IMG/VR virus record: IMGVR_UViG_3300037423_001019
Location: 1 to 44,899 of that record
Source of the DNA: a virus
Taxonomy: Duplodnaviria; Caudoviricetes
DNA: 44,899 nt
Direction: 5' to 3' (one strand)
How positions within the stretch are numbered: position 1 is the stretch's first letter; each line of letters begins with the position of its first letter. Positions 1-44,899 of the stretch are shown piece after piece. Position numbers and translations under genes: made by a program. The notes under the pieces are model-generated. The model saw only the letters and a list, made by a program, of their open reading frames with translations, did not search any database and was not told the origin of the DNA.

Positions 1-127
1 GCTGGCAGCCCGACGGCGAAGCCGGAACGCCCATATCCTGTCCCCCACCCATGCTGGACTGTGAGTTGGTCATGACAGCCAACCCATGAGGAAGAAGAAC
101 GCGAGCCACGCCAAGCAGGAGATCGCC
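1..127. repeat. Terminal direct repeat, copy 1 (circularisation overlap)
   Basis: 1-127 is identical to 44773-44899; 127 is a common de Bruijn k-mer size. Confidence 0.95.
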
Positions 128-435
128 CCAAAAACGATCCACCAGCCTTCGCTTGTGCGCGGCTCATCGAGCTCGCGCTGCAACTCACGCAATGCTTCGA
201 GCGGCGGCGGATTGCGGTCCACGATCAGGCGGAGGTGGCGATGCGAAATATGGCGTGCCGTCTCTCCGGCTGTCCCCGTATTCTGATTCCCGCCGGATAC
301 CGCGCAATCAAGGCGGCGTAACGGGCGGCGGGCTGCCCCGGAGTGGTCATCGCCGGACCAATCGGCGCTCCGGTTCGAATTGCGTGAACTTGCGATAGCG
401 ATGCGATGCTTGCACGAAGACGCGAAGCTAGTCAT
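70..435 (-). CDS. Hypothetical early protein with C-terminal transmembrane helix; true start uncertain and probably downstream
   Basis: Hydrophobic C-terminus WWIVFGAISCLAWLAFFFLMGWLS; stop overlaps ATG of next gene (ATGA). Confidence 0.5.
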   Translation of the reverse strand: MTSFASSCKHRIAIASSRNSNRSADWSGDDHSGAARRPLRRLDCAVSGGNQNTGTAGETARHISHRHLRLIVDRNPPPLEALRELQRELDEPRTSEGWWIVFGAISCLAWLAFFFLMGWLS

Positions 436-997
436 TCCACGTCTCCCCTGCGACGACTCGATGGACGTGCGACTTGCTCACGCCTGTCAGTTCAGCGATC
501 TTCTTTTCCGAGAAGCCGCCGCGATGCATTTCGCGGACGGTCTCAATCACTTTTCCGCTGTACTTGGCGCGACCATTCTGCGACCCGCTTTGGCGAGTGC
601 CGTGCATTGTCTTGTGGCTGCTGTTCTCGGCGCACGTCGTCCATTTCAAGTTCTCGACGCGATTGTCTGATGGATTGCCATTCAGGTGTGCAACCTGAGC
701 GCCCGCAAAGGGCAGTCCGTGGAACGCGCGGCAGACCAAGCGGTGAATGCTGTGGCGGGTCTCGACACTGTTCCGGCTCAGCTTTACGGTTGGATAGCCG
801 CAAGTGTCGGGAACGGGCGAAAGCTCGCGCATCCGGCGAACGTTCCGCACACGCCCGTCGCTCGAAACGTCGTACAGACCCTCGTAGCCGACGATCTGAC
901 GCCACTCGACCGAAGGGGTCGCAGCGCGGGCCGAAGGCATCGCCCCTAGATCAATACTGAACACCTTACCCTGAGGGTTGCGGACGGGACCGGTCAT
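428..997 (-). CDS. NUMOD4-HNH homing-type endonuclease with C-terminal HTH
   Basis: EWRQIVGYEGLYDVSSDGRVR (NUMOD4); IHRLVCRAFHG...VAHLNGNPSDNRVENLKW (HNH_3). Confidence 0.9.
   Translation of the reverse strand: MTGPVRNPQGKVFSIDLGAMPSARAATPSVEWRQIVGYEGLYDVSSDGRVRNVRRMRELSPVPDTCGYPTVKLSRNSVETRHSIHRLVCRAFHGLPFAGAQVAHLNGNPSDNRVENLKWTTCAENSSHKTMHGTRQSGSQNGRAKYSGKVIETVREMHRGGFSEKKIAELTGVSKSHVHRVVAGETWND
904..945 (+). repeat. Partial (3' half) dispersed hairpin element, copy H
   Basis: GCAGCGCGG-GCCGAAGGC-AT-CGCCC matches the 3' end of the repeat family. Confidence 0.55.
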
Positions 998-1215
998 GCC
1001 GACTTCTCCGCCAGCATTGCTTTTAGCTCAGCTAGTCCAGTGCGTTGGCTGTCCAGAGTTTCACGCAAACCATCATTCACGTTGGTCAGATGGTTGATCC
1101 GATCAGCCATTCGCTCGATCAGGTCGGCGGCTTCATCGCGTAGCGGCTTTTCGCGCACGCTGTAATCGCGCAGCCTTTCGGCCAGCTCGGCGGCAATTGT
1201 GAAGTCGGTCGCCAT
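994..1215 (-). CDS. First gene of leftward early operon, coiled-coil hypothetical
   Basis: GAGGAGGTGA RBS; ATGA coupling to the HNH gene. Confidence 0.8.
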   Translation of the reverse strand: MATDFTIAAELAERLRDYSVREKPLRDEAADLIERMADRINHLTNVNDGLRETLDSQRTGLAELKAMLAEKSA

Positions 1216-1243
1216 CGCTCACCTCCTCATCGGTATGGGAGGC

Positions 1244-1297
1244 AATGTGCATCAGGCGCACATGGAAGTCAACCGTTATTTGTGCATGGAGCGCAGA
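1244..1297 (-). promoter_or_regulatory. PL-like promoter with two operators (OL)
   Basis: TTGACT(1272-1267)-N17-CACATT(1249-1244); operators TGTGCA-TCAGG-CGCACA (1246-1262) and TGTGCA-TGGAG-CGCAGA (1281-1297). Confidence 0.75.
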
Positions 1298-1298
1298 T

Positions 1299-1598
1299 TT
1301 ATGTGCCGGTCTCTCGCAGCAGCGCATCGGCGATAGCGACGATTCTCCGGCGCTCGCCGGGCTTGGCCTTTTCCCACAGGGTCCACATTCCCTCTGGATC
1401 GGACGGATCACGGATCAATAGATCCACCACGTCGCATCTGTATAAATCCGCAAGCGCCTCAAGAAGTTCCTGGTTGTAGGGCTGCTTGAAGGTCTCGATC
1501 CGCGATAGCTGCGAATGCGACATGTGCAGATGATCGGCGACCTGTTCGAGGGTCTTCATCCGGTGCTTGCGCCATGCGCGCAGGAAGTGGCGTGTCAT
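1299..1598 (-). CDS. cI: CI-like XRE/HTH_3 repressor, 99 aa, lacking an S24 autopeptidase domain
   Basis: LRAWRKHRMKTLEQVADHLHMSHSQLSRIE HTH; divergent from cro; start reassigned to ATG 1598. Confidence 0.85.
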   Translation of the reverse strand: MTRHFLRAWRKHRMKTLEQVADHLHMSHSQLSRIETFKQPYNQELLEALADLYRCDVVDLLIRDPSDPEGMWTLWEKAKPGERRRIVAIADALLRETGT

Positions 1599-1604
1599 GC
1601 ACAG

Positions 1605-1633
1605 AGTATGCGCCGACACCGTTTCGGTGTTCA
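1605..1633 (-). promoter_or_regulatory. PRM-like promoter giving a leaderless cI mRNA
   Basis: TGAACA-N17-CATACT-N6-ATG; no Shine-Dalgarno. Confidence 0.55.
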
Positions 1634-1656
1634 GCCGTCGCCATGCACAAAGGGGC

Positions 1657-1685
1657 TTGCAATCTCTGTGTATCTCATGCACAAA
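1657..1685 (+). promoter_or_regulatory. PR-like promoter with operator (OR)
   Basis: TTGCAA(1657)-N17-CACAAA; operator TGTGTA-TCTCA-TGCACA at 1667-1683; half sites ATGCACA near 1597 and 1643. Confidence 0.7.
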
Positions 1686-1692
1686 GGCGGAC

Positions 1693-1887
1693 ATGCGATT
1701 AGCCGCCTATCTGAAAAAGCACAGCCTCAAAGACGCAGACTTTGCTGAGCGGGTCGGCTGCGATCGCACGACCATTCTTCGGATCAGGCGGGGAGAGCAC
1801 AAGCCCTCCGCCGCTCTGATGGAGGTAATAGCCCGCGAAACAGGCGGACTAGTTCTGCCCAACGATTATTTCGACGTGGCCGCCTGA
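1693..1887 (+). CDS. cro: Cro-like HTH protein, 64 aa
   Basis: MRLAAYLKKHSLKDADFAERVGCDRTTILRIRRGEHKPS; divergent from cI. Confidence 0.85.
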   Translation: MRLAAYLKKHSLKDADFAERVGCDRTTILRIRRGEHKPSAALMEVIARETGGLVLPNDYFDVAA

Positions 1888-2108
1888 TGCGCCGCGAAGT
1901 CGATAATTTCCGCGCTGCGTTCCCACGGGCGATGCTGCCGGGAACATTCCGCCGCAGCGGCGATGGACTGAAAGAAGACACGCGGGCGCATAACCTTGCG
2001 GACGCCGAGTGTCGGGTCGGTGATGTAGAACAGGCCTTCCCTGTATTCATATTCCAGCGGCTGCTCACAAACGACAGCCGCGACGTTGCTAGTCGGCATA
2101 ACGCACAC
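1866..2108 (-). CDS. Hypothetical antisense gene between cro and cII-like gene
   Basis: GAGGGGAG RBS; protein-like composition; convergent overlap with cro. Confidence 0.55.
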   Translation of the reverse strand: MCVMPTSNVAAVVCEQPLEYEYREGLFYITDPTLGVRKVMRPRVFFQSIAAAAECSRQHRPWERSAEIIDFAAHQAATSK

Positions 2109-2296
2109 ACTCCCCTCACCCCGATTCGGCTCCGCAATGAAGCCGGAACGAAGGGCGGGCGCAAGTGGGCATTATTGCGGTTTAACAGCGGCTTAACGGC
2201 CGTTAGCAACATTCCCATAAGCGTCGTTTCCCCTGACGGCGCAGCGCGGGAGGTCACGATCGGCTCCCGGCCTCTCGCGCACCTATTGGCACAGAG

Positions 2297-2503
2297 TTGA
2301 CCGTGATGGGGGTACTCATCACCACCGTCACCATCTGCGGCGGCGCGGTCCTCGCGCTCACCTTCATCATCTACCGCATCCTTACGCGGATCGTCTTTCC
2401 TGAGCTCGGCCATCGCCCGCGCTATCCGCTTGAGAACAGCGAGACTGGCACGGTCGATCCTTATCAGATTCGGCTCATTCATGACGGGAGCGTTACCAAA
2501 TGA
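2297..2503 (+). CDS. Small membrane protein
   Basis: N-terminal hydrophobic helix; ATGA coupling to next gene. Confidence 0.55.
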   Translation: MTVMGVLITTVTICGGAVLALTFIIYRILTRIVFPELGHRPRYPLENSETGTVDPYQIRLIHDGSVTK

Positions 2504-2961
2504 CAGCCCGACAATCTTCGGCTTCCGAGCCGATCAGTAAGGAAGTCGTCCAGTCCCGCCTTGCTCAGTCATGGTCGCGGACGATCGCCGCGCAATTCAA
2601 GGGCAACAAGACTGCGTTTGCTGCCAAAGTCGGCTGTCACCCCGACACAGTTTCAAACGCTCTGGCGGGCAATACGGTCCCGGAGTTCCACACCGTTCTC
2701 AACTCACTTCTCGCGTGTCCCAACGCGCTTGACGAAGCGCTGTCGCTCTACGGCTTGCAGCTGGTCCCGCGAGACATGGAGCTGTCGCCGGACATGCAAA
2801 CCCTCCACCACCTGAGCAAAGCGCTAGCCGAGTTCGTGGACGTCCTCCGCGACGGCAAACGCACTCACCAGGAGACGCTGGAACTCGCCGAAGAGTTCCG
2901 CCCGGTCGTCGCCGCTCTGACGGCAATCATCCACGAAGCAGAAGGACTAAAGGCGGCATGA
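2500..2961 (+). CDS. CII-like HTH transcriptional regulator
   Basis: NKTAFAAKVGCHPDTVSNAL HTH; DGKRTHQE C-terminal motif; position after cro. Confidence 0.65.
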   Translation: MTARQSSASEPISKEVVQSRLAQSWSRTIAAQFKGNKTAFAAKVGCHPDTVSNALAGNTVPEFHTVLNSLLACPNALDEALSLYGLQLVPRDMELSPDMQTLHHLSKALAEFVDVLRDGKRTHQETLELAEEFRPVVAALTAIIHEAEGLKAA

Positions 2962-3122
2962 AAACCCTCGGCCAAGTAGTAGATGAAATCGACCGGCGCG
3001 TTGATCTCTGCACCAGCAACGCCCTCAATCCCGACCGAGATCAGTGGCTACGCAATAGGGATTTGCAGCGCCGGGAAGAGCTTCTCTCGCTGCGCAAGTT
3101 CCTCACGGAGGAGCCCGCATGA
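2958..3122 (+). CDS. Hypothetical 54 aa (MKTLGQVVDEIDRR...)
   Basis: ATGA overlaps at both ends; below the ORF-track cutoff. Confidence 0.65.
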   Translation: MKTLGQVVDEIDRRVDLCTSNALNPDRDQWLRNRDLQRREELLSLRKFLTEEPA

Positions 3123-3211
3123 TCCAACTGGCGGCGTACCTCGCCACTCACCCCCTCCTCTGTCAACTCGCGGTCATTCTGACCAGCATCATCTGCGCGG
3201 CGAGAAGCTAG
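3119..3211 (+). CDS. Hydrophobic 30-aa peptide (MIQLAAYLATHPLLCQLAVILTSIICAARS)
   Basis: GGAGGAG RBS; ATGA coupling. Confidence 0.5.
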   Translation: MIQLAAYLATHPLLCQLAVILTSIICAARS

Positions 3212-3213
3212 CC

Positions 3214-4062
3214 GTGAGCGGGGGGATCGGGCCTAAGCCTCAGAAGGAGTGGCGGACGCTCGTTTGGCTTCCGGGGTATGAAATTTCTGAGGATGGCGAC
3301 ATCTGGAACGGCGTGCGGTTGCTCGGCGGATCGATCATTGACGGCTATCGAGTGGTAAAGCTCACAACGACCTCCGCCGGCAAGCGCATTTACAAAGTTC
3401 ACCGACTAGTTTGCGAAGCGTTTCACGGCCCCCCGTCTCCGCCGCGCGTAGAAGCGGCACATGGCGACGGCGATCGTCTCAACAATCACCAGGCGAACCT
3501 TCGGTGGGCCACTCGCCGTGAAAATCACGCCGACCGCGTGGCCCACGGTACCGACGCGTCCGGAGAACGGAATGGTCGAGCGATCCTGACTTGGGAGAAA
3601 GTCTGCGAAATTCGCGAGAGATTCACCGGATTGCGCGGGGAAAAGGCGGCGCTCGCCCGCGAATATGGCATTTCATATAACGCGATCTCAGACGTTCTGA
3701 GCGCCAAGCGATGGCCGACTAGCAAGTGGTGCACCGGCAAAGAGCCCAAGAAGTCGCGCATCAGTGCTAGGGGGTGCGGCGTCAAGGGGCGCAACTTCGA
3801 GCGGGAGTGCGTGAACAGCGCCCGCGACATGGGGCTGACATGCTCCCGCGTTCCGCTTTCCGGGGCTGGTGAGGAAAAGGGCGACATCCGCCTCATTACC
3901 GGTTTCGGCGATACCCTCAAAGGCGAGGCCAAGCGCCGCAAGAAGCTGGCGGACTGGATCGTCAACGCTCTTGGCGATCACGATTTCCTCATCATGCGCG
4001 AGGACCGCGGCGAAACCTATGTCCTCATTCGGTCCAAGCTCTTCTGGGAGCTGTGCCAATGA
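3214..4062 (+). CDS. HNH endonuclease fused to PD-(D/E)XK Holliday-junction-resolvase-like domain
   Basis: VHRLVCEAFHG..AAHGDGDRLNNHQANLRW, then KGRNFERE..RVPLSGA..GDI..GEAKRRK; GTG start at 3214. Confidence 0.8.
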   Translation: MSGGIGPKPQKEWRTLVWLPGYEISEDGDIWNGVRLLGGSIIDGYRVVKLTTTSAGKRIYKVHRLVCEAFHGPPSPPRVEAAHGDGDRLNNHQANLRWATRRENHADRVAHGTDASGERNGRAILTWEKVCEIRERFTGLRGEKAALAREYGISYNAISDVLSAKRWPTSKWCTGKEPKKSRISARGCGVKGRNFERECVNSARDMGLTCSRVPLSGAGEEKGDIRLITGFGDTLKGEAKRRKKLADWIVNALGDHDFLIMREDRGETYVLIRSKLFWELCQ

Positions 4063-4289
4063 TCGGCGATCGCGCCAGAGACGCAATCGCTCGGGCATAT
4101 CCGCTGTCACAGCGCCGCGCACACGCCGATTCCCACATCATGACAATGGCCGCAATTGGCCAACTCGAAACAACCCAATCCAGGCACATCGTCAGAACCT
4201 ACGGTCTGCCGGAATCCGTCATTGATGAACTGAAGGCCCTGAAGGCTCAGTTCCGAAACGAGCTCTCATTCAGCGGAGGTGATAAGTGA
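4059..4289 (+). CDS. Hypothetical protein
   Basis: ATGA/GTGA coupling on both sides. Confidence 0.6.
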   Translation: MIGDRARDAIARAYPLSQRRAHADSHIMTMAAIGQLETTQSRHIVRTYGLPESVIDELKALKAQFRNELSFSGGDK

Positions 4290-4774
4290 ACATGATTGTT
4301 CTGGAGGGTAAGCGGGTAGTCTCCCGTCCTCCGCTACTGACGCGCGAGCTCGACGCTCATGTGAAGAAGGCGATCCGCGGATCTCGGCGCCTGAGAAACG
4401 CCATCTGGAAGCTCCAGGGATACAAGCCGCAGCCAGTTGCGCCTAAGCGCCCCGAAGTCTGCCCCACCTGCTCCGGGCCGATCGCTCCGCGGCGACTGGT
4501 CGCGGACATTCAGAGGACGGTCGGAGCTTATTACGGCTTTCACGCCAACCACCTTATCTCCAGCGATCGCCGCCGGCAACTGACGCTGGCCAGGCAGGTG
4601 GCGATGTATCTGGCGACCGAGCTGACCAACCACTCCATTGCCGAGATCGGTCGCCGCTTCAAGCGCGATCATACCACCGTGCTTCATGCCATCAAGGCAG
4701 TCGGCGCGCGGGCTGAAATCAATCCTGAGCTGGCGTTCGACGTAGCTCTCCTGCGGGAGAGACTGACAGCGTGA
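4286..4774 (+). CDS. DnaA C-terminal (domain IV) HTH protein with CxxC motif
   Basis: LARQVAMYLATELTNHSIAEIGRRFKRDHTTVLHAIK resembles the DnaA domain IV signature. Confidence 0.85.
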   Translation: MNMIVLEGKRVVSRPPLLTRELDAHVKKAIRGSRRLRNAIWKLQGYKPQPVAPKRPEVCPTCSGPIAPRRLVADIQRTVGAYYGFHANHLISSDRRRQLTLARQVAMYLATELTNHSIAEIGRRFKRDHTTVLHAIKAVGARAEINPELAFDVALLRERLTA

Positions 4775-5565
4775 GCGGCTACGTTCGCATTCATCGGTCT
4801 CTTGTGGGGCATCCTGCGTTCCGCAACGATGCGGAGGCTATGGCCTTTGCGTGGCTTGTTGCCAAAGCCGCGTGGCAGCCCACGAGACTGCGCTACAAAG
4901 GGCGCGACTATACCCTGGAGCGCGGGCAGCTCAGCGTCTCCATCCGCGACTTCGCAGACAAGATGGACCGGTCAAAAGGGTGGGCCGAGCGGCTGTTCGC
5001 CAGGCTCGTCGAGCACGGCATGATCGCCAAAAAATCCGGGACGCAGGTCGGGACGCAGGTCGGGACACACGGCGGGACGGTTGGCGGGACACCGCCGGAC
5101 CTCATAACCGTTTGTAATTATGAGGAATATCAGGCTCGTGGACTTCGCAGTGAGACAGTGGACGAGACAGTCAACGGGACAGCGGCGGGACAGCGGCGGG
5201 ACACAGAACAAAGAAGTGAAGAAGGGAAGAATAGTTCGGAACCTAAAGGTTCCTCACTGCGGCCGTGGGCTTGCCCGGTTGGGGTCGAAAAGCAAATTTG
5301 GTCCGACCTTCTGGCTAACCGGAAGCGCAAACGGCAGGGCAACACACCGACCGCATGGAAGAGATTCCAAGACGACCTAGCCCGCGTCTCCCTCCAGACC
5401 GGCATTCCACCGCCAAAGCTGATCGAGCACGCCGCCGCTCACGGATGGGCAGGTATTTACGATCCGACAAAGGACAGCCGCAATGACCGAACTGACCAGA
5501 ATCCCACAGCAACTGCCCTCGCAAGGGTACAGACAGCCCTACGAAGCGGAGGCTCTTTCGGCTGA
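4771..5565 (+). CDS. Phage replication initiator (lambda O-like)
   Basis: SGYVRIHR..LERGQ..LITVCNYEEYQ; internal iterons. Confidence 0.8.
   Translation: MSGYVRIHRSLVGHPAFRNDAEAMAFAWLVAKAAWQPTRLRYKGRDYTLERGQLSVSIRDFADKMDRSKGWAERLFARLVEHGMIAKKSGTQVGTQVGTHGGTVGGTPPDLITVCNYEEYQARGLRSETVDETVNGTAAGQRRDTEQRSEEGKNSSEPKGSSLRPWACPVGVEKQIWSDLLANRKRKRQGNTPTAWKRFQDDLARVSLQTGIPPPKLIEHAAAHGWAGIYDPTKDSRNDRTDQNPTATALARVQTALRSGGSFG
5038..5206 (+). repeat. Replication-origin iterons
   Basis: Two arrays of 11-12 bp repeats starting GGGAC/GAGAC (5038-5100, 5152-5206) flanking an AT-rich spacer. Confidence 0.8.
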
Positions 5566-5944
5566 GCTAGCGAAGATGCTGGCGCTGGTAGCCCCGTCTT
5601 CCATGACCTCAGACCAGCAGACATTCTGGCTGGCGGCGGCGGTGGACTCGCTTGAGGACATTCGCGCTGAGGAGGTGGCTCGCGTTTCCGCCGAGGTCCG
5701 CCGCTCGGTAACGCGGCACAATCAAATCGTCCCAGAGATCGCCAAGCTGGTAGCCGCCCGCCGAGCCGAGAACACGCGATACTCCAGAGCGGCGGCTGGG
5801 CCGGCGCTTCCTGAACCGCCACCGCGACAACCGCTTCCGCCGATGACCCGCAAGCAACTGGACGGGCTGCCTAAGTGGCTGCGGGACATGGGGCTGCGGA
5901 ACGGGTTTCTGAAGATGGAAGACGGAAGGCTCGTCGAGTCATGA
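5483..5944 (+). CDS. Putative replication accessory or helicase loader (P position)
   Basis: Overlaps the 3' end of the initiator; AAGGA RBS. Confidence 0.55.
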   Translation: MTELTRIPQQLPSQGYRQPYEAEALSAELAKMLALVAPSSMTSDQQTFWLAAAVDSLEDIRAEEVARVSAEVRRSVTRHNQIVPEIAKLVAARRAENTRYSRAAAGPALPEPPPRQPLPPMTRKQLDGLPKWLRDMGLRNGFLKMEDGRLVES

Positions 5945-6093
5945 CCTACCCCCTCGATCCCGAACGCCGCGAGCAATGGAGGCTTGAGACAAAAGCAGAG
6001 CTCAAGTGGCTGATCCAGCATTCGCAGACGGTGAACGCGAGGATCCGGGAATTGAAGGCGATACTGAATACCATTTTCGGGGAGGCGGCATAA
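5941..6093 (+). CDS. Hypothetical 50 aa
   Basis: ATGA and TAATG coupling. Confidence 0.6.
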   Translation: MTYPLDPERREQWRLETKAELKWLIQHSQTVNARIRELKAILNTIFGEAA

Positions 6094-6731
6094 TGGCTAA
6101 GCGGCGCGGCAGACCTCGCAAGGATGGACCCCGTGATTCACACGGGCGCCTGATCCGCGCCGGGAAGTTCACCCCTCCACCGGATCATATTCTGCGCCGC
6201 CGGCAATTGTTCGCTTTCGTTACCCCGACGAAAGCCCCTGATGGCAGAGTGGGAGAGATCGACCAGGACATCTGCGACGGGATCGGTCAGTTCCATGCTC
6301 TAGGACTGTTGGACGGGCACGGGGTTGACGCGCTTGAATTGAGGAACGCCGGCAGGGAATGGCGGGACTGGTTCACCACACTTCTTCGGAGGCAGGGATA
6401 CAAGGGAGGCGGTTATGAGCGGATGGACAAGGCTCGTGAACGAGAACCCCGCCATAATGAACGTCTTGACCGCATGGACTCGTCACTCGGAGGGTTTGAG
6501 CGATCTGCTCTCTACTCGCTACTCATTGACCCGGTGGTTGGAAGTTGGCCACTCGGCGAAAGTGACGCACCCTGGGTCAGATCCATCATCGGAGAAGCCC
6601 TGATTCAACGCGGCAAGCTCCCCGAGTTCGTCCGTATGCCGGATATGAACGACCGCGCATTACTGGCTGCGGCAATACGGGGACTGGTGGCGATTGCGGA
6701 TGCGGCGACAACGAGGAGACTGGCGGCATGA
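6093..6731 (+). CDS. Putative late-gene regulator or antiterminator (Q position)
   Basis: Basic N-terminus MAKRRGRPRK; last large early gene before the late promoter; function is inferred. Confidence 0.55.
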   Translation: MAKRRGRPRKDGPRDSHGRLIRAGKFTPPPDHILRRRQLFAFVTPTKAPDGRVGEIDQDICDGIGQFHALGLLDGHGVDALELRNAGREWRDWFTTLLRRQGYKGGGYERMDKAREREPRHNERLDRMDSSLGGFERSALYSLLIDPVVGSWPLGESDAPWVRSIIGEALIQRGKLPEFVRMPDMNDRALLAAAIRGLVAIADAATTRRLAA

Positions 6732-6952
6732 GCGATTTGTCAGAGCTGCTAGACGAACTTCACGCGATTATTTGGGAGGCCGGGAAATCAGCGAAACCGT
6801 TGGACGGCTATCCGGTTTCGGTCTCCGAGAAGGGCGCGTTTCGCTACGGGAAGGATTGCGCCACAGCCGACATAGAGCAGGCTGTTTTCAAGTGCGTAAC
6901 CCGCGCGCTAAAAGAGAGCCAACAGGAGATTAGAGATGGACGTAACGGCTGA
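6728..6952 (+). CDS. Hypothetical protein
   Basis: GAGGAG RBS; ATGA overlap. Confidence 0.65.
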   Translation: MSDLSELLDELHAIIWEAGKSAKPLDGYPVSVSEKGAFRYGKDCATADIEQAVFKCVTRALKESQQEIRDGRNG

Positions 6953-7106
6953 GATGGCCAAAGCGGGCGTGAACGCAATGTATCGCTACATGTCTGACCC
7001 ATACGAGGCCGACGCCCTGCTTGCCACTCGTATTTTCGAGGCAATGTGGGCCGCCCGGCCCACTGAAAAGCCCAACACTGAGAAAGACCACACAACCAAC
7101 GCATGA
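6936..7106 (+). CDS. Hypothetical 56 aa (MDVTAEMAKAGVNAM...)
   Basis: AGGAG RBS. Confidence 0.6.
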   Translation: MDVTAEMAKAGVNAMYRYMSDPYEADALLATRIFEAMWAARPTEKPNTEKDHTTNA

Positions 7107-7137
7107 TCAGCGTTCCCGTTCCGTACGCGATTGGTTC

Positions 7138-7191
7138 TTGACATAACCCCATTTTTGTGCTAAGGCGGGGACGCTGGGAATTGCGTCCAGC
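7138..7191 (+). promoter_or_regulatory. Late promoter 1 with conserved downstream element
   Basis: TTGACA-N17-TAAGGC-N6-GCTGGGAATTGCGTCCAGC. Confidence 0.65.
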
Positions 7192-7318
7192 ATTCTGAGA
7201 TTCGCGCGGGTCACGTAAGACACGATAGCGCGCTCCCGTCATCAGCCTCTGTCGCCGACGCACGGATCAGTTGGACCGGCACACACGCGCAACTGGCGGG
7301 TAAAATTCGGAGGCTCGA

Positions 7319-7615
7319 ATGTCCCGAGCCCGTAAAGCCCTCATTATCACGAAGGCCAATCCAATGTCTGAAATGGCGTCGGAGGTTCGTCAGGGATTCG
7401 ACAACCTCGCCGATGCCGTACGGACGCTTGCCGGGTGCATCGCTGCTGTAGCAGCTGGAGCCCACACTGACACCAAGGGTGATCAGCGGGACATGGCCGC
7501 AGTGTTCTTCTTGGACGCTCAGGACAGGTTCTCTGACATCCTGCGGAAGATGGACCCCAAGCTCCAGGCCGAGTTCGAGAATTACATCACGGCGCTTTGC
7601 CGAGGCAAGAGGTAG
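7319..7615 (+). CDS. Hypothetical protein
   Basis: GGAGG RBS. Confidence 0.65.
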   Translation: MSRARKALIITKANPMSEMASEVRQGFDNLADAVRTLAGCIAAVAAGAHTDTKGDQRDMAAVFFLDAQDRFSDILRKMDPKLQAEFENYITALCRGKR

Positions 7616-7618
7616 GGC

Positions 7619-8059
7619 ATGACAACCATCGCTTGCGACGGCGAAAGCATGGCGGGCGATGGGCTGGTCTGCTCCGGCTCAACGATCTTCGGCAGCAATG
7701 CGCAAAAGATCGTCAGCCTGAAGGACGGGCGGATTGTCGGATGCGCAGGCAACGCACGATACCAGCGGGCTTTCGTAGCATGGCTGAATGAGGGCGGAGA
7801 ACCGCCAGAGCTAGACGACGAGTTCGAGGCCTTGGTGCTGATGCCGGACGGCTCAGTGGTGAGCTATGACCATAAGGGCCGGCCGCTGCCCGAAGAGCTG
7901 CCGACGGCTACCGGATCGGGACGAGAGTTTGCGCTGGCCGCAATGGATCTCGGCGCATCGCCGAAAGAGGCCGTGGAGGCCGCGGCCAAACGCGACATGA
8001 TGACGGGTGGCACGATCATGTCGCTAACGCGACCGCGCAAGCTGCGACGGGTCGCCTGA
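7619..8059 (+). CDS. Ntn-hydrolase, HslV/proteasome-beta-like peptidase
   Basis: N-terminal MTTIACDG..MAGD; ATGSGREFALAAMDLGASPKEAVEAAAKRDMMTGG. Confidence 0.75.
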   Translation: MTTIACDGESMAGDGLVCSGSTIFGSNAQKIVSLKDGRIVGCAGNARYQRAFVAWLNEGGEPPELDDEFEALVLMPDGSVVSYDHKGRPLPEELPTATGSGREFALAAMDLGASPKEAVEAAAKRDMMTGGTIMSLTRPRKLRRVA

Positions 8060-8085
8060 CCAAAGCAACAGATTGAGGTGGTGAA

Positions 8086-8769
8086 TTGGCAGATAATGTC
8101 CTCGTCGCCTCCTCCGGTTCAACGCAGATCGCAACGGACGACGTCAACGGCATCCAGTATCAGCGGATCAAGGTCACTTACGGTCCGGACGGGGCGGCGA
8201 CCGACGTAAGTTCATCCACCCCGCTTCCGGTTAGCATTACAGGCGTTTCCACGGCTGCCAAGCAGCCGGCATTGGGAACGGCGGGAACGGCTTCTGCGGA
8301 CGTTCTGAGCGTTCAGGGCGTTGCCAGCATGACGCCGCTGGACATCAACGCCGACACGCTTCCCCTGCCCACCGGAGCGGCGACGGAAGCCAAGCAGGAT
8401 TCGATGATCTCGGCGCTGACCGCGCCCGTCGATGCGCTGCCTCCGCCGGCCCTGTCCACAACCAAGCGCCTGACCCGCACGGTTCAATCCAGCTCCACGG
8501 CAACCACCACGTCACTGGTCGGGGCAACGGCAAGCCAGACCACGCGCCTCCACCGGGCGATCATCTCAACGGCCGGTGCAACATTGTTCGAGTTCGTGGA
8601 CGGCTCGGGGACCAACCTTCGCACCATCCGCTTTGCCGGAGCGGGGATCATGACCCTCGATTTCTCCGAGGAGCCGTGGTGCGTCACCCCGACCAACTCA
8701 GCGCTGCAAATGAAGACCGGAGCGGCGGTTCAGGTCGATTGCGACATTGAATATGTGAAGTCGGCGTGA
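8086..8769 (+). CDS. Putative virion accessory or structural protein
   Basis: TTG start with GAGGTG RBS; T/S/A-rich beta composition. Confidence 0.65.
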   Translation: MADNVLVASSGSTQIATDDVNGIQYQRIKVTYGPDGAATDVSSSTPLPVSITGVSTAAKQPALGTAGTASADVLSVQGVASMTPLDINADTLPLPTGAATEAKQDSMISALTAPVDALPPPALSTTKRLTRTVQSSSTATTTSLVGATASQTTRLHRAIISTAGATLFEFVDGSGTNLRTIRFAGAGIMTLDFSEEPWCVTPTNSALQMKTGAAVQVDCDIEYVKSA

Positions 8770-9578
8770 GCCATTTCCTGTCGTTCGGCTCATCCTCACC
8801 GACAAACGCGAACGACACCTACGAAGAACTGGGTTTCGGCACGGACGGTTCCTGCGTCACGGTCACGGCCTCGGGCACAACCAATACCAAGGGCAATTAC
8901 TCCACCCTCGGAACGACAGCCAACGACTGGGCCGGCTTCTGGCTGGAGGTCGGCGACGTAACCGCCGCTTCGACCCGATACATCGTCGATATCCGCGCGG
9001 CCAGCACCACGATCATCATGCCCGACCTGTTCATGGAACCGGGTCTGGCGAACGGGCGGATTTGGATTCCGCTGGCCGTTGCTTCCGGAACCTTGCTCGA
9101 CGCCCGCTGCCAATCGAATACCGCATCGGCAACGATCAAACTGGCCGTATCGGGCCGCATCCGCAACGCTTCTCACCCGGCCATGTACAGCTCAGCCACG
9201 GCCCTGAACGTGGACACGGGAGGAACCAGGGCCACGGCCTCGGGAACGGCAGTCAGTCTCGCATCCAGCCTCGGAAGTTACACGCAGCTCATTTCTTCGA
9301 CTGCGGCAACCTATGGGGCGTTGCTGATGTGCGCCTGCGAAAGCGCCACGCCGGCAACCTCCCAGCAGGGAACCATCATCGTCGCCAAGGGCGGGGCGGG
9401 AAGCGAAACACAGATCGGGAAGGCCATCGCTCGCCTGTCCGCTTCGGGAGCGCTTCTGGGCCGCTGCTACAAGATGTTCGAGCAATCGATCCCTTCCGGC
9501 ACGAGGCTTGCCGCGGCGGCACTGGCTCCGACTCCCGGCACGGATAGCGTCCGCGTCGGACTTTACGGGTTTAGCTGA
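8766..9578 (+). CDS. Putative virion accessory protein with two internally similar beta domains
   Basis: KGNYSTL..T.ND and LGSYTQLISST halves, ending SGTLLDARC and SGTRLAAAA. Confidence 0.65.
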   Translation: MSHFLSFGSSSPTNANDTYEELGFGTDGSCVTVTASGTTNTKGNYSTLGTTANDWAGFWLEVGDVTAASTRYIVDIRAASTTIIMPDLFMEPGLANGRIWIPLAVASGTLLDARCQSNTASATIKLAVSGRIRNASHPAMYSSATALNVDTGGTRATASGTAVSLASSLGSYTQLISSTAATYGALLMCACESATPATSQQGTIIVAKGGAGSETQIGKAIARLSASGALLGRCYKMFEQSIPSGTRLAAAALAPTPGTDSVRVGLYGFS

Positions 9579-11344
9579 TGAACCGCGCGCAATTCACCCG
9601 CATCAAGCGCGGACACAGCGGGGGAACGGTGAGTGGAGGAGGTACGCCACCGCCACCCCCTCCGCCCTCGGTCCCCCCGCTCGGGGCCAACATCGTCGCC
9701 ACTCCCGCTTATGGGGAAATGGGGATCAAGGTTACGGCCTGTTCGGCTCCGAGTGCGACAAACAGCGACGGCCTTGCAATTCGGTACAAGAAGAGTGCCG
9801 ACAGCTCATGGCTGAACGCAACCAAGCTGGTCTGGGACAGTAGGTTCAGCTGGTATCTCGGCTCGGTCCTGTGGTTGGACCCCGGAACATCCTACGACTT
9901 CGAGCTGACCCACGACGACGGGCGGCAGCAGACGTTCACTGCTTCGACGAAGACCTTGCCCAAGGATTTGCCGATCGGCACGACTACGAACGTCGCCTCG
10001 CGCCAATCATTGCTGACACTTACGGCCAGCGACAGCGGGACGGGTTCGGGGTGGCATCTTTACAAAGGGGCCGCGGATCGCTCTGTCATATTCGACGCGC
10101 AGCGGACGAGGCAATATTGCCTGAAGCTCACGGGCGCGGTCAAGAACGTCATTTTCTACGGCATCCGGTTCACTGGTGCGCTTAATCACGCCACGCTTCT
10201 GGGAACGTCGGAAAGCTCGAACAGCGACGATATTTCAGACATCATTTTCATCAATTGCGGGTTCGACAACTGGGGCAGCAGGGCCGGGACTACTCCTTAC
10301 GGAATCAACCTTCAATCCGGCTGCTACAGCGCCTCGACGAAACTGAAGAATATCGATTTCTTCGATTGCTGGTTCCACGATCCGCATTACAGCGCCAATA
10401 CTTGGCTTGAAACCAACAGCCACGGCAACACCCACCCCGAAGGCCCGCAGGCCATTTCATTCAAGGGATCGAAGGGCGGCCACAACGTCCTCTGGTCAAC
10501 CGTCGAAATGGTTCAGGACACTTCGATGGGCTTCAACGACAGTATGGGGGAGACAAACAACTTCTCCGATGGCGGCTTCCCCTATGGTGACACGACCATC
10601 TCTCATTGCTGGCTCACGCATCTGAACGACGATAGCTGTGAGCTCGAAGGCCACATGGAAAATGTTCGCTTCCTCAAGAACTTCTCGGACAAATTCTATC
10701 AGGGCATGGGCCTTGCCCCGACCTACCGTGGCCCGGTTTATGTCGTCGGCAACGTCTATGGGGAGAGTAGAACGGCTCGGCCTCCCGCCACCGACAATCC
10801 ACAGTCAGTTCTGAAATCTCGCCGCCTCTCGACCAAGGGCGTTGATTATGGCGGCGGCCGATTGTTCTTCATCGGCAATACGGCCTTCACGGAAAGCGGC
10901 TCGAACGGGGTCCGCCGGCTGATCAACGAAACAAGCGCTGGCGATAACGTCTCGAACGTGGTGCTGGTCAACAATATCATTCAGCAGACCACCAACACTC
11001 CCTGCGTGGATATCAGCTCAGGGACAGGCAACGAGATCCACCACAATTTATTCAGGTACGCGCCCTCCATTTCGGGTACCGCTGCAAGAGGAACGAGCTT
11101 CAGCAACACCAACGGGCAAAACCCGACCTACAACGCCACCGGCACATCAACAGCGCCCAGTCCCGACCGAACCGCCCGCACGATCGATCTCAGGCTGAAA
11201 TCGACCAGCGCAGGATATAACGCGGCAACCTCAATTGCGAACCTCCACGAAGGCGCGGACATGGGCGCGCATCAGTCGGCGGATAGCAACCTGATGAAGT
11301 TCGGCCACATCAACTTCCCCGCTTCGTGGGTGCCGAGCTGGTAA
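9578..11344 (+). CDS. Fn3-like domain plus right-handed beta-helix (pectin-lyase-like) putative glycan-binding or depolymerase protein
   Basis: Pro linker; WLDPGTSYDFEL (Fn3-like); repeated N-stack motifs (IGNT, VNNII, HHNLF); terminal ADMGAHQ. Confidence 0.65.
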   Translation: MNRAQFTRIKRGHSGGTVSGGGTPPPPPPPSVPPLGANIVATPAYGEMGIKVTACSAPSATNSDGLAIRYKKSADSSWLNATKLVWDSRFSWYLGSVLWLDPGTSYDFELTHDDGRQQTFTASTKTLPKDLPIGTTTNVASRQSLLTLTASDSGTGSGWHLYKGAADRSVIFDAQRTRQYCLKLTGAVKNVIFYGIRFTGALNHATLLGTSESSNSDDISDIIFINCGFDNWGSRAGTTPYGINLQSGCYSASTKLKNIDFFDCWFHDPHYSANTWLETNSHGNTHPEGPQAISFKGSKGGHNVLWSTVEMVQDTSMGFNDSMGETNNFSDGGFPYGDTTISHCWLTHLNDDSCELEGHMENVRFLKNFSDKFYQGMGLAPTYRGPVYVVGNVYGESRTARPPATDNPQSVLKSRRLSTKGVDYGGGRLFFIGNTAFTESGSNGVRRLINETSAGDNVSNVVLVNNIIQQTTNTPCVDISSGTGNEIHHNLFRYAPSISGTAARGTSFSNTNGQNPTYNATGTSTAPSPDRTARTIDLRLKSTSAGYNAATSIANLHEGADMGAHQSADSNLMKFGHINFPASWVPSW

Positions 11345-11608
11345 ATGCTGCTGCTGTTTCAGGGGCCGGAGATTGTCGTCGAGCCACCGGAGTTCGTGGA
11401 AGCGACGACCCCACGGACGGATCATTCAGTGGCCTGTTTCGACGGCCGCGTGTTCGACAGTGCCGCGTTCGATTGCCTCGCCCCAAGGATTCGCCCGACG
11501 CTCGGCGGATGGGAGGGCGAACAGCAGACCACGCCGCACTGGGCGCCCAACGATCTGGGCCGCGGAACGCAGTGGAACAAGAAGCCCAGAGGTAATTCAA
11601 CCTGGTAA
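11345..11608 (+). CDS. Hypothetical protein
   Basis: Abuts the previous stop codon (TAAATG). Confidence 0.55.
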   Translation: MLLLFQGPEIVVEPPEFVEATTPRTDHSVACFDGRVFDSAAFDCLAPRIRPTLGGWEGEQQTTPHWAPNDLGRGTQWNKKPRGNSTW

Positions 11609-11649
11609 CAGCCCACTCGGCAACGAGAGCTGCAAACGAAGGTGACACA

Positions 11650-11949
11650 ATGGACGAGCCAGAAACTACAGGCCGAAATCAGGACGGCACGTTCGCTCCT
11701 GGCGTTTCGGGAAATCCCGCCGGCAGGCCCAAGGGCTCGCGCAACAAGCTGAGTGAAGACTTCTTCAGGGCGCTGGCTGACGACTTTGCAGAGAATGGCG
11801 TTGCGGCCATTGTCGCCATGCGCACCGAGCGCCCCGGCGACTATGCCAAGATGATCGCTGCGCTCCAGACCAAGGAGTTCGGTGCCGACGAGGAGACAGC
11901 CAAGGCTCTCGCGGGTCTCGGCGCGTTTGCATGGCAGAAGCCACAGTAA
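11650..11949 (+). CDS. terS: Terminase small subunit (DUF5681-type)
   Basis: FAPGVSGNPAGRPKGSRNKL; directly upstream of terL. Confidence 0.8.
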   Translation: MDEPETTGRNQDGTFAPGVSGNPAGRPKGSRNKLSEDFFRALADDFAENGVAAIVAMRTERPGDYAKMIAALQTKEFGADEETAKALAGLGAFAWQKPQ

Positions 11950-13202
11950 CGGTCGAGAGCCCCTACGCTCCTCGCCGCCAGTTCATGGGATTGCACACCA
12001 GGGAGACACGCTGGGGCATTGCGGTATGCCACCGACGCGCGGGAAAGACTGTTGCCTGCGTCAATGACCTGATCAAAGCCGCTGCAACGTGTGAACGCAA
12101 CAATCCGCGCTTCGCCTACATCGCCCCGCAGCTCAATCAGGCCAAGGACATCGCCTGGTCGTATCTGCTGGAATACACCGACTGCTTCGGGCCTGAGAGG
12201 AAGGTCAATGCGTCTGAGCTTTGGGTCGAGCTTCCGAATAACGGTGCACGCATCAGGATTTATGGTGCGGACAACCCGGATCGTCTTCGAGGCATTTATC
12301 TCGACGGAGCCGTTCTCGATGAATTTGGTGATATGGACCCGACCGTCTGGACGCAGGTCATTCGACCGGCGCTCTCTGACCGTAAGGGTTGGGCCATATT
12401 TATCGGCACTCCAAAGGGCAAGAACACGTTCCACCAGCTCTGGACGCTAGCCGAGGACGATCCAAGCTGGTTCCGCCTCAACCTGAAAGCCTCAGAGACC
12501 GGCCTGCTCGACGCCGCCGAGCTCACCGACGCTCGCAAGATGATGAGCGACGACGAGTACGCTCAGGAATATGAATGCTCGTTCGAGGCGGCGGTAAAGG
12601 GCGCCTACTACGGCAAGGAGATGAACGATGCGGAAGGCTCGGATCGCATCGTTGGCGTGCCCTATGATCCTCGGCTGCCTGTTCATACGGCATGGGATCT
12701 TGGCGTCGCGGACTCGACGGTCATCTGGTTCATTCAGGTTGTGGGAAGAGAAACCCGCGTCATCGACGTGCTCAAGGGTGAGGGCGTCGGGCTCGACTGG
12801 TACGCTAAGCGCCTTGCTGAGCGAGACTATGTGTGGGGCAGCCACTATCTCCCACATGATGTCGAAGTGCGGGAACTCGGAACGGGCAAAAGCCGCAAGG
12901 AAGTTCTTCAGGGACTAGGCATCAAGGCGACGGTCTGTCCCAATATCCCGATTGCCGATGGGATTCAGGCGGTGAGGATGCTCCTGCCCACCTGCTACTT
13001 CGACAAAGAGAAGTGCAAGGCGGGGATTGAAGCCCTCCGCATGTACCGCCGCGAGTATGACGACAAAAGGCAGGAGTTCAAGGTTCATCCCTTGCACGAC
13101 TGGACCAGTCACTACGCCGATGCACTCAGATATTTCGCCGTGGGCCACAAGCAGCGCCAGCAGCTGCAGAAAATCAACTACAGTAGTCGAGGTATCGTGT
13201 GA
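11931..13202 (+). CDS. terL: Terminase large subunit
   Basis: Walker A HRRAGKT; LRGIYLDGAVLDE; FIGTPKG; AWDLG; HDWTSHYADALRY. Confidence 0.95.
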   Translation: MAEATVTVESPYAPRRQFMGLHTRETRWGIAVCHRRAGKTVACVNDLIKAAATCERNNPRFAYIAPQLNQAKDIAWSYLLEYTDCFGPERKVNASELWVELPNNGARIRIYGADNPDRLRGIYLDGAVLDEFGDMDPTVWTQVIRPALSDRKGWAIFIGTPKGKNTFHQLWTLAEDDPSWFRLNLKASETGLLDAAELTDARKMMSDDEYAQEYECSFEAAVKGAYYGKEMNDAEGSDRIVGVPYDPRLPVHTAWDLGVADSTVIWFIQVVGRETRVIDVLKGEGVGLDWYAKRLAERDYVWGSHYLPHDVEVRELGTGKSRKEVLQGLGIKATVCPNIPIADGIQAVRMLLPTCYFDKEKCKAGIEALRMYRREYDDKRQEFKVHPLHDWTSHYADALRYFAVGHKQRQQLQKINYSSRGIV

Positions 13203-13387
13203 TCAAAATCACCGAGGACTTTGATGATTATTTCATCGTTAAGGCCGTGGACGAGAATGGCAGGCTGCGCTGGCGCCGCGACGGCACAGCGAGAATAGCC
13301 GACAGCCGTTACTGCAAAGACCCCTACGAAGAGGTCGAAAAACCGGGCGGACAACCGATCAAATACAGCTCGAAGGGGATCGTATGA
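13199..13387 (+). CDS. Small protein ending in a copy of the TerL C-terminus
   Basis: Ends PIKYSSKGIV versus TerL KINYSSRGIV. Confidence 0.6.
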   Translation: MIKITEDFDDYFIVKAVDENGRLRWRRDGTARIADSRYCKDPYEEVEKPGGQPIKYSSKGIV

Positions 13388-13581
13388 TGCTCTATGCGAA
13401 CATCTACGAGCACCGCCGTCGCAATGGCTCAACTCTTCAGTTCAACACCGCCGGATCACGATACCCGCTCACGCACGCATCTCGCCAAGAGGCCGACGAT
13501 GCGGCCGCCTGGGAATGCCGGGTTGAGCCACGCACGCGCAGGATCGGCCTTCTGCGCATCAGACTGAAGGCCAGGGCATGA
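13384..13581 (+). CDS. Hypothetical protein
   Basis: ATGA coupling on both sides. Confidence 0.6.
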   Translation: MMLYANIYEHRRRNGSTLQFNTAGSRYPLTHASRQEADDAAAWECRVEPRTRRIGLLRIRLKARA

Positions 13582-15602
13582 TTGAAGTCGATCCCGATTT
13601 CCTGTCGTTCCTCAAGGACGAAGAGAACAAGGCCTTCGACGGCACCCTGCTCGACGAGGTTGAGGCGGCGATCAACTCCTACAACGGCCAGCCATACGGA
13701 GACGAGGAGGACGGGCGCAGTCAGGTGGTGGCCCGGGACGTATCCGAAACCACCGATTACATGCTCACATCAGTACTCGATGCGTTTGTTGCGTCTGGCA
13801 GAGTTGTTGAGTTCGAGCCTTCCGACGAAGCCGACGAACAGACCGCCGACGACGCCACCGAGGCAATGCACTACCTCTACCGGAGGAAGTCAGGCTACCG
13901 ATTGATCCATGACTGGGCCAAGGGCGGCCTGCTCGAAAAGATCGCGGTGGTGAAATCCTGTGTCGAGCGCAAGAAGCGCCGGCACGAAGCCATCTACCAT
14001 CCCTCGATGCTGCCAGAGCATGCTATCGAGGCCGAGCCGATCGACGAGGTTGACGAGGAAGGAACGCCCTTCTTCCGGGCAGTCACCCTCGAAGAGATGG
14101 CGGCCGAGTTCAAGGACTATTACGTTCCACTAGAAGAGTTCCGCGTTGCCCCAGACGCACGGGACCTCGATAGCGCGGTCTATCTCTGCCACCTGACCGA
14201 AAAGAGCCTGTCGGATCTCGTGGAGATGGGCCTTGACCCGCCCGACAACCTTCAGGATGGCGGAAGTTCGGCTGAGCTTCAGTCGATGCAATTTGCCCGC
14301 GACGACGGGCGCTCGGTGCTCTCCGACGATCGCAAAGGAGCATTGCGCAAGGTCTGGCTGCGCGAGGAATATGTTCTCTATGATTTGAACGGGGACGGAC
14401 TGGCGGAACGCCTCTGCGTCCACCGCGTGGGGAACACGATTCTCGCCGTCGAAGAGGTCGATTACCAGCCCTTTGAATATTGGTGTCCGTACCCGATGCA
14501 GGGGCGCCTGATCGGTCAGTCATTGGCCGACAAGACGATGGACATTCAGCGGGTGAACACGGTCGTCGAGCGGTTGATGCTCGACAGCGGCTACCAGCAG
14601 CTTCAGCCGGGCACGTTCATCCACGAAGACTCGATCGGCGATCACACGATTGACGATCTGCTGACGGTAAGGCCGGGAAGGCTGGTTAGGTTCACCGGGA
14701 CTGTTGAGCCGATCCCCGAACAGCGAGTGGACATTACAGCTACCGCGCTTCAGATCCTCGACTTCAAGAAACGCCAATCGGCAGACCGCACCGGAATCAC
14801 CCAGCTCAACCGCGGCGTTGACGACGACACGCTGAACGACACGGCCAAGGGCCAGGCCCAGCTCATGTCCCGTGGACAGCAGATGGAGCGCTACATCATC
14901 CGCAACTTCGCGGAAGGAGTGGCCCGGCTGTTCATGAAAAAGCTCGGGCTCATGCGCAAGTATGGGCAGCCGTTCCAGATTCGGGTGGATGGAGAATATC
15001 GCCAGGTCGATCCGTCGCAATGGCCCGAGGACATGGAGGTTCAGGTCAAGGTCGGGCTCGGCTCGGGGTCCAAGGAAGACCGGATCATGGGCCGGCAGAT
15101 GATCGCCCAGATGCAGGCAATGGCCGTGCAGGGCGGGCTTCCGATCGCCTCGCCGGACAACATCTACAACAACATGACGGGCCTCGCCCGCGACTTCGGA
15201 CTTCAGCCCAACGATCTGTGGACCGAGCCGCCCAAGGATGAGCAGGGCAATCCCGTACCGCAGGAACAGCCGCCCGACCCTGAGATGATGAAGGCCCAGG
15301 CCGAGTTGCAACTGAAGCAACAGGCCCACGAAGGCGACATGCAGATCAAGGCTGCCGACCTACAGGCCAAGCAACAGGAAGCGGCGCTCAAGACGGAATT
15401 GGAACGCGCCAAGGCTCAGGAGGCCGCCCAACTCGCTAGGGACAAGGCCGAGTTCGAGCGGGAGCAGGCGATCGCCCAGATGATGTTCGAGCGCGAGATC
15501 GAGATGCAGCGCTTCGAGCACGAAAAGAAGCTGGCTTACTACAAGGCCGACAAGGACGCGGAAGCGAAGAAGTATCGTGATGGTGGAGACCTGAGCAAAT
15601 GA
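13578..15602 (+). CDS. Portal protein (podovirus type, long C-terminal helical barrel)
   Basis: 674 aa after terL; YNGQPYGDEEDGRSQVV; Q/E/A-rich coiled-coil tail. Confidence 0.9.
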   Translation: MIEVDPDFLSFLKDEENKAFDGTLLDEVEAAINSYNGQPYGDEEDGRSQVVARDVSETTDYMLTSVLDAFVASGRVVEFEPSDEADEQTADDATEAMHYLYRRKSGYRLIHDWAKGGLLEKIAVVKSCVERKKRRHEAIYHPSMLPEHAIEAEPIDEVDEEGTPFFRAVTLEEMAAEFKDYYVPLEEFRVAPDARDLDSAVYLCHLTEKSLSDLVEMGLDPPDNLQDGGSSAELQSMQFARDDGRSVLSDDRKGALRKVWLREEYVLYDLNGDGLAERLCVHRVGNTILAVEEVDYQPFEYWCPYPMQGRLIGQSLADKTMDIQRVNTVVERLMLDSGYQQLQPGTFIHEDSIGDHTIDDLLTVRPGRLVRFTGTVEPIPEQRVDITATALQILDFKKRQSADRTGITQLNRGVDDDTLNDTAKGQAQLMSRGQQMERYIIRNFAEGVARLFMKKLGLMRKYGQPFQIRVDGEYRQVDPSQWPEDMEVQVKVGLGSGSKEDRIMGRQMIAQMQAMAVQGGLPIASPDNIYNNMTGLARDFGLQPNDLWTEPPKDEQGNPVPQEQPPDPEMMKAQAELQLKQQAHEGDMQIKAADLQAKQQEAALKTELERAKAQEAAQLARDKAEFEREQAIAQMMFEREIEMQRFEHEKKLAYYKADKDAEAKKYRDGGDLSK

Positions 15603-15913
15603 CCGAACGCATCGCCCGCGCCCAACGCGCACAGTCCGCGTGGGATGAGTTCATTGCCCCCATGCTCACCGACATCAGCGAGGAATATGTCGCCCGAATG
15701 CAGGAAGTGGCCTGCACCGAACTTGTGAGTGAGGCCCGTGCCGACAAGATCGCCACGCTCTCCATCGCGCTGAAGGTGGTTGAAGCCATGCGCAACGGGA
15801 TGCTGGCGACGATCAAAGACGGCGAGATCGCGCAGAAAGAGAAGATCAAGGCCGAGCGGATCGAGCAGATGTCCGATCGCCAGCAGCGGCTCCTAAAGAT
15901 CGTGGGGTATTGA
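15599..15913 (+). CDS. Hypothetical head-region protein
   Basis: Coupled to portal. Confidence 0.75.
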   Translation: MTERIARAQRAQSAWDEFIAPMLTDISEEYVARMQEVACTELVSEARADKIATLSIALKVVEAMRNGMLATIKDGEIAQKEKIKAERIEQMSDRQQRLLKIVGY

Positions 15914-16146
15914 TGTTCAATTTCGGTCAAATGGGTCAGCTCCCGTCCTTCGCCCACCCGCTCCAGTTGGGCGCGGGCATGTGGCAACCGGGACAGCAGC
16001 CGCAATGGAACACGCCGCAATTCGGGCAACATAATCCATTCACCATGCCGCAGTGGAACATGCCGCAGATGGGCCAGGCGCCAAATAACGGCCTTCTTCA
16101 CGCAAGCCAGTGGAACGGCCGCCCACCATTCTTCGGACAACGATAA
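15913..16146 (+). CDS. Low-complexity Q/P/G/N/aromatic protein, 77 aa
   Basis: TGATG coupling; PQWN repeats; no Asp, Glu or Lys. Confidence 0.6.
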   Translation: MFNFGQMGQLPSFAHPLQLGAGMWQPGQQPQWNTPQFGQHNPFTMPQWNMPQMGQAPNNGLLHASQWNGRPPFFGQR

Positions 16147-16229
16147 GAGCGGGGCCAACCCGCCACCACCATCCAGCGCACAACGCGCGGATCGGGCCAA
16201 TGAGCCCGCAGCCTGAAAAAGGACGTTCA

Positions 16230-17219
16230 ATGACGACCCAGCCAGAAGTGGCAGTCGGCAACGAATCCCCTGTGGAATTGTCGCCGGAAGACCGCCTTAC
16301 CGCAGCATTCGACGACCCGCAGAATATCAAGGAACCGGAAGAAGACGAGGAGGGCGAGCAGCCTGAAGCCGTCGAAGGAGCCGAAGACGAGCTGACACTC
16401 GAAGAGGAAGCCGACGATCTTCCTCCCATCGAAGCGCCGGTATCGTTAAGCGCCGAAGACAAGGAAACCTTCAAGAGCCTACCCCGACCAGCGCAGGAGA
16501 TTCTCGCCAAGCGCATCGGAGAGGCCGAGAGGGGGCTTCATCAAAAGGCGCAGGAGGCGGCACGCGCCCGCACGGAAGTCGAGCAGGAGGCCCTACGGTC
16601 TCTCTCGGCCTACGAGCAACAGGTCGCGCAGCACCTCCAGCAGTACGCGCAGCAGCTCGAAGTCCCCAAACCGGACCCGTCGCTGCTCGCCACCGACCCG
16701 ACCACCTACGCCTACCAGATGCGGCAATACGAGGATGTCCAAGCCCAGCGCCAGGCGGCGCAGCAACAGGCAGCCCAGTTCGCCCAGCAGGCGCAGCAGC
16801 GGGAACAGATGGCTGAGCAGGCCTACATGGCCCAGCAGCATCAACTCATCGTCGAGCAATTCCCGGAATATGCCGACCCCACGACCGGACCGAAGCTCCA
16901 GCAAGAGCTTTCGGCCGTCGCCAGGGAGTTGGGATATCCGCCCGAACTGATCAGCCAGGCCCGCGCGACCGATATCATCGCAATGCGGACAGCGGCGGAG
17001 TGGAAGGCCAAGGCGGCCAAATACGACGCCCTGAACGCAAAGAAGATGGAGAAGGTCCGCGCCGCCAAGGATCTGCCTAGAGTAGCCAAGCCGGGCACTG
17101 CCCAGGCTCCAGGCGCCGCTCGGCAGAACCAATACGCGTCGGATCGGGAAGCCCTTCGCAACGGAGATCAGGCCGCCACCCTGCGTGTGCTCGACTCCTT
17201 CTTCGTCAAAACCAAATAA
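16230..17219 (+). CDS. Capsid scaffolding protein
   Basis: Acidic N-terminus and Q/A coiled coil; AAAGGA RBS; precedes the major capsid gene. Confidence 0.85.
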   Translation: MTTQPEVAVGNESPVELSPEDRLTAAFDDPQNIKEPEEDEEGEQPEAVEGAEDELTLEEEADDLPPIEAPVSLSAEDKETFKSLPRPAQEILAKRIGEAERGLHQKAQEAARARTEVEQEALRSLSAYEQQVAQHLQQYAQQLEVPKPDPSLLATDPTTYAYQMRQYEDVQAQRQAAQQQAAQFAQQAQQREQMAEQAYMAQQHQLIVEQFPEYADPTTGPKLQQELSAVARELGYPPELISQARATDIIAMRTAAEWKAKAAKYDALNAKKMEKVRAAKDLPRVAKPGTAQAPGAARQNQYASDREALRNGDQAATLRVLDSFFVKTK

Positions 17220-17234
17220 GAAAGAGCCAGATCA

Positions 17235-18197
17235 ATGGCCGTTCCTTCAGGCACATATCAGACCTACCAGGCGGTAGGTCGTCGGGAAGACCTGACCGAT
17301 GTCATTCACGACATCTCCCCGACCAAAACGCCGTTCATGTCGAGCATCGGCAAGGGCAGCGCATCACAGAAGAACCACGAGTGGCAGACCGACGCTCTGG
17401 CCGCCGCTGACGGCACCAACAAGGTGATCGAAGGCGACGATCCGAGCAACGATTCGGCAACCGCCACCGTACGCCTCGGCAACTACACCCAGCTGATGGA
17501 CAAGGTGATCCAGGTCGCCAGCTCCAACCGCGTGGGCGCAAAAGCCGGCCGCGACGACGAACTCTCCTACCAGCGCTCCAAGCGCATCAAGGAGATCAAG
17601 CGCGACATGGAAGCCCGTCTGACGGGTAACTATGCATCGGCTGCCGGTGCTGCGGGTACGGCCCGCGAGTGCGCCGGGTTCGAGGCATGGATTCAGACCA
17701 ACGTCAGCCGCGGCACGGGCGGTTCGTCCACTGCGTTCTCGGGCGGCATCCAGGCTGCGGCCACTGACGGCACGCAGCGCGCGTTCGACGAATCCATGTT
17801 GAAGACGGTCCTCGCCCTGATGGCCGACAACGGCGGCGAAGTCGACGGGGCGCTCGTCCTGCTCGGCTCGTTCAACAAGCAGGCGGCCTCGACGTTCGAG
17901 GGCATTGCCGCGCAGCGCCAGCAGGCGGGCGGCAATCTCGCAACGATCGTTGCCGGCGCTGACGTGTATGTGTCGGACTTCGGCCGCGTCAACATGGTCT
18001 ATAGCCAGTTTTCGCGTTCTCGCTCGGCCCTCGTGGTCGATCCGAGCATGTGGAAGCTGTGCTATTATCAGCCGTTCAAGGTCGAAGACCTCGCCAAGAC
18101 CGGCCACAGCGACCGCCAGCTGCTCAGCGTCGAGTTCACGCTTGAAGCGTGCAACGAGAAGTCGAGCGGCGTGGTTGCGGACCTGACCACGAGCTGA
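17235..18197 (+). CDS. Major capsid protein (DUF5309/SU10-like)
   Basis: REDLTDVIHDISPTKTPF..HEWQTD..NYTQ..KEIKRDME..LAKTG. Confidence 0.9.
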   Translation: MAVPSGTYQTYQAVGRREDLTDVIHDISPTKTPFMSSIGKGSASQKNHEWQTDALAAADGTNKVIEGDDPSNDSATATVRLGNYTQLMDKVIQVASSNRVGAKAGRDDELSYQRSKRIKEIKRDMEARLTGNYASAAGAAGTARECAGFEAWIQTNVSRGTGGSSTAFSGGIQAAATDGTQRAFDESMLKTVLALMADNGGEVDGALVLLGSFNKQAASTFEGIAAQRQQAGGNLATIVAGADVYVSDFGRVNMVYSQFSRSRSALVVDPSMWKLCYYQPFKVEDLAKTGHSDRQLLSVEFTLEACNEKSSGVVADLTTS

Positions 18198-18205
18198 ACC
18201 TAATT

Positions 18206-18338
18206 GGGCGGGGTCTTCGGGCTCCGCCCTACTCATCCCGCGAAAACGGCCTGCAAAGTGGACGCCCGTCGTGGGCGAAAGCGAGCCAGGTACGGTCAAA
18301 GCCACTGCGGGACACGCGCGGGCAAAATGTGGGGCGCG
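18206..18338 (+). ncRNA. Candidate structured RNA (UUCG hairpin plus possible pseudoknot) after the capsid gene
   Basis: Stems identified by eye; detailed in findings. Confidence 0.4.
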
Positions 18339-18343
18339 CACTA

Positions 18344-18664
18344 ATGAACAAACGACTGCTCGACTACGACCCGGCAACGGGCCTCAAAACGTTCCATTCC
18401 TACGACGAGACGGAGGATAAAACCTTCATCTCTTACGAACAGGATGTGCAGCCGATTCTGGACCGCAACAAGGCAATCCAGAACCACGGTAATCACAAGA
18501 TGGGTGATGGCTACATAGCCGCATCAATTCCCTGCTCGATCATGCTCAAATGGATGATCGAATATGGTGTGGACGTAATGAATCCCGACCACGGCGAGGC
18601 TGTGAAGAAGCTCCTGAACAGCTCCGACTGGCGGCACCTGAAGCGTACACCATTTACCATCTAA
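18344..18664 (+). CDS. Conserved hypothetical protein after the capsid gene
   Basis: EQDVQPILDRNK..ASIP..W..KKLLNSSDW pattern; start reassigned. Confidence 0.75.
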   Translation: MNKRLLDYDPATGLKTFHSYDETEDKTFISYEQDVQPILDRNKAIQNHGNHKMGDGYIAASIPCSIMLKWMIEYGVDVMNPDHGEAVKKLLNSSDWRHLKRTPFTI

Positions 18665-18677
18665 AGGAATAATCCAA

Positions 18678-19154
18678 ATGGCTACTATCGTTCGGAGGCT
18701 TCCGAGCGCGTCCTTCACGCGCCCGGCTGACACTACCGCCTATGCCTCGGGCGACCTCATGGCAAATTCGACGACCGCCGGCTCGGTGGTTGCGATGACG
18801 TTCAACCCAGTCACCAAGGGCTCGGGCCGCTCGGCGCAGATTCGCCGTGTGCGCGTGTCAAAGACGGGGACCAGCGTCACCAACGCATCGGTTCGCCTTC
18901 ACCTCTACACCACGAGCACAATCACCGCCGCGAATGGCGACAACGGCGCGTGGTCAACGGACAAGGCGGCAAGTTACGTCGGCTCGGTCGATGTGACGAT
19001 CGACAAAGCGATGACGGACGGCGCAGCGGGCAACGCGACGTGCGAGTTCAACGTCAACAGCCTGTCGCTGTACGGGCTCCTCGAAGCGCGCGGCGCCTAT
19101 ACGCCGGCCAGTGCCGAGGTGTTCACGGTCACGCTGGAATCCTGCGAAGACTAA
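18678..19154 (+). CDS. Putative capsid decoration or structural protein
   Basis: AAGGA RBS; TRPADTTAYASGD...YTPASAEVFTVTL; followed by a terminator. Confidence 0.7.
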   Translation: MATIVRRLPSASFTRPADTTAYASGDLMANSTTAGSVVAMTFNPVTKGSGRSAQIRRVRVSKTGTSVTNASVRLHLYTTSTITAANGDNGAWSTDKAASYVGSVDVTIDKAMTDGAAGNATCEFNVNSLSLYGLLEARGAYTPASAEVFTVTLESCED

Positions 19155-19306
19155 CCAAGTGAGGCGGGGGTTTCGGCTCCCGCCTCTTTCGTTAGAGCGA
19201 TGATGATAGCGCGACGCATGAGGTAAAACGTTCGCCCGCTTATCTCTTCCTCGCGCTCCGCCTCCATGGCGGCGTCAATGATCGCCTCAATATCCTTCTC
19301 AGCCAT
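19151..19306 (-). CDS. Antisense moron, 51 aa (MAEKDIEAIIDAAMEAER...)
   Basis: Own promoter TTGCCA-N17-TAGCCG-N6-ATG; fills the intergenic gap. Confidence 0.5.
   Translation of the reverse strand: MAEKDIEAIIDAAMEAEREEEISGRTFYLMRRAIIIALTKEAGAETPASLG
19161..19190 (+). terminator. Intrinsic terminator
   Basis: GAGGCGGGGG-TTTCGG-CTCCCGCCTC followed by TTTC. Confidence 0.7.
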
Positions 19307-19334
19307 GACCCTCGGCTAACACACAGGAGCGCCA

Positions 19335-19994
19335 ATGGCAATTTCCCTCAACGTATCGGCTCCGGCGGCGATCCCGGACCTAGATACGCTGAAATCGACG
19401 GCAAGCGACTGGCTGGACCGGGACGATCTCGACACGAAAATCCCGACGTTCATTCAGATGGCGGAGGCGATGTTCAATCGCGAGCTGCGCGCGCCGGAGA
19501 TGGAAAAGACCTCCACAGGCTCGGTGACGGCGGAAGACACGCCTTTACCGGCGGACTATCTCGCTATGCGGGCAATCTATGTCGAGGGCTCGCCCGACCG
19601 CCCTTTGCGGGGCGTCGCACCTTCGGCCATTCGGCAGGGGTTTGACGGCACGGCGGGAACGCCGCTGGCTTATGCCATCGTTTCTCAGTCGATCAGGCTC
19701 GTTCCGCCGCCCTCTGATGAAATCCTGGTCACAATCGACTATTGGGCGAAGATCGACGCATTGTCTGTGGTCGCCCCGTCCAACTGGCTGCTCGAAAAGC
19801 ATCCCGACGCCTATCTCTACGGCACGCTTTATTGCGCCGAAGCCTATCTCGACAATTCCACCCGTGCCGCGCAATGGAAAAGCCTCCTCGACCAGACCAT
19901 TGACCGGATCAACCGGACGGCACGCAACGACCGCTACGGAGCCGGCCCGCTGGTCCCCAATACGGTCGGACAGGTTCGCAATTCACGGTGCTGA
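19335..19994 (+). CDS. Head-tail adaptor (tail tubular A-like)
   Basis: DWLDRDDL..IPTFIQMAEA..NWLLEKHPDAYLYGTL. Confidence 0.8.
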   Translation: MAISLNVSAPAAIPDLDTLKSTASDWLDRDDLDTKIPTFIQMAEAMFNRELRAPEMEKTSTGSVTAEDTPLPADYLAMRAIYVEGSPDRPLRGVAPSAIRQGFDGTAGTPLAYAIVSQSIRLVPPPSDEILVTIDYWAKIDALSVVAPSNWLLEKHPDAYLYGTLYCAEAYLDNSTRAAQWKSLLDQTIDRINRTARNDRYGAGPLVPNTVGQVRNSRC

Positions 19995-21385
19995 AAGCCG
20001 TCCAGCTGCCCGAGTGGCTGCCCGATCTCGTCAACAACGTCCTCACCAGGGCGATCAACGTCCGCGCCGTCGCCAACGGTTATGCCCCGGTGAGGGCTCC
20101 GCAGGCCGTTACGTCGGCGCTTCCCGCAGCATTTAACGGGGGCGGCGCGTTCATCGATTCCGGCGGAGGATCTACGCTTCTCGCCGCGACTTCGGCAAAC
20201 GTCTATAAGTACAGCACCACCTGGACGAGCATCGGGGCCCTCGCCTCGTCTCAGGTCGTCCGCTTCGCGCAGTTCGGCGACAATGTCCTGATGGCCCCCG
20301 GAAGCACGGTCAAGCGCTACGGGCTCCTCACGGGGACGGTGACAACCCCGACCGACGCCCCGGCTTTGATCGATGTGGCTCAGGTCCGCGATTTCGTCAT
20401 GGGCATCACCACCGACAATGCGGTGCAATGGTGTCAGTTCAACAATTCAGGCGTGTGGACGACCGGCGCGAACCAGGCCGACAAGCAGCCGATCCTGTCG
20501 AGTCAGGGCGTCCGGATCATCGGCGGGGAATATGCGATCCTGCTCAAACGGCAGGGGGTGATGCGCATTTCCTACGTCGGCGTCCAGGGCGTCGAGGAAA
20601 TCATTTTCCAGTTCGACGAGATTGCGCCCGAAGTCGGGTGCATGGCCGCTGGCTCGGTGTGCAATACGGGACGGCTGATCTTCTTCCTCTCCGAACGCGG
20701 GTTTATGATGTGCGACGGGGCAGAAGTCGTTCCGATTGCCGACGAGAAGTTCAACCGCTGGTTTTTCAAGACCTATTCCAGGACGGAAATCGCCAACATC
20801 TGGGCGGCGATCGATCCCCGGAACAGCCTCGTCTTCTGGGCCATGCCCGGCACTCCGGGACGGATCATCGCCTATAACTGGGTTCTGCAAAGAGGAACCA
20901 CAATCGAGATCGATGTCGCGGGGATCTTCACCGGCTACACTGCGGGGATCAACCTCGACGCCCTGGACGCCATTTACGGCAATCTCGACGCGATTACGAT
21001 CAGTCTGGACGATCCTTCACTGGCGGGCGGAAACCCGATCATGCTCATCGCCGCTGCGGACAATTCCCTCGGGGCTTTGAGCGGGGACAATCTTCAGGCG
21101 ACGCTGAGGCTGGAGAATATCGAGCCCACGCCGGGCCAAAGGTCGCGGATACGCTCGCTCAGATTGATTTCAGACACCACGGCCGCCTCGGCGACGCTCG
21201 ACTCCCGCATGAGGTCAGGCGACGGGGAGGGGATCATCTCAGCCTCCACGATGCGGTCCAACGGCAAGCTGCCGATCCGTGCCAACGGGCGTTATAACAC
21301 GCTGGAGGTCACGATCCCCTCGGGGGCGACATGGACGCATATCCAGGGATGCGAGTTTGAGTTCGAGCCGGGAGACGGGCGGTGA
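19988..21385 (+). CDS. Tail nozzle / DNA stabilisation protein (P22 gp10-like)
   Basis: Beta-propeller-like; FQFDEIAPEVGC..IFFLSERGF; synteny. Confidence 0.75.
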   Translation: MLKAVQLPEWLPDLVNNVLTRAINVRAVANGYAPVRAPQAVTSALPAAFNGGGAFIDSGGGSTLLAATSANVYKYSTTWTSIGALASSQVVRFAQFGDNVLMAPGSTVKRYGLLTGTVTTPTDAPALIDVAQVRDFVMGITTDNAVQWCQFNNSGVWTTGANQADKQPILSSQGVRIIGGEYAILLKRQGVMRISYVGVQGVEEIIFQFDEIAPEVGCMAAGSVCNTGRLIFFLSERGFMMCDGAEVVPIADEKFNRWFFKTYSRTEIANIWAAIDPRNSLVFWAMPGTPGRIIAYNWVLQRGTTIEIDVAGIFTGYTAGINLDALDAIYGNLDAITISLDDPSLAGGNPIMLIAAADNSLGALSGDNLQATLRLENIEPTPGQRSRIRSLRLISDTTAASATLDSRMRSGDGEGIISASTMRSNGKLPIRANGRYNTLEVTIPSGATWTHIQGCEFEFEPGDGR

Positions 21386-21807
21386 GCGGCATTCATCCGC
21401 GCACGTCGCACCTTTCCGACGCGAGACAGATTTCGAGCGCCGTCAACTTCACGCTGAGGAAAACCGATCCGCTGGCCTTAAGCTCGGACCAGCTCAGCCT
21501 CACGGTTGACCGGACATTAGCCGTCACCGGCAACGTGGATGTGACGGGCTTCTACAAGGTTCTGACGGTTCAGGTGGTCGGCCCGCGCCAGACTGGCTGG
21601 GCGGCGGATACGGGGACAGGCGAAACGACGGCCCATGCGACCTACACCAAGGGCAGCAACCTGACGTTCACCGATCCGCCCACGGCCTCCGAAATGAGCG
21701 CACTGGCTACGCGCATCGCCAACATTGAAACCGCGCTCCAGAATTTCAGCCGCGGGCAAAAGTCGGTCAAGGACGCGCTGATTACGCACGGACTCATCGG
21801 CACTTGA
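21382..21807 (+). CDS. Tail-associated protein (needle or plug position)
   Basis: GTGA coupling; C-terminal coiled coil ending THGLI. Confidence 0.6.
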   Translation: MSGIHPRTSHLSDARQISSAVNFTLRKTDPLALSSDQLSLTVDRTLAVTGNVDVTGFYKVLTVQVVGPRQTGWAADTGTGETTAHATYTKGSNLTFTDPPTASEMSALATRIANIETALQNFSRGQKSVKDALITHGLIGT

Positions 21808-22196
21808 TCATCGGCGCGGTCTCCGATCCTCGGCTGTGGGATCGGTGGCCGGAAGCCGAAGCATTACTCGAACCGGCGCGGGAGAGGGGCGATTTTCCCT
21901 CGGTCCTCGACGACGACGAAATCCTGTTCGCGGTGATGGACGGGGACGAATTGCTGGCCTGCGCAACGGCGTGGCTGAGCTCACAGGGATATGTCGAGAT
22001 TAAACTTGTTGGCGGGCGGGATTACCGCCGCTGGCTCGGCGAATTAGACAGGGTGATTGGGGCCGCAGCTGCGGAGGCGGGAGCCACGCGGATGATCGGC
22101 ATTGGGCGCGCTGGTTGGAGCAGAATCTTGCAGCGCAATGGGTGGGTGAAATTGCAGCCGGTTGAGGATCACTGGCTGTTCGAGCGGGAGCTTTAG
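21804..22196 (+). CDS. Hypothetical, possibly GNAT-like tail assembly protein
   Basis: GRAGWSRIL motif; position before ejection genes. Confidence 0.6.
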   Translation: MIIGAVSDPRLWDRWPEAEALLEPARERGDFPSVLDDDEILFAVMDGDELLACATAWLSSQGYVEIKLVGGRDYRRWLGELDRVIGAAAAEAGATRMIGIGRAGWSRILQRNGWVKLQPVEDHWLFEREL

Positions 22197-23096
22197 GTGG
22201 GCAAGAAAACAACCAAGACCAAGAGCGAGTCAACGCCTTGGGCGCCAGCGCAGCCGTACATTCTCGGCGCGGCCAACGACATTCAGAACATCGTCAAGCA
22301 GAACCAGCCCAATCTTCAGGCGCTACAGGGCTCGCTCACCGGATCGATCATTCCCGGCCTTCAGCAGCAGATGCAGAACACCGGAGCCCAGCTTCAACCG
22401 GGCTACGATTACGTCAATGCGACACTGGGCGGGAAATACCTCAACTCCAACCCCTACACACAGGCGATGGCGAAGCAGGCCGGACAGGCCGCGGCGAACC
22501 AGGTCAATACCGACTTCTCGGCGGCGGGACGAACCGGATCGGGCAACCACGCTACCGATCTCGCACGAGGTGTCGATCAGGCACAGAACGCAGTCCTGTT
22601 CCAGAACTACCAGAACGAGCGCTCGCTGCAAAATCAGGCATTGGGATCCCTTCCCGGCATGACCACGGCGCAATATGCCGGATATCAGCCCCTCCTCGCC
22701 GCAACGCAGCTCGCCGGGCAATTGCCTTACTACGGGGCGAGCGCCGAATCCGGCATCGGTAACCTGTTCGGCGGCTACGGAACCACCACCGGCACACAGC
22801 CGGGCGGCTGGGGCAATACGCTTGGCGGCATTCTCGGGGCGGGCCTCGGCGGATGGGCAAGCGGAGGGTTCGCGCTTCCGTCAGATCGCCGGCTCAAGAC
22901 GAACATCAAGCTCATTCGCCGCGCCAAGGATGGTCTTGGCGAATATGAGTGGAACTGGAAGGCCGACCCGGACGGAGAGACGGTTCGCGGCGTCATTGCC
23001 GATGAAGTCGAGAAACTGCGGCCGTGGGCCTTCATCCCGAACTTCAAGGGTGATTACGCCGGCGTCAATTACGCAGTGCTGGGGAGCCTTGCATAA
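22197..23096 (+). CDS. DNA ejection (internal virion) protein with C-terminal S74 chaperone-like domain
   Basis: Q/G/N-rich body; PSDRRLKTNI..GVIADEV..VNY. Confidence 0.7.
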   Translation: MGKKTTKTKSESTPWAPAQPYILGAANDIQNIVKQNQPNLQALQGSLTGSIIPGLQQQMQNTGAQLQPGYDYVNATLGGKYLNSNPYTQAMAKQAGQAAANQVNTDFSAAGRTGSGNHATDLARGVDQAQNAVLFQNYQNERSLQNQALGSLPGMTTAQYAGYQPLLAATQLAGQLPYYGASAESGIGNLFGGYGTTTGTQPGGWGNTLGGILGAGLGGWASGGFALPSDRRLKTNIKLIRRAKDGLGEYEWNWKADPDGETVRGVIADEVEKLRPWAFIPNFKGDYAGVNYAVLGSLA

Positions 23097-23617
23097 TGGA
23101 CCCGATCTTCACGCAGCAGTTCACGCAGCCTCCCAAACAGAAATCCGGAGGCATGTTCGGCAACAACGGCGTAGGTCGCGCGATCGCCGGGATGATCGGC
23201 GATTTTCTCCTCCAGCGGGCAGGGATGCAGCCGATCTATATGCCGAGCGTGATGCAGCAACGTCAGGCGGCAATGGAGGATGCTCGTTATGGCCGTGAGC
23301 GACAGGACAAGCGCGACGACTTCACGTTCGAGCAGGATTATCGCGCGCAGCATCAGGCACCTGACGACTTTACCCAGATGATGATGGCGGCCGGGATCGA
23401 CCCAAACAGCGAGCAGGGCAAGGCGCTCTATCTTCAGGCGGTGCAGAACAAGGCCAACCCGTTCACTCAGATGCGTGTGCAGAACCCAGACGGGAGCGAG
23501 ACGCTTCAGTTCATGCGCCCGCCAATGGCCCCTCCGGGCCCAGTCGGCAAGCTGACGCCCTTGGGCGCGGGAGGTCCGGGCCTCGGCGGTCCGGGCGGAT
23601 TTCTCAAGCCTTTCTAG
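23096..23617 (+). CDS. Internal virion / ejection protein (short form)
   Basis: TAATG coupling; M/Q/G-rich. Confidence 0.75.
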   Translation: MDPIFTQQFTQPPKQKSGGMFGNNGVGRAIAGMIGDFLLQRAGMQPIYMPSVMQQRQAAMEDARYGRERQDKRDDFTFEQDYRAQHQAPDDFTQMMMAAGIDPNSEQGKALYLQAVQNKANPFTQMRVQNPDGSETLQFMRPPMAPPGPVGKLTPLGAGGPGLGGPGGFLKPF

Positions 23618-23960
23618 CGCCGTTCAGGGGCAGGAATCGAGCAATACCGCCGGAGCGATCGGCCAACCGACGCAATGGGGCCGGGCTCTAGGTTTGATGC
23701 AAACGCTCCCCGGCACCGCCAAGGAAATGGCGGGCAAGCTGGGGCTGCCGTGGCGTCCGGATTTGCTCACATCGAAGGATGGGGTCGGGGCGCGCTACCA
23801 GCAAGCGCTGGGCGATGCCTACCTGCACGAGGGGCTGGAGAAGACCGGCAACGTCCGGGATGCCCTCCGTTATTACCATGGCGGTCCGAACCGCAAGATG
23901 TGGGGTCGCAAGACCAATGCCTACGCCGATCAGGTGCTGGGCCGCTTGAGAGGATATTGA
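23604..23960 (+). CDS. Lytic transglycosylase (SLT) domain, likely expressed by +1 frameshift from 23096-23617
   Basis: AVQGQESS..ALGLMQTLPGTA..ALRYYHGGP..TNAYADQVL; no ATG/GTG/TTG between the stop at 23553 and TTG 23694. Confidence 0.75.
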   Translation, partial: SSLSSAVQGQESSNTAGAIGQPTQWGRALGLMQTLPGTAKEMAGKLGLPWRPDLLTSKDGVGARYQQALGDAYLHEGLEKTGNVRDALRYYHGGPNRKMWGRKTNAYADQVLGRLRGY

Positions 23961-26455
23961 TGGCTCAGAATCTCGCGGTTGATGAGGCCGGCAACGTCTG
24001 GGACATGTCCAGCGGACAGCCGCGCTTTGTCAGCGGTCCTCAGCAGAGCATCCAGACGAAGCCCGCCGACCAGACCATGCCGTTCAAGGTTACGCAGGAG
24101 CGTAATCAGGCGGCAGCATCGCAGTTCGCGCCGCAAATCGCCGGAGCTGACGCAGCAATCAAGGGCGCCCAAGCCGGAACCGCTGGGGTTGTCGCCCAAG
24201 CCGACGCGCAGAAGGCGGTAGCCGATGCGCAGAGGGCTCAGGCAGAGCTGGCCAAGCTGAAGCTGGAACAGTCGCAGGCCGATCCCAAGTCTGGAGCATA
24301 CAAGTCGCTTCAGGAGCAGATTGACCGCGTTTCCGAGCTGTTCCGAAGAGATATTCAGGGCGGACTGCCGAACCCCCTGTGGGGACACCTTCCGACCCCG
24401 GCGAACAGCGCGTTTTCCAGCGCCGCGCAGGGCCTTGTCAATCCTTACATGCAGGCGTTCCGCATTCCCGGCGTGGGCTCGCAGTCCGATACCGAGCTGC
24501 GCCAGTTTATCGAGGGCAACGTACCCCAGCCCACGGACACCGATGCACAGATCCAGGAGAAGATCGGCAACCTCCAGCGCCAGCTGGATTCGCGCGTTCC
24601 GCCACAGGTTCCGAATCCGCCTGATCAAATGGGTATCACCCAGGGAAACACTCGCGCCGAAGTCGATCCTGTTCTGAAGGCGGTTGCGGGCAAAGTCGGC
24701 GTCATGCTGTCCAATGGTGCGCCGCGAACGCAAATTGAGGAGTTCCTGAAGAAGAGCGGCGTCGATCCGGCGAGCACCGACCTCGATGCGAAGATCAAGT
24801 ATCGCGCCACGCCGGAGTTCAAGCGGTGGCAGAGGGCAAACCCCGGCGCTCCGTACCCGATCGATCCAAGCTTCTACACCAAGCAAATCCCGATGAGCGA
24901 TGCGCGGAGCCTGCTCAACCAGTCAGCGCGAGACGGCATCGGCGGGGCGCTTCAGGCCGGAGTTTTGGCAAGCGCCAACGCGATCAGCGGCGGCAGGCTC
25001 GACAATCTCGTTTCCGATCCCGCAATGGCCCAAACCGGCATGGATTTGATGCGGGGAAGGCACCCCAATGCCTCGTTCTTGGGCGACCTTGCCGGTCAAG
25101 CATCGGTTGAGGCCACGCTGGGGCGCATTCCGGGCGCTCAGAGCCTCATGGCCACCCGATGGGGCCGGAGGGGCGCGGACGCACTGTATGGGGCTTATTC
25201 GGGCTCTGGGGAGAATGATGGTGATCCGTTGGTCGGGGCGTTCACTGGCGCGCTGACCAATATGGGTGGCGGAATGTTCGGGCGCGGCGCTCAACGAAGC
25301 CTCGGACGCATCGGAACCGGCGTTAAGAACGCGCACCTTCAATATCTCGACAATCTCGGCATCCCGCTTACCGTAGGCCGCATTGCTCGGGGTTCTGAAA
25401 GCACCTTGGGCCACGCCATCGGCGGCATTGAAGAGCGTATGGCCGGGCTGCCGATCTCTGACGCGATTATCAACAGCGCCCGTAAACGGGGTGACGAAGC
25501 GTTCAACTCCGCGGCCTTCCGTCAAATGGGCGGATCAGGGGCGACGGGCGCTGCGGGAATCAGCGAAGGCAAGAATATCGTCGGCAACGCCTACAATTTC
25601 CTCGACAATGCCAATCTGCCCGTTGACGAGCAATTCAACGCTGCCATTGCTGGCTTGAAATCAAACCTTCCACGCAATCTCGGCGGCGGCATCTCGGATC
25701 GCATCCAGGCCATCGAAAATGCGATCAATGATGGCTCGCTGAGCGGCCGCAGTTGGCAGGATGCTATTCGGGGCATCAAGGCCGATCGCGCATCGCTTCG
25801 AGGCCAGCCATTCTCGGATCAGGCGTTGGGCTCGCTCGACAATCTCGAAAGCGCGCTTCACGACCTCGCGGGTCGAGTCGGCCCAGCGGGAACGGCGGAC
25901 AATCTTGCCAATGCGAACAAGCTCAACAGCCAGTTCCAGACACTCGCAGCAGCGCTCGACAACGGCCCCGTCCAGAAAGCCGATGAGCTGTTCAGCGCTG
26001 GTCGTCTGGACGATGCCTCCAGAATGAACGGACGCAAGTTCGGCGGCCGCGTTTCGGCGCTTATGGGCAATCGTCCGTTTTATGAGCTCACCACGGCCGG
26101 CAAGGCGGTAATGCCCAACCTCACGCCCGATTCCGGGACGGCTGGCCGCGCGTTGCTTTATTCAACGCTGTTCGGCGGCGTTGGGGGCGGAGGCATTGGC
26201 TTCGCGACCGCGGATGAGGGTCAGGGTGGCGAAGGCGGCATGAGCGGAGCGTTGAAGGGTTTAGCCGTCGCCGGAGCGCTGGCAGCGCCATACAGCAAAT
26301 CCGGCCAGAAGATCATCCAGAACGCTCTTCTGCGCCAGCGGCCCCGAGATATCGAGAGGTTCGGCCAGTTTCTTATCTCACACCCCAAGCTCGCCGGCAT
26401 GTTCGGCTCGGCAATGGGCCGTGATTACGTCTATCAACCTGAATTGGATCAGTGA
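23960..26455 (+). CDS. Large DNA ejection / internal virion protein
   Basis: GAGGA RBS; TGATG coupling; A/G/Q-rich; start reassigned to MAQNLAV. Confidence 0.8.
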   Translation: MAQNLAVDEAGNVWDMSSGQPRFVSGPQQSIQTKPADQTMPFKVTQERNQAAASQFAPQIAGADAAIKGAQAGTAGVVAQADAQKAVADAQRAQAELAKLKLEQSQADPKSGAYKSLQEQIDRVSELFRRDIQGGLPNPLWGHLPTPANSAFSSAAQGLVNPYMQAFRIPGVGSQSDTELRQFIEGNVPQPTDTDAQIQEKIGNLQRQLDSRVPPQVPNPPDQMGITQGNTRAEVDPVLKAVAGKVGVMLSNGAPRTQIEEFLKKSGVDPASTDLDAKIKYRATPEFKRWQRANPGAPYPIDPSFYTKQIPMSDARSLLNQSARDGIGGALQAGVLASANAISGGRLDNLVSDPAMAQTGMDLMRGRHPNASFLGDLAGQASVEATLGRIPGAQSLMATRWGRRGADALYGAYSGSGENDGDPLVGAFTGALTNMGGGMFGRGAQRSLGRIGTGVKNAHLQYLDNLGIPLTVGRIARGSESTLGHAIGGIEERMAGLPISDAIINSARKRGDEAFNSAAFRQMGGSGATGAAGISEGKNIVGNAYNFLDNANLPVDEQFNAAIAGLKSNLPRNLGGGISDRIQAIENAINDGSLSGRSWQDAIRGIKADRASLRGQPFSDQALGSLDNLESALHDLAGRVGPAGTADNLANANKLNSQFQTLAAALDNGPVQKADELFSAGRLDDASRMNGRKFGGRVSALMGNRPFYELTTAGKAVMPNLTPDSGTAGRALLYSTLFGGVGGGGIGFATADEGQGGEGGMSGALKGLAVAGALAAPYSKSGQKIIQNALLRQRPRDIERFGQFLISHPKLAGMFGSAMGRDYVYQPELDQ

Positions 26456-26799
26456 AGCAGCTGAGCCGCTACCGCTGTCGCCATTAGGGCGGCAACGGCC
26501 GCCGCCCAGCCCAAACGAACGCCATTCCACGCCGATTTGACCGCCACGATGCGTTCGGAAGGGGGATAGAATAAAGCCGCCTCCGGCCCGCAAAGGCCCT
26601 GCTCTGAGCGAGCGCTGAGGGCGGGGACGGTCTTAGTCGTCACTCGGCCCTTCACCGGGTCAATATCGTGATCCGCCACGGCGGGATGGTGGCACTGATC
26701 GCCCTTTAGATAGCAGCAGTCCACACACAGGAACTCGACGGCGGAAGCCTCCCGCCGGACCATAGTTAGACGCTCACGAGCCGCGGCAACGCGATCCAC
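26449..26799 (-). CDS. Antisense moron with Cys cluster and C-terminal TM helix
   Basis: CVDCCY..QCHHP..LCGPEA; promoter TTGTTT-N17-TAGAAG-N6-GTG. Confidence 0.65.
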   Translation of the reverse strand: MDRVAAARERLTMVRREASAVEFLCVDCCYLKGDQCHHPAVADHDIDPVKGRVTTKTVPALSARSEQGLCGPEAALFYPPSERIVAVKSAWNGVRLGWAAAVAALMATAVAAQLLH

Positions 26800-26845
26800 G
26801 CCCCCCTTCTACCGCAATTCCAATCCCTAAACAACGGAGAGCCAG

Positions 26846-27181
26846 TTGAGCTTTTCCAGCTACTCCCTCACGCCAGCGGCAAACGTGACGATCAACGGCA
26901 TTTCGATTGCCGAAAATTGTCCCGCAGCCAATGTCAACAATGCCTTGAGGCAACTCGCGGCGGATGGGCGCGAGCTCTACAACACGGTCAGCGGGATCAG
27001 CACCGCTACGCTGATGCCCAAGGCCGGGGGAACCTTCACCGGGCAAATCCTTCGCTCGGGAGCCGGGGGGTATCTCTACAACGCCGGTTCATCCCAGACC
27101 GGAGGCGCGGTTTACGTCCAGGCGTCGGGAACGGCCCTGCCGCCGTCTCCGCAAGAGGGCACGTTCGTGTTCTTCTACTGA
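26846..27181 (+). CDS. Tail fibre anchor or adaptor-like protein
   Basis: GGAGAG RBS; AENCPAANVNNALRQ. Confidence 0.7.
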   Translation: MSFSSYSLTPAANVTINGISIAENCPAANVNNALRQLAADGRELYNTVSGISTATLMPKAGGTFTGQILRSGAGGYLYNAGSSQTGGAVYVQASGTALPPSPQEGTFVFFY

Positions 27182-27750
27182 TGCAGATCAGGAAAGGCGG
27201 TTCCTGGCGTACCATAACGTCAGCGCAGGCTTACATCAACGGCGCCTGGCGGCAACTCACGCACGGCAAGCACTACAAGAACCTCATTTGGCGTGAGGTG
27301 GTCAATTTCACCACTACCCCAACTCCACCATCCCCACCGCCTCCACCACCCCCTTCTCCGCCACCCCCTCCTCCTCCACCATCCCCACCGCCTCCACCGA
27401 CGCTCGGGCTGTCGATCACACCGTCCTCGTTCAACTTGATCCAGAACAGCGCGGCGATCAGCAAACAACTCACCGCCACTCCTTCCGGGGGTAAGTCACC
27501 CTACCGCTACCAGTGGTCGATCACCCAGTCCGATGGGCCGATGACGCTGACCAATCCAACGTCGGCGACCGTCACCGTCACAACCAACGGGCTGCCGGAG
27601 GGGGCGACGTGGCGGGTCACTGTCAAGTGCGTCTGCACCGACAGCACCGGGCTCACTGGGCAGGCAAGCGCCAGCGGCGGCTTTGAACATGACGAACCCT
27701 CCCCCGGCGGCGTCGATCTTCCGCCCGGTGGCAGCGGCGGCATTCCGTGA
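27181..27750 (+). CDS. Fibre-tip-like protein with poly-Pro linker and Ig/PKD-like domain
   Basis: TGATG coupling; SPPPP repeats; ATPSGGKSPYRYQWS. Confidence 0.7.
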   Translation: MQIRKGGSWRTITSAQAYINGAWRQLTHGKHYKNLIWREVVNFTTTPTPPSPPPPPPPSPPPPPPPPSPPPPPTLGLSITPSSFNLIQNSAAISKQLTATPSGGKSPYRYQWSITQSDGPMTLTNPTSATVTVTTNGLPEGATWRVTVKCVCTDSTGLTGQASASGGFEHDEPSPGGVDLPPGGSGGIP

Positions 27751-27758
27751 GGTATTGA

Positions 27759-29141
27759 ATGTACCATTATGTAGAAGCCATCCAGGACATCAAGGGGAAC
27801 GCCTTGACCGGCTATTATGTCGGTCTGGTCGAGCCCGACGATGACGATATCAGCGGCGGCGCGGAAGCCCTGATTTACGCCGACGACGCGGGAACCCCGA
27901 TTGTTGCGGATTCCGGGATCGATAACCGCGCCAAGGTGGATCCTGACGGCAATGTCTCGCTGTACGTTCCGGCCGGCACCTATCATGTCGATATCTACGC
28001 GACGGACGGCGTCACCAAGATCAAGCGGCTGCTCAATATGCCGATGCTCTCGGGACAACCGGGAGAGGCGGCGTCAGTTGCGATCGGGACCGTCACCACG
28101 CTTTCGGCGGGCAGCTCGGCCACCGTCACCAATTCCGGGACCAGCCTTAACGCAATCCTCGATTTTGGTATTCCCAAGGGCGACACGGGTTCCGGCGTAG
28201 GTTTCGCGTGGGGCGCGGCGACCGGGACACTCTCTGACCAGACCGACCTCCAGGCCGCGCTGGATCTGAAGGCCAGTCTTGCCTCCCCCGCGCTGACCGG
28301 CACTCCTACCGCACCCACGGCCGCCTACGGCGACAACAGCACCAAGATCGCAACCACGGCCTTTGTCACGGCCAACGCTGCAACTCTAAGTTCGCCGGCA
28401 TTTAGCGGAACGCCAACGGGACCCACGGCCGCCGCGGATACGAACACGACCCAGCTTGCCACCACGGCGTTTGTGCTGGGGCAGGCATCAGCCGTATCGC
28501 CCTTGATGGACGGCACTGCGGCTATTGGAACCTCGCTCAGGTACGCCCGCGCCGATCACGTCCACGCTTCCGATACGACAAGGGCTCCGCTGGCGTCTCC
28601 GGGCTTCACCGGAACCCCCACGGCACCAACCGCAACGGCGGGGACCAACACCACTCAGATTGCGACCACCGCGTTCGTTCAGACGGCAATCGCCGGAGTG
28701 TCGGACCCGTGGGCTGTCGTCAAACTCACGTCGGATGGCACCACTTCGTCAAGCACCCTGGTAACGACCGGGCTTTCGGTAGCTGGCGCGTCCTTCCTCG
28801 GCAATCATTACTACGAGTTCGAGGCGCAGTTGAGCGCTAAGGATTCCGGCGGCGGCGGCTCCGTATCCTTCTCTGTCGCATTGGTCTGGCCGTCCGGCGT
28901 GACGGGCAGCGCGCGGCTTACTGCCGTTACGGGAACCTCGGTGTCCGCCAGCGGGGGCGACCATTCCGGGACAATCACGCTTTCCGGCATAAGTGCCACG
29001 AGCCTCGTCCCCATCACCATCCGCGGACAGTTCTACACCGGTTCGCTCGCGGCCACGGGCACACTCGATATTCAATACAAGGCTACAAGCACGACGGCCA
29101 CCATAAGCAAGGGTAGCGTGCTGCGCTACCGGGCTCTCTAA
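27759..29141 (+). CDS. Tail fibre protein
   Basis: Three SPxxxGTPTxPT..NxTxxATTAFV repeats; LDFGIPKGD. Confidence 0.8.
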   Translation: MYHYVEAIQDIKGNALTGYYVGLVEPDDDDISGGAEALIYADDAGTPIVADSGIDNRAKVDPDGNVSLYVPAGTYHVDIYATDGVTKIKRLLNMPMLSGQPGEAASVAIGTVTTLSAGSSATVTNSGTSLNAILDFGIPKGDTGSGVGFAWGAATGTLSDQTDLQAALDLKASLASPALTGTPTAPTAAYGDNSTKIATTAFVTANAATLSSPAFSGTPTGPTAAADTNTTQLATTAFVLGQASAVSPLMDGTAAIGTSLRYARADHVHASDTTRAPLASPGFTGTPTAPTATAGTNTTQIATTAFVQTAIAGVSDPWAVVKLTSDGTTSSSTLVTTGLSVAGASFLGNHYYEFEAQLSAKDSGGGGSVSFSVALVWPSGVTGSARLTAVTGTSVSASGGDHSGTITLSGISATSLVPITIRGQFYTGSLAATGTLDIQYKATSTTATISKGSVLRYRAL

Positions 29142-31238
29142 ATGACGATCAGCGTCAGGCACTCCAAAGTCTCCGGCGTTCAGGACAGCGGGGACGGAAA
29201 AGTTTCGTCCAACGCATGGAACGATGATCACAACCTTAGTTGTGCCTCCGGGGTTGTGCTGGGGCGGTCGTCGGTCGGAACCGGCCCGGTCGAGGAAATC
29301 CCGATCGCCTCATTGGGAGGGGGTTCGGGAACGATCAGCGCCGCCGACAGGATTGCTCTTGCCGACTCCCCCACGAACACTCCGATCATTCTGACGGAAG
29401 CTGGGCGAGAGGGGATATTCGTTTATTCGAGTGGCGACTTCTCGGACGAGGTGACGGCCGATCCCAATCAGGGGATTTACGTTGCGCCCTCCCTTGACGC
29501 GACCGGCGGTTCGGGAGCGTGGATTCGCAAGTTCGATGGTCCCGCTATTTCGCTGTGGTGGGGTGTTTCGACCGGAGCAACGGCGACGGCGAACGTCGCT
29601 GCGTTCCAGGCCGCGCTCGATACGCTCAAAGCCCTGCATGTCAGCTCGCTCGGCCACAGTGACGGATCGATCGGTCTTCACACTCCGGCTGGCGTTTACC
29701 AGTTTAACGCTTCGCTTACGGTCAACCACGGGCTCGTCATCAGCGGCGACTATACGGGCCAAGGGATCGACGGGACCGATTTCGTCTGGTCCGCCAATTG
29801 CCACGGCTTCAACCAGACAGCGTTCGGGATGGGCGCCACCTTCAAGGGGCTCATGCTCAAAGGCAATTACACTTCGTCCGATGGCACCTATCATGCGATC
29901 AACGCTGGGGCCAAGGGTCAATATATCGACCTCTACACCAAGAATTGGCCCGGCGTCGGCATCTATGGAGACGGGGTAAGCGGCAACTTCAACGGCTCCT
30001 ATTTCCAGAACATCTACGCCGAAGGCTGCCAGTGGACCGTGATGGTCGAGGGCTCCGACGCCAACGGCTGCAAGGGGTACGGCATCGATGCCCTGACCAA
30101 CCGGCGCGGCTGTATCTACGACAAGAGCTTTCTCGGCAATTATTGGTCGGGCGGACTGGTTGAGAGCTGCGGCAACATCTCGGGCTTTCTCTCCCGCTGC
30201 GAGAAGAACGGCCACATCTATGTCGTCGCCTACGGGCAGGAAACATGGTGCTCCACCAATTCGCCCTCCGGGACCACGGCCAGTAATACGGGCTGGCTTT
30301 ATCATTCCGAGGGTTCATCGGGCGCTACACAGCCAACGTGGACGACTGGGCTAACTTGGTATTGGTCCGCCGCGCTCGCCTCTCTCCCCGACAATAACAA
30401 TATGTGGAGCCGGTTTTCGGGCTTCTACATTGAGGGTAATTGCAACCCGATCGTTCTCAGCACGCATTCCATGTTCTTCGCTACCTTTCCGGGTGTGCCT
30501 GTGTGGACGAACCTAGGGGTCCTGCACAGCGGCACGATGACCTCGCAAGGTTCGACCTACATGAACTTTGCGAGCGGGATCAATGCCAACGGTAACATTA
30601 CCGCCACCGCTCAAGGGCCGTGGCCCGGAAGCATTACTGCGGCTGGCGCGATCGCTGCGGGAGCCACCATCACCGCCGCGGCGCAAATCTATTCGACCGG
30701 CGGAGGCTTCCGGGCCCAAGGCTCGCCCTATTCGGGGAGCTATAGCGGCGCAGGGTGCGAGTTCGGCTATTACGCTCCCTATGGGGGCTATCTGCAGGCG
30801 CGCACGCTGCCCGCCGACACAACCCTGCCGTTTAAGATCATCTGTTCCGCGTTCACCATTGCTCCGGGCGCAAGCGGCACACCTTCGGACGCCTTCAGCG
30901 TTAGCACAACCGGGTTTGGCTATCCCACCGGCGTTGGAGGGGCCGTCACTCAGGCTACTAGCAGAACGACCGGCGTAACGCTGAACAAGGTCTGCGGCGC
31001 GATTACCCTGGTATCCGCAGCCGGCTCAACATCGTGGCAATCGTTCACCGTCACCAACAGCACCGTCGCCGCCAACGATACGATCCGCGTCTGCCAGAAA
31101 TCCGGCACCGACAAATATCAGGCGCATGTTACAGCGGTCGCGGCGGGGTCGTTTGAGATCACCTATGCGACGACGGGCGGAACCACGACCGAACAGCCCG
31201 TGTTCAATTTCGCCGTGATCAAAGGCGCAGCATCCTAG
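29142..31238 (+). CDS. Tailspike / receptor-binding protein with beta-helix
   Basis: GSGAWIRKF..NVAAFQAALD..PAGVY; C-terminal AVTQATSRTTGVTLN domain. Confidence 0.8.
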   Translation: MTISVRHSKVSGVQDSGDGKVSSNAWNDDHNLSCASGVVLGRSSVGTGPVEEIPIASLGGGSGTISAADRIALADSPTNTPIILTEAGREGIFVYSSGDFSDEVTADPNQGIYVAPSLDATGGSGAWIRKFDGPAISLWWGVSTGATATANVAAFQAALDTLKALHVSSLGHSDGSIGLHTPAGVYQFNASLTVNHGLVISGDYTGQGIDGTDFVWSANCHGFNQTAFGMGATFKGLMLKGNYTSSDGTYHAINAGAKGQYIDLYTKNWPGVGIYGDGVSGNFNGSYFQNIYAEGCQWTVMVEGSDANGCKGYGIDALTNRRGCIYDKSFLGNYWSGGLVESCGNISGFLSRCEKNGHIYVVAYGQETWCSTNSPSGTTASNTGWLYHSEGSSGATQPTWTTGLTWYWSAALASLPDNNNMWSRFSGFYIEGNCNPIVLSTHSMFFATFPGVPVWTNLGVLHSGTMTSQGSTYMNFASGINANGNITATAQGPWPGSITAAGAIAAGATITAAAQIYSTGGGFRAQGSPYSGSYSGAGCEFGYYAPYGGYLQARTLPADTTLPFKIICSAFTIAPGASGTPSDAFSVSTTGFGYPTGVGGAVTQATSRTTGVTLNKVCGAITLVSAAGSTSWQSFTVTNSTVAANDTIRVCQKSGTDKYQAHVTAVAAGSFEITYATTGGTTTEQPVFNFAVIKGAAS

Positions 31239-32085
31239 CCTGTTCTTCGGTGCAAAGAAGGTTGTTCCAGCTTGCCCCGTGGATATGCTTCAAAGTGTCG
31301 GTCGGGACGATCTTTCGCCCCTCTTCGTCGATATTGAAGCGGAGGTAATCTGGGGCTAATTCCACGATCTCGCGGCCCTGTTTCAGGTGAAGGACTTCGA
31401 CCAGGATCGCCGGTTTGAAGCGGGCGATCGTCTCTTTCATTCCCCGGATGACCGCCGGTTCGTGGGTTTCGACGTCTAGTTTGACCAAATCCACGCGGGG
31501 CCACCCGCGTTCGGCGAGGAATCGGTCAATAGTGATCGTCTCGACGGAATAGGAGTGATCGTGCTGGCCGTGTGCCTCTTCCAGCGAGGCGGCGTAACCT
31601 AGTGGCGCGTCAACATCGAAGAAGGGGGCGGTGCCGCATTTGTCGGACGCGGCGAGTTCGGCCACATCAATCGAATAGCCGTTGAGGGCGATGTTGCCCC
31701 TCAGTCTCTTGGCAATCCGTTTGACAGGCTCGAAAGCGAAGACCGGGGCTGATGGATTCACCGCCCTCGCCATGAGCGCATAGGCTCCGGTGTTCGCGCC
31801 GATATCGAGAATGCCCGACGAGTGAGGGGCAAGGTCACACCATATGCGGGTGGACATTGCCTCCCAGCTCTCGCCCAGTCCGGCCCAGAACAGCTCGTTT
31901 TCGAGAACTTCGTGCCCGGCATTCATCCGAAACATCGGCTTGTCGTCCATGTAAACGGTGAACGGCCCGGCAAAATGAAGGTGCTGATAGACTGATTGCG
32001 GAAGGCCCAGCGGCCTCAGCATCTCGAAGATCGGCCGCTTTGCCGGAACTGCCGAATACGCGGCCTTGAGCGCCGATTTGAGCAT
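31219..32085 (-). CDS. FkbM-family SAM-dependent methyltransferase (moron)
   Basis: LDIGANTGAY; VFAFEP; VDLVKLDVETHEPAVIRG; PAILVEV. Confidence 0.9.
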   Translation of the reverse strand: MLKSALKAAYSAVPAKRPIFEMLRPLGLPQSVYQHLHFAGPFTVYMDDKPMFRMNAGHEVLENELFWAGLGESWEAMSTRIWCDLAPHSSGILDIGANTGAYALMARAVNPSAPVFAFEPVKRIAKRLRGNIALNGYSIDVAELAASDKCGTAPFFDVDAPLGYAASLEEAHGQHDHSYSVETITIDRFLAERGWPRVDLVKLDVETHEPAVIRGMKETIARFKPAILVEVLHLKQGREIVELAPDYLRFNIDEEGRKIVPTDTLKHIHGASWNNLLCTEEQARMLRL

Positions 32086-32123
32086 CCATTCTTCTTAGGA
32101 CGCAAGCCCATGAAAGCGCAACA

Positions 32124-32318
32124 GTGAACCCCGTCCATCTGATGTCGGAGCCGGCGAAACACGCGGTTGATGCGTTAGCCGTGGGAACGCTGATCGCCTC
32201 GCTATTGAGCTGGCTGCCGGGAATTACCGCGCTCATGGTTCTGGTGTGGACCGTGCTGCGGATATTCGAGTCCGTCCAGCAGATCAGGCTCAACAACCGG
32301 AAGCTGCGCGAGAAGTAG
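32124..32318 (+). CDS. Putative holin or small membrane protein
   Basis: Hydrophobic core with basic C-terminus; precedes the lysis region. Confidence 0.55.
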   Translation: MNPVHLMSEPAKHAVDALAVGTLIASLLSWLPGITALMVLVWTVLRIFESVQQIRLNNRKLREK

Positions 32319-32405
32319 TTTGGTTGCGGGCCGGAGATCGCCAGTGGCTCAGTGCGTTCCGGTCGCTTGAGATGCATCCCACTTCACGGCACCCGCAACC
32401 GATCC

Positions 32406-32460
32406 TTGCGTAGCCGTTATTATTGTGATAGTCAAGCGCTTGCTGGGAACTGTGCCCAGC
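32406..32460 (+). promoter_or_regulatory. Late promoter 2 with conserved downstream element
   Basis: TTGCGT-N17-TAGTCA-N7-GCTGGGAACTGTGCCCAGC. Confidence 0.6.
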
Positions 32461-32558
32461 GCCGGTTAGCTCAATCGGCAGCAGGCTTGTGGCGCGGACG
32501 ATCGTACGAACGCTGGAGGTGAGCACTCCCCCGGCCCGGACATCAAGCTGAACCAACG

Positions 32559-32591
32559 AAGGGTCGCCCTAACCGGCGGCCCTTTTTCTTT
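32559..32591 (+). terminator. Intrinsic terminator (tR'-like)
   Basis: AAGGGTCGCC-CTAACC-GGCGGCCCTT followed by TTTCTTT. Confidence 0.85.
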
Positions 32592-32606
32592 GGGGGGAAC
32601 TCCCAC

Positions 32607-32723
32607 ATGACCAAAGACGGCATCCGCGACCTCGTGTCGCGCAACCTTCGTCGCGCCTATAACTCAGTCCTCACTGAGCGCATCCCCGATGACATGAGGA
32701 GGCTGATCGAGGAGCTGCGGTAA
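32607..32723 (+). CDS. nepR: NepR-like anti-sigma factor, 38 aa
   Basis: MTKDGIRDLVSRNLRRAYNSVLTERIPDDMRRLIEELR fits the NepR core LRxxYxxxxxExxPDxxxxLxxxL; GGGGGAA RBS; TAATG coupling. Confidence 0.75.
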   Translation: MTKDGIRDLVSRNLRRAYNSVLTERIPDDMRRLIEELR

Positions 32724-33424
32724 TGGAGCCGCGGATACTGTTCGCGGACATCGAAACCAAGCTAGCGGAGGTTTATACCTTCGGCATCCGCGATCAGCAC
32801 ATCACGCATAAGCAGATCAAGACGCACGGCGGCATCTCCTGCGTCGGGATGAAGTGGTCCGACGAGCGCAAGGTCACGGTCCTGTCGGAATGGCAGCACG
32901 GCTACGGCGAGATGCTGCGCCTCACCCATAAGGCGCTGTGCGAATGCGATGCGGTCGCCACCTACAACGGGGCCTCGTTCGACATTCCCAAGCTCTCCGG
33001 GGCGTTCATGGTCGCGGGCCTCCCTCCGCTCCCGAAACTAACGCAGATCGACATCTACAAGGCCGTCCGCAAGATGGGCTTCATCTGCAACAAGCTGGAC
33101 TACATCGCACCGCTGCTGGGACTTGGCCAGAAGGTCAAGCATGAGGGCTTGGAGCTGTGGATCAAGGTTCTGAATGGCGATACGAAAGCGCAGGCGAAGA
33201 TGGCCCGCTATTGTGCCGGCGACGTTCGCCTTACCGAAGAGCTTTACAACAGGGTTCGCCCGTACATCGGCGACCACCCGCACATGGGCCGGGGAGACTG
33301 CCCCAACTGCGGAAGCGGCCACATGCAGCGCCGCGGATATCATAAGACCAGAGCGTTCAAGACCGAGCGGCTTCAGTGCCAGGAATGCGGCGGCTGGCGG
33401 CTCGGGAAGCGCTCGGCAGCGTAA
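32723..33424 (+). CDS. DEDD/DnaQ-like 3'-5' exonuclease (RNase_H_2-type) with C-terminal Zn ribbon
   Basis: ADIET; YNGASFD; YCAGDV; CPNCGS..CQECG. Confidence 0.85.
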   Translation: MEPRILFADIETKLAEVYTFGIRDQHITHKQIKTHGGISCVGMKWSDERKVTVLSEWQHGYGEMLRLTHKALCECDAVATYNGASFDIPKLSGAFMVAGLPPLPKLTQIDIYKAVRKMGFICNKLDYIAPLLGLGQKVKHEGLELWIKVLNGDTKAQAKMARYCAGDVRLTEELYNRVRPYIGDHPHMGRGDCPNCGSGHMQRRGYHKTRAFKTERLQCQECGGWRLGKRSAA

Positions 33425-33489
33425 GGCCCTCAGCATCTCTTGCTCGGAGTCACTGAGGGCCGCGCCAGTCATGACACGCTGACCCGAGC

Positions 33490-33518
33490 GAACATATACA
33501 GAACATCTGAGATGTAAA
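33490..33518 (-). promoter_or_regulatory. Alphaproteobacterial LexA box overlapping a leftward promoter
   Basis: GAAC-ATATACA-GAAC (33490-33504); TTTACA-N16-TATGTT on the minus strand. Confidence 0.65.
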
Positions 33519-33665
33519 GACCCGCGAGCTTTTCACGTCACCGAGCACGGGGCGGGGGAAGACCCAACCGCGCTTGACCTACTTCGCTCGCGGGCCACTA
33601 AACTAGGGGTGCGATCCCTCGCCCCCGGAAGCACCTCAACGCGCTCACATGCGGAGGGTTCCCAC

Positions 33666-34112
33666 ATGGCCAGAAAAATCAATGATCTCGGGCTCGCGCT
33701 CATCAAGAGCGCGGAGGGCCTTCGATTGGAGGCCTACCGCTGTCCCGCCGGCGTCCTCACGATCGGGTACGGAAGCACGGGCCCGCATGTGCGGGAGGGG
33801 ATGATTATCACCCCCGGCGAGGCTGAGCGCTTCCTGATGCTGGATCTCAAGCGTTTCGAGACGGGCGTGGAAGCCATGACCGACATGGTCCCGACCAACG
33901 ATAACCAGTTTTCGGCGATGGTCTGCCTGAGCTTCAACATCGGCCTGAACGCCTTCGCCACCTCCACCGTCCTGAAGAAGCACAAGAAGGGCGATTATGA
34001 GGGGGCTGGGAACGCCTTTTTGCTGTGGAATAAGGCTCGCGGGCAAGTCCTGAAGGGCCTCGTGAAGCGCCGTGAGGACGAGCGTTCGCTTTACCTCGGA
34101 GAGCTTGGGTGA
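33666..34112 (+). CDS. Endolysin, GH24 lysozyme
   Basis: AEGLRLEAYRCPAGVLTIGYGST; QFSAMVCLSFNIG; GLVKRREDE. Confidence 0.92.
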   Translation: MARKINDLGLALIKSAEGLRLEAYRCPAGVLTIGYGSTGPHVREGMIITPGEAERFLMLDLKRFETGVEAMTDMVPTNDNQFSAMVCLSFNIGLNAFATSTVLKKHKKGDYEGAGNAFLLWNKARGQVLKGLVKRREDERSLYLGELG

Positions 34113-34339
34113 AGCTGTTCGCCCGTGCTCAAAACGCGTTGCTGGAAGTCTGCCGCAAGTGGTGGCGGCCGTTCATGCTGTGGAGCGTCGGAATCGGCGG
34201 AGCGGTCAACCTGATCGTCATTCCGCTTAAGACCGGAAAGCCAATCGAGTTCGACAAGGCTGCGGCATGGGTCGCGGCGTGCGGCGCGCTGTCATGGGTG
34301 CGCGCGTGGGAAAAGGCCAAGGGCTCGGCCGAGAAGTAG
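34109..34339 (+). CDS. Putative holin (two TM segments)
   Basis: WRPF..two hydrophobic segments..RAWEKAKG. Confidence 0.6.
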   Translation: MKLFARAQNALLEVCRKWWRPFMLWSVGIGGAVNLIVIPLKTGKPIEFDKAAAWVAACGALSWVRAWEKAKGSAEK

Positions 34340-34361
34340 AGCCCCACCGGGGGAATGCCAC

Positions 34362-34940
34362 ATGGCCGTGTTCATCAAGGCGCTCGCACTGGCGGGCGTT
34401 GCGCCTCTGATTGTGTCCGCTTCGCCAGCTCCGCCCGAGACGTATCGCCAGATCGTCCATTACCCACTTGTCCACCAGGTTCTCTGTCTAGAGGGCAAAG
34501 GTACAGCCTTTCGCGTCGGACGCACCCGGTTTCTCTCGGTCGCCCATGTGACCACGATGCACGGCTGCACGATCGACGGGGCTCCCGTTATTGACAATAT
34601 CGAGGACCGCAAGAGCGACTCCTCGGAGGTTGATGTCCCGACGCCCAAGCTCGGCGGATTCAAGATCAACTGCAACGGCTTCAGACCGGGTGAATGGGTC
34701 TGGGCGGTTGGGTATGCTTATGGCTTGCCGATTCAGACGGGGATCGCGCTGTACCCGACCTATTTGAAAGCACCGGACGGCAAGCGAATCCTAATCGGTC
34801 CTTACAACGTGATCCCCGGAATGAGCGGGGGGCCGATCCTCAACAGCAACGGAGAAGTGGTGGGGCTCGTCAACGCCTATCTGCCGGGCACTCCGCTGAG
34901 CTTTTCCAGAGAATTGAAGGACACCGCGGCATGCGCATAA
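34362..34940 (+). CDS. Secreted trypsin-like serine protease
   Basis: Signal peptide; GTAF..SVAHV; PGMSGGPILNSNGEVVG. Confidence 0.85.
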   Translation: MAVFIKALALAGVAPLIVSASPAPPETYRQIVHYPLVHQVLCLEGKGTAFRVGRTRFLSVAHVTTMHGCTIDGAPVIDNIEDRKSDSSEVDVPTPKLGGFKINCNGFRPGEWVWAVGYAYGLPIQTGIALYPTYLKAPDGKRILIGPYNVIPGMSGGPILNSNGEVVGLVNAYLPGTPLSFSRELKDTAACA

Positions 34941-35029
34941 TCTTTCGCTCCGCAATAACGGGCCGCTTCGTCAAGCGCCTGTTTGCTCTGCTCAATCCGT
35001 TCTCGACCGTGAAAGAGCGGGTAAAATGA
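34931..35029 (+). CDS. Small basic peptide (MRIIFRSAITGRFVK...)
   Basis: Overlaps both neighbours; RSAxTGRFV motif. Confidence 0.5.
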   Translation: MRIIFRSAITGRFVKRLFALLNPFSTVKERVK

Positions 35030-35334
35030 TTGCTGGCGCGCTGTGGAAATACGGATGCCTCGGCGTGACGGCCCTGTGCCTCGCGCTCTCCGTCGCGCTG
35101 TGGCTGGAGAAGATCCACTCGGGCAAGCTCTCCGATCGCGTCACGGTCCTCACTGCCAAGCTCAGCGAAATCTCATCGAAGAAGAATGAGCAGCACTCGA
35201 CGACCAGCGGCAACATCAAGCACGCCGACGACGGCAGAAAGAAAGCCGAACAGGTCAAGGAGCGCATAATCAAAACGCCGAATCCGCCCAACTGCTCCAC
35301 CCCGGCACTAGACGAATTGCGGAACGAGCTATGA
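35026..35334 (+). CDS. Inner-membrane spanin (Rz-like)
   Basis: N-terminal TM, coiled coil, C-terminal Cys. Confidence 0.7.
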   Translation: MIAGALWKYGCLGVTALCLALSVALWLEKIHSGKLSDRVTVLTAKLSEISSKKNEQHSTTSGNIKHADDGRKKAEQVKERIIKTPNPPNCSTPALDELRNEL

Positions 35335-35567
35335 AGAAAAGCGTTGTTTTACTGGTGATTTTACTTGCCGGATGCGCGACTCCGCGGTATGTGACCATCT
35401 ATTGCGTTGGCAAGGATCAGCAGCCCCCGAAAGAGCCGGAACGGATCGGCGGAAAGCTCACGGGTCGCGCGCAAGACGATTTGAAGATCGTCGCCGGCTC
35501 AGCGATCGAGCTCCGCGCGTGGGGCCAGGGATTGAACCAGATCCTCGAAGGTTGCCGCGAGAAATAG
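35331..35567 (+). CDS. Outer-membrane spanin lipoprotein (Rz1-like)
   Basis: Lipobox LLAGC; Pro-containing mature region. Confidence 0.75.
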   Translation: MKKSVVLLVILLAGCATPRYVTIYCVGKDQQPPKEPERIGGKLTGRAQDDLKIVAGSAIELRAWGQGLNQILEGCREK

Positions 35568-35571
35568 CCGC

Positions 35572-35748
35572 CTATTCTCGATCATCTCTACCTGACTGAG
35601 TTTGGACGCGGTCCTTGCGCCAGCGGAACATGCTGCCGAGCCAACCGCCGCAGTACGAGCACCATTCCCATGTGCGCCCTGATCCGCTCGCGAACTCGCC
35701 GCTATGCGTGTGTCCGCGAATGAAGCAAACCCAAAAACGCCAGCTCAT
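35572..35748 (-). CDS. Small Cys/His protein, 58 aa
   Basis: CFIRGH..CSYC; ATGA coupling. Confidence 0.55.
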   Translation of the reverse strand: MSWRFWVCFIRGHTHSGEFASGSGRTWEWCSYCGGWLGSMFRWRKDRVQTQSGRDDRE

Positions 35749-35903
35749 CCCCCATCTCCATCACTTCGCTTACTGTGGGCTCGGGCGCACTCCTGATCGG
35801 CGCGCATGATCGCCACAAGAGTTTCTGGCGACCCACCAAGGAGACGGTGTAAACGCGCCAATCCTTGCATGTGCCGTATCCTCCGCTCAGCTGTGTCTGG
35901 CAT
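35745..35903 (-). CDS. Hypothetical 52 aa
   Basis: AGGAG-type RBS; ATGA coupling. Confidence 0.45.
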   Translation of the reverse strand: MPDTAERRIRHMQGLARLHRLLGGSPETLVAIMRADQECARAHSKRSDGDGG

Positions 35904-35929
35904 CCTCCTACTCCTTGTCAGGCATGTCT

Positions 35930-36011
35930 TGGGCGATTGCTTCGCACCGCGCTACTCGCCAGTGGAGCCTTGCTGCGCGTCTCCATCCTTCGGACGAGTA
36001 TCGCTATCGCG
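35930..36011 (-). repeat. Dispersed hairpin element, copy F
   Basis: GCG-A-TACTCG/CGAGTA-G-CGC stem; ends CGCCCA. Confidence 0.85.
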
Positions 36012-36458
36012 AGGCGGGAGAATCGGCGTCCACAGCTCCGGTGTCCCGCGGGGGTAGCACCGAAAGCTACCGAACTGAGCCTGCCATCCTCGCCCTTTCC
36101 GATAGCGCGTAGGGTACCATCCCCCGCAAAGCCTTTGCCGCTTCGATTGCCACCCAATTGTCATGTGCCGCCAGAAGGCCAGCACAAACTCGTCAATGGG
36201 AGGGGTAACGTGCGGCATGAAATAGGCGAGATGCGTTCCGGCAAAAGCCCCGGCAACCAATTCGGCCTTAGCGCGTCCATTCTTTCGCGCCTCCGTTTGG
36301 GCGATCTCTCGCACGCGCGGCGCAATGTGCGCGGGAATGTGCTCGCCATAGATCAGGCAATGCCCGTCAGGCACGCCGAGCCTGCGCAACTGGGCGCGCG
36401 ACAACGCCTCCTTCCGCTCACTGCTTAGCGGTCGGTACTGATAGCGCGGATCATTCAT
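35952..36458 (-). CDS. Hypothetical protein; C-terminus encoded by repeat F
   Basis: Start reassigned to MNDPRYQY. Confidence 0.6.
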   Translation of the reverse strand: MNDPRYQYRPLSSERKEALSRAQLRRLGVPDGHCLIYGEHIPAHIAPRVREIAQTEARKNGRAKAELVAGAFAGTHLAYFMPHVTPPIDEFVLAFWRHMTIGWQSKRQRLCGGWYPTRYRKGRGWQAQFGSFRCYPRGTPELWTPILPPRDSDTRPKDGDAQQGSTGE

Positions 36459-36559
36459 TGCGTACACGGCAGAATCCCTACGCCGGATCGAAGCGCGAAG
36501 CGCCAAGACACCGTAGAGTGGCTTGGCCCGCAGGGCGAGAGCCGGATAACGTCCATGAT

Positions 36560-37057
36560 CTATCCAGCATCCCGAGGATCGGTGATTGGTGAGCCGCCTT
36601 CGATAACGGCGAGAGCGCGGTGAAAGTCGCCAGCAACGATCTTTGAAAGCGACAAGTCCACCTGAGGATCGGTACAAAGGCCGACCTCCGTTTCGCTGGC
36701 GACACCGAGCCAGTTCTTAGCTTCCTCCGCGAACGGCTTCAGCGCCTCCCTGTAGCGCTCCAGCTCGATGGAGTTGGAGAGGAACTGTTCGAGCAAGTAT
36801 GGGGCAGCAGCGATCAACTGAGCGTTAGCCTCAACCTCGCAACGGTCGCCGTCACTGTGAACGATAGCGCTTGGCGGGAACATCGAATTGCGATCCGTCA
36901 GCATCGCGAAGGTCGTCTCAGGCTTGCCGAGCATATCGACGACATGCTTCCTGTTCTTGTCGCCGTTCCAGATACCGACTCTCCACGGCGCAGGCGTATG
37001 TCCTTTGCACCGCTCGATCAGCTCTTGTGCTGGGGTGTTGGGTGAGGCTGTGGTCAT
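36560..37057 (-). CDS. Hypothetical phage protein (HTPxPW / NAxLIAAAP family)
   Basis: Motifs shared with 44408-44845. Confidence 0.75.
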   Translation of the reverse strand: MTTASPNTPAQELIERCKGHTPAPWRVGIWNGDKNRKHVVDMLGKPETTFAMLTDRNSMFPPSAIVHSDGDRCEVEANAQLIAAAPYLLEQFLSNSIELERYREALKPFAEEAKNWLGVASETEVGLCTDPQVDLSLSKIVAGDFHRALAVIEGGSPITDPRDAG

Positions 37058-37671
37058 TGGGCGTCTCCAGCTTCGCTGACCGCGCTCTCGTCTTCGACGG
37101 AGCCTAAAGTCTCCGCCCTTCGGGCTTCGATCGCTGACGCGGAATCGTCGCCCAGCAGCCTTTCGCGTATCTCCCCCGGCGTCATCTTACTTAGATCAAC
37201 ACCGTGACCGCCTGACGCCGCCTTGGCTTCAAGGCGGTCTAACACAGCACCCTCCGGCACCGCCTCTCCATCGGAAGCGACCGGAGACACTTTTGGCAGG
37301 GCGCGGCTGTGACCGTAGAGCGCCATAGCCGCGATCCCGACTGCCTCACCCTCGTCGAGGCCGGTGATCTCCATCAGGGCGTTCAGATAGAGATTCTCCC
37401 TCGTCATAACGCGCTCAAGATCGTGCTGTATCGCGGCCAATTCGCTCTCTTCTGCGGCCAACGCCGCTTGGCGTCGGCATTTTGCTATAAATGGCAGCAG
37501 CACGCGCACGGCTTCGACGGCCTCTTCCGGTAGGCCGTCATCGCTCAGCAAATCGACGAGTTGGTATTCGATCGGTTTCGGGGGTGGCGCAGGCGGCGCG
37601 GGCGGATAATAGGCTTTTGGTGGGGGGCTGTAGTAATTGTTGCGCCGCCCGCTTCCCTTACCGCCCATCAT
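37054..37671 (-). CDS. Hypothetical protein; C-terminus encoded by repeat E
   Basis: AGGAGG RBS; ends SASAIEARRAETLGSVEDESAVSEAGDAQ. Confidence 0.7.
   Translation of the reverse strand: MMGGKGSGRRNNYYSPPPKAYYPPAPPAPPPKPIEYQLVDLLSDDGLPEEAVEAVRVLLPFIAKCRRQAALAAEESELAAIQHDLERVMTRENLYLNALMEITGLDEGEAVGIAAMALYGHSRALPKVSPVASDGEAVPEGAVLDRLEAKAASGGHGVDLSKMTPGEIRERLLGDDSASAIEARRAETLGSVEDESAVSEAGDAQ
37058..37142 (-). repeat. Dispersed hairpin element, copy E
   Basis: CCCGAAGGG, GGAGAC..GGCTCC, GTCGAAGAC, AGCGAAGCT, CGCCCA. Confidence 0.85.
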
Positions 37672-37770
37672 TGCCTCCTACGCTATCTAGAAATATCGAC
37701 CACGCATCGTTCGGTTCGTTTCCATGATGTCCCGCGAGCCATCCCGCCATGAAGGCAGCGCGCAACGCGT

Positions 37771-37859
37771 CCGCGTTAGGGACACTCACCCGAGAGGGCG
37801 GAGACGGTGCAACTCGACTCCGTTCATGAGTGTCCCGGTTTCGCGAAGCGAAGCGCCCA
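37771..37859 (+). repeat. Dispersed hairpin element, copy B
   Basis: GGGACACTCA/TGAGTGTCCC stem; ends CGCCCA. Confidence 0.85.
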
Positions 37860-37897
37860 TATCCTGTTCGTCACTCATTATCCGGTGCTCCCTTCGG

Positions 37898-38140
37898 TCA
37901 AGGTTGGCGCGACATTCCTGGCAATTGGCATGGGAAGCTCCCGTCGCAATCGGGGCACATGCGAAACGGCTCTGGCGCGCGAGGACATGTTGGCGGCTCG
38001 ATTTCCAAGCTGGCGAGCATCCTTATTGTGTCGGCACATTCGCGAAGAACCGAGCGCACCTTCGGATCAGGCTCGGCGCCTGTTCGCGCTTCCCATGTGT
38101 CGGCCAGTTCATTTGCTTGATATTTGCTAATCCCCGTCAT
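37898..38140 (-). CDS. Small Cys-rich hypothetical protein
   Basis: AAGGGAG RBS; CPDCDGSFPC. Confidence 0.65.
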   Translation of the reverse strand: MTGISKYQANELADTWEARTGAEPDPKVRSVLRECADTIRMLASLEIEPPTCPRAPEPFRMCPDCDGSFPCQLPGMSRQP

Positions 38141-38559
38141 TCAGGTGCTCCCTTCGGTGGTTCGGGTGAGGTGGTTAGAGCGGCGCGGGCGGTCCCGAGC
38201 GTTGCTGCGACGATGTCGCAGAGCCAATTTGGGATCGGTAGCCCGTCACGCTTAAGCTCGTCGTATTTCAGCCATGACGCTGGCGCTCCCGCCCTCGCAA
38301 CCCGCTCCACCATATCTCCTGAGACTGGCGGGGTGGCACGGAGCACTTCGAGCCAGCGCTTGAGTTGCCCGACCGATGGCCAGTACGGAGGCGCGTTTTC
38401 GTTGGCGAGCATGATATGCGTGTCTGGGGTCGTTTCCAGGCCCTCGTCATCCCGCTCGCGCGTCACCCACTTGAGCCAATATTCGATCACGTCGCCAATG
38501 GCCTGCAGCGAACGCTCGCGCTCATCCGCCTTCAGCTCTTCCGAAACACTGTCTGTCAC
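38137..38559 (-). CDS. Hypothetical protein
   Basis: GTGA coupling with upstream gene. Confidence 0.6.
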   Translation of the reverse strand: MTDSVSEELKADERERSLQAIGDVIEYWLKWVTRERDDEGLETTPDTHIMLANENAPPYWPSVGQLKRWLEVLRATPPVSGDMVERVARAGAPASWLKYDELKRDGLPIPNWLCDIVAATLGTARAALTTSPEPPKGAPE

Positions 38560-38810
38560 TGCTGTGATCCTGGATTGGGCGTCTCCCCGTTGGGGGCCGC
38601 GCGGGGTGAACAAGTCCAAGTCGTAGAGGTGTAAACAGCAACGTCGAACGTCAGCCCGCAGTCGTCGCAGGTCTCTTCCGTGTACCTAGCCTCGTCATAG
38701 TAAAAGGCTTCGTCAGCAGTGTATTGCAGGCCGCAGTATGGACATTTCGGCCCCTCGTACTCGTAGGTTTCCTCGGCCACGCCCCCACTCTCCCCACTAT
38801 TGGATATCAT
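38556..38810 (-). CDS. Zn-ribbon hypothetical protein
   Basis: CPYC..CDDC; GAGGA RBS. Confidence 0.7.
   Translation of the reverse strand: MISNSGESGGVAEETYEYEGPKCPYCGLQYTADEAFYYDEARYTEETCDDCGLTFDVAVYTSTTWTCSPRAAPNGETPNPGSQQ
38576..38602 (-). repeat. Partial (3' end) dispersed hairpin element, copy I
   Basis: GCGCGG-CCCCCAACGGGG-AGA-CGCCCA. Confidence 0.45.
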
Positions 38811-38841
38811 TGTCCTCTAGTCCTTTGCTGAAGGTAGGATC

Positions 38842-38930
38842 TGGGCGCAGCCCCTGACGGGACCGGGCTACTCGTGCTTCGCATGGAGCCGCTGCGCGTC
38901 TCCACCATTCGGCGAGTATCCCTTGCGCGG
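38842..38930 (-). repeat. Dispersed hairpin element, copy G (beside attP)
   Basis: GGG-A-TACTCG/CGAGTA-G-CCC stem; ends CGCCCA. Confidence 0.85.
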
Positions 38931-39020
38931 TTAGCACTCAGGCACATAAGCCCTTGAAAGATCACGTGCGGAACAGATGGGGAAACTAGCGAACTATCGC
39001 GGAAATCAGCCCGCGGAAGC

Positions 39021-39060
39021 GGATTTGCAGTCCTCTGCGTAACCACTCCGCCATCGGGCC
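39021..39060 (-). mobile_element. attP: attP core = 5' 40 nt of tRNA-Cys(GCA)
   Basis: GGCCCGATGGCGGAGTGGTTACGCAGAGGACTGCAAATCC; about 55 bp from the int stop; TTAGCAST arm-like repeats at 38931, 39064 and 39088. Confidence 0.85.
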
Positions 39061-39114
39061 GTTTTAGCACTGCCAATCCTGTGTGATTTAGCAGTTTCTC
39101 GGTTCGTTCACGGT

Positions 39115-40116
39115 TCATCCTCGTAGCTCCTGACGACGCATTGCGCCCTCCGAAGCCCGTCTCTGAGCCATGTAGCGGTGAGCCATCTGATAGGTGCGGT
39201 GCCCGAGAACCGCAACCGCTTCCGTAAGCGTGCATCCGGCTTCGTCCAGCCTGGCCGCCGCCGCATATCGCAGTCCGTGGATGCTCCGGTCGCGCGGGAA
39301 GCCGTCCATTCCCTCGATCTGCCGGCGAATGGCCTGGCTCAGCGAATTGGCAGTGAACGGTCGCCCTTTGGCGTTGCGAGCGATCGGTCCTCCGAACGCC
39401 GTCTTGATGGATGACAGGTGCGACCGCAGAACCTTGTGGCACGCAATGTCCAGCGGTTCGCCTGTCTTGGATTGCCGGACGCGAACGAATGCTCCCTGAT
39501 AATCAGCCCACGTCATCCGAACTACATCCTCGCGCCGCTGGCCGGTGCATAGGGCGAGCAGGACAGGCGTTTGGAGCCATGTCGGAGCTTCATTCAGGAA
39601 GCGGGCGATTTCCTCTTCAGACCACGGCGTGATCGCCTTCTGGCGCACCTTCAGCCGCCTGATCGATGCAGCGGGGTTGTGGCCGCCCTCGACCAATCCT
39701 TCTTCCTGAGCCCAGCTGTAGAGCCTGGAAACCATTTGCCGCAGCTTGTGTGCCTTTCGAGGGGTGGCGGCGTGGTCGTCGCGGACCTGCTTAATCATCC
39801 TGCTGGTGGTGAGCGCGAAAGGCTGCTCTCCAAGTTCTTGAACAATCAGATCCAGCGTCTTGTCGTAATCGAGGCGGGTGAGCGGCCGCAGGGCGTTGAA
39901 CTCGGCGCTCTTGCGGTAGCGAGAAATAAGCCACGCGAAGCTCTCGCGATCAGGCTCAGGCGCTTTCCGTTTGGAGTGCGCCAGCAGTTCGCCGTAGCGG
40001 GCGTGGAACGCAGGATCGCCCGGCCTGCCCGGCAGAGCGGCCTTCAACTCGCCGCGTCTGAAGCGCCAGTATTTGCCGCCGATGACATACGTGAAGGGAA
40101 GGCGTGTTTCAGTCAT
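39115..40116 (-). CDS. int: Tyrosine integrase
   Basis: TGQR, QSKTG, HGLR, LGH, HRY catalytic residues; start MTETRLP. Confidence 0.95.
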   Translation of the reverse strand: MTETRLPFTYVIGGKYWRFRRGELKAALPGRPGDPAFHARYGELLAHSKRKAPEPDRESFAWLISRYRKSAEFNALRPLTRLDYDKTLDLIVQELGEQPFALTTSRMIKQVRDDHAATPRKAHKLRQMVSRLYSWAQEEGLVEGGHNPAASIRRLKVRQKAITPWSEEEIARFLNEAPTWLQTPVLLALCTGQRREDVVRMTWADYQGAFVRVRQSKTGEPLDIACHKVLRSHLSSIKTAFGGPIARNAKGRPFTANSLSQAIRRQIEGMDGFPRDRSIHGLRYAAAARLDEAGCTLTEAVAVLGHRTYQMAHRYMAQRRASEGAMRRQELRG

Positions 40117-40567
40117 TTGGCGGCAACGGCAAAGGCATGTAGTGCGTCGGCACGAAGTCAATTTCGTCCTTGCCCCACATTTCGCTATCGCTCGACAGCT
40201 CGTCAGTGAACTCCCAATCAAACCACCACTGCGGGCGGTCATACTCTTCATATTTCCCGCCCATGAGTATCGGGCCATCATCCGTTAGCGTGTAGGTCGG
40301 AGGTTCGATCTGTTTGACGGGGCGTCCAACGCGATCGCTCACGGTCGCAACCGCTACCTCTTTCCCGTCTGTCACCAGCACCGTGGCATCGCGGCTATAC
40401 CCCTCCGCATAAGCCTTGAAGGGCATTGACTCGATGGGCCTCCAACTGCCCCCCTTGGCGCGGTCCTCGGCGACGACCTCCTCCAGCTTGCGCTCCTTTG
40501 CGCGACGCTCGGCGTACTCGCGCTCAGCCCTCGCCTTGGCTTCGGGCGACCTTAAATCCTGCATCAT
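40109..40567 (-). CDS. Hypothetical (WRPIES..PTHYMPLP, DUF551-like) between xis and int
   Basis: GAGGAGG RBS; recognisable motif. Confidence 0.7.
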   Translation of the reverse strand: MMQDLRSPEAKARAEREYAERRAKERKLEEVVAEDRAKGGSWRPIESMPFKAYAEGYSRDATVLVTDGKEVAVATVSDRVGRPVKQIEPPTYTLTDDGPILMGGKYEEYDRPQWWFDWEFTDELSSDSEMWGKDEIDFVPTHYMPLPLPPND

Positions 40568-40821
40568 GCTCGCCTCCTCTTCTCCAGAAACCGGCGCTCG
40601 ATCTCCGCCGCCTCCCGACGCTGTTCTAGCGCGGTCAGCGGTTGCCCGCCAAGCCGATCCGCCCATCTGTCCAGGTCAATCCGATCGTATAGCCGGCGCT
40701 TGCCGTAAGACTTCGGGGCTGGCCCGTTCTCGCGCAGCGTCGTCGCGCTCAGCCCGAGATAGGCGGAAGCGAGATCAACACCCATAAGGCGTGGCCAGTT
40801 GGGAAGGGCGGAGCGGTTCAT
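40564..40821 (-). CDS. xis: Excisionase-like winged HTH protein
   Basis: WPRLMGVDLASAYLGLSATTL..RRLYDRIDLDRWAD. Confidence 0.75.
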   Translation of the reverse strand: MNRSALPNWPRLMGVDLASAYLGLSATTLRENGPAPKSYGKRRLYDRIDLDRWADRLGGQPLTALEQRREAAEIERRFLEKRRRA

Positions 40822-41165
40822 CGAAGCTTCCGCAACGCCTCCATTAAGTGTTCGGCGGCATGGTATTGAGCAGAGTGGATGGTGCTCATAATTGAGCATT
40901 CGCGCGAAAGGGCCATATTCTCATCGGTGAACTCGCCACCGCGCAGAAGAGGGTCCATCAGAATGCCGTCACCACATGCTTCCATGTTTGTTTCGCCGTA
41001 GAGTTCGATAACCGCTAATGCGTCATCCAGCGCTTTGTGGTATCCGCGCCGATAGTCGCCATCTCCGCGCGAGGGATTGAAGCGGGAACCGGCGAGACTG
41101 CGCAGCAGGCTCGATCCGAAGGACGAAAGCCCGGTCCGAAGGACGCGCCCAATCACCTCCACCAC
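40818..41165 (-). CDS. Hypothetical protein; N-terminus encoded by repeat C (antisense)
   Basis: GAGGA RBS; ATGA coupling to xis. Confidence 0.6.
   Translation of the reverse strand: MVEVIGRVLRTGLSSFGSSLLRSLAGSRFNPSRGDGDYRRGYHKALDDALAVIELYGETNMEACGDGILMDPLLRGGEFTDENMALSRECSIMSTIHSAQYHAAEHLMEALRKLR
41065..41151 (+). repeat. Dispersed hairpin element, copy C
   Basis: CGAGAC..GGCTCG; two TCCGAAGGA hairpins; CGCCCA. Confidence 0.85.
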
Positions 41166-41365
41166 ATCCTCATTTTGTCTGCTAACGGCTTGGCAAATGC
41201 GCGCGTTGCTTGACTGGCTGGATCGTAATACGCCTCCGTCCAGAGGGCGCCGTAAACTTCGGACAGAAGCTGGCGAGCCTCATCGTCAACGGGCCGCTCG
41301 GTTGCGGGGATATAGCGTTCACGATCTATGAACACCGTAGAGTATTTGCGCACTTCGCCCGTCAT
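41153..41365 (-). CDS. Hypothetical protein
   Basis: ATGA coupling. Confidence 0.6.
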   Translation of the reverse strand: MTGEVRKYSTVFIDRERYIPATERPVDDEARQLLSEVYGALWTEAYYDPASQATRAFAKPLADKMRMWWR

Positions 41366-41520
41366 AGAACCACATCCCCTTCGCGCTTAATTGTTGGCTC
41401 GAAGCGTACCGGAGCGCGCAACGCGGGATTCCTCGTCCTCGCAATGAAATCACGGCTACCGAATACCCTCTCTGTTTCCTCTTCAGTAATGAGGTGGAGC
41501 TTTGTGGCGGTGCGTTTCAT
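41362..41520 (-). CDS. Hypothetical 52 aa
   Basis: GAGGG RBS; ATGA coupling. Confidence 0.5.
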   Translation of the reverse strand: MKRTATKLHLITEEETERVFGSRDFIARTRNPALRAPVRFEPTIKREGDVVL

Positions 41521-41527
41521 GCTGCCC

Positions 41528-41680
41528 TCACTCTGCGTTCAGCGTTCGCATGGCGGCGATGAATCCGAGCAGGCCGATTGGAATTGCTAGAAAGACGCTA
41601 TCCAGCTTGCCCGCGAGGAACGCGCACAGGCCATAAGCGACCCACAACGCCAGGGTCACATATTCTCGGTTTCTGTTCAT
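41528..41680 (-). CDS. Small two-TM membrane protein
   Basis: TAATG coupling to ninB. Confidence 0.6.
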   Translation of the reverse strand: MNRNREYVTLALWVAYGLCAFLAGKLDSVFLAIPIGLLGFIAAMRTLNAE

Positions 41681-42069
41681 TATGCTGCCCTCGCTTGATC
41701 TGACCAAACCACATTGTTTCTCCCGCCCCACTCGAACACGATATCAAGCAAGGCGCTGAACTGGGTTTTGCTGAGCTCCGACGTTCGCTGGCCCACGGGG
41801 AACATGCCGTTGCCGTCGAGCTCCGGCAGGAACCGTGTTTCATTCCTCAGCGCGTGAAGGAACCGCAGCTTCCACTCTTCCTTTGACCATTGCTCCGCGC
41901 CGGGAACCTGGAAGCGGATGTCATCAATGGCCGCATGGAGAATCTTGTTCTGCTCGTCGGTGCGGTTCGGTTCCCTTACCTCGCACACATAGCCGTCAGG
42001 AGCCTCGGAAATGAGGCGCTGGGCCTTTCCACGAGCATATGGCGAGGTAAGATAGACCTTTGCGCTCAT
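41680..42069 (-). CDS. ninB: NinB/Orf recombination mediator
   Basis: RTDEQNKILHA..DI..RTSELSKTQFSALLD..V.WSD. Confidence 0.85.
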   Translation of the reverse strand: MSAKVYLTSPYARGKAQRLISEAPDGYVCEVREPNRTDEQNKILHAAIDDIRFQVPGAEQWSKEEWKLRFLHALRNETRFLPELDGNGMFPVGQRTSELSKTQFSALLDIVFEWGGRNNVVWSDQARAA

Positions 42070-42401
42070 GCCAGCTCTCCCTTGTCGCCTTGCCACAGGA
42101 GCCAGTAGGCGGCCGCAACTTGCTGCGCGTCCTCACGGGTCAGGCCGATCGCCGACCAACCCTTGTCGGTATGGAGTTTATGATGCGCCGAGCAGAGCGG
42201 AATTGCGTTGTGATCGGCTGCCTTTGTCCCCATGCCCTTTGAAGCTGGGTCTGGCGTGTGCGCCGCCTCCATCTTGCCGCCGCAGAGGCCGTCTCCCGCC
42301 TTGTAGCACTCGCGCCCCCGCAGCCATTTGTGGTAGGCCGTAGCCACCTTCCACGCTGGGCGCGGTGCGTTACGCTTGCGAGGGCGAACGTCGATGCGCA
42401 T
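42066..42401 (-). CDS. HNHc-type nuclease (DUF968-like)
   Basis: WLRGREC..C..EAAH..GMGTKAAD..AIPLCSAHH. Confidence 0.75.
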   Translation of the reverse strand: MRIDVRPRKRNAPRPAWKVATAYHKWLRGRECYKAGDGLCGGKMEAAHTPDPASKGMGTKAADHNAIPLCSAHHKLHTDKGWSAIGLTREDAQQVAAAYWLLWQGDKGELA

Positions 42402-42655
42402 CAGCGATAGCGCGGATCGTCGTCGTCATAGGCGGGCGCCGGCTGCCGCTGCTGGCTCTGCTGCCGTGTCGGTTCCTGGCCCTTCGGATCGAATAGATTG
42501 GCCACCACGCGGCCCTCGCTGTCGGCGATCGGGAGCGCGTCGAACACCAGCTGAATGTTGCCGTTGTCGTTGAACCACGCGGTCCCGATGCGCGTCCAGA
42601 ACGTTTTCCCGTCCTTGCTCTGACGCGGCGTGCAAATATCTTTCCTGCTGCTCAT
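42401..42655 (-). CDS. Putative small ssDNA-binding protein
   Basis: KTFWTRIGTAW..FDALP; acidic tail; adjacent to erf. Confidence 0.6.
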   Translation of the reverse strand: MSSRKDICTPRQSKDGKTFWTRIGTAWFNDNGNIQLVFDALPIADSEGRVVANLFDPKGQEPTRQQSQQRQPAPAYDDDDPRYR

Positions 42656-43443
42656 TATGCGTTCTCCAGTTGCTCAAAGTCTCGGCGTTTGCGGGCGATC
42701 ACCGCCTCAAGACCCTCGAAGACTTCGCCAGTGTCTTTGCTCACCCCGCCGTCCCACCATGAGGGCAGCGCCTTCATGATCTGATTGACGAGCTGAACGT
42801 TGGTTTTGTCCACCAGCAGGCATTCGAGCTCGTCGCTGTCGCCGCACGCCTCGACATCGCGCCAGAACGCGCGGCCCATATCCTTGAGTACGGTGCGGTT
42901 CTTCGCCGGACCCTGCGGAAATGGATCGTCCTTGTGGGCTGCCAAATGCTCCTTGCGCCCGTTGCCGTTGGTTGCCGGCCGATAGTCAGCCCGATCGTCC
43001 TGCACCGTGTCAGGATCGTCGCCCGTCTCCAGCCCGAGCACCTTCAGCAAGGCATATTTGACGCCGTAGCTGATTGCCTTGCCGGGGCCCTTGTCCTGGG
43101 AATCCACGCCGTAGCCCATCGTCGCAACGTCGATGTAGTCGGTGCGATCGTCGATGTTCTCGAAGCGGACGGTGAACACGAGCTCGGTGCGGTTGCCGTT
43201 CTGCACCGGTTGGAAGTCGCGCGGGTAATAGACCACGCCATGCTTGTGGAGCAGCGGGCGAACCTTGGCAGTCACCGCGTCATGCGACACGATGGAATAG
43301 TTCATGCCCTGCTTCTTTTCCTTTTGCACATAGTCCACTTCGCCCATGACGGCGGCGATGCGCTGCGCGATGTTGCGCTTCGCGTCGATCTCATCCAGCG
43401 CGTCCTGGACAGTCGGCTCGCGTAACTTGGCTTGTGTCGCCAT
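42655..43443 (-). CDS. erf: ERF-family single-strand annealing protein
   Basis: GYGVDSQDKGPGKAISYGVKYALLKVLGLETGDDPD; GGAGG RBS. Confidence 0.9.
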   Translation of the reverse strand: MATQAKLREPTVQDALDEIDAKRNIAQRIAAVMGEVDYVQKEKKQGMNYSIVSHDAVTAKVRPLLHKHGVVYYPRDFQPVQNGNRTELVFTVRFENIDDRTDYIDVATMGYGVDSQDKGPGKAISYGVKYALLKVLGLETGDDPDTVQDDRADYRPATNGNGRKEHLAAHKDDPFPQGPAKNRTVLKDMGRAFWRDVEACGDSDELECLLVDKTNVQLVNQIMKALPSWWDGGVSKDTGEVFEGLEAVIARKRRDFEQLENA

Positions 43444-43658
43444 TATGCTGTCCTCCGGATTAGGGCGGGCAGGATGCCGCCGACGAGGGAGCACAAGAGC
43501 ACCCACGCCATAATCGAATACCCGTATGCGATCATCGCTCGGCCGAATTGCCAGTCCGCGAACATCCATCGGCCGGGCTGCGCGATGAAGGTGAACGCAA
43601 GCATCGAATGCAGGCCAATTTGGCTTCCGATGCCCACGCCTAGTCCAGACATTTTCAT
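43443..43658 (-). CDS. Small membrane protein
   Basis: Two hydrophobic segments; coupled on both sides. Confidence 0.6.
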   Translation of the reverse strand: MKMSGLGVGIGSQIGLHSMLAFTFIAQPGRWMFADWQFGRAMIAYGYSIMAWVLLCSLVGGILPALIRRTA

Positions 43659-43864
43659 GAATTGCTGGCGGGCCGCTTGTTAAGCTCGACACCCGCCCTC
43701 CCTGGATTGCGATAGTTGACACTCGCCCGAAGGGCCGAGACTACAGGCTCGGGCGAAGCCGAGTGGCGACGGTGCGCGTCAGCGCAATCGCCCAAAAGGC
43801 CGTCGATCACCGACAAAAAGTCCCGATCCCTTTTTATCTTCAACGCTCTTTCTGTTTCGGTCAT
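43655..43864 (-). CDS. Hypothetical; much of it encoded by repeat D (antisense)
   Basis: GGAG RBS; ATGA coupling. Confidence 0.5.
   Translation of the reverse strand: MTETERALKIKRDRDFLSVIDGLLGDCADAHRRHSASPEPVVSALRASVNYRNPGRAGVELNKRPASNS
43708..43794 (+). repeat. Dispersed hairpin element, copy D
   Basis: GTTG-A-CACTCG/CGAGTG-G-CGAC stem; ends CGCCCA. Confidence 0.85.
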
Positions 43865-44127
43865 GCTGCGTCTCCGCGTTGTGAAACGGCGTGACGCTCG
43901 TCAGCGCGCCGCAGGGCACAATCCAAGGCGAACAGCGTCACCTCGCCGTCCAAGCACGCCAAGCGCTCCAAATGCTGATAGATCGCGCTGACAGTGCCCC
44001 GGTGCAGCGGAATCATCTGCGTCCCATCTAGGCAGGAGAGCTCTCCGCCGAGCACTAGCGGCCTCAGTCGGTCGGCCAGCATTCCGGATGAAATGATAGC
44101 GTCCGTTTTGTCTCGCGAGCGCGTCAT
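43861..44127 (-). CDS. Hypothetical protein
   Basis: ATGA coupling; start MTRSRDK. Confidence 0.6.
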   Translation of the reverse strand: MTRSRDKTDAIISSGMLADRLRPLVLGGELSCLDGTQMIPLHRGTVSAIYQHLERLACLDGEVTLFALDCALRRADERHAVSQRGDAA

Positions 44128-44411
44128 GCCGCATCTCGTTTCAGGAACGGATCGCCACGGCACTCAGTCAGCTGATACTTCGCCGCAATCTCATCGAGCC
44201 TTTGCGTATAGCGAGCACGGCATTCATCATCGTGAGCCTTCTGCTCAGAATATCCACCGACACGCTTACGCATGGCTTCTTCGCATTCACGCCATGCCTG
44301 AGATCGTTCCCATGCTTCATCGCGGGACATGCGGGGTGGGCCGAACAGAGCATCGAGGAACTCTTTGCCCGTCATGCTGTCCGCAGGAGCGGTTATGAGG
44401 CGATCGCTCAT
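44124..44411 (-). CDS. Hypothetical protein
   Basis: GGAGA RBS; ATGA coupling. Confidence 0.7.
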   Translation of the reverse strand: MSDRLITAPADSMTGKEFLDALFGPPRMSRDEAWERSQAWRECEEAMRKRVGGYSEQKAHDDECRARYTQRLDEIAAKYQLTECRGDPFLKRDAA

Positions 44412-44845
44412 GCCGTCTCTCCGCGAGCCTTGGCGAGAGCTCGTTCCGCCGGTTGCGTAGTGAAGCTGTCGGGGCTGTAGTTACCCGCCACTACATCGCG
44501 CATTAGTGCGGCCAGTTCGCTCAGAGTCTCATAAAGCTCCGGCGCTGCTGCGATTAGGCGGGCGTTGGCCAACTCACGAGCAATGGCGCTCGCCGTGTAG
44601 TCTTTGCAGTCCGTGGCGTAGAGAATGTCGTCAAAGCCAGCGCGCCCCTCACCAGAGCGGAGCTTTCCGACGTAGATGCTGCCGCCGAAATGCTCTACGC
44701 CCCAAGGCCCCGGAGTCCACGCTGCGTTAGGGATGCCACTCCGCGAAGACGCGTCAGCGGCTGAGGCCGAAGGCTGGCAGCCCGACGGCGAAGCCGGAAC
44801 GCCCATATCCTGTCCCCCACCCATGCTGGACTGTGAGTTGGTCAT
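44408..44845 (-). CDS. Hypothetical (WTPGPW / NARLIAAAP family); N-terminus encoded by repeat A (antisense)
   Basis: Motifs; ATGA coupling. Confidence 0.75.
   Translation of the reverse strand: MTNSQSSMGGGQDMGVPASPSGCQPSASAADASSRSGIPNAAWTPGPWGVEHFGGSIYVGKLRSGEGRAGFDDILYATDCKDYTASAIARELANARLIAAAPELYETLSELAALMRDVVAGNYSPDSFTTQPAERALAKARGETA
44722..44805 (+). repeat. Dispersed hairpin element, copy A
   Basis: GGG-A-TGCCA/TGGCA-G-CCC stem; GCCGAAGGC, GGCGAAGCC; CGCCCA. Confidence 0.8.
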
Positions 44846-44899
44846 GACAGCCAACCCATGAGGAAGAAGAACGCGAGCCACGCCAAGCAGGAGATCGCC
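44773..44899. repeat. Terminal direct repeat, copy 2
   Basis: Identical to 1-127. Confidence 0.95.

Follow-up and report, generated by a model that had tools for sequence, protein, structure and literature searches.

We describe a short branched element of ~85 nt that is probably a single-strand initiation signal, at which the host would prime synthesis of a complementary strand. We infer priming from the fold of the element, from its strand specificity and from where it lies: in microviruses and F-type plasmids, it occupies the strand that occurs as single-stranded DNA (ssDNA). Judged by sequence, the element is a member of the Flavo-1 family (Rfam RF01705; Weinberg 2010, PMC2864571), a described motif without an assigned function. 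It is likely, in addition, to mark sites of gene swapping in larger phages.

The window (the whole 44,899-nt contig that was analyzed) represents a temperate phage with a circular genome; its 127-bp terminal repeat closes it to 44,772 bp. Because the contig is circular, the region at 1-1.7 kb belongs to the same early arm as the right-hand copies. A preliminary description of this DNA listed seven full copies of the element, all of which are present (Table 1), with coordinates that were off by at most 2 nt. It overlooked copy J, which has a variant base and lacks the P6 hairpin. Of its two partial copies, I is indeed a remnant, whereas H proves to be a whole element split by a NUMOD4-HNH gene, which brings the phage total to nine. 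Our covariance model gives the seven copies 44-82 bits, all seven being training rows, and the next-best match in the window after J scores 13.5 bits. A stricter descriptor regained 5/7 copies and produced one match across 20 Markov-simulated genomes. Back-to-back pairs are formed by F and J, by E and B (around 632 bp), and by G and C. Copy E codes for the C-terminus of a 205-aa ORF (37054-37671), and copy A gives an N-terminus to a PHROG 1273 gene.

Table 1. Element copies and neighboring features in the window
Feature	Position	Strand	Remarks
Copy H	392-946	+	5' part 392-428, 3' part about 899-946, HNH gene between
NUMOD4-HNH endonuclease gene	428-997	-	PHROG 59; Pfam HNH_3/NUMOD4/HTH_7
Copy F	35930-36010	-	60.1 bits
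Copy J	36480-36555	+	36.1 bits, E 3e-6; absent from training set
Copy E	37058-37140	-	68.7 bits
Copy B	37773-37859	+	44.3 bits
Remnant I	38576-38602	-	3' part only: P2 end, P6, P1', CCA; 8.4 bits
Copy G	38842-38928	-	65.7 bits; one boundary of integrase module
G-C cargo	38929-41066	-	tRNA-like stretch, tyrosine integrase, excisionase-like gene
Copy C	41067-41151	+	81.7 bits
Erf single-strand annealing gene	42655-43443	-	Pfam ERF, PHROG 155; context, outside element
Copy D	43709-43794	+	52.3 bits; upstream of Erf gene
Copy A	44724-44805	+	53.2 bits; antisense

An outer 5-bp stem, P1 (GCGNN/NNCGC), forms the base of a three-way junction, with CC(A) left outside the pairing; in the window copies, GNA hairpins meet in a four-way junction at the top. 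Positions 4 and 5 of P1 are both Watson-Crick in 112 of the 115 phage copies that were parsed (out of 156 unique), compared with a mean of 19.5 and a maximum of 33 in 2,000 shuffles. In a 55-row alignment, 184 cells are changed on both sides, versus 68 when shuffled. Both values bear out the conserved, covarying fold of the preliminary description. Its basal stem with an A-G mismatch was also correct (107/115 parsed phage copies), whereas the outer stem P1 had escaped it, and the end that it took to be a fixed CGCCCA is variable: CCA forms the last three letters in only 78/115 phage copies. The ends GCGNN/NNCGC come in seven common combinations, and G-T pairs are nearly absent from P1. G occupies flank position -1 in 1% of parsed phage copies, so the CC after P1 stays unpaired. 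Our covariance model R1 misplaces helix P4 by one column (32% paired), which makes its P4 pair counts meaningless and leaves detection sound.

Several characteristics support the view that the conserved fold acts as ssDNA, in line with the DNA-level element originally proposed. GNA triloops number 346 on one strand and 6 on the other (809 loops per strand), both orientations occur in one operon, and z-scores are lower under DNA than under RNA energies in 8/8 stretches.

The Rfam model of Flavo-1 has 76 positions and is filed as an sRNA of Bacteroidota. Rfam yielded no match in the window, neither at the gathering threshold (42 bits) nor at E values up to 10. One Paracoccaceae copy and one microvirus copy match both the Flavo-1 model (29.9 and 28.0 bits) and ours. 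The Flavo-1 consensus and our alignment A2 have in common the basal stem SGAT-NGAAG ... CG-A-AGCSG, with its A-G mismatch and tandem G-A. Moreover, Flavo-1 seed rows and fresh Rfam matches run on into the P6 hairpin, the P1 partner and CCA: P1, P6 and the CC tail can be read in 7/7 seed rows and at five loci (L261, L267, L269, L279 and L285). The Rfam model differs in that it omits P1, P6 and the tail, and the window copies that it fails to match differ in their four-way tops. A second subtype, found in the Bacteroidota genome G116, has another base, TAG/CTA and GCTCC. No function is assigned to Flavo-1 in the literature searched; an earlier mention of the element as an ssi may exist.

Microvirus genes are present at 12 of 170 viral loci (11 contigs, 6 sequence types), each with one element match (a weak one, 14.7 bits, at L525), and in all of them the element is on the coding strand. 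Counted by contig, IMG/VR microviruses carry it on this (virion) strand in 11/11 cases and GenBank microviruses in 3/4 (KT264808, MH572438 and OM869667), but microvirus contigs are related, and the independent coding-strand count is nearer 9/10. The exception is MG945248 (flagged as unverified and partial), where the non-coding strand carries the copy. MT839809 also carries a copy, but its virus group is not assignable, and it was excluded from the strand count. A Bacteroidota-type query matched two of 50,697 phage records, both Microviridae.

The microvirus copies recall the primosome assembly site of phiX174 (PriA n'-pas) and G4-type origins, likewise single structured sites on the virion strand, in a spacer. 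The phiX174 site is 3' of the capsid gene, as is the element in L525 and in KT264808, where it occupies the capsid-pilot spacer. The element and the phiX174 site both contain GAAGC(GG), which may be a PriA motif. The architecture is otherwise different, the phiX174 priming hairpin (F-G) is characterized, and phiX174 (NC_001422.1) has no match to model R1 at E values up to 2. Every microvirus should possess a signal for its complementary strand (PMC9865509).

Among plasmids, 3,594 records were matched, of which 2,718 are conjugative; the Bacteroidota-type query matched none. The leading region of the IncF plasmid NZ_CP095525 contains three full copies, each antisense to leading genes, and 3/3 are on the strand where F ssiD is listed. 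The single copy in NZ_CP117594 (1/1) is on the strand present as ssDNA. IncF copies sit in 560-620-bp repeats that also hold Frpo, and share strand and leading-region repeats with F ssiD/Frpo. However, they fall beyond ssiD and ssiE as mapped (listed under D90178.1 and D90180.1): by eye, the element begins about 110 nt past the end of the listed ssiD, and it is absent from ssiE. A classical ssi screen would then have overlooked these copies, unless they lack priming activity in E. coli. One candidate in Supplementary Table 2 of Samuel 2024 ends within the element, which is unnamed there. We also considered the element as the Frpo ssDNA promoter and rejected this, because it is outside the mapped ssiD/Frpo stem-loop and no -10/-35 boxes are seen by eye. 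At ICE-like loci, copies are antisense to genes for ArdC (L092, L110), ArdA (L117), DUF736 (L085) and SLT (L074). The first genome pattern used was loose, many of its 123 loci being chance matches; the model scan covered L066-L128 minus L090 and L114.

Its strand in microviruses, and its position in the leading regions of plasmids, suggest that the main task of the element is to prime second-strand synthesis. The fold would be where host priming proteins begin the complementary strand, likely at the unpaired CC after P1; the enzyme may be DnaG acting directly, a PriA primosome or RNA polymerase. Its role in temperate phages is likely secondary and partly selfish.

In these phages, back-to-back pairs, as read from alignments and ORFs, supply in-frame protein ends and mark mosaic junctions. 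Neighbors within 1 kb (n = 97) comprise 66 back-to-back, 19 facing and 12 direct pairs, a back-to-back bias that may be inflated because our search patterns favored one subtype. An ORF spans both copies in 25/44 pairs, versus 5.3% of 2,495 controls, and a methylase, a uracil glycosylase, an anti-CBASS protein and integrases are among the cargo. Homology between relatives breaks at element ends, in agreement with the suggested link to accessory-gene exchange. At copy G, homology to L217 and L225 ends at the CCA end, and homology to the element-free L213 ends at the GCG end. Three 5' junctions of element-free homologs retain GCGCA, GCGAAAT and GCGATA (the last in L190, opposite copy D), and two 3' junctions retain CGCCCA/CGCCCT. 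These matches are partly redundant, and GCG within 3 nt is missing in 13/20 element-free 5' comparisons, as is the tail in 21/25 3' comparisons. The retained stubs could be remnants of lost copies.

Such junctions suggest a tentative scheme of module joining driven by priming, which we regard as possible. If primed at the CCA end, synthesis would run through the element and produce a 3' end finishing in NNCGC, which could anneal at GCGNN on another template. Back-to-back copies would prime toward each other and so bound a gene module, which an annealing protein such as Erf might join into another genome.

In the main competing explanation, an HUH or tyrosine enzyme moves the element, which would be either a non-autonomous mobile element or a site of ssDNA recombination; P1' would guide it by pairing with GCGNN in the target, by IS608-like logic. 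The conserved pairing of P1 and the persistence of target-like GCGNN in some element-free homologs would fit, as would the lack of target duplication, none having been found among parsed phage copies, as in HUH elements. REP/REPIN, IS200/IS605 mini-elements, RPE in-frame repeats and T4 PeSL cassettes are likewise multicopy, intergenic or in-frame, free of target duplication and tied to gene shuffling. None of these is known to us from ssDNA phages as a lone site on the virion strand, however, and the single virion-strand copy per microvirus is left unexplained by mobility. Genome G116 contains 86 scattered copies in mixed orientation, which resemble a selfish repeat rather than a signal that the genome requires, and also count against priming. 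In Fibrobacter, same-direction arrays separate shuffled defense cassettes, with homology that begins exactly at the first G or stops at the 3' end; plain homologous recombination between 135-nt repeats can, however, give this shuffling. Folded ssDNA between cassettes recalls attC and the DUF1874 motif (PMC5737381), but the element is branched, is back-to-back in phages, runs from GCGNN to NNCGC without a fixed GTT/AAC, and lacks the RYYYAAC ... GTTRRRY core. No integrase ORF was seen by eye beside the Fibrobacter arrays in the output listed, and an attC-like site, as initially suggested, is not supported. None of 14 Y1 genes (0/14; four element-bearing genomes among five searched) adjoins an element, which sets it apart from IS200/IS605 and REP-RAYT, and no clean empty site appeared in 434 flank queries, in which relatives are mostly 70-90% identical; none was seen in G116 relatives, which are too distant. 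The preliminary description had noted no cognate transposase, and we likewise find none; its idea of a non-autonomous element mobilized by HUH enzymes is not supported, and we consider mobility of this type unlikely. We also weighed a possible likeness of the 3' end to MOBQ nick sites and to tRNA CCA. A cut next to CCA does not fit a P6 variant in Fibrobacter that moves together with the 3' flank. Half matches there raised the suspicion of genes inside split elements, and none was present among the output listed.

Some other ssDNA job on incoming strands, such as protection against nucleases or RecA/SOS sensing, the loading of SSB, a module upstream of the Frpo promoter, or packaging, would share the strand bias expected of priming, and would suit both the repeats common to IncF copies and Frpo and the ArdA, ArdC, PsiB and SSB genes among the neighbors. 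The element is GC-rich and shows no promoter boxes by eye, however, and a microvirus needs a priming site and has little spare sequence; we find such a job quite improbable. Copy H raises the very doubtful alternative that the element is a homing or selfish unit, with a NUMOD4-HNH nickase encoded by its autonomous form. The halves of H pair across the insert (P1 GCGAT/ATCGC, P2 GCG-A-TGCGA/TCGCA-G-CGC), the 3' part of H is read as the N-terminus of the HNH protein, and L189 contains, at the corresponding site, a copy that lacks the HNH gene. By eye, and from peptides only, termini of HNH proteins P0002 (87%) and P0003 (65%) read as element halves and that of P0086 as a 3' half. Yet H is the only split copy among the loci compared, and a regular association was not borne out: 3/152 HNH proteins convincingly match element peptide patterns, 1/80 metagenome HNH loci has an element, at a distance of 1.2 kb, and microvirus and IncF copies have no HNH gene next to them. 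GenBank phages yielded no relative of the H region, and viral contigs yielded none of its HNH. The apical loop hosts other repeats as well, and looks like a tolerant insertion site. That the element is a structured RNA, as its Rfam filing as an sRNA implies, is scarcely credible. It is always mRNA-sense in the microviruses and has some GNRA loops (43/809), but GNA triloops predominate, P1 nearly lacks G-T pairs, orientations are mixed within one operon, and plasmid copies are antisense. Also, Flavo-1 matches are sense or antisense, and many are outside transcribed regions (PMC9723704).

The preferred reading, a priming signal, can be extended to a broader and somewhat doubtful proposal in which a single ssDNA fold would serve many microviruses as their complementary-strand origin, would be an unrecognized priming site in thousands of conjugative plasmids, and would also act as a transposase-free selfish element that gives rise to PCR-like amplicons. 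The selfish form would rely on self-primed copying and template switching at GCGNN; back-to-back pairs would turn any bracketed gene into an amplicon that phages swap, and swapped amplicons could build new in-frame proteins and defense or anti-defense cassettes. If the preferred reading is right, an orphan Rfam "RNA" would become a DNA replication signal common to Bacteroidota, Fibrobacter, Alpha- and Gammaproteobacteria and their mobile elements. It would provide a testable candidate for the second-strand start in non-phiX microviruses, and a candidate for the in vivo conversion of the incoming F strand to duplex DNA, which is stated to be unresolved for Frpo (PMC7690428). It would also offer a concrete route to phage mosaicism and new fused proteins.

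On its functional strand, the element opens with the 5' strand of the outer stem P1 (GCGNN) and an A. Next come the basal stem P2, a variable top made up of two or three hairpins, and the P2 partner. A G-G/A-N linker then leads to the hairpin P6, which is followed by the P1 partner (NNCGC); the CC(A) after it is unpaired. P2 has three base pairs and an A-G mismatch, followed by either further pairs or a tandem G-A motif. Covariation, as claimed in the preliminary description, is evident. Our parse covered 115 of 156 unique phage copies, and P1 positions 4 and 5 are both Watson-Crick in 112 of these, against a mean of 19.5 and a maximum of 33 after shuffling. Seven combinations are common, and G-T pairs are nearly absent at these positions. 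In an alignment of 55 copies, the middle P2 pair alternates between C-G and G-C (28 and 26 copies), and the pair following T-A takes four forms.

GNA triloops make up 346 of 809 loops on the functional strand, compared with 6 on the other strand; across the window as a whole, 99 of 2,356 loops are of this type. AAC and AAA loops, which are sheared-pair loops in DNA, also occur among the element hairpins. According to PMC3201870, c-GNA-g is a very stable DNA loop. The proposed single-stranded DNA fold agrees with z-scores that are lower as DNA than as RNA for all eight stretches compared, although they fall below -2 only for copies B, D and G. A G is found at flank position -1 in 1% of parsed phage copies, so the CC stays unpaired. 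At four loci (L282, L285, L299 and L118), the apical loop holds other palindromic repeats.

A descriptor search of the window recovered the same seven full copies previously described, and no others. A covariance model built from 55 copies (R1) added copy J; the next-best window score was only 13.5 bits. Copy H, originally taken for a partial, is complete. A NUMOD4-HNH gene separates its halves, which pair across that insert; the gene is most plausibly an invader of a loop that tolerates insertions. An Rfam scan of the window gave no match. The contig is a complete circle of 44,772 bp, with a further 127 bp repeated at its ends. The phage is temperate and tailed, and its genes include those for terminase, endolysin, a repressor, Erf, NinB and a tyrosine integrase. 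Its early arm runs leftward from ~1.7 kb, across the circle join, to 35.5 kb.

Coordinates of features in the window and, in the last line, at locus L206
Feature	Position	Strand	Remarks
Terminal repeat	1-127 and 44773-44899		duplicates part of copy A at 1-33
GCGAAAT stub	238-255		either target or decayed remnant; full copy at corresponding site of locus L189
Copy H	392-946	+	
Second NUMOD4-type HNH gene	2983-4062	+	in-frame fusion to RusA-like resolvase
Lone reverse-strand gene, late region	31219-32085	-	FkbM-methyltransferase-like by eye
Copy J	36480-36555	+	
PHROG 1273 paralogues (two)	36560-37057 and 44408-44809		each begins at or beside an element end
Repeated ribosome-binding module GGTGCTCCCTTCGGT	37884-37900 and 38143-38160		between small genes; possibly another shuffle point
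tRNA-like stretch	39007-39060	-	after integrase; conserved in related integrase modules; likely attP
Acb3 anti-CBASS gene	L206:6085-7002		within a back-to-back pair

Alphaproteobacterial temperate phages and prophages carry up to 11 copies per locus. Among unique neighbor pairs within 1 kb, 66 of 97 are back-to-back (an initial set gave 44 of 70), including F/J, E/B and G/C in the window. In 25 of 44 pairs, versus 5.3% of controls, a single ORF begins immediately beyond the antisense copy and ends immediately beyond the sense copy; the paired copies encode the ends of the bracketed protein. Seven of 39 cargo proteins have a Pfam match: two integrases, a C5 methylase, a uracil glycosylase, Acb3, Fic and DUF1643. 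Two phages deposited with cyanobacterial hosts (L203, PP496355.1; and ON014753.1) have an Erf or element common to the alphaproteobacterial-type group, and their host labels may reflect co-cultured bacteria.

An alphaproteobacterial copy used as a query matched the spacer that separates the capsid and pilot genes of a gokushovirus, and a Bacteroidota copy matched only two phage records, both Microviridae. Microvirus genes were found at 12 of 170 tested IMG/VR loci. These 12 come from 11 contigs and represent 6 sequence types, among them phiX-like, gokushovirus-like and Bacteroidota-like ones; each locus has one element, on the coding strand in all 12. In GenBank microviruses, it is on the coding strand in three and the opposite strand in one (MG945248); none was found in phiX174. 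An unannotated 4-kb human-gut contig (MT839809.1), which does not enter these strand counts, has one copy.

Matches occur in 3,594 of 72,556 plasmid records, chiefly enterobacterial and conjugative. The leading region of NZ_CP095525 has three full copies that lie in repeats of 560-620 bp and are oriented antisense to ssb, psiB and hok; they share the listed strand of F ssiD, but lie ~110 nt past its end. The portions consulted of accounts of Frpo, the ssDNA promoter at ssiD, and its role (PMC9849209, PMC11541004, PMC7690428) do not treat the element. In ICE-like loci, copies are antisense to ArdC, ArdA, DUF736 and SLT genes, and frequently border defence cargo. L255 has a putative relaxase. 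SRAP (ssDNA abasic-site) genes lie 3' of chromosomal copies at L111 and L124, with differing 5' cargo. Fibrobacter polysaccharide loci contain same-direction arrays with fixed-end cassettes in shuffled order; in five Fibrobacter genomes (G002, G011, G067, G079 and G096; L239-L258), we observed a longer variant that carries one more hairpin domain on its 5' side, along with deletion forms in which short homology marks the join.

A Paracoccaceae copy scores 29.9 bits against Flavo-1, an orphan Rfam RNA motif (RF01705), below the 42-bit threshold. The phage element belongs to the same family as Flavo-1, and this family is broader than the Rfam model. Flavo-1 seed rows open with the same GCGNN-A-GGGA, and in all seven seed rows examined the flanks outside the model run into a hairpin, the P1 partner and then CC(A) (PMC2864571). 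Several fresh matches have the full architecture; others have a second type of base. Of 41 Bacteroidia genomes scanned, 12 have Flavo-1 matches, one of them 86. In a Flavobacterium transcriptome report (PMC9723704), Flavo-1 occurs in sense as well as antisense orientation and is frequently not transcribed. Single-strand initiation (ssi) signals as a kind, and part of the sequence as Flavo-1, are already known. In the parts of the literature searched (including PMC5737381 and PMC3167613), we found no prior account of the ssi/Flavo-1 union, the full fold, the microvirus-plasmid-phage range or the paired in-frame cassettes.

A non-autonomous mobile element or a structure-specific recombination site had been proposed, and mosaic breakpoints at element ends do exist: the integrase module bounded by G is found again in other phages, where homology stops at the CCA (3') end, and in element-free recurrences of cargo it stops at the GCG (5') end. 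The first 5-7 element letters are kept in three element-free homologs and the last letters in two; most comparisons retain neither. However, no element-free case has both flanks cleanly joined, no target-site duplications were found in phage copies, and neither a transposon nor an attC reading predicts strand bias with one copy per microvirus. That combination, with the bias seen in two unrelated ssDNA life cycles, fits a second-strand initiation signal, which, judged from position alone, we consider somewhat more probable than not.

Because the CC after P1 is invariant and protected, it suggests the start point of synthesis. Primed copying could then account for the junctions without any transposase, an explanation weaker than the initiation signal itself; homologous recombination between copies would produce some of the swaps equally well. 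Under primed copying, a strand newly synthesized over the element would end in NNCGC and could anneal at GCGNN elsewhere. Two inward-priming copies would delimit a module that Erf could join by short homology, and selection for open frames would retain the observed fusions.
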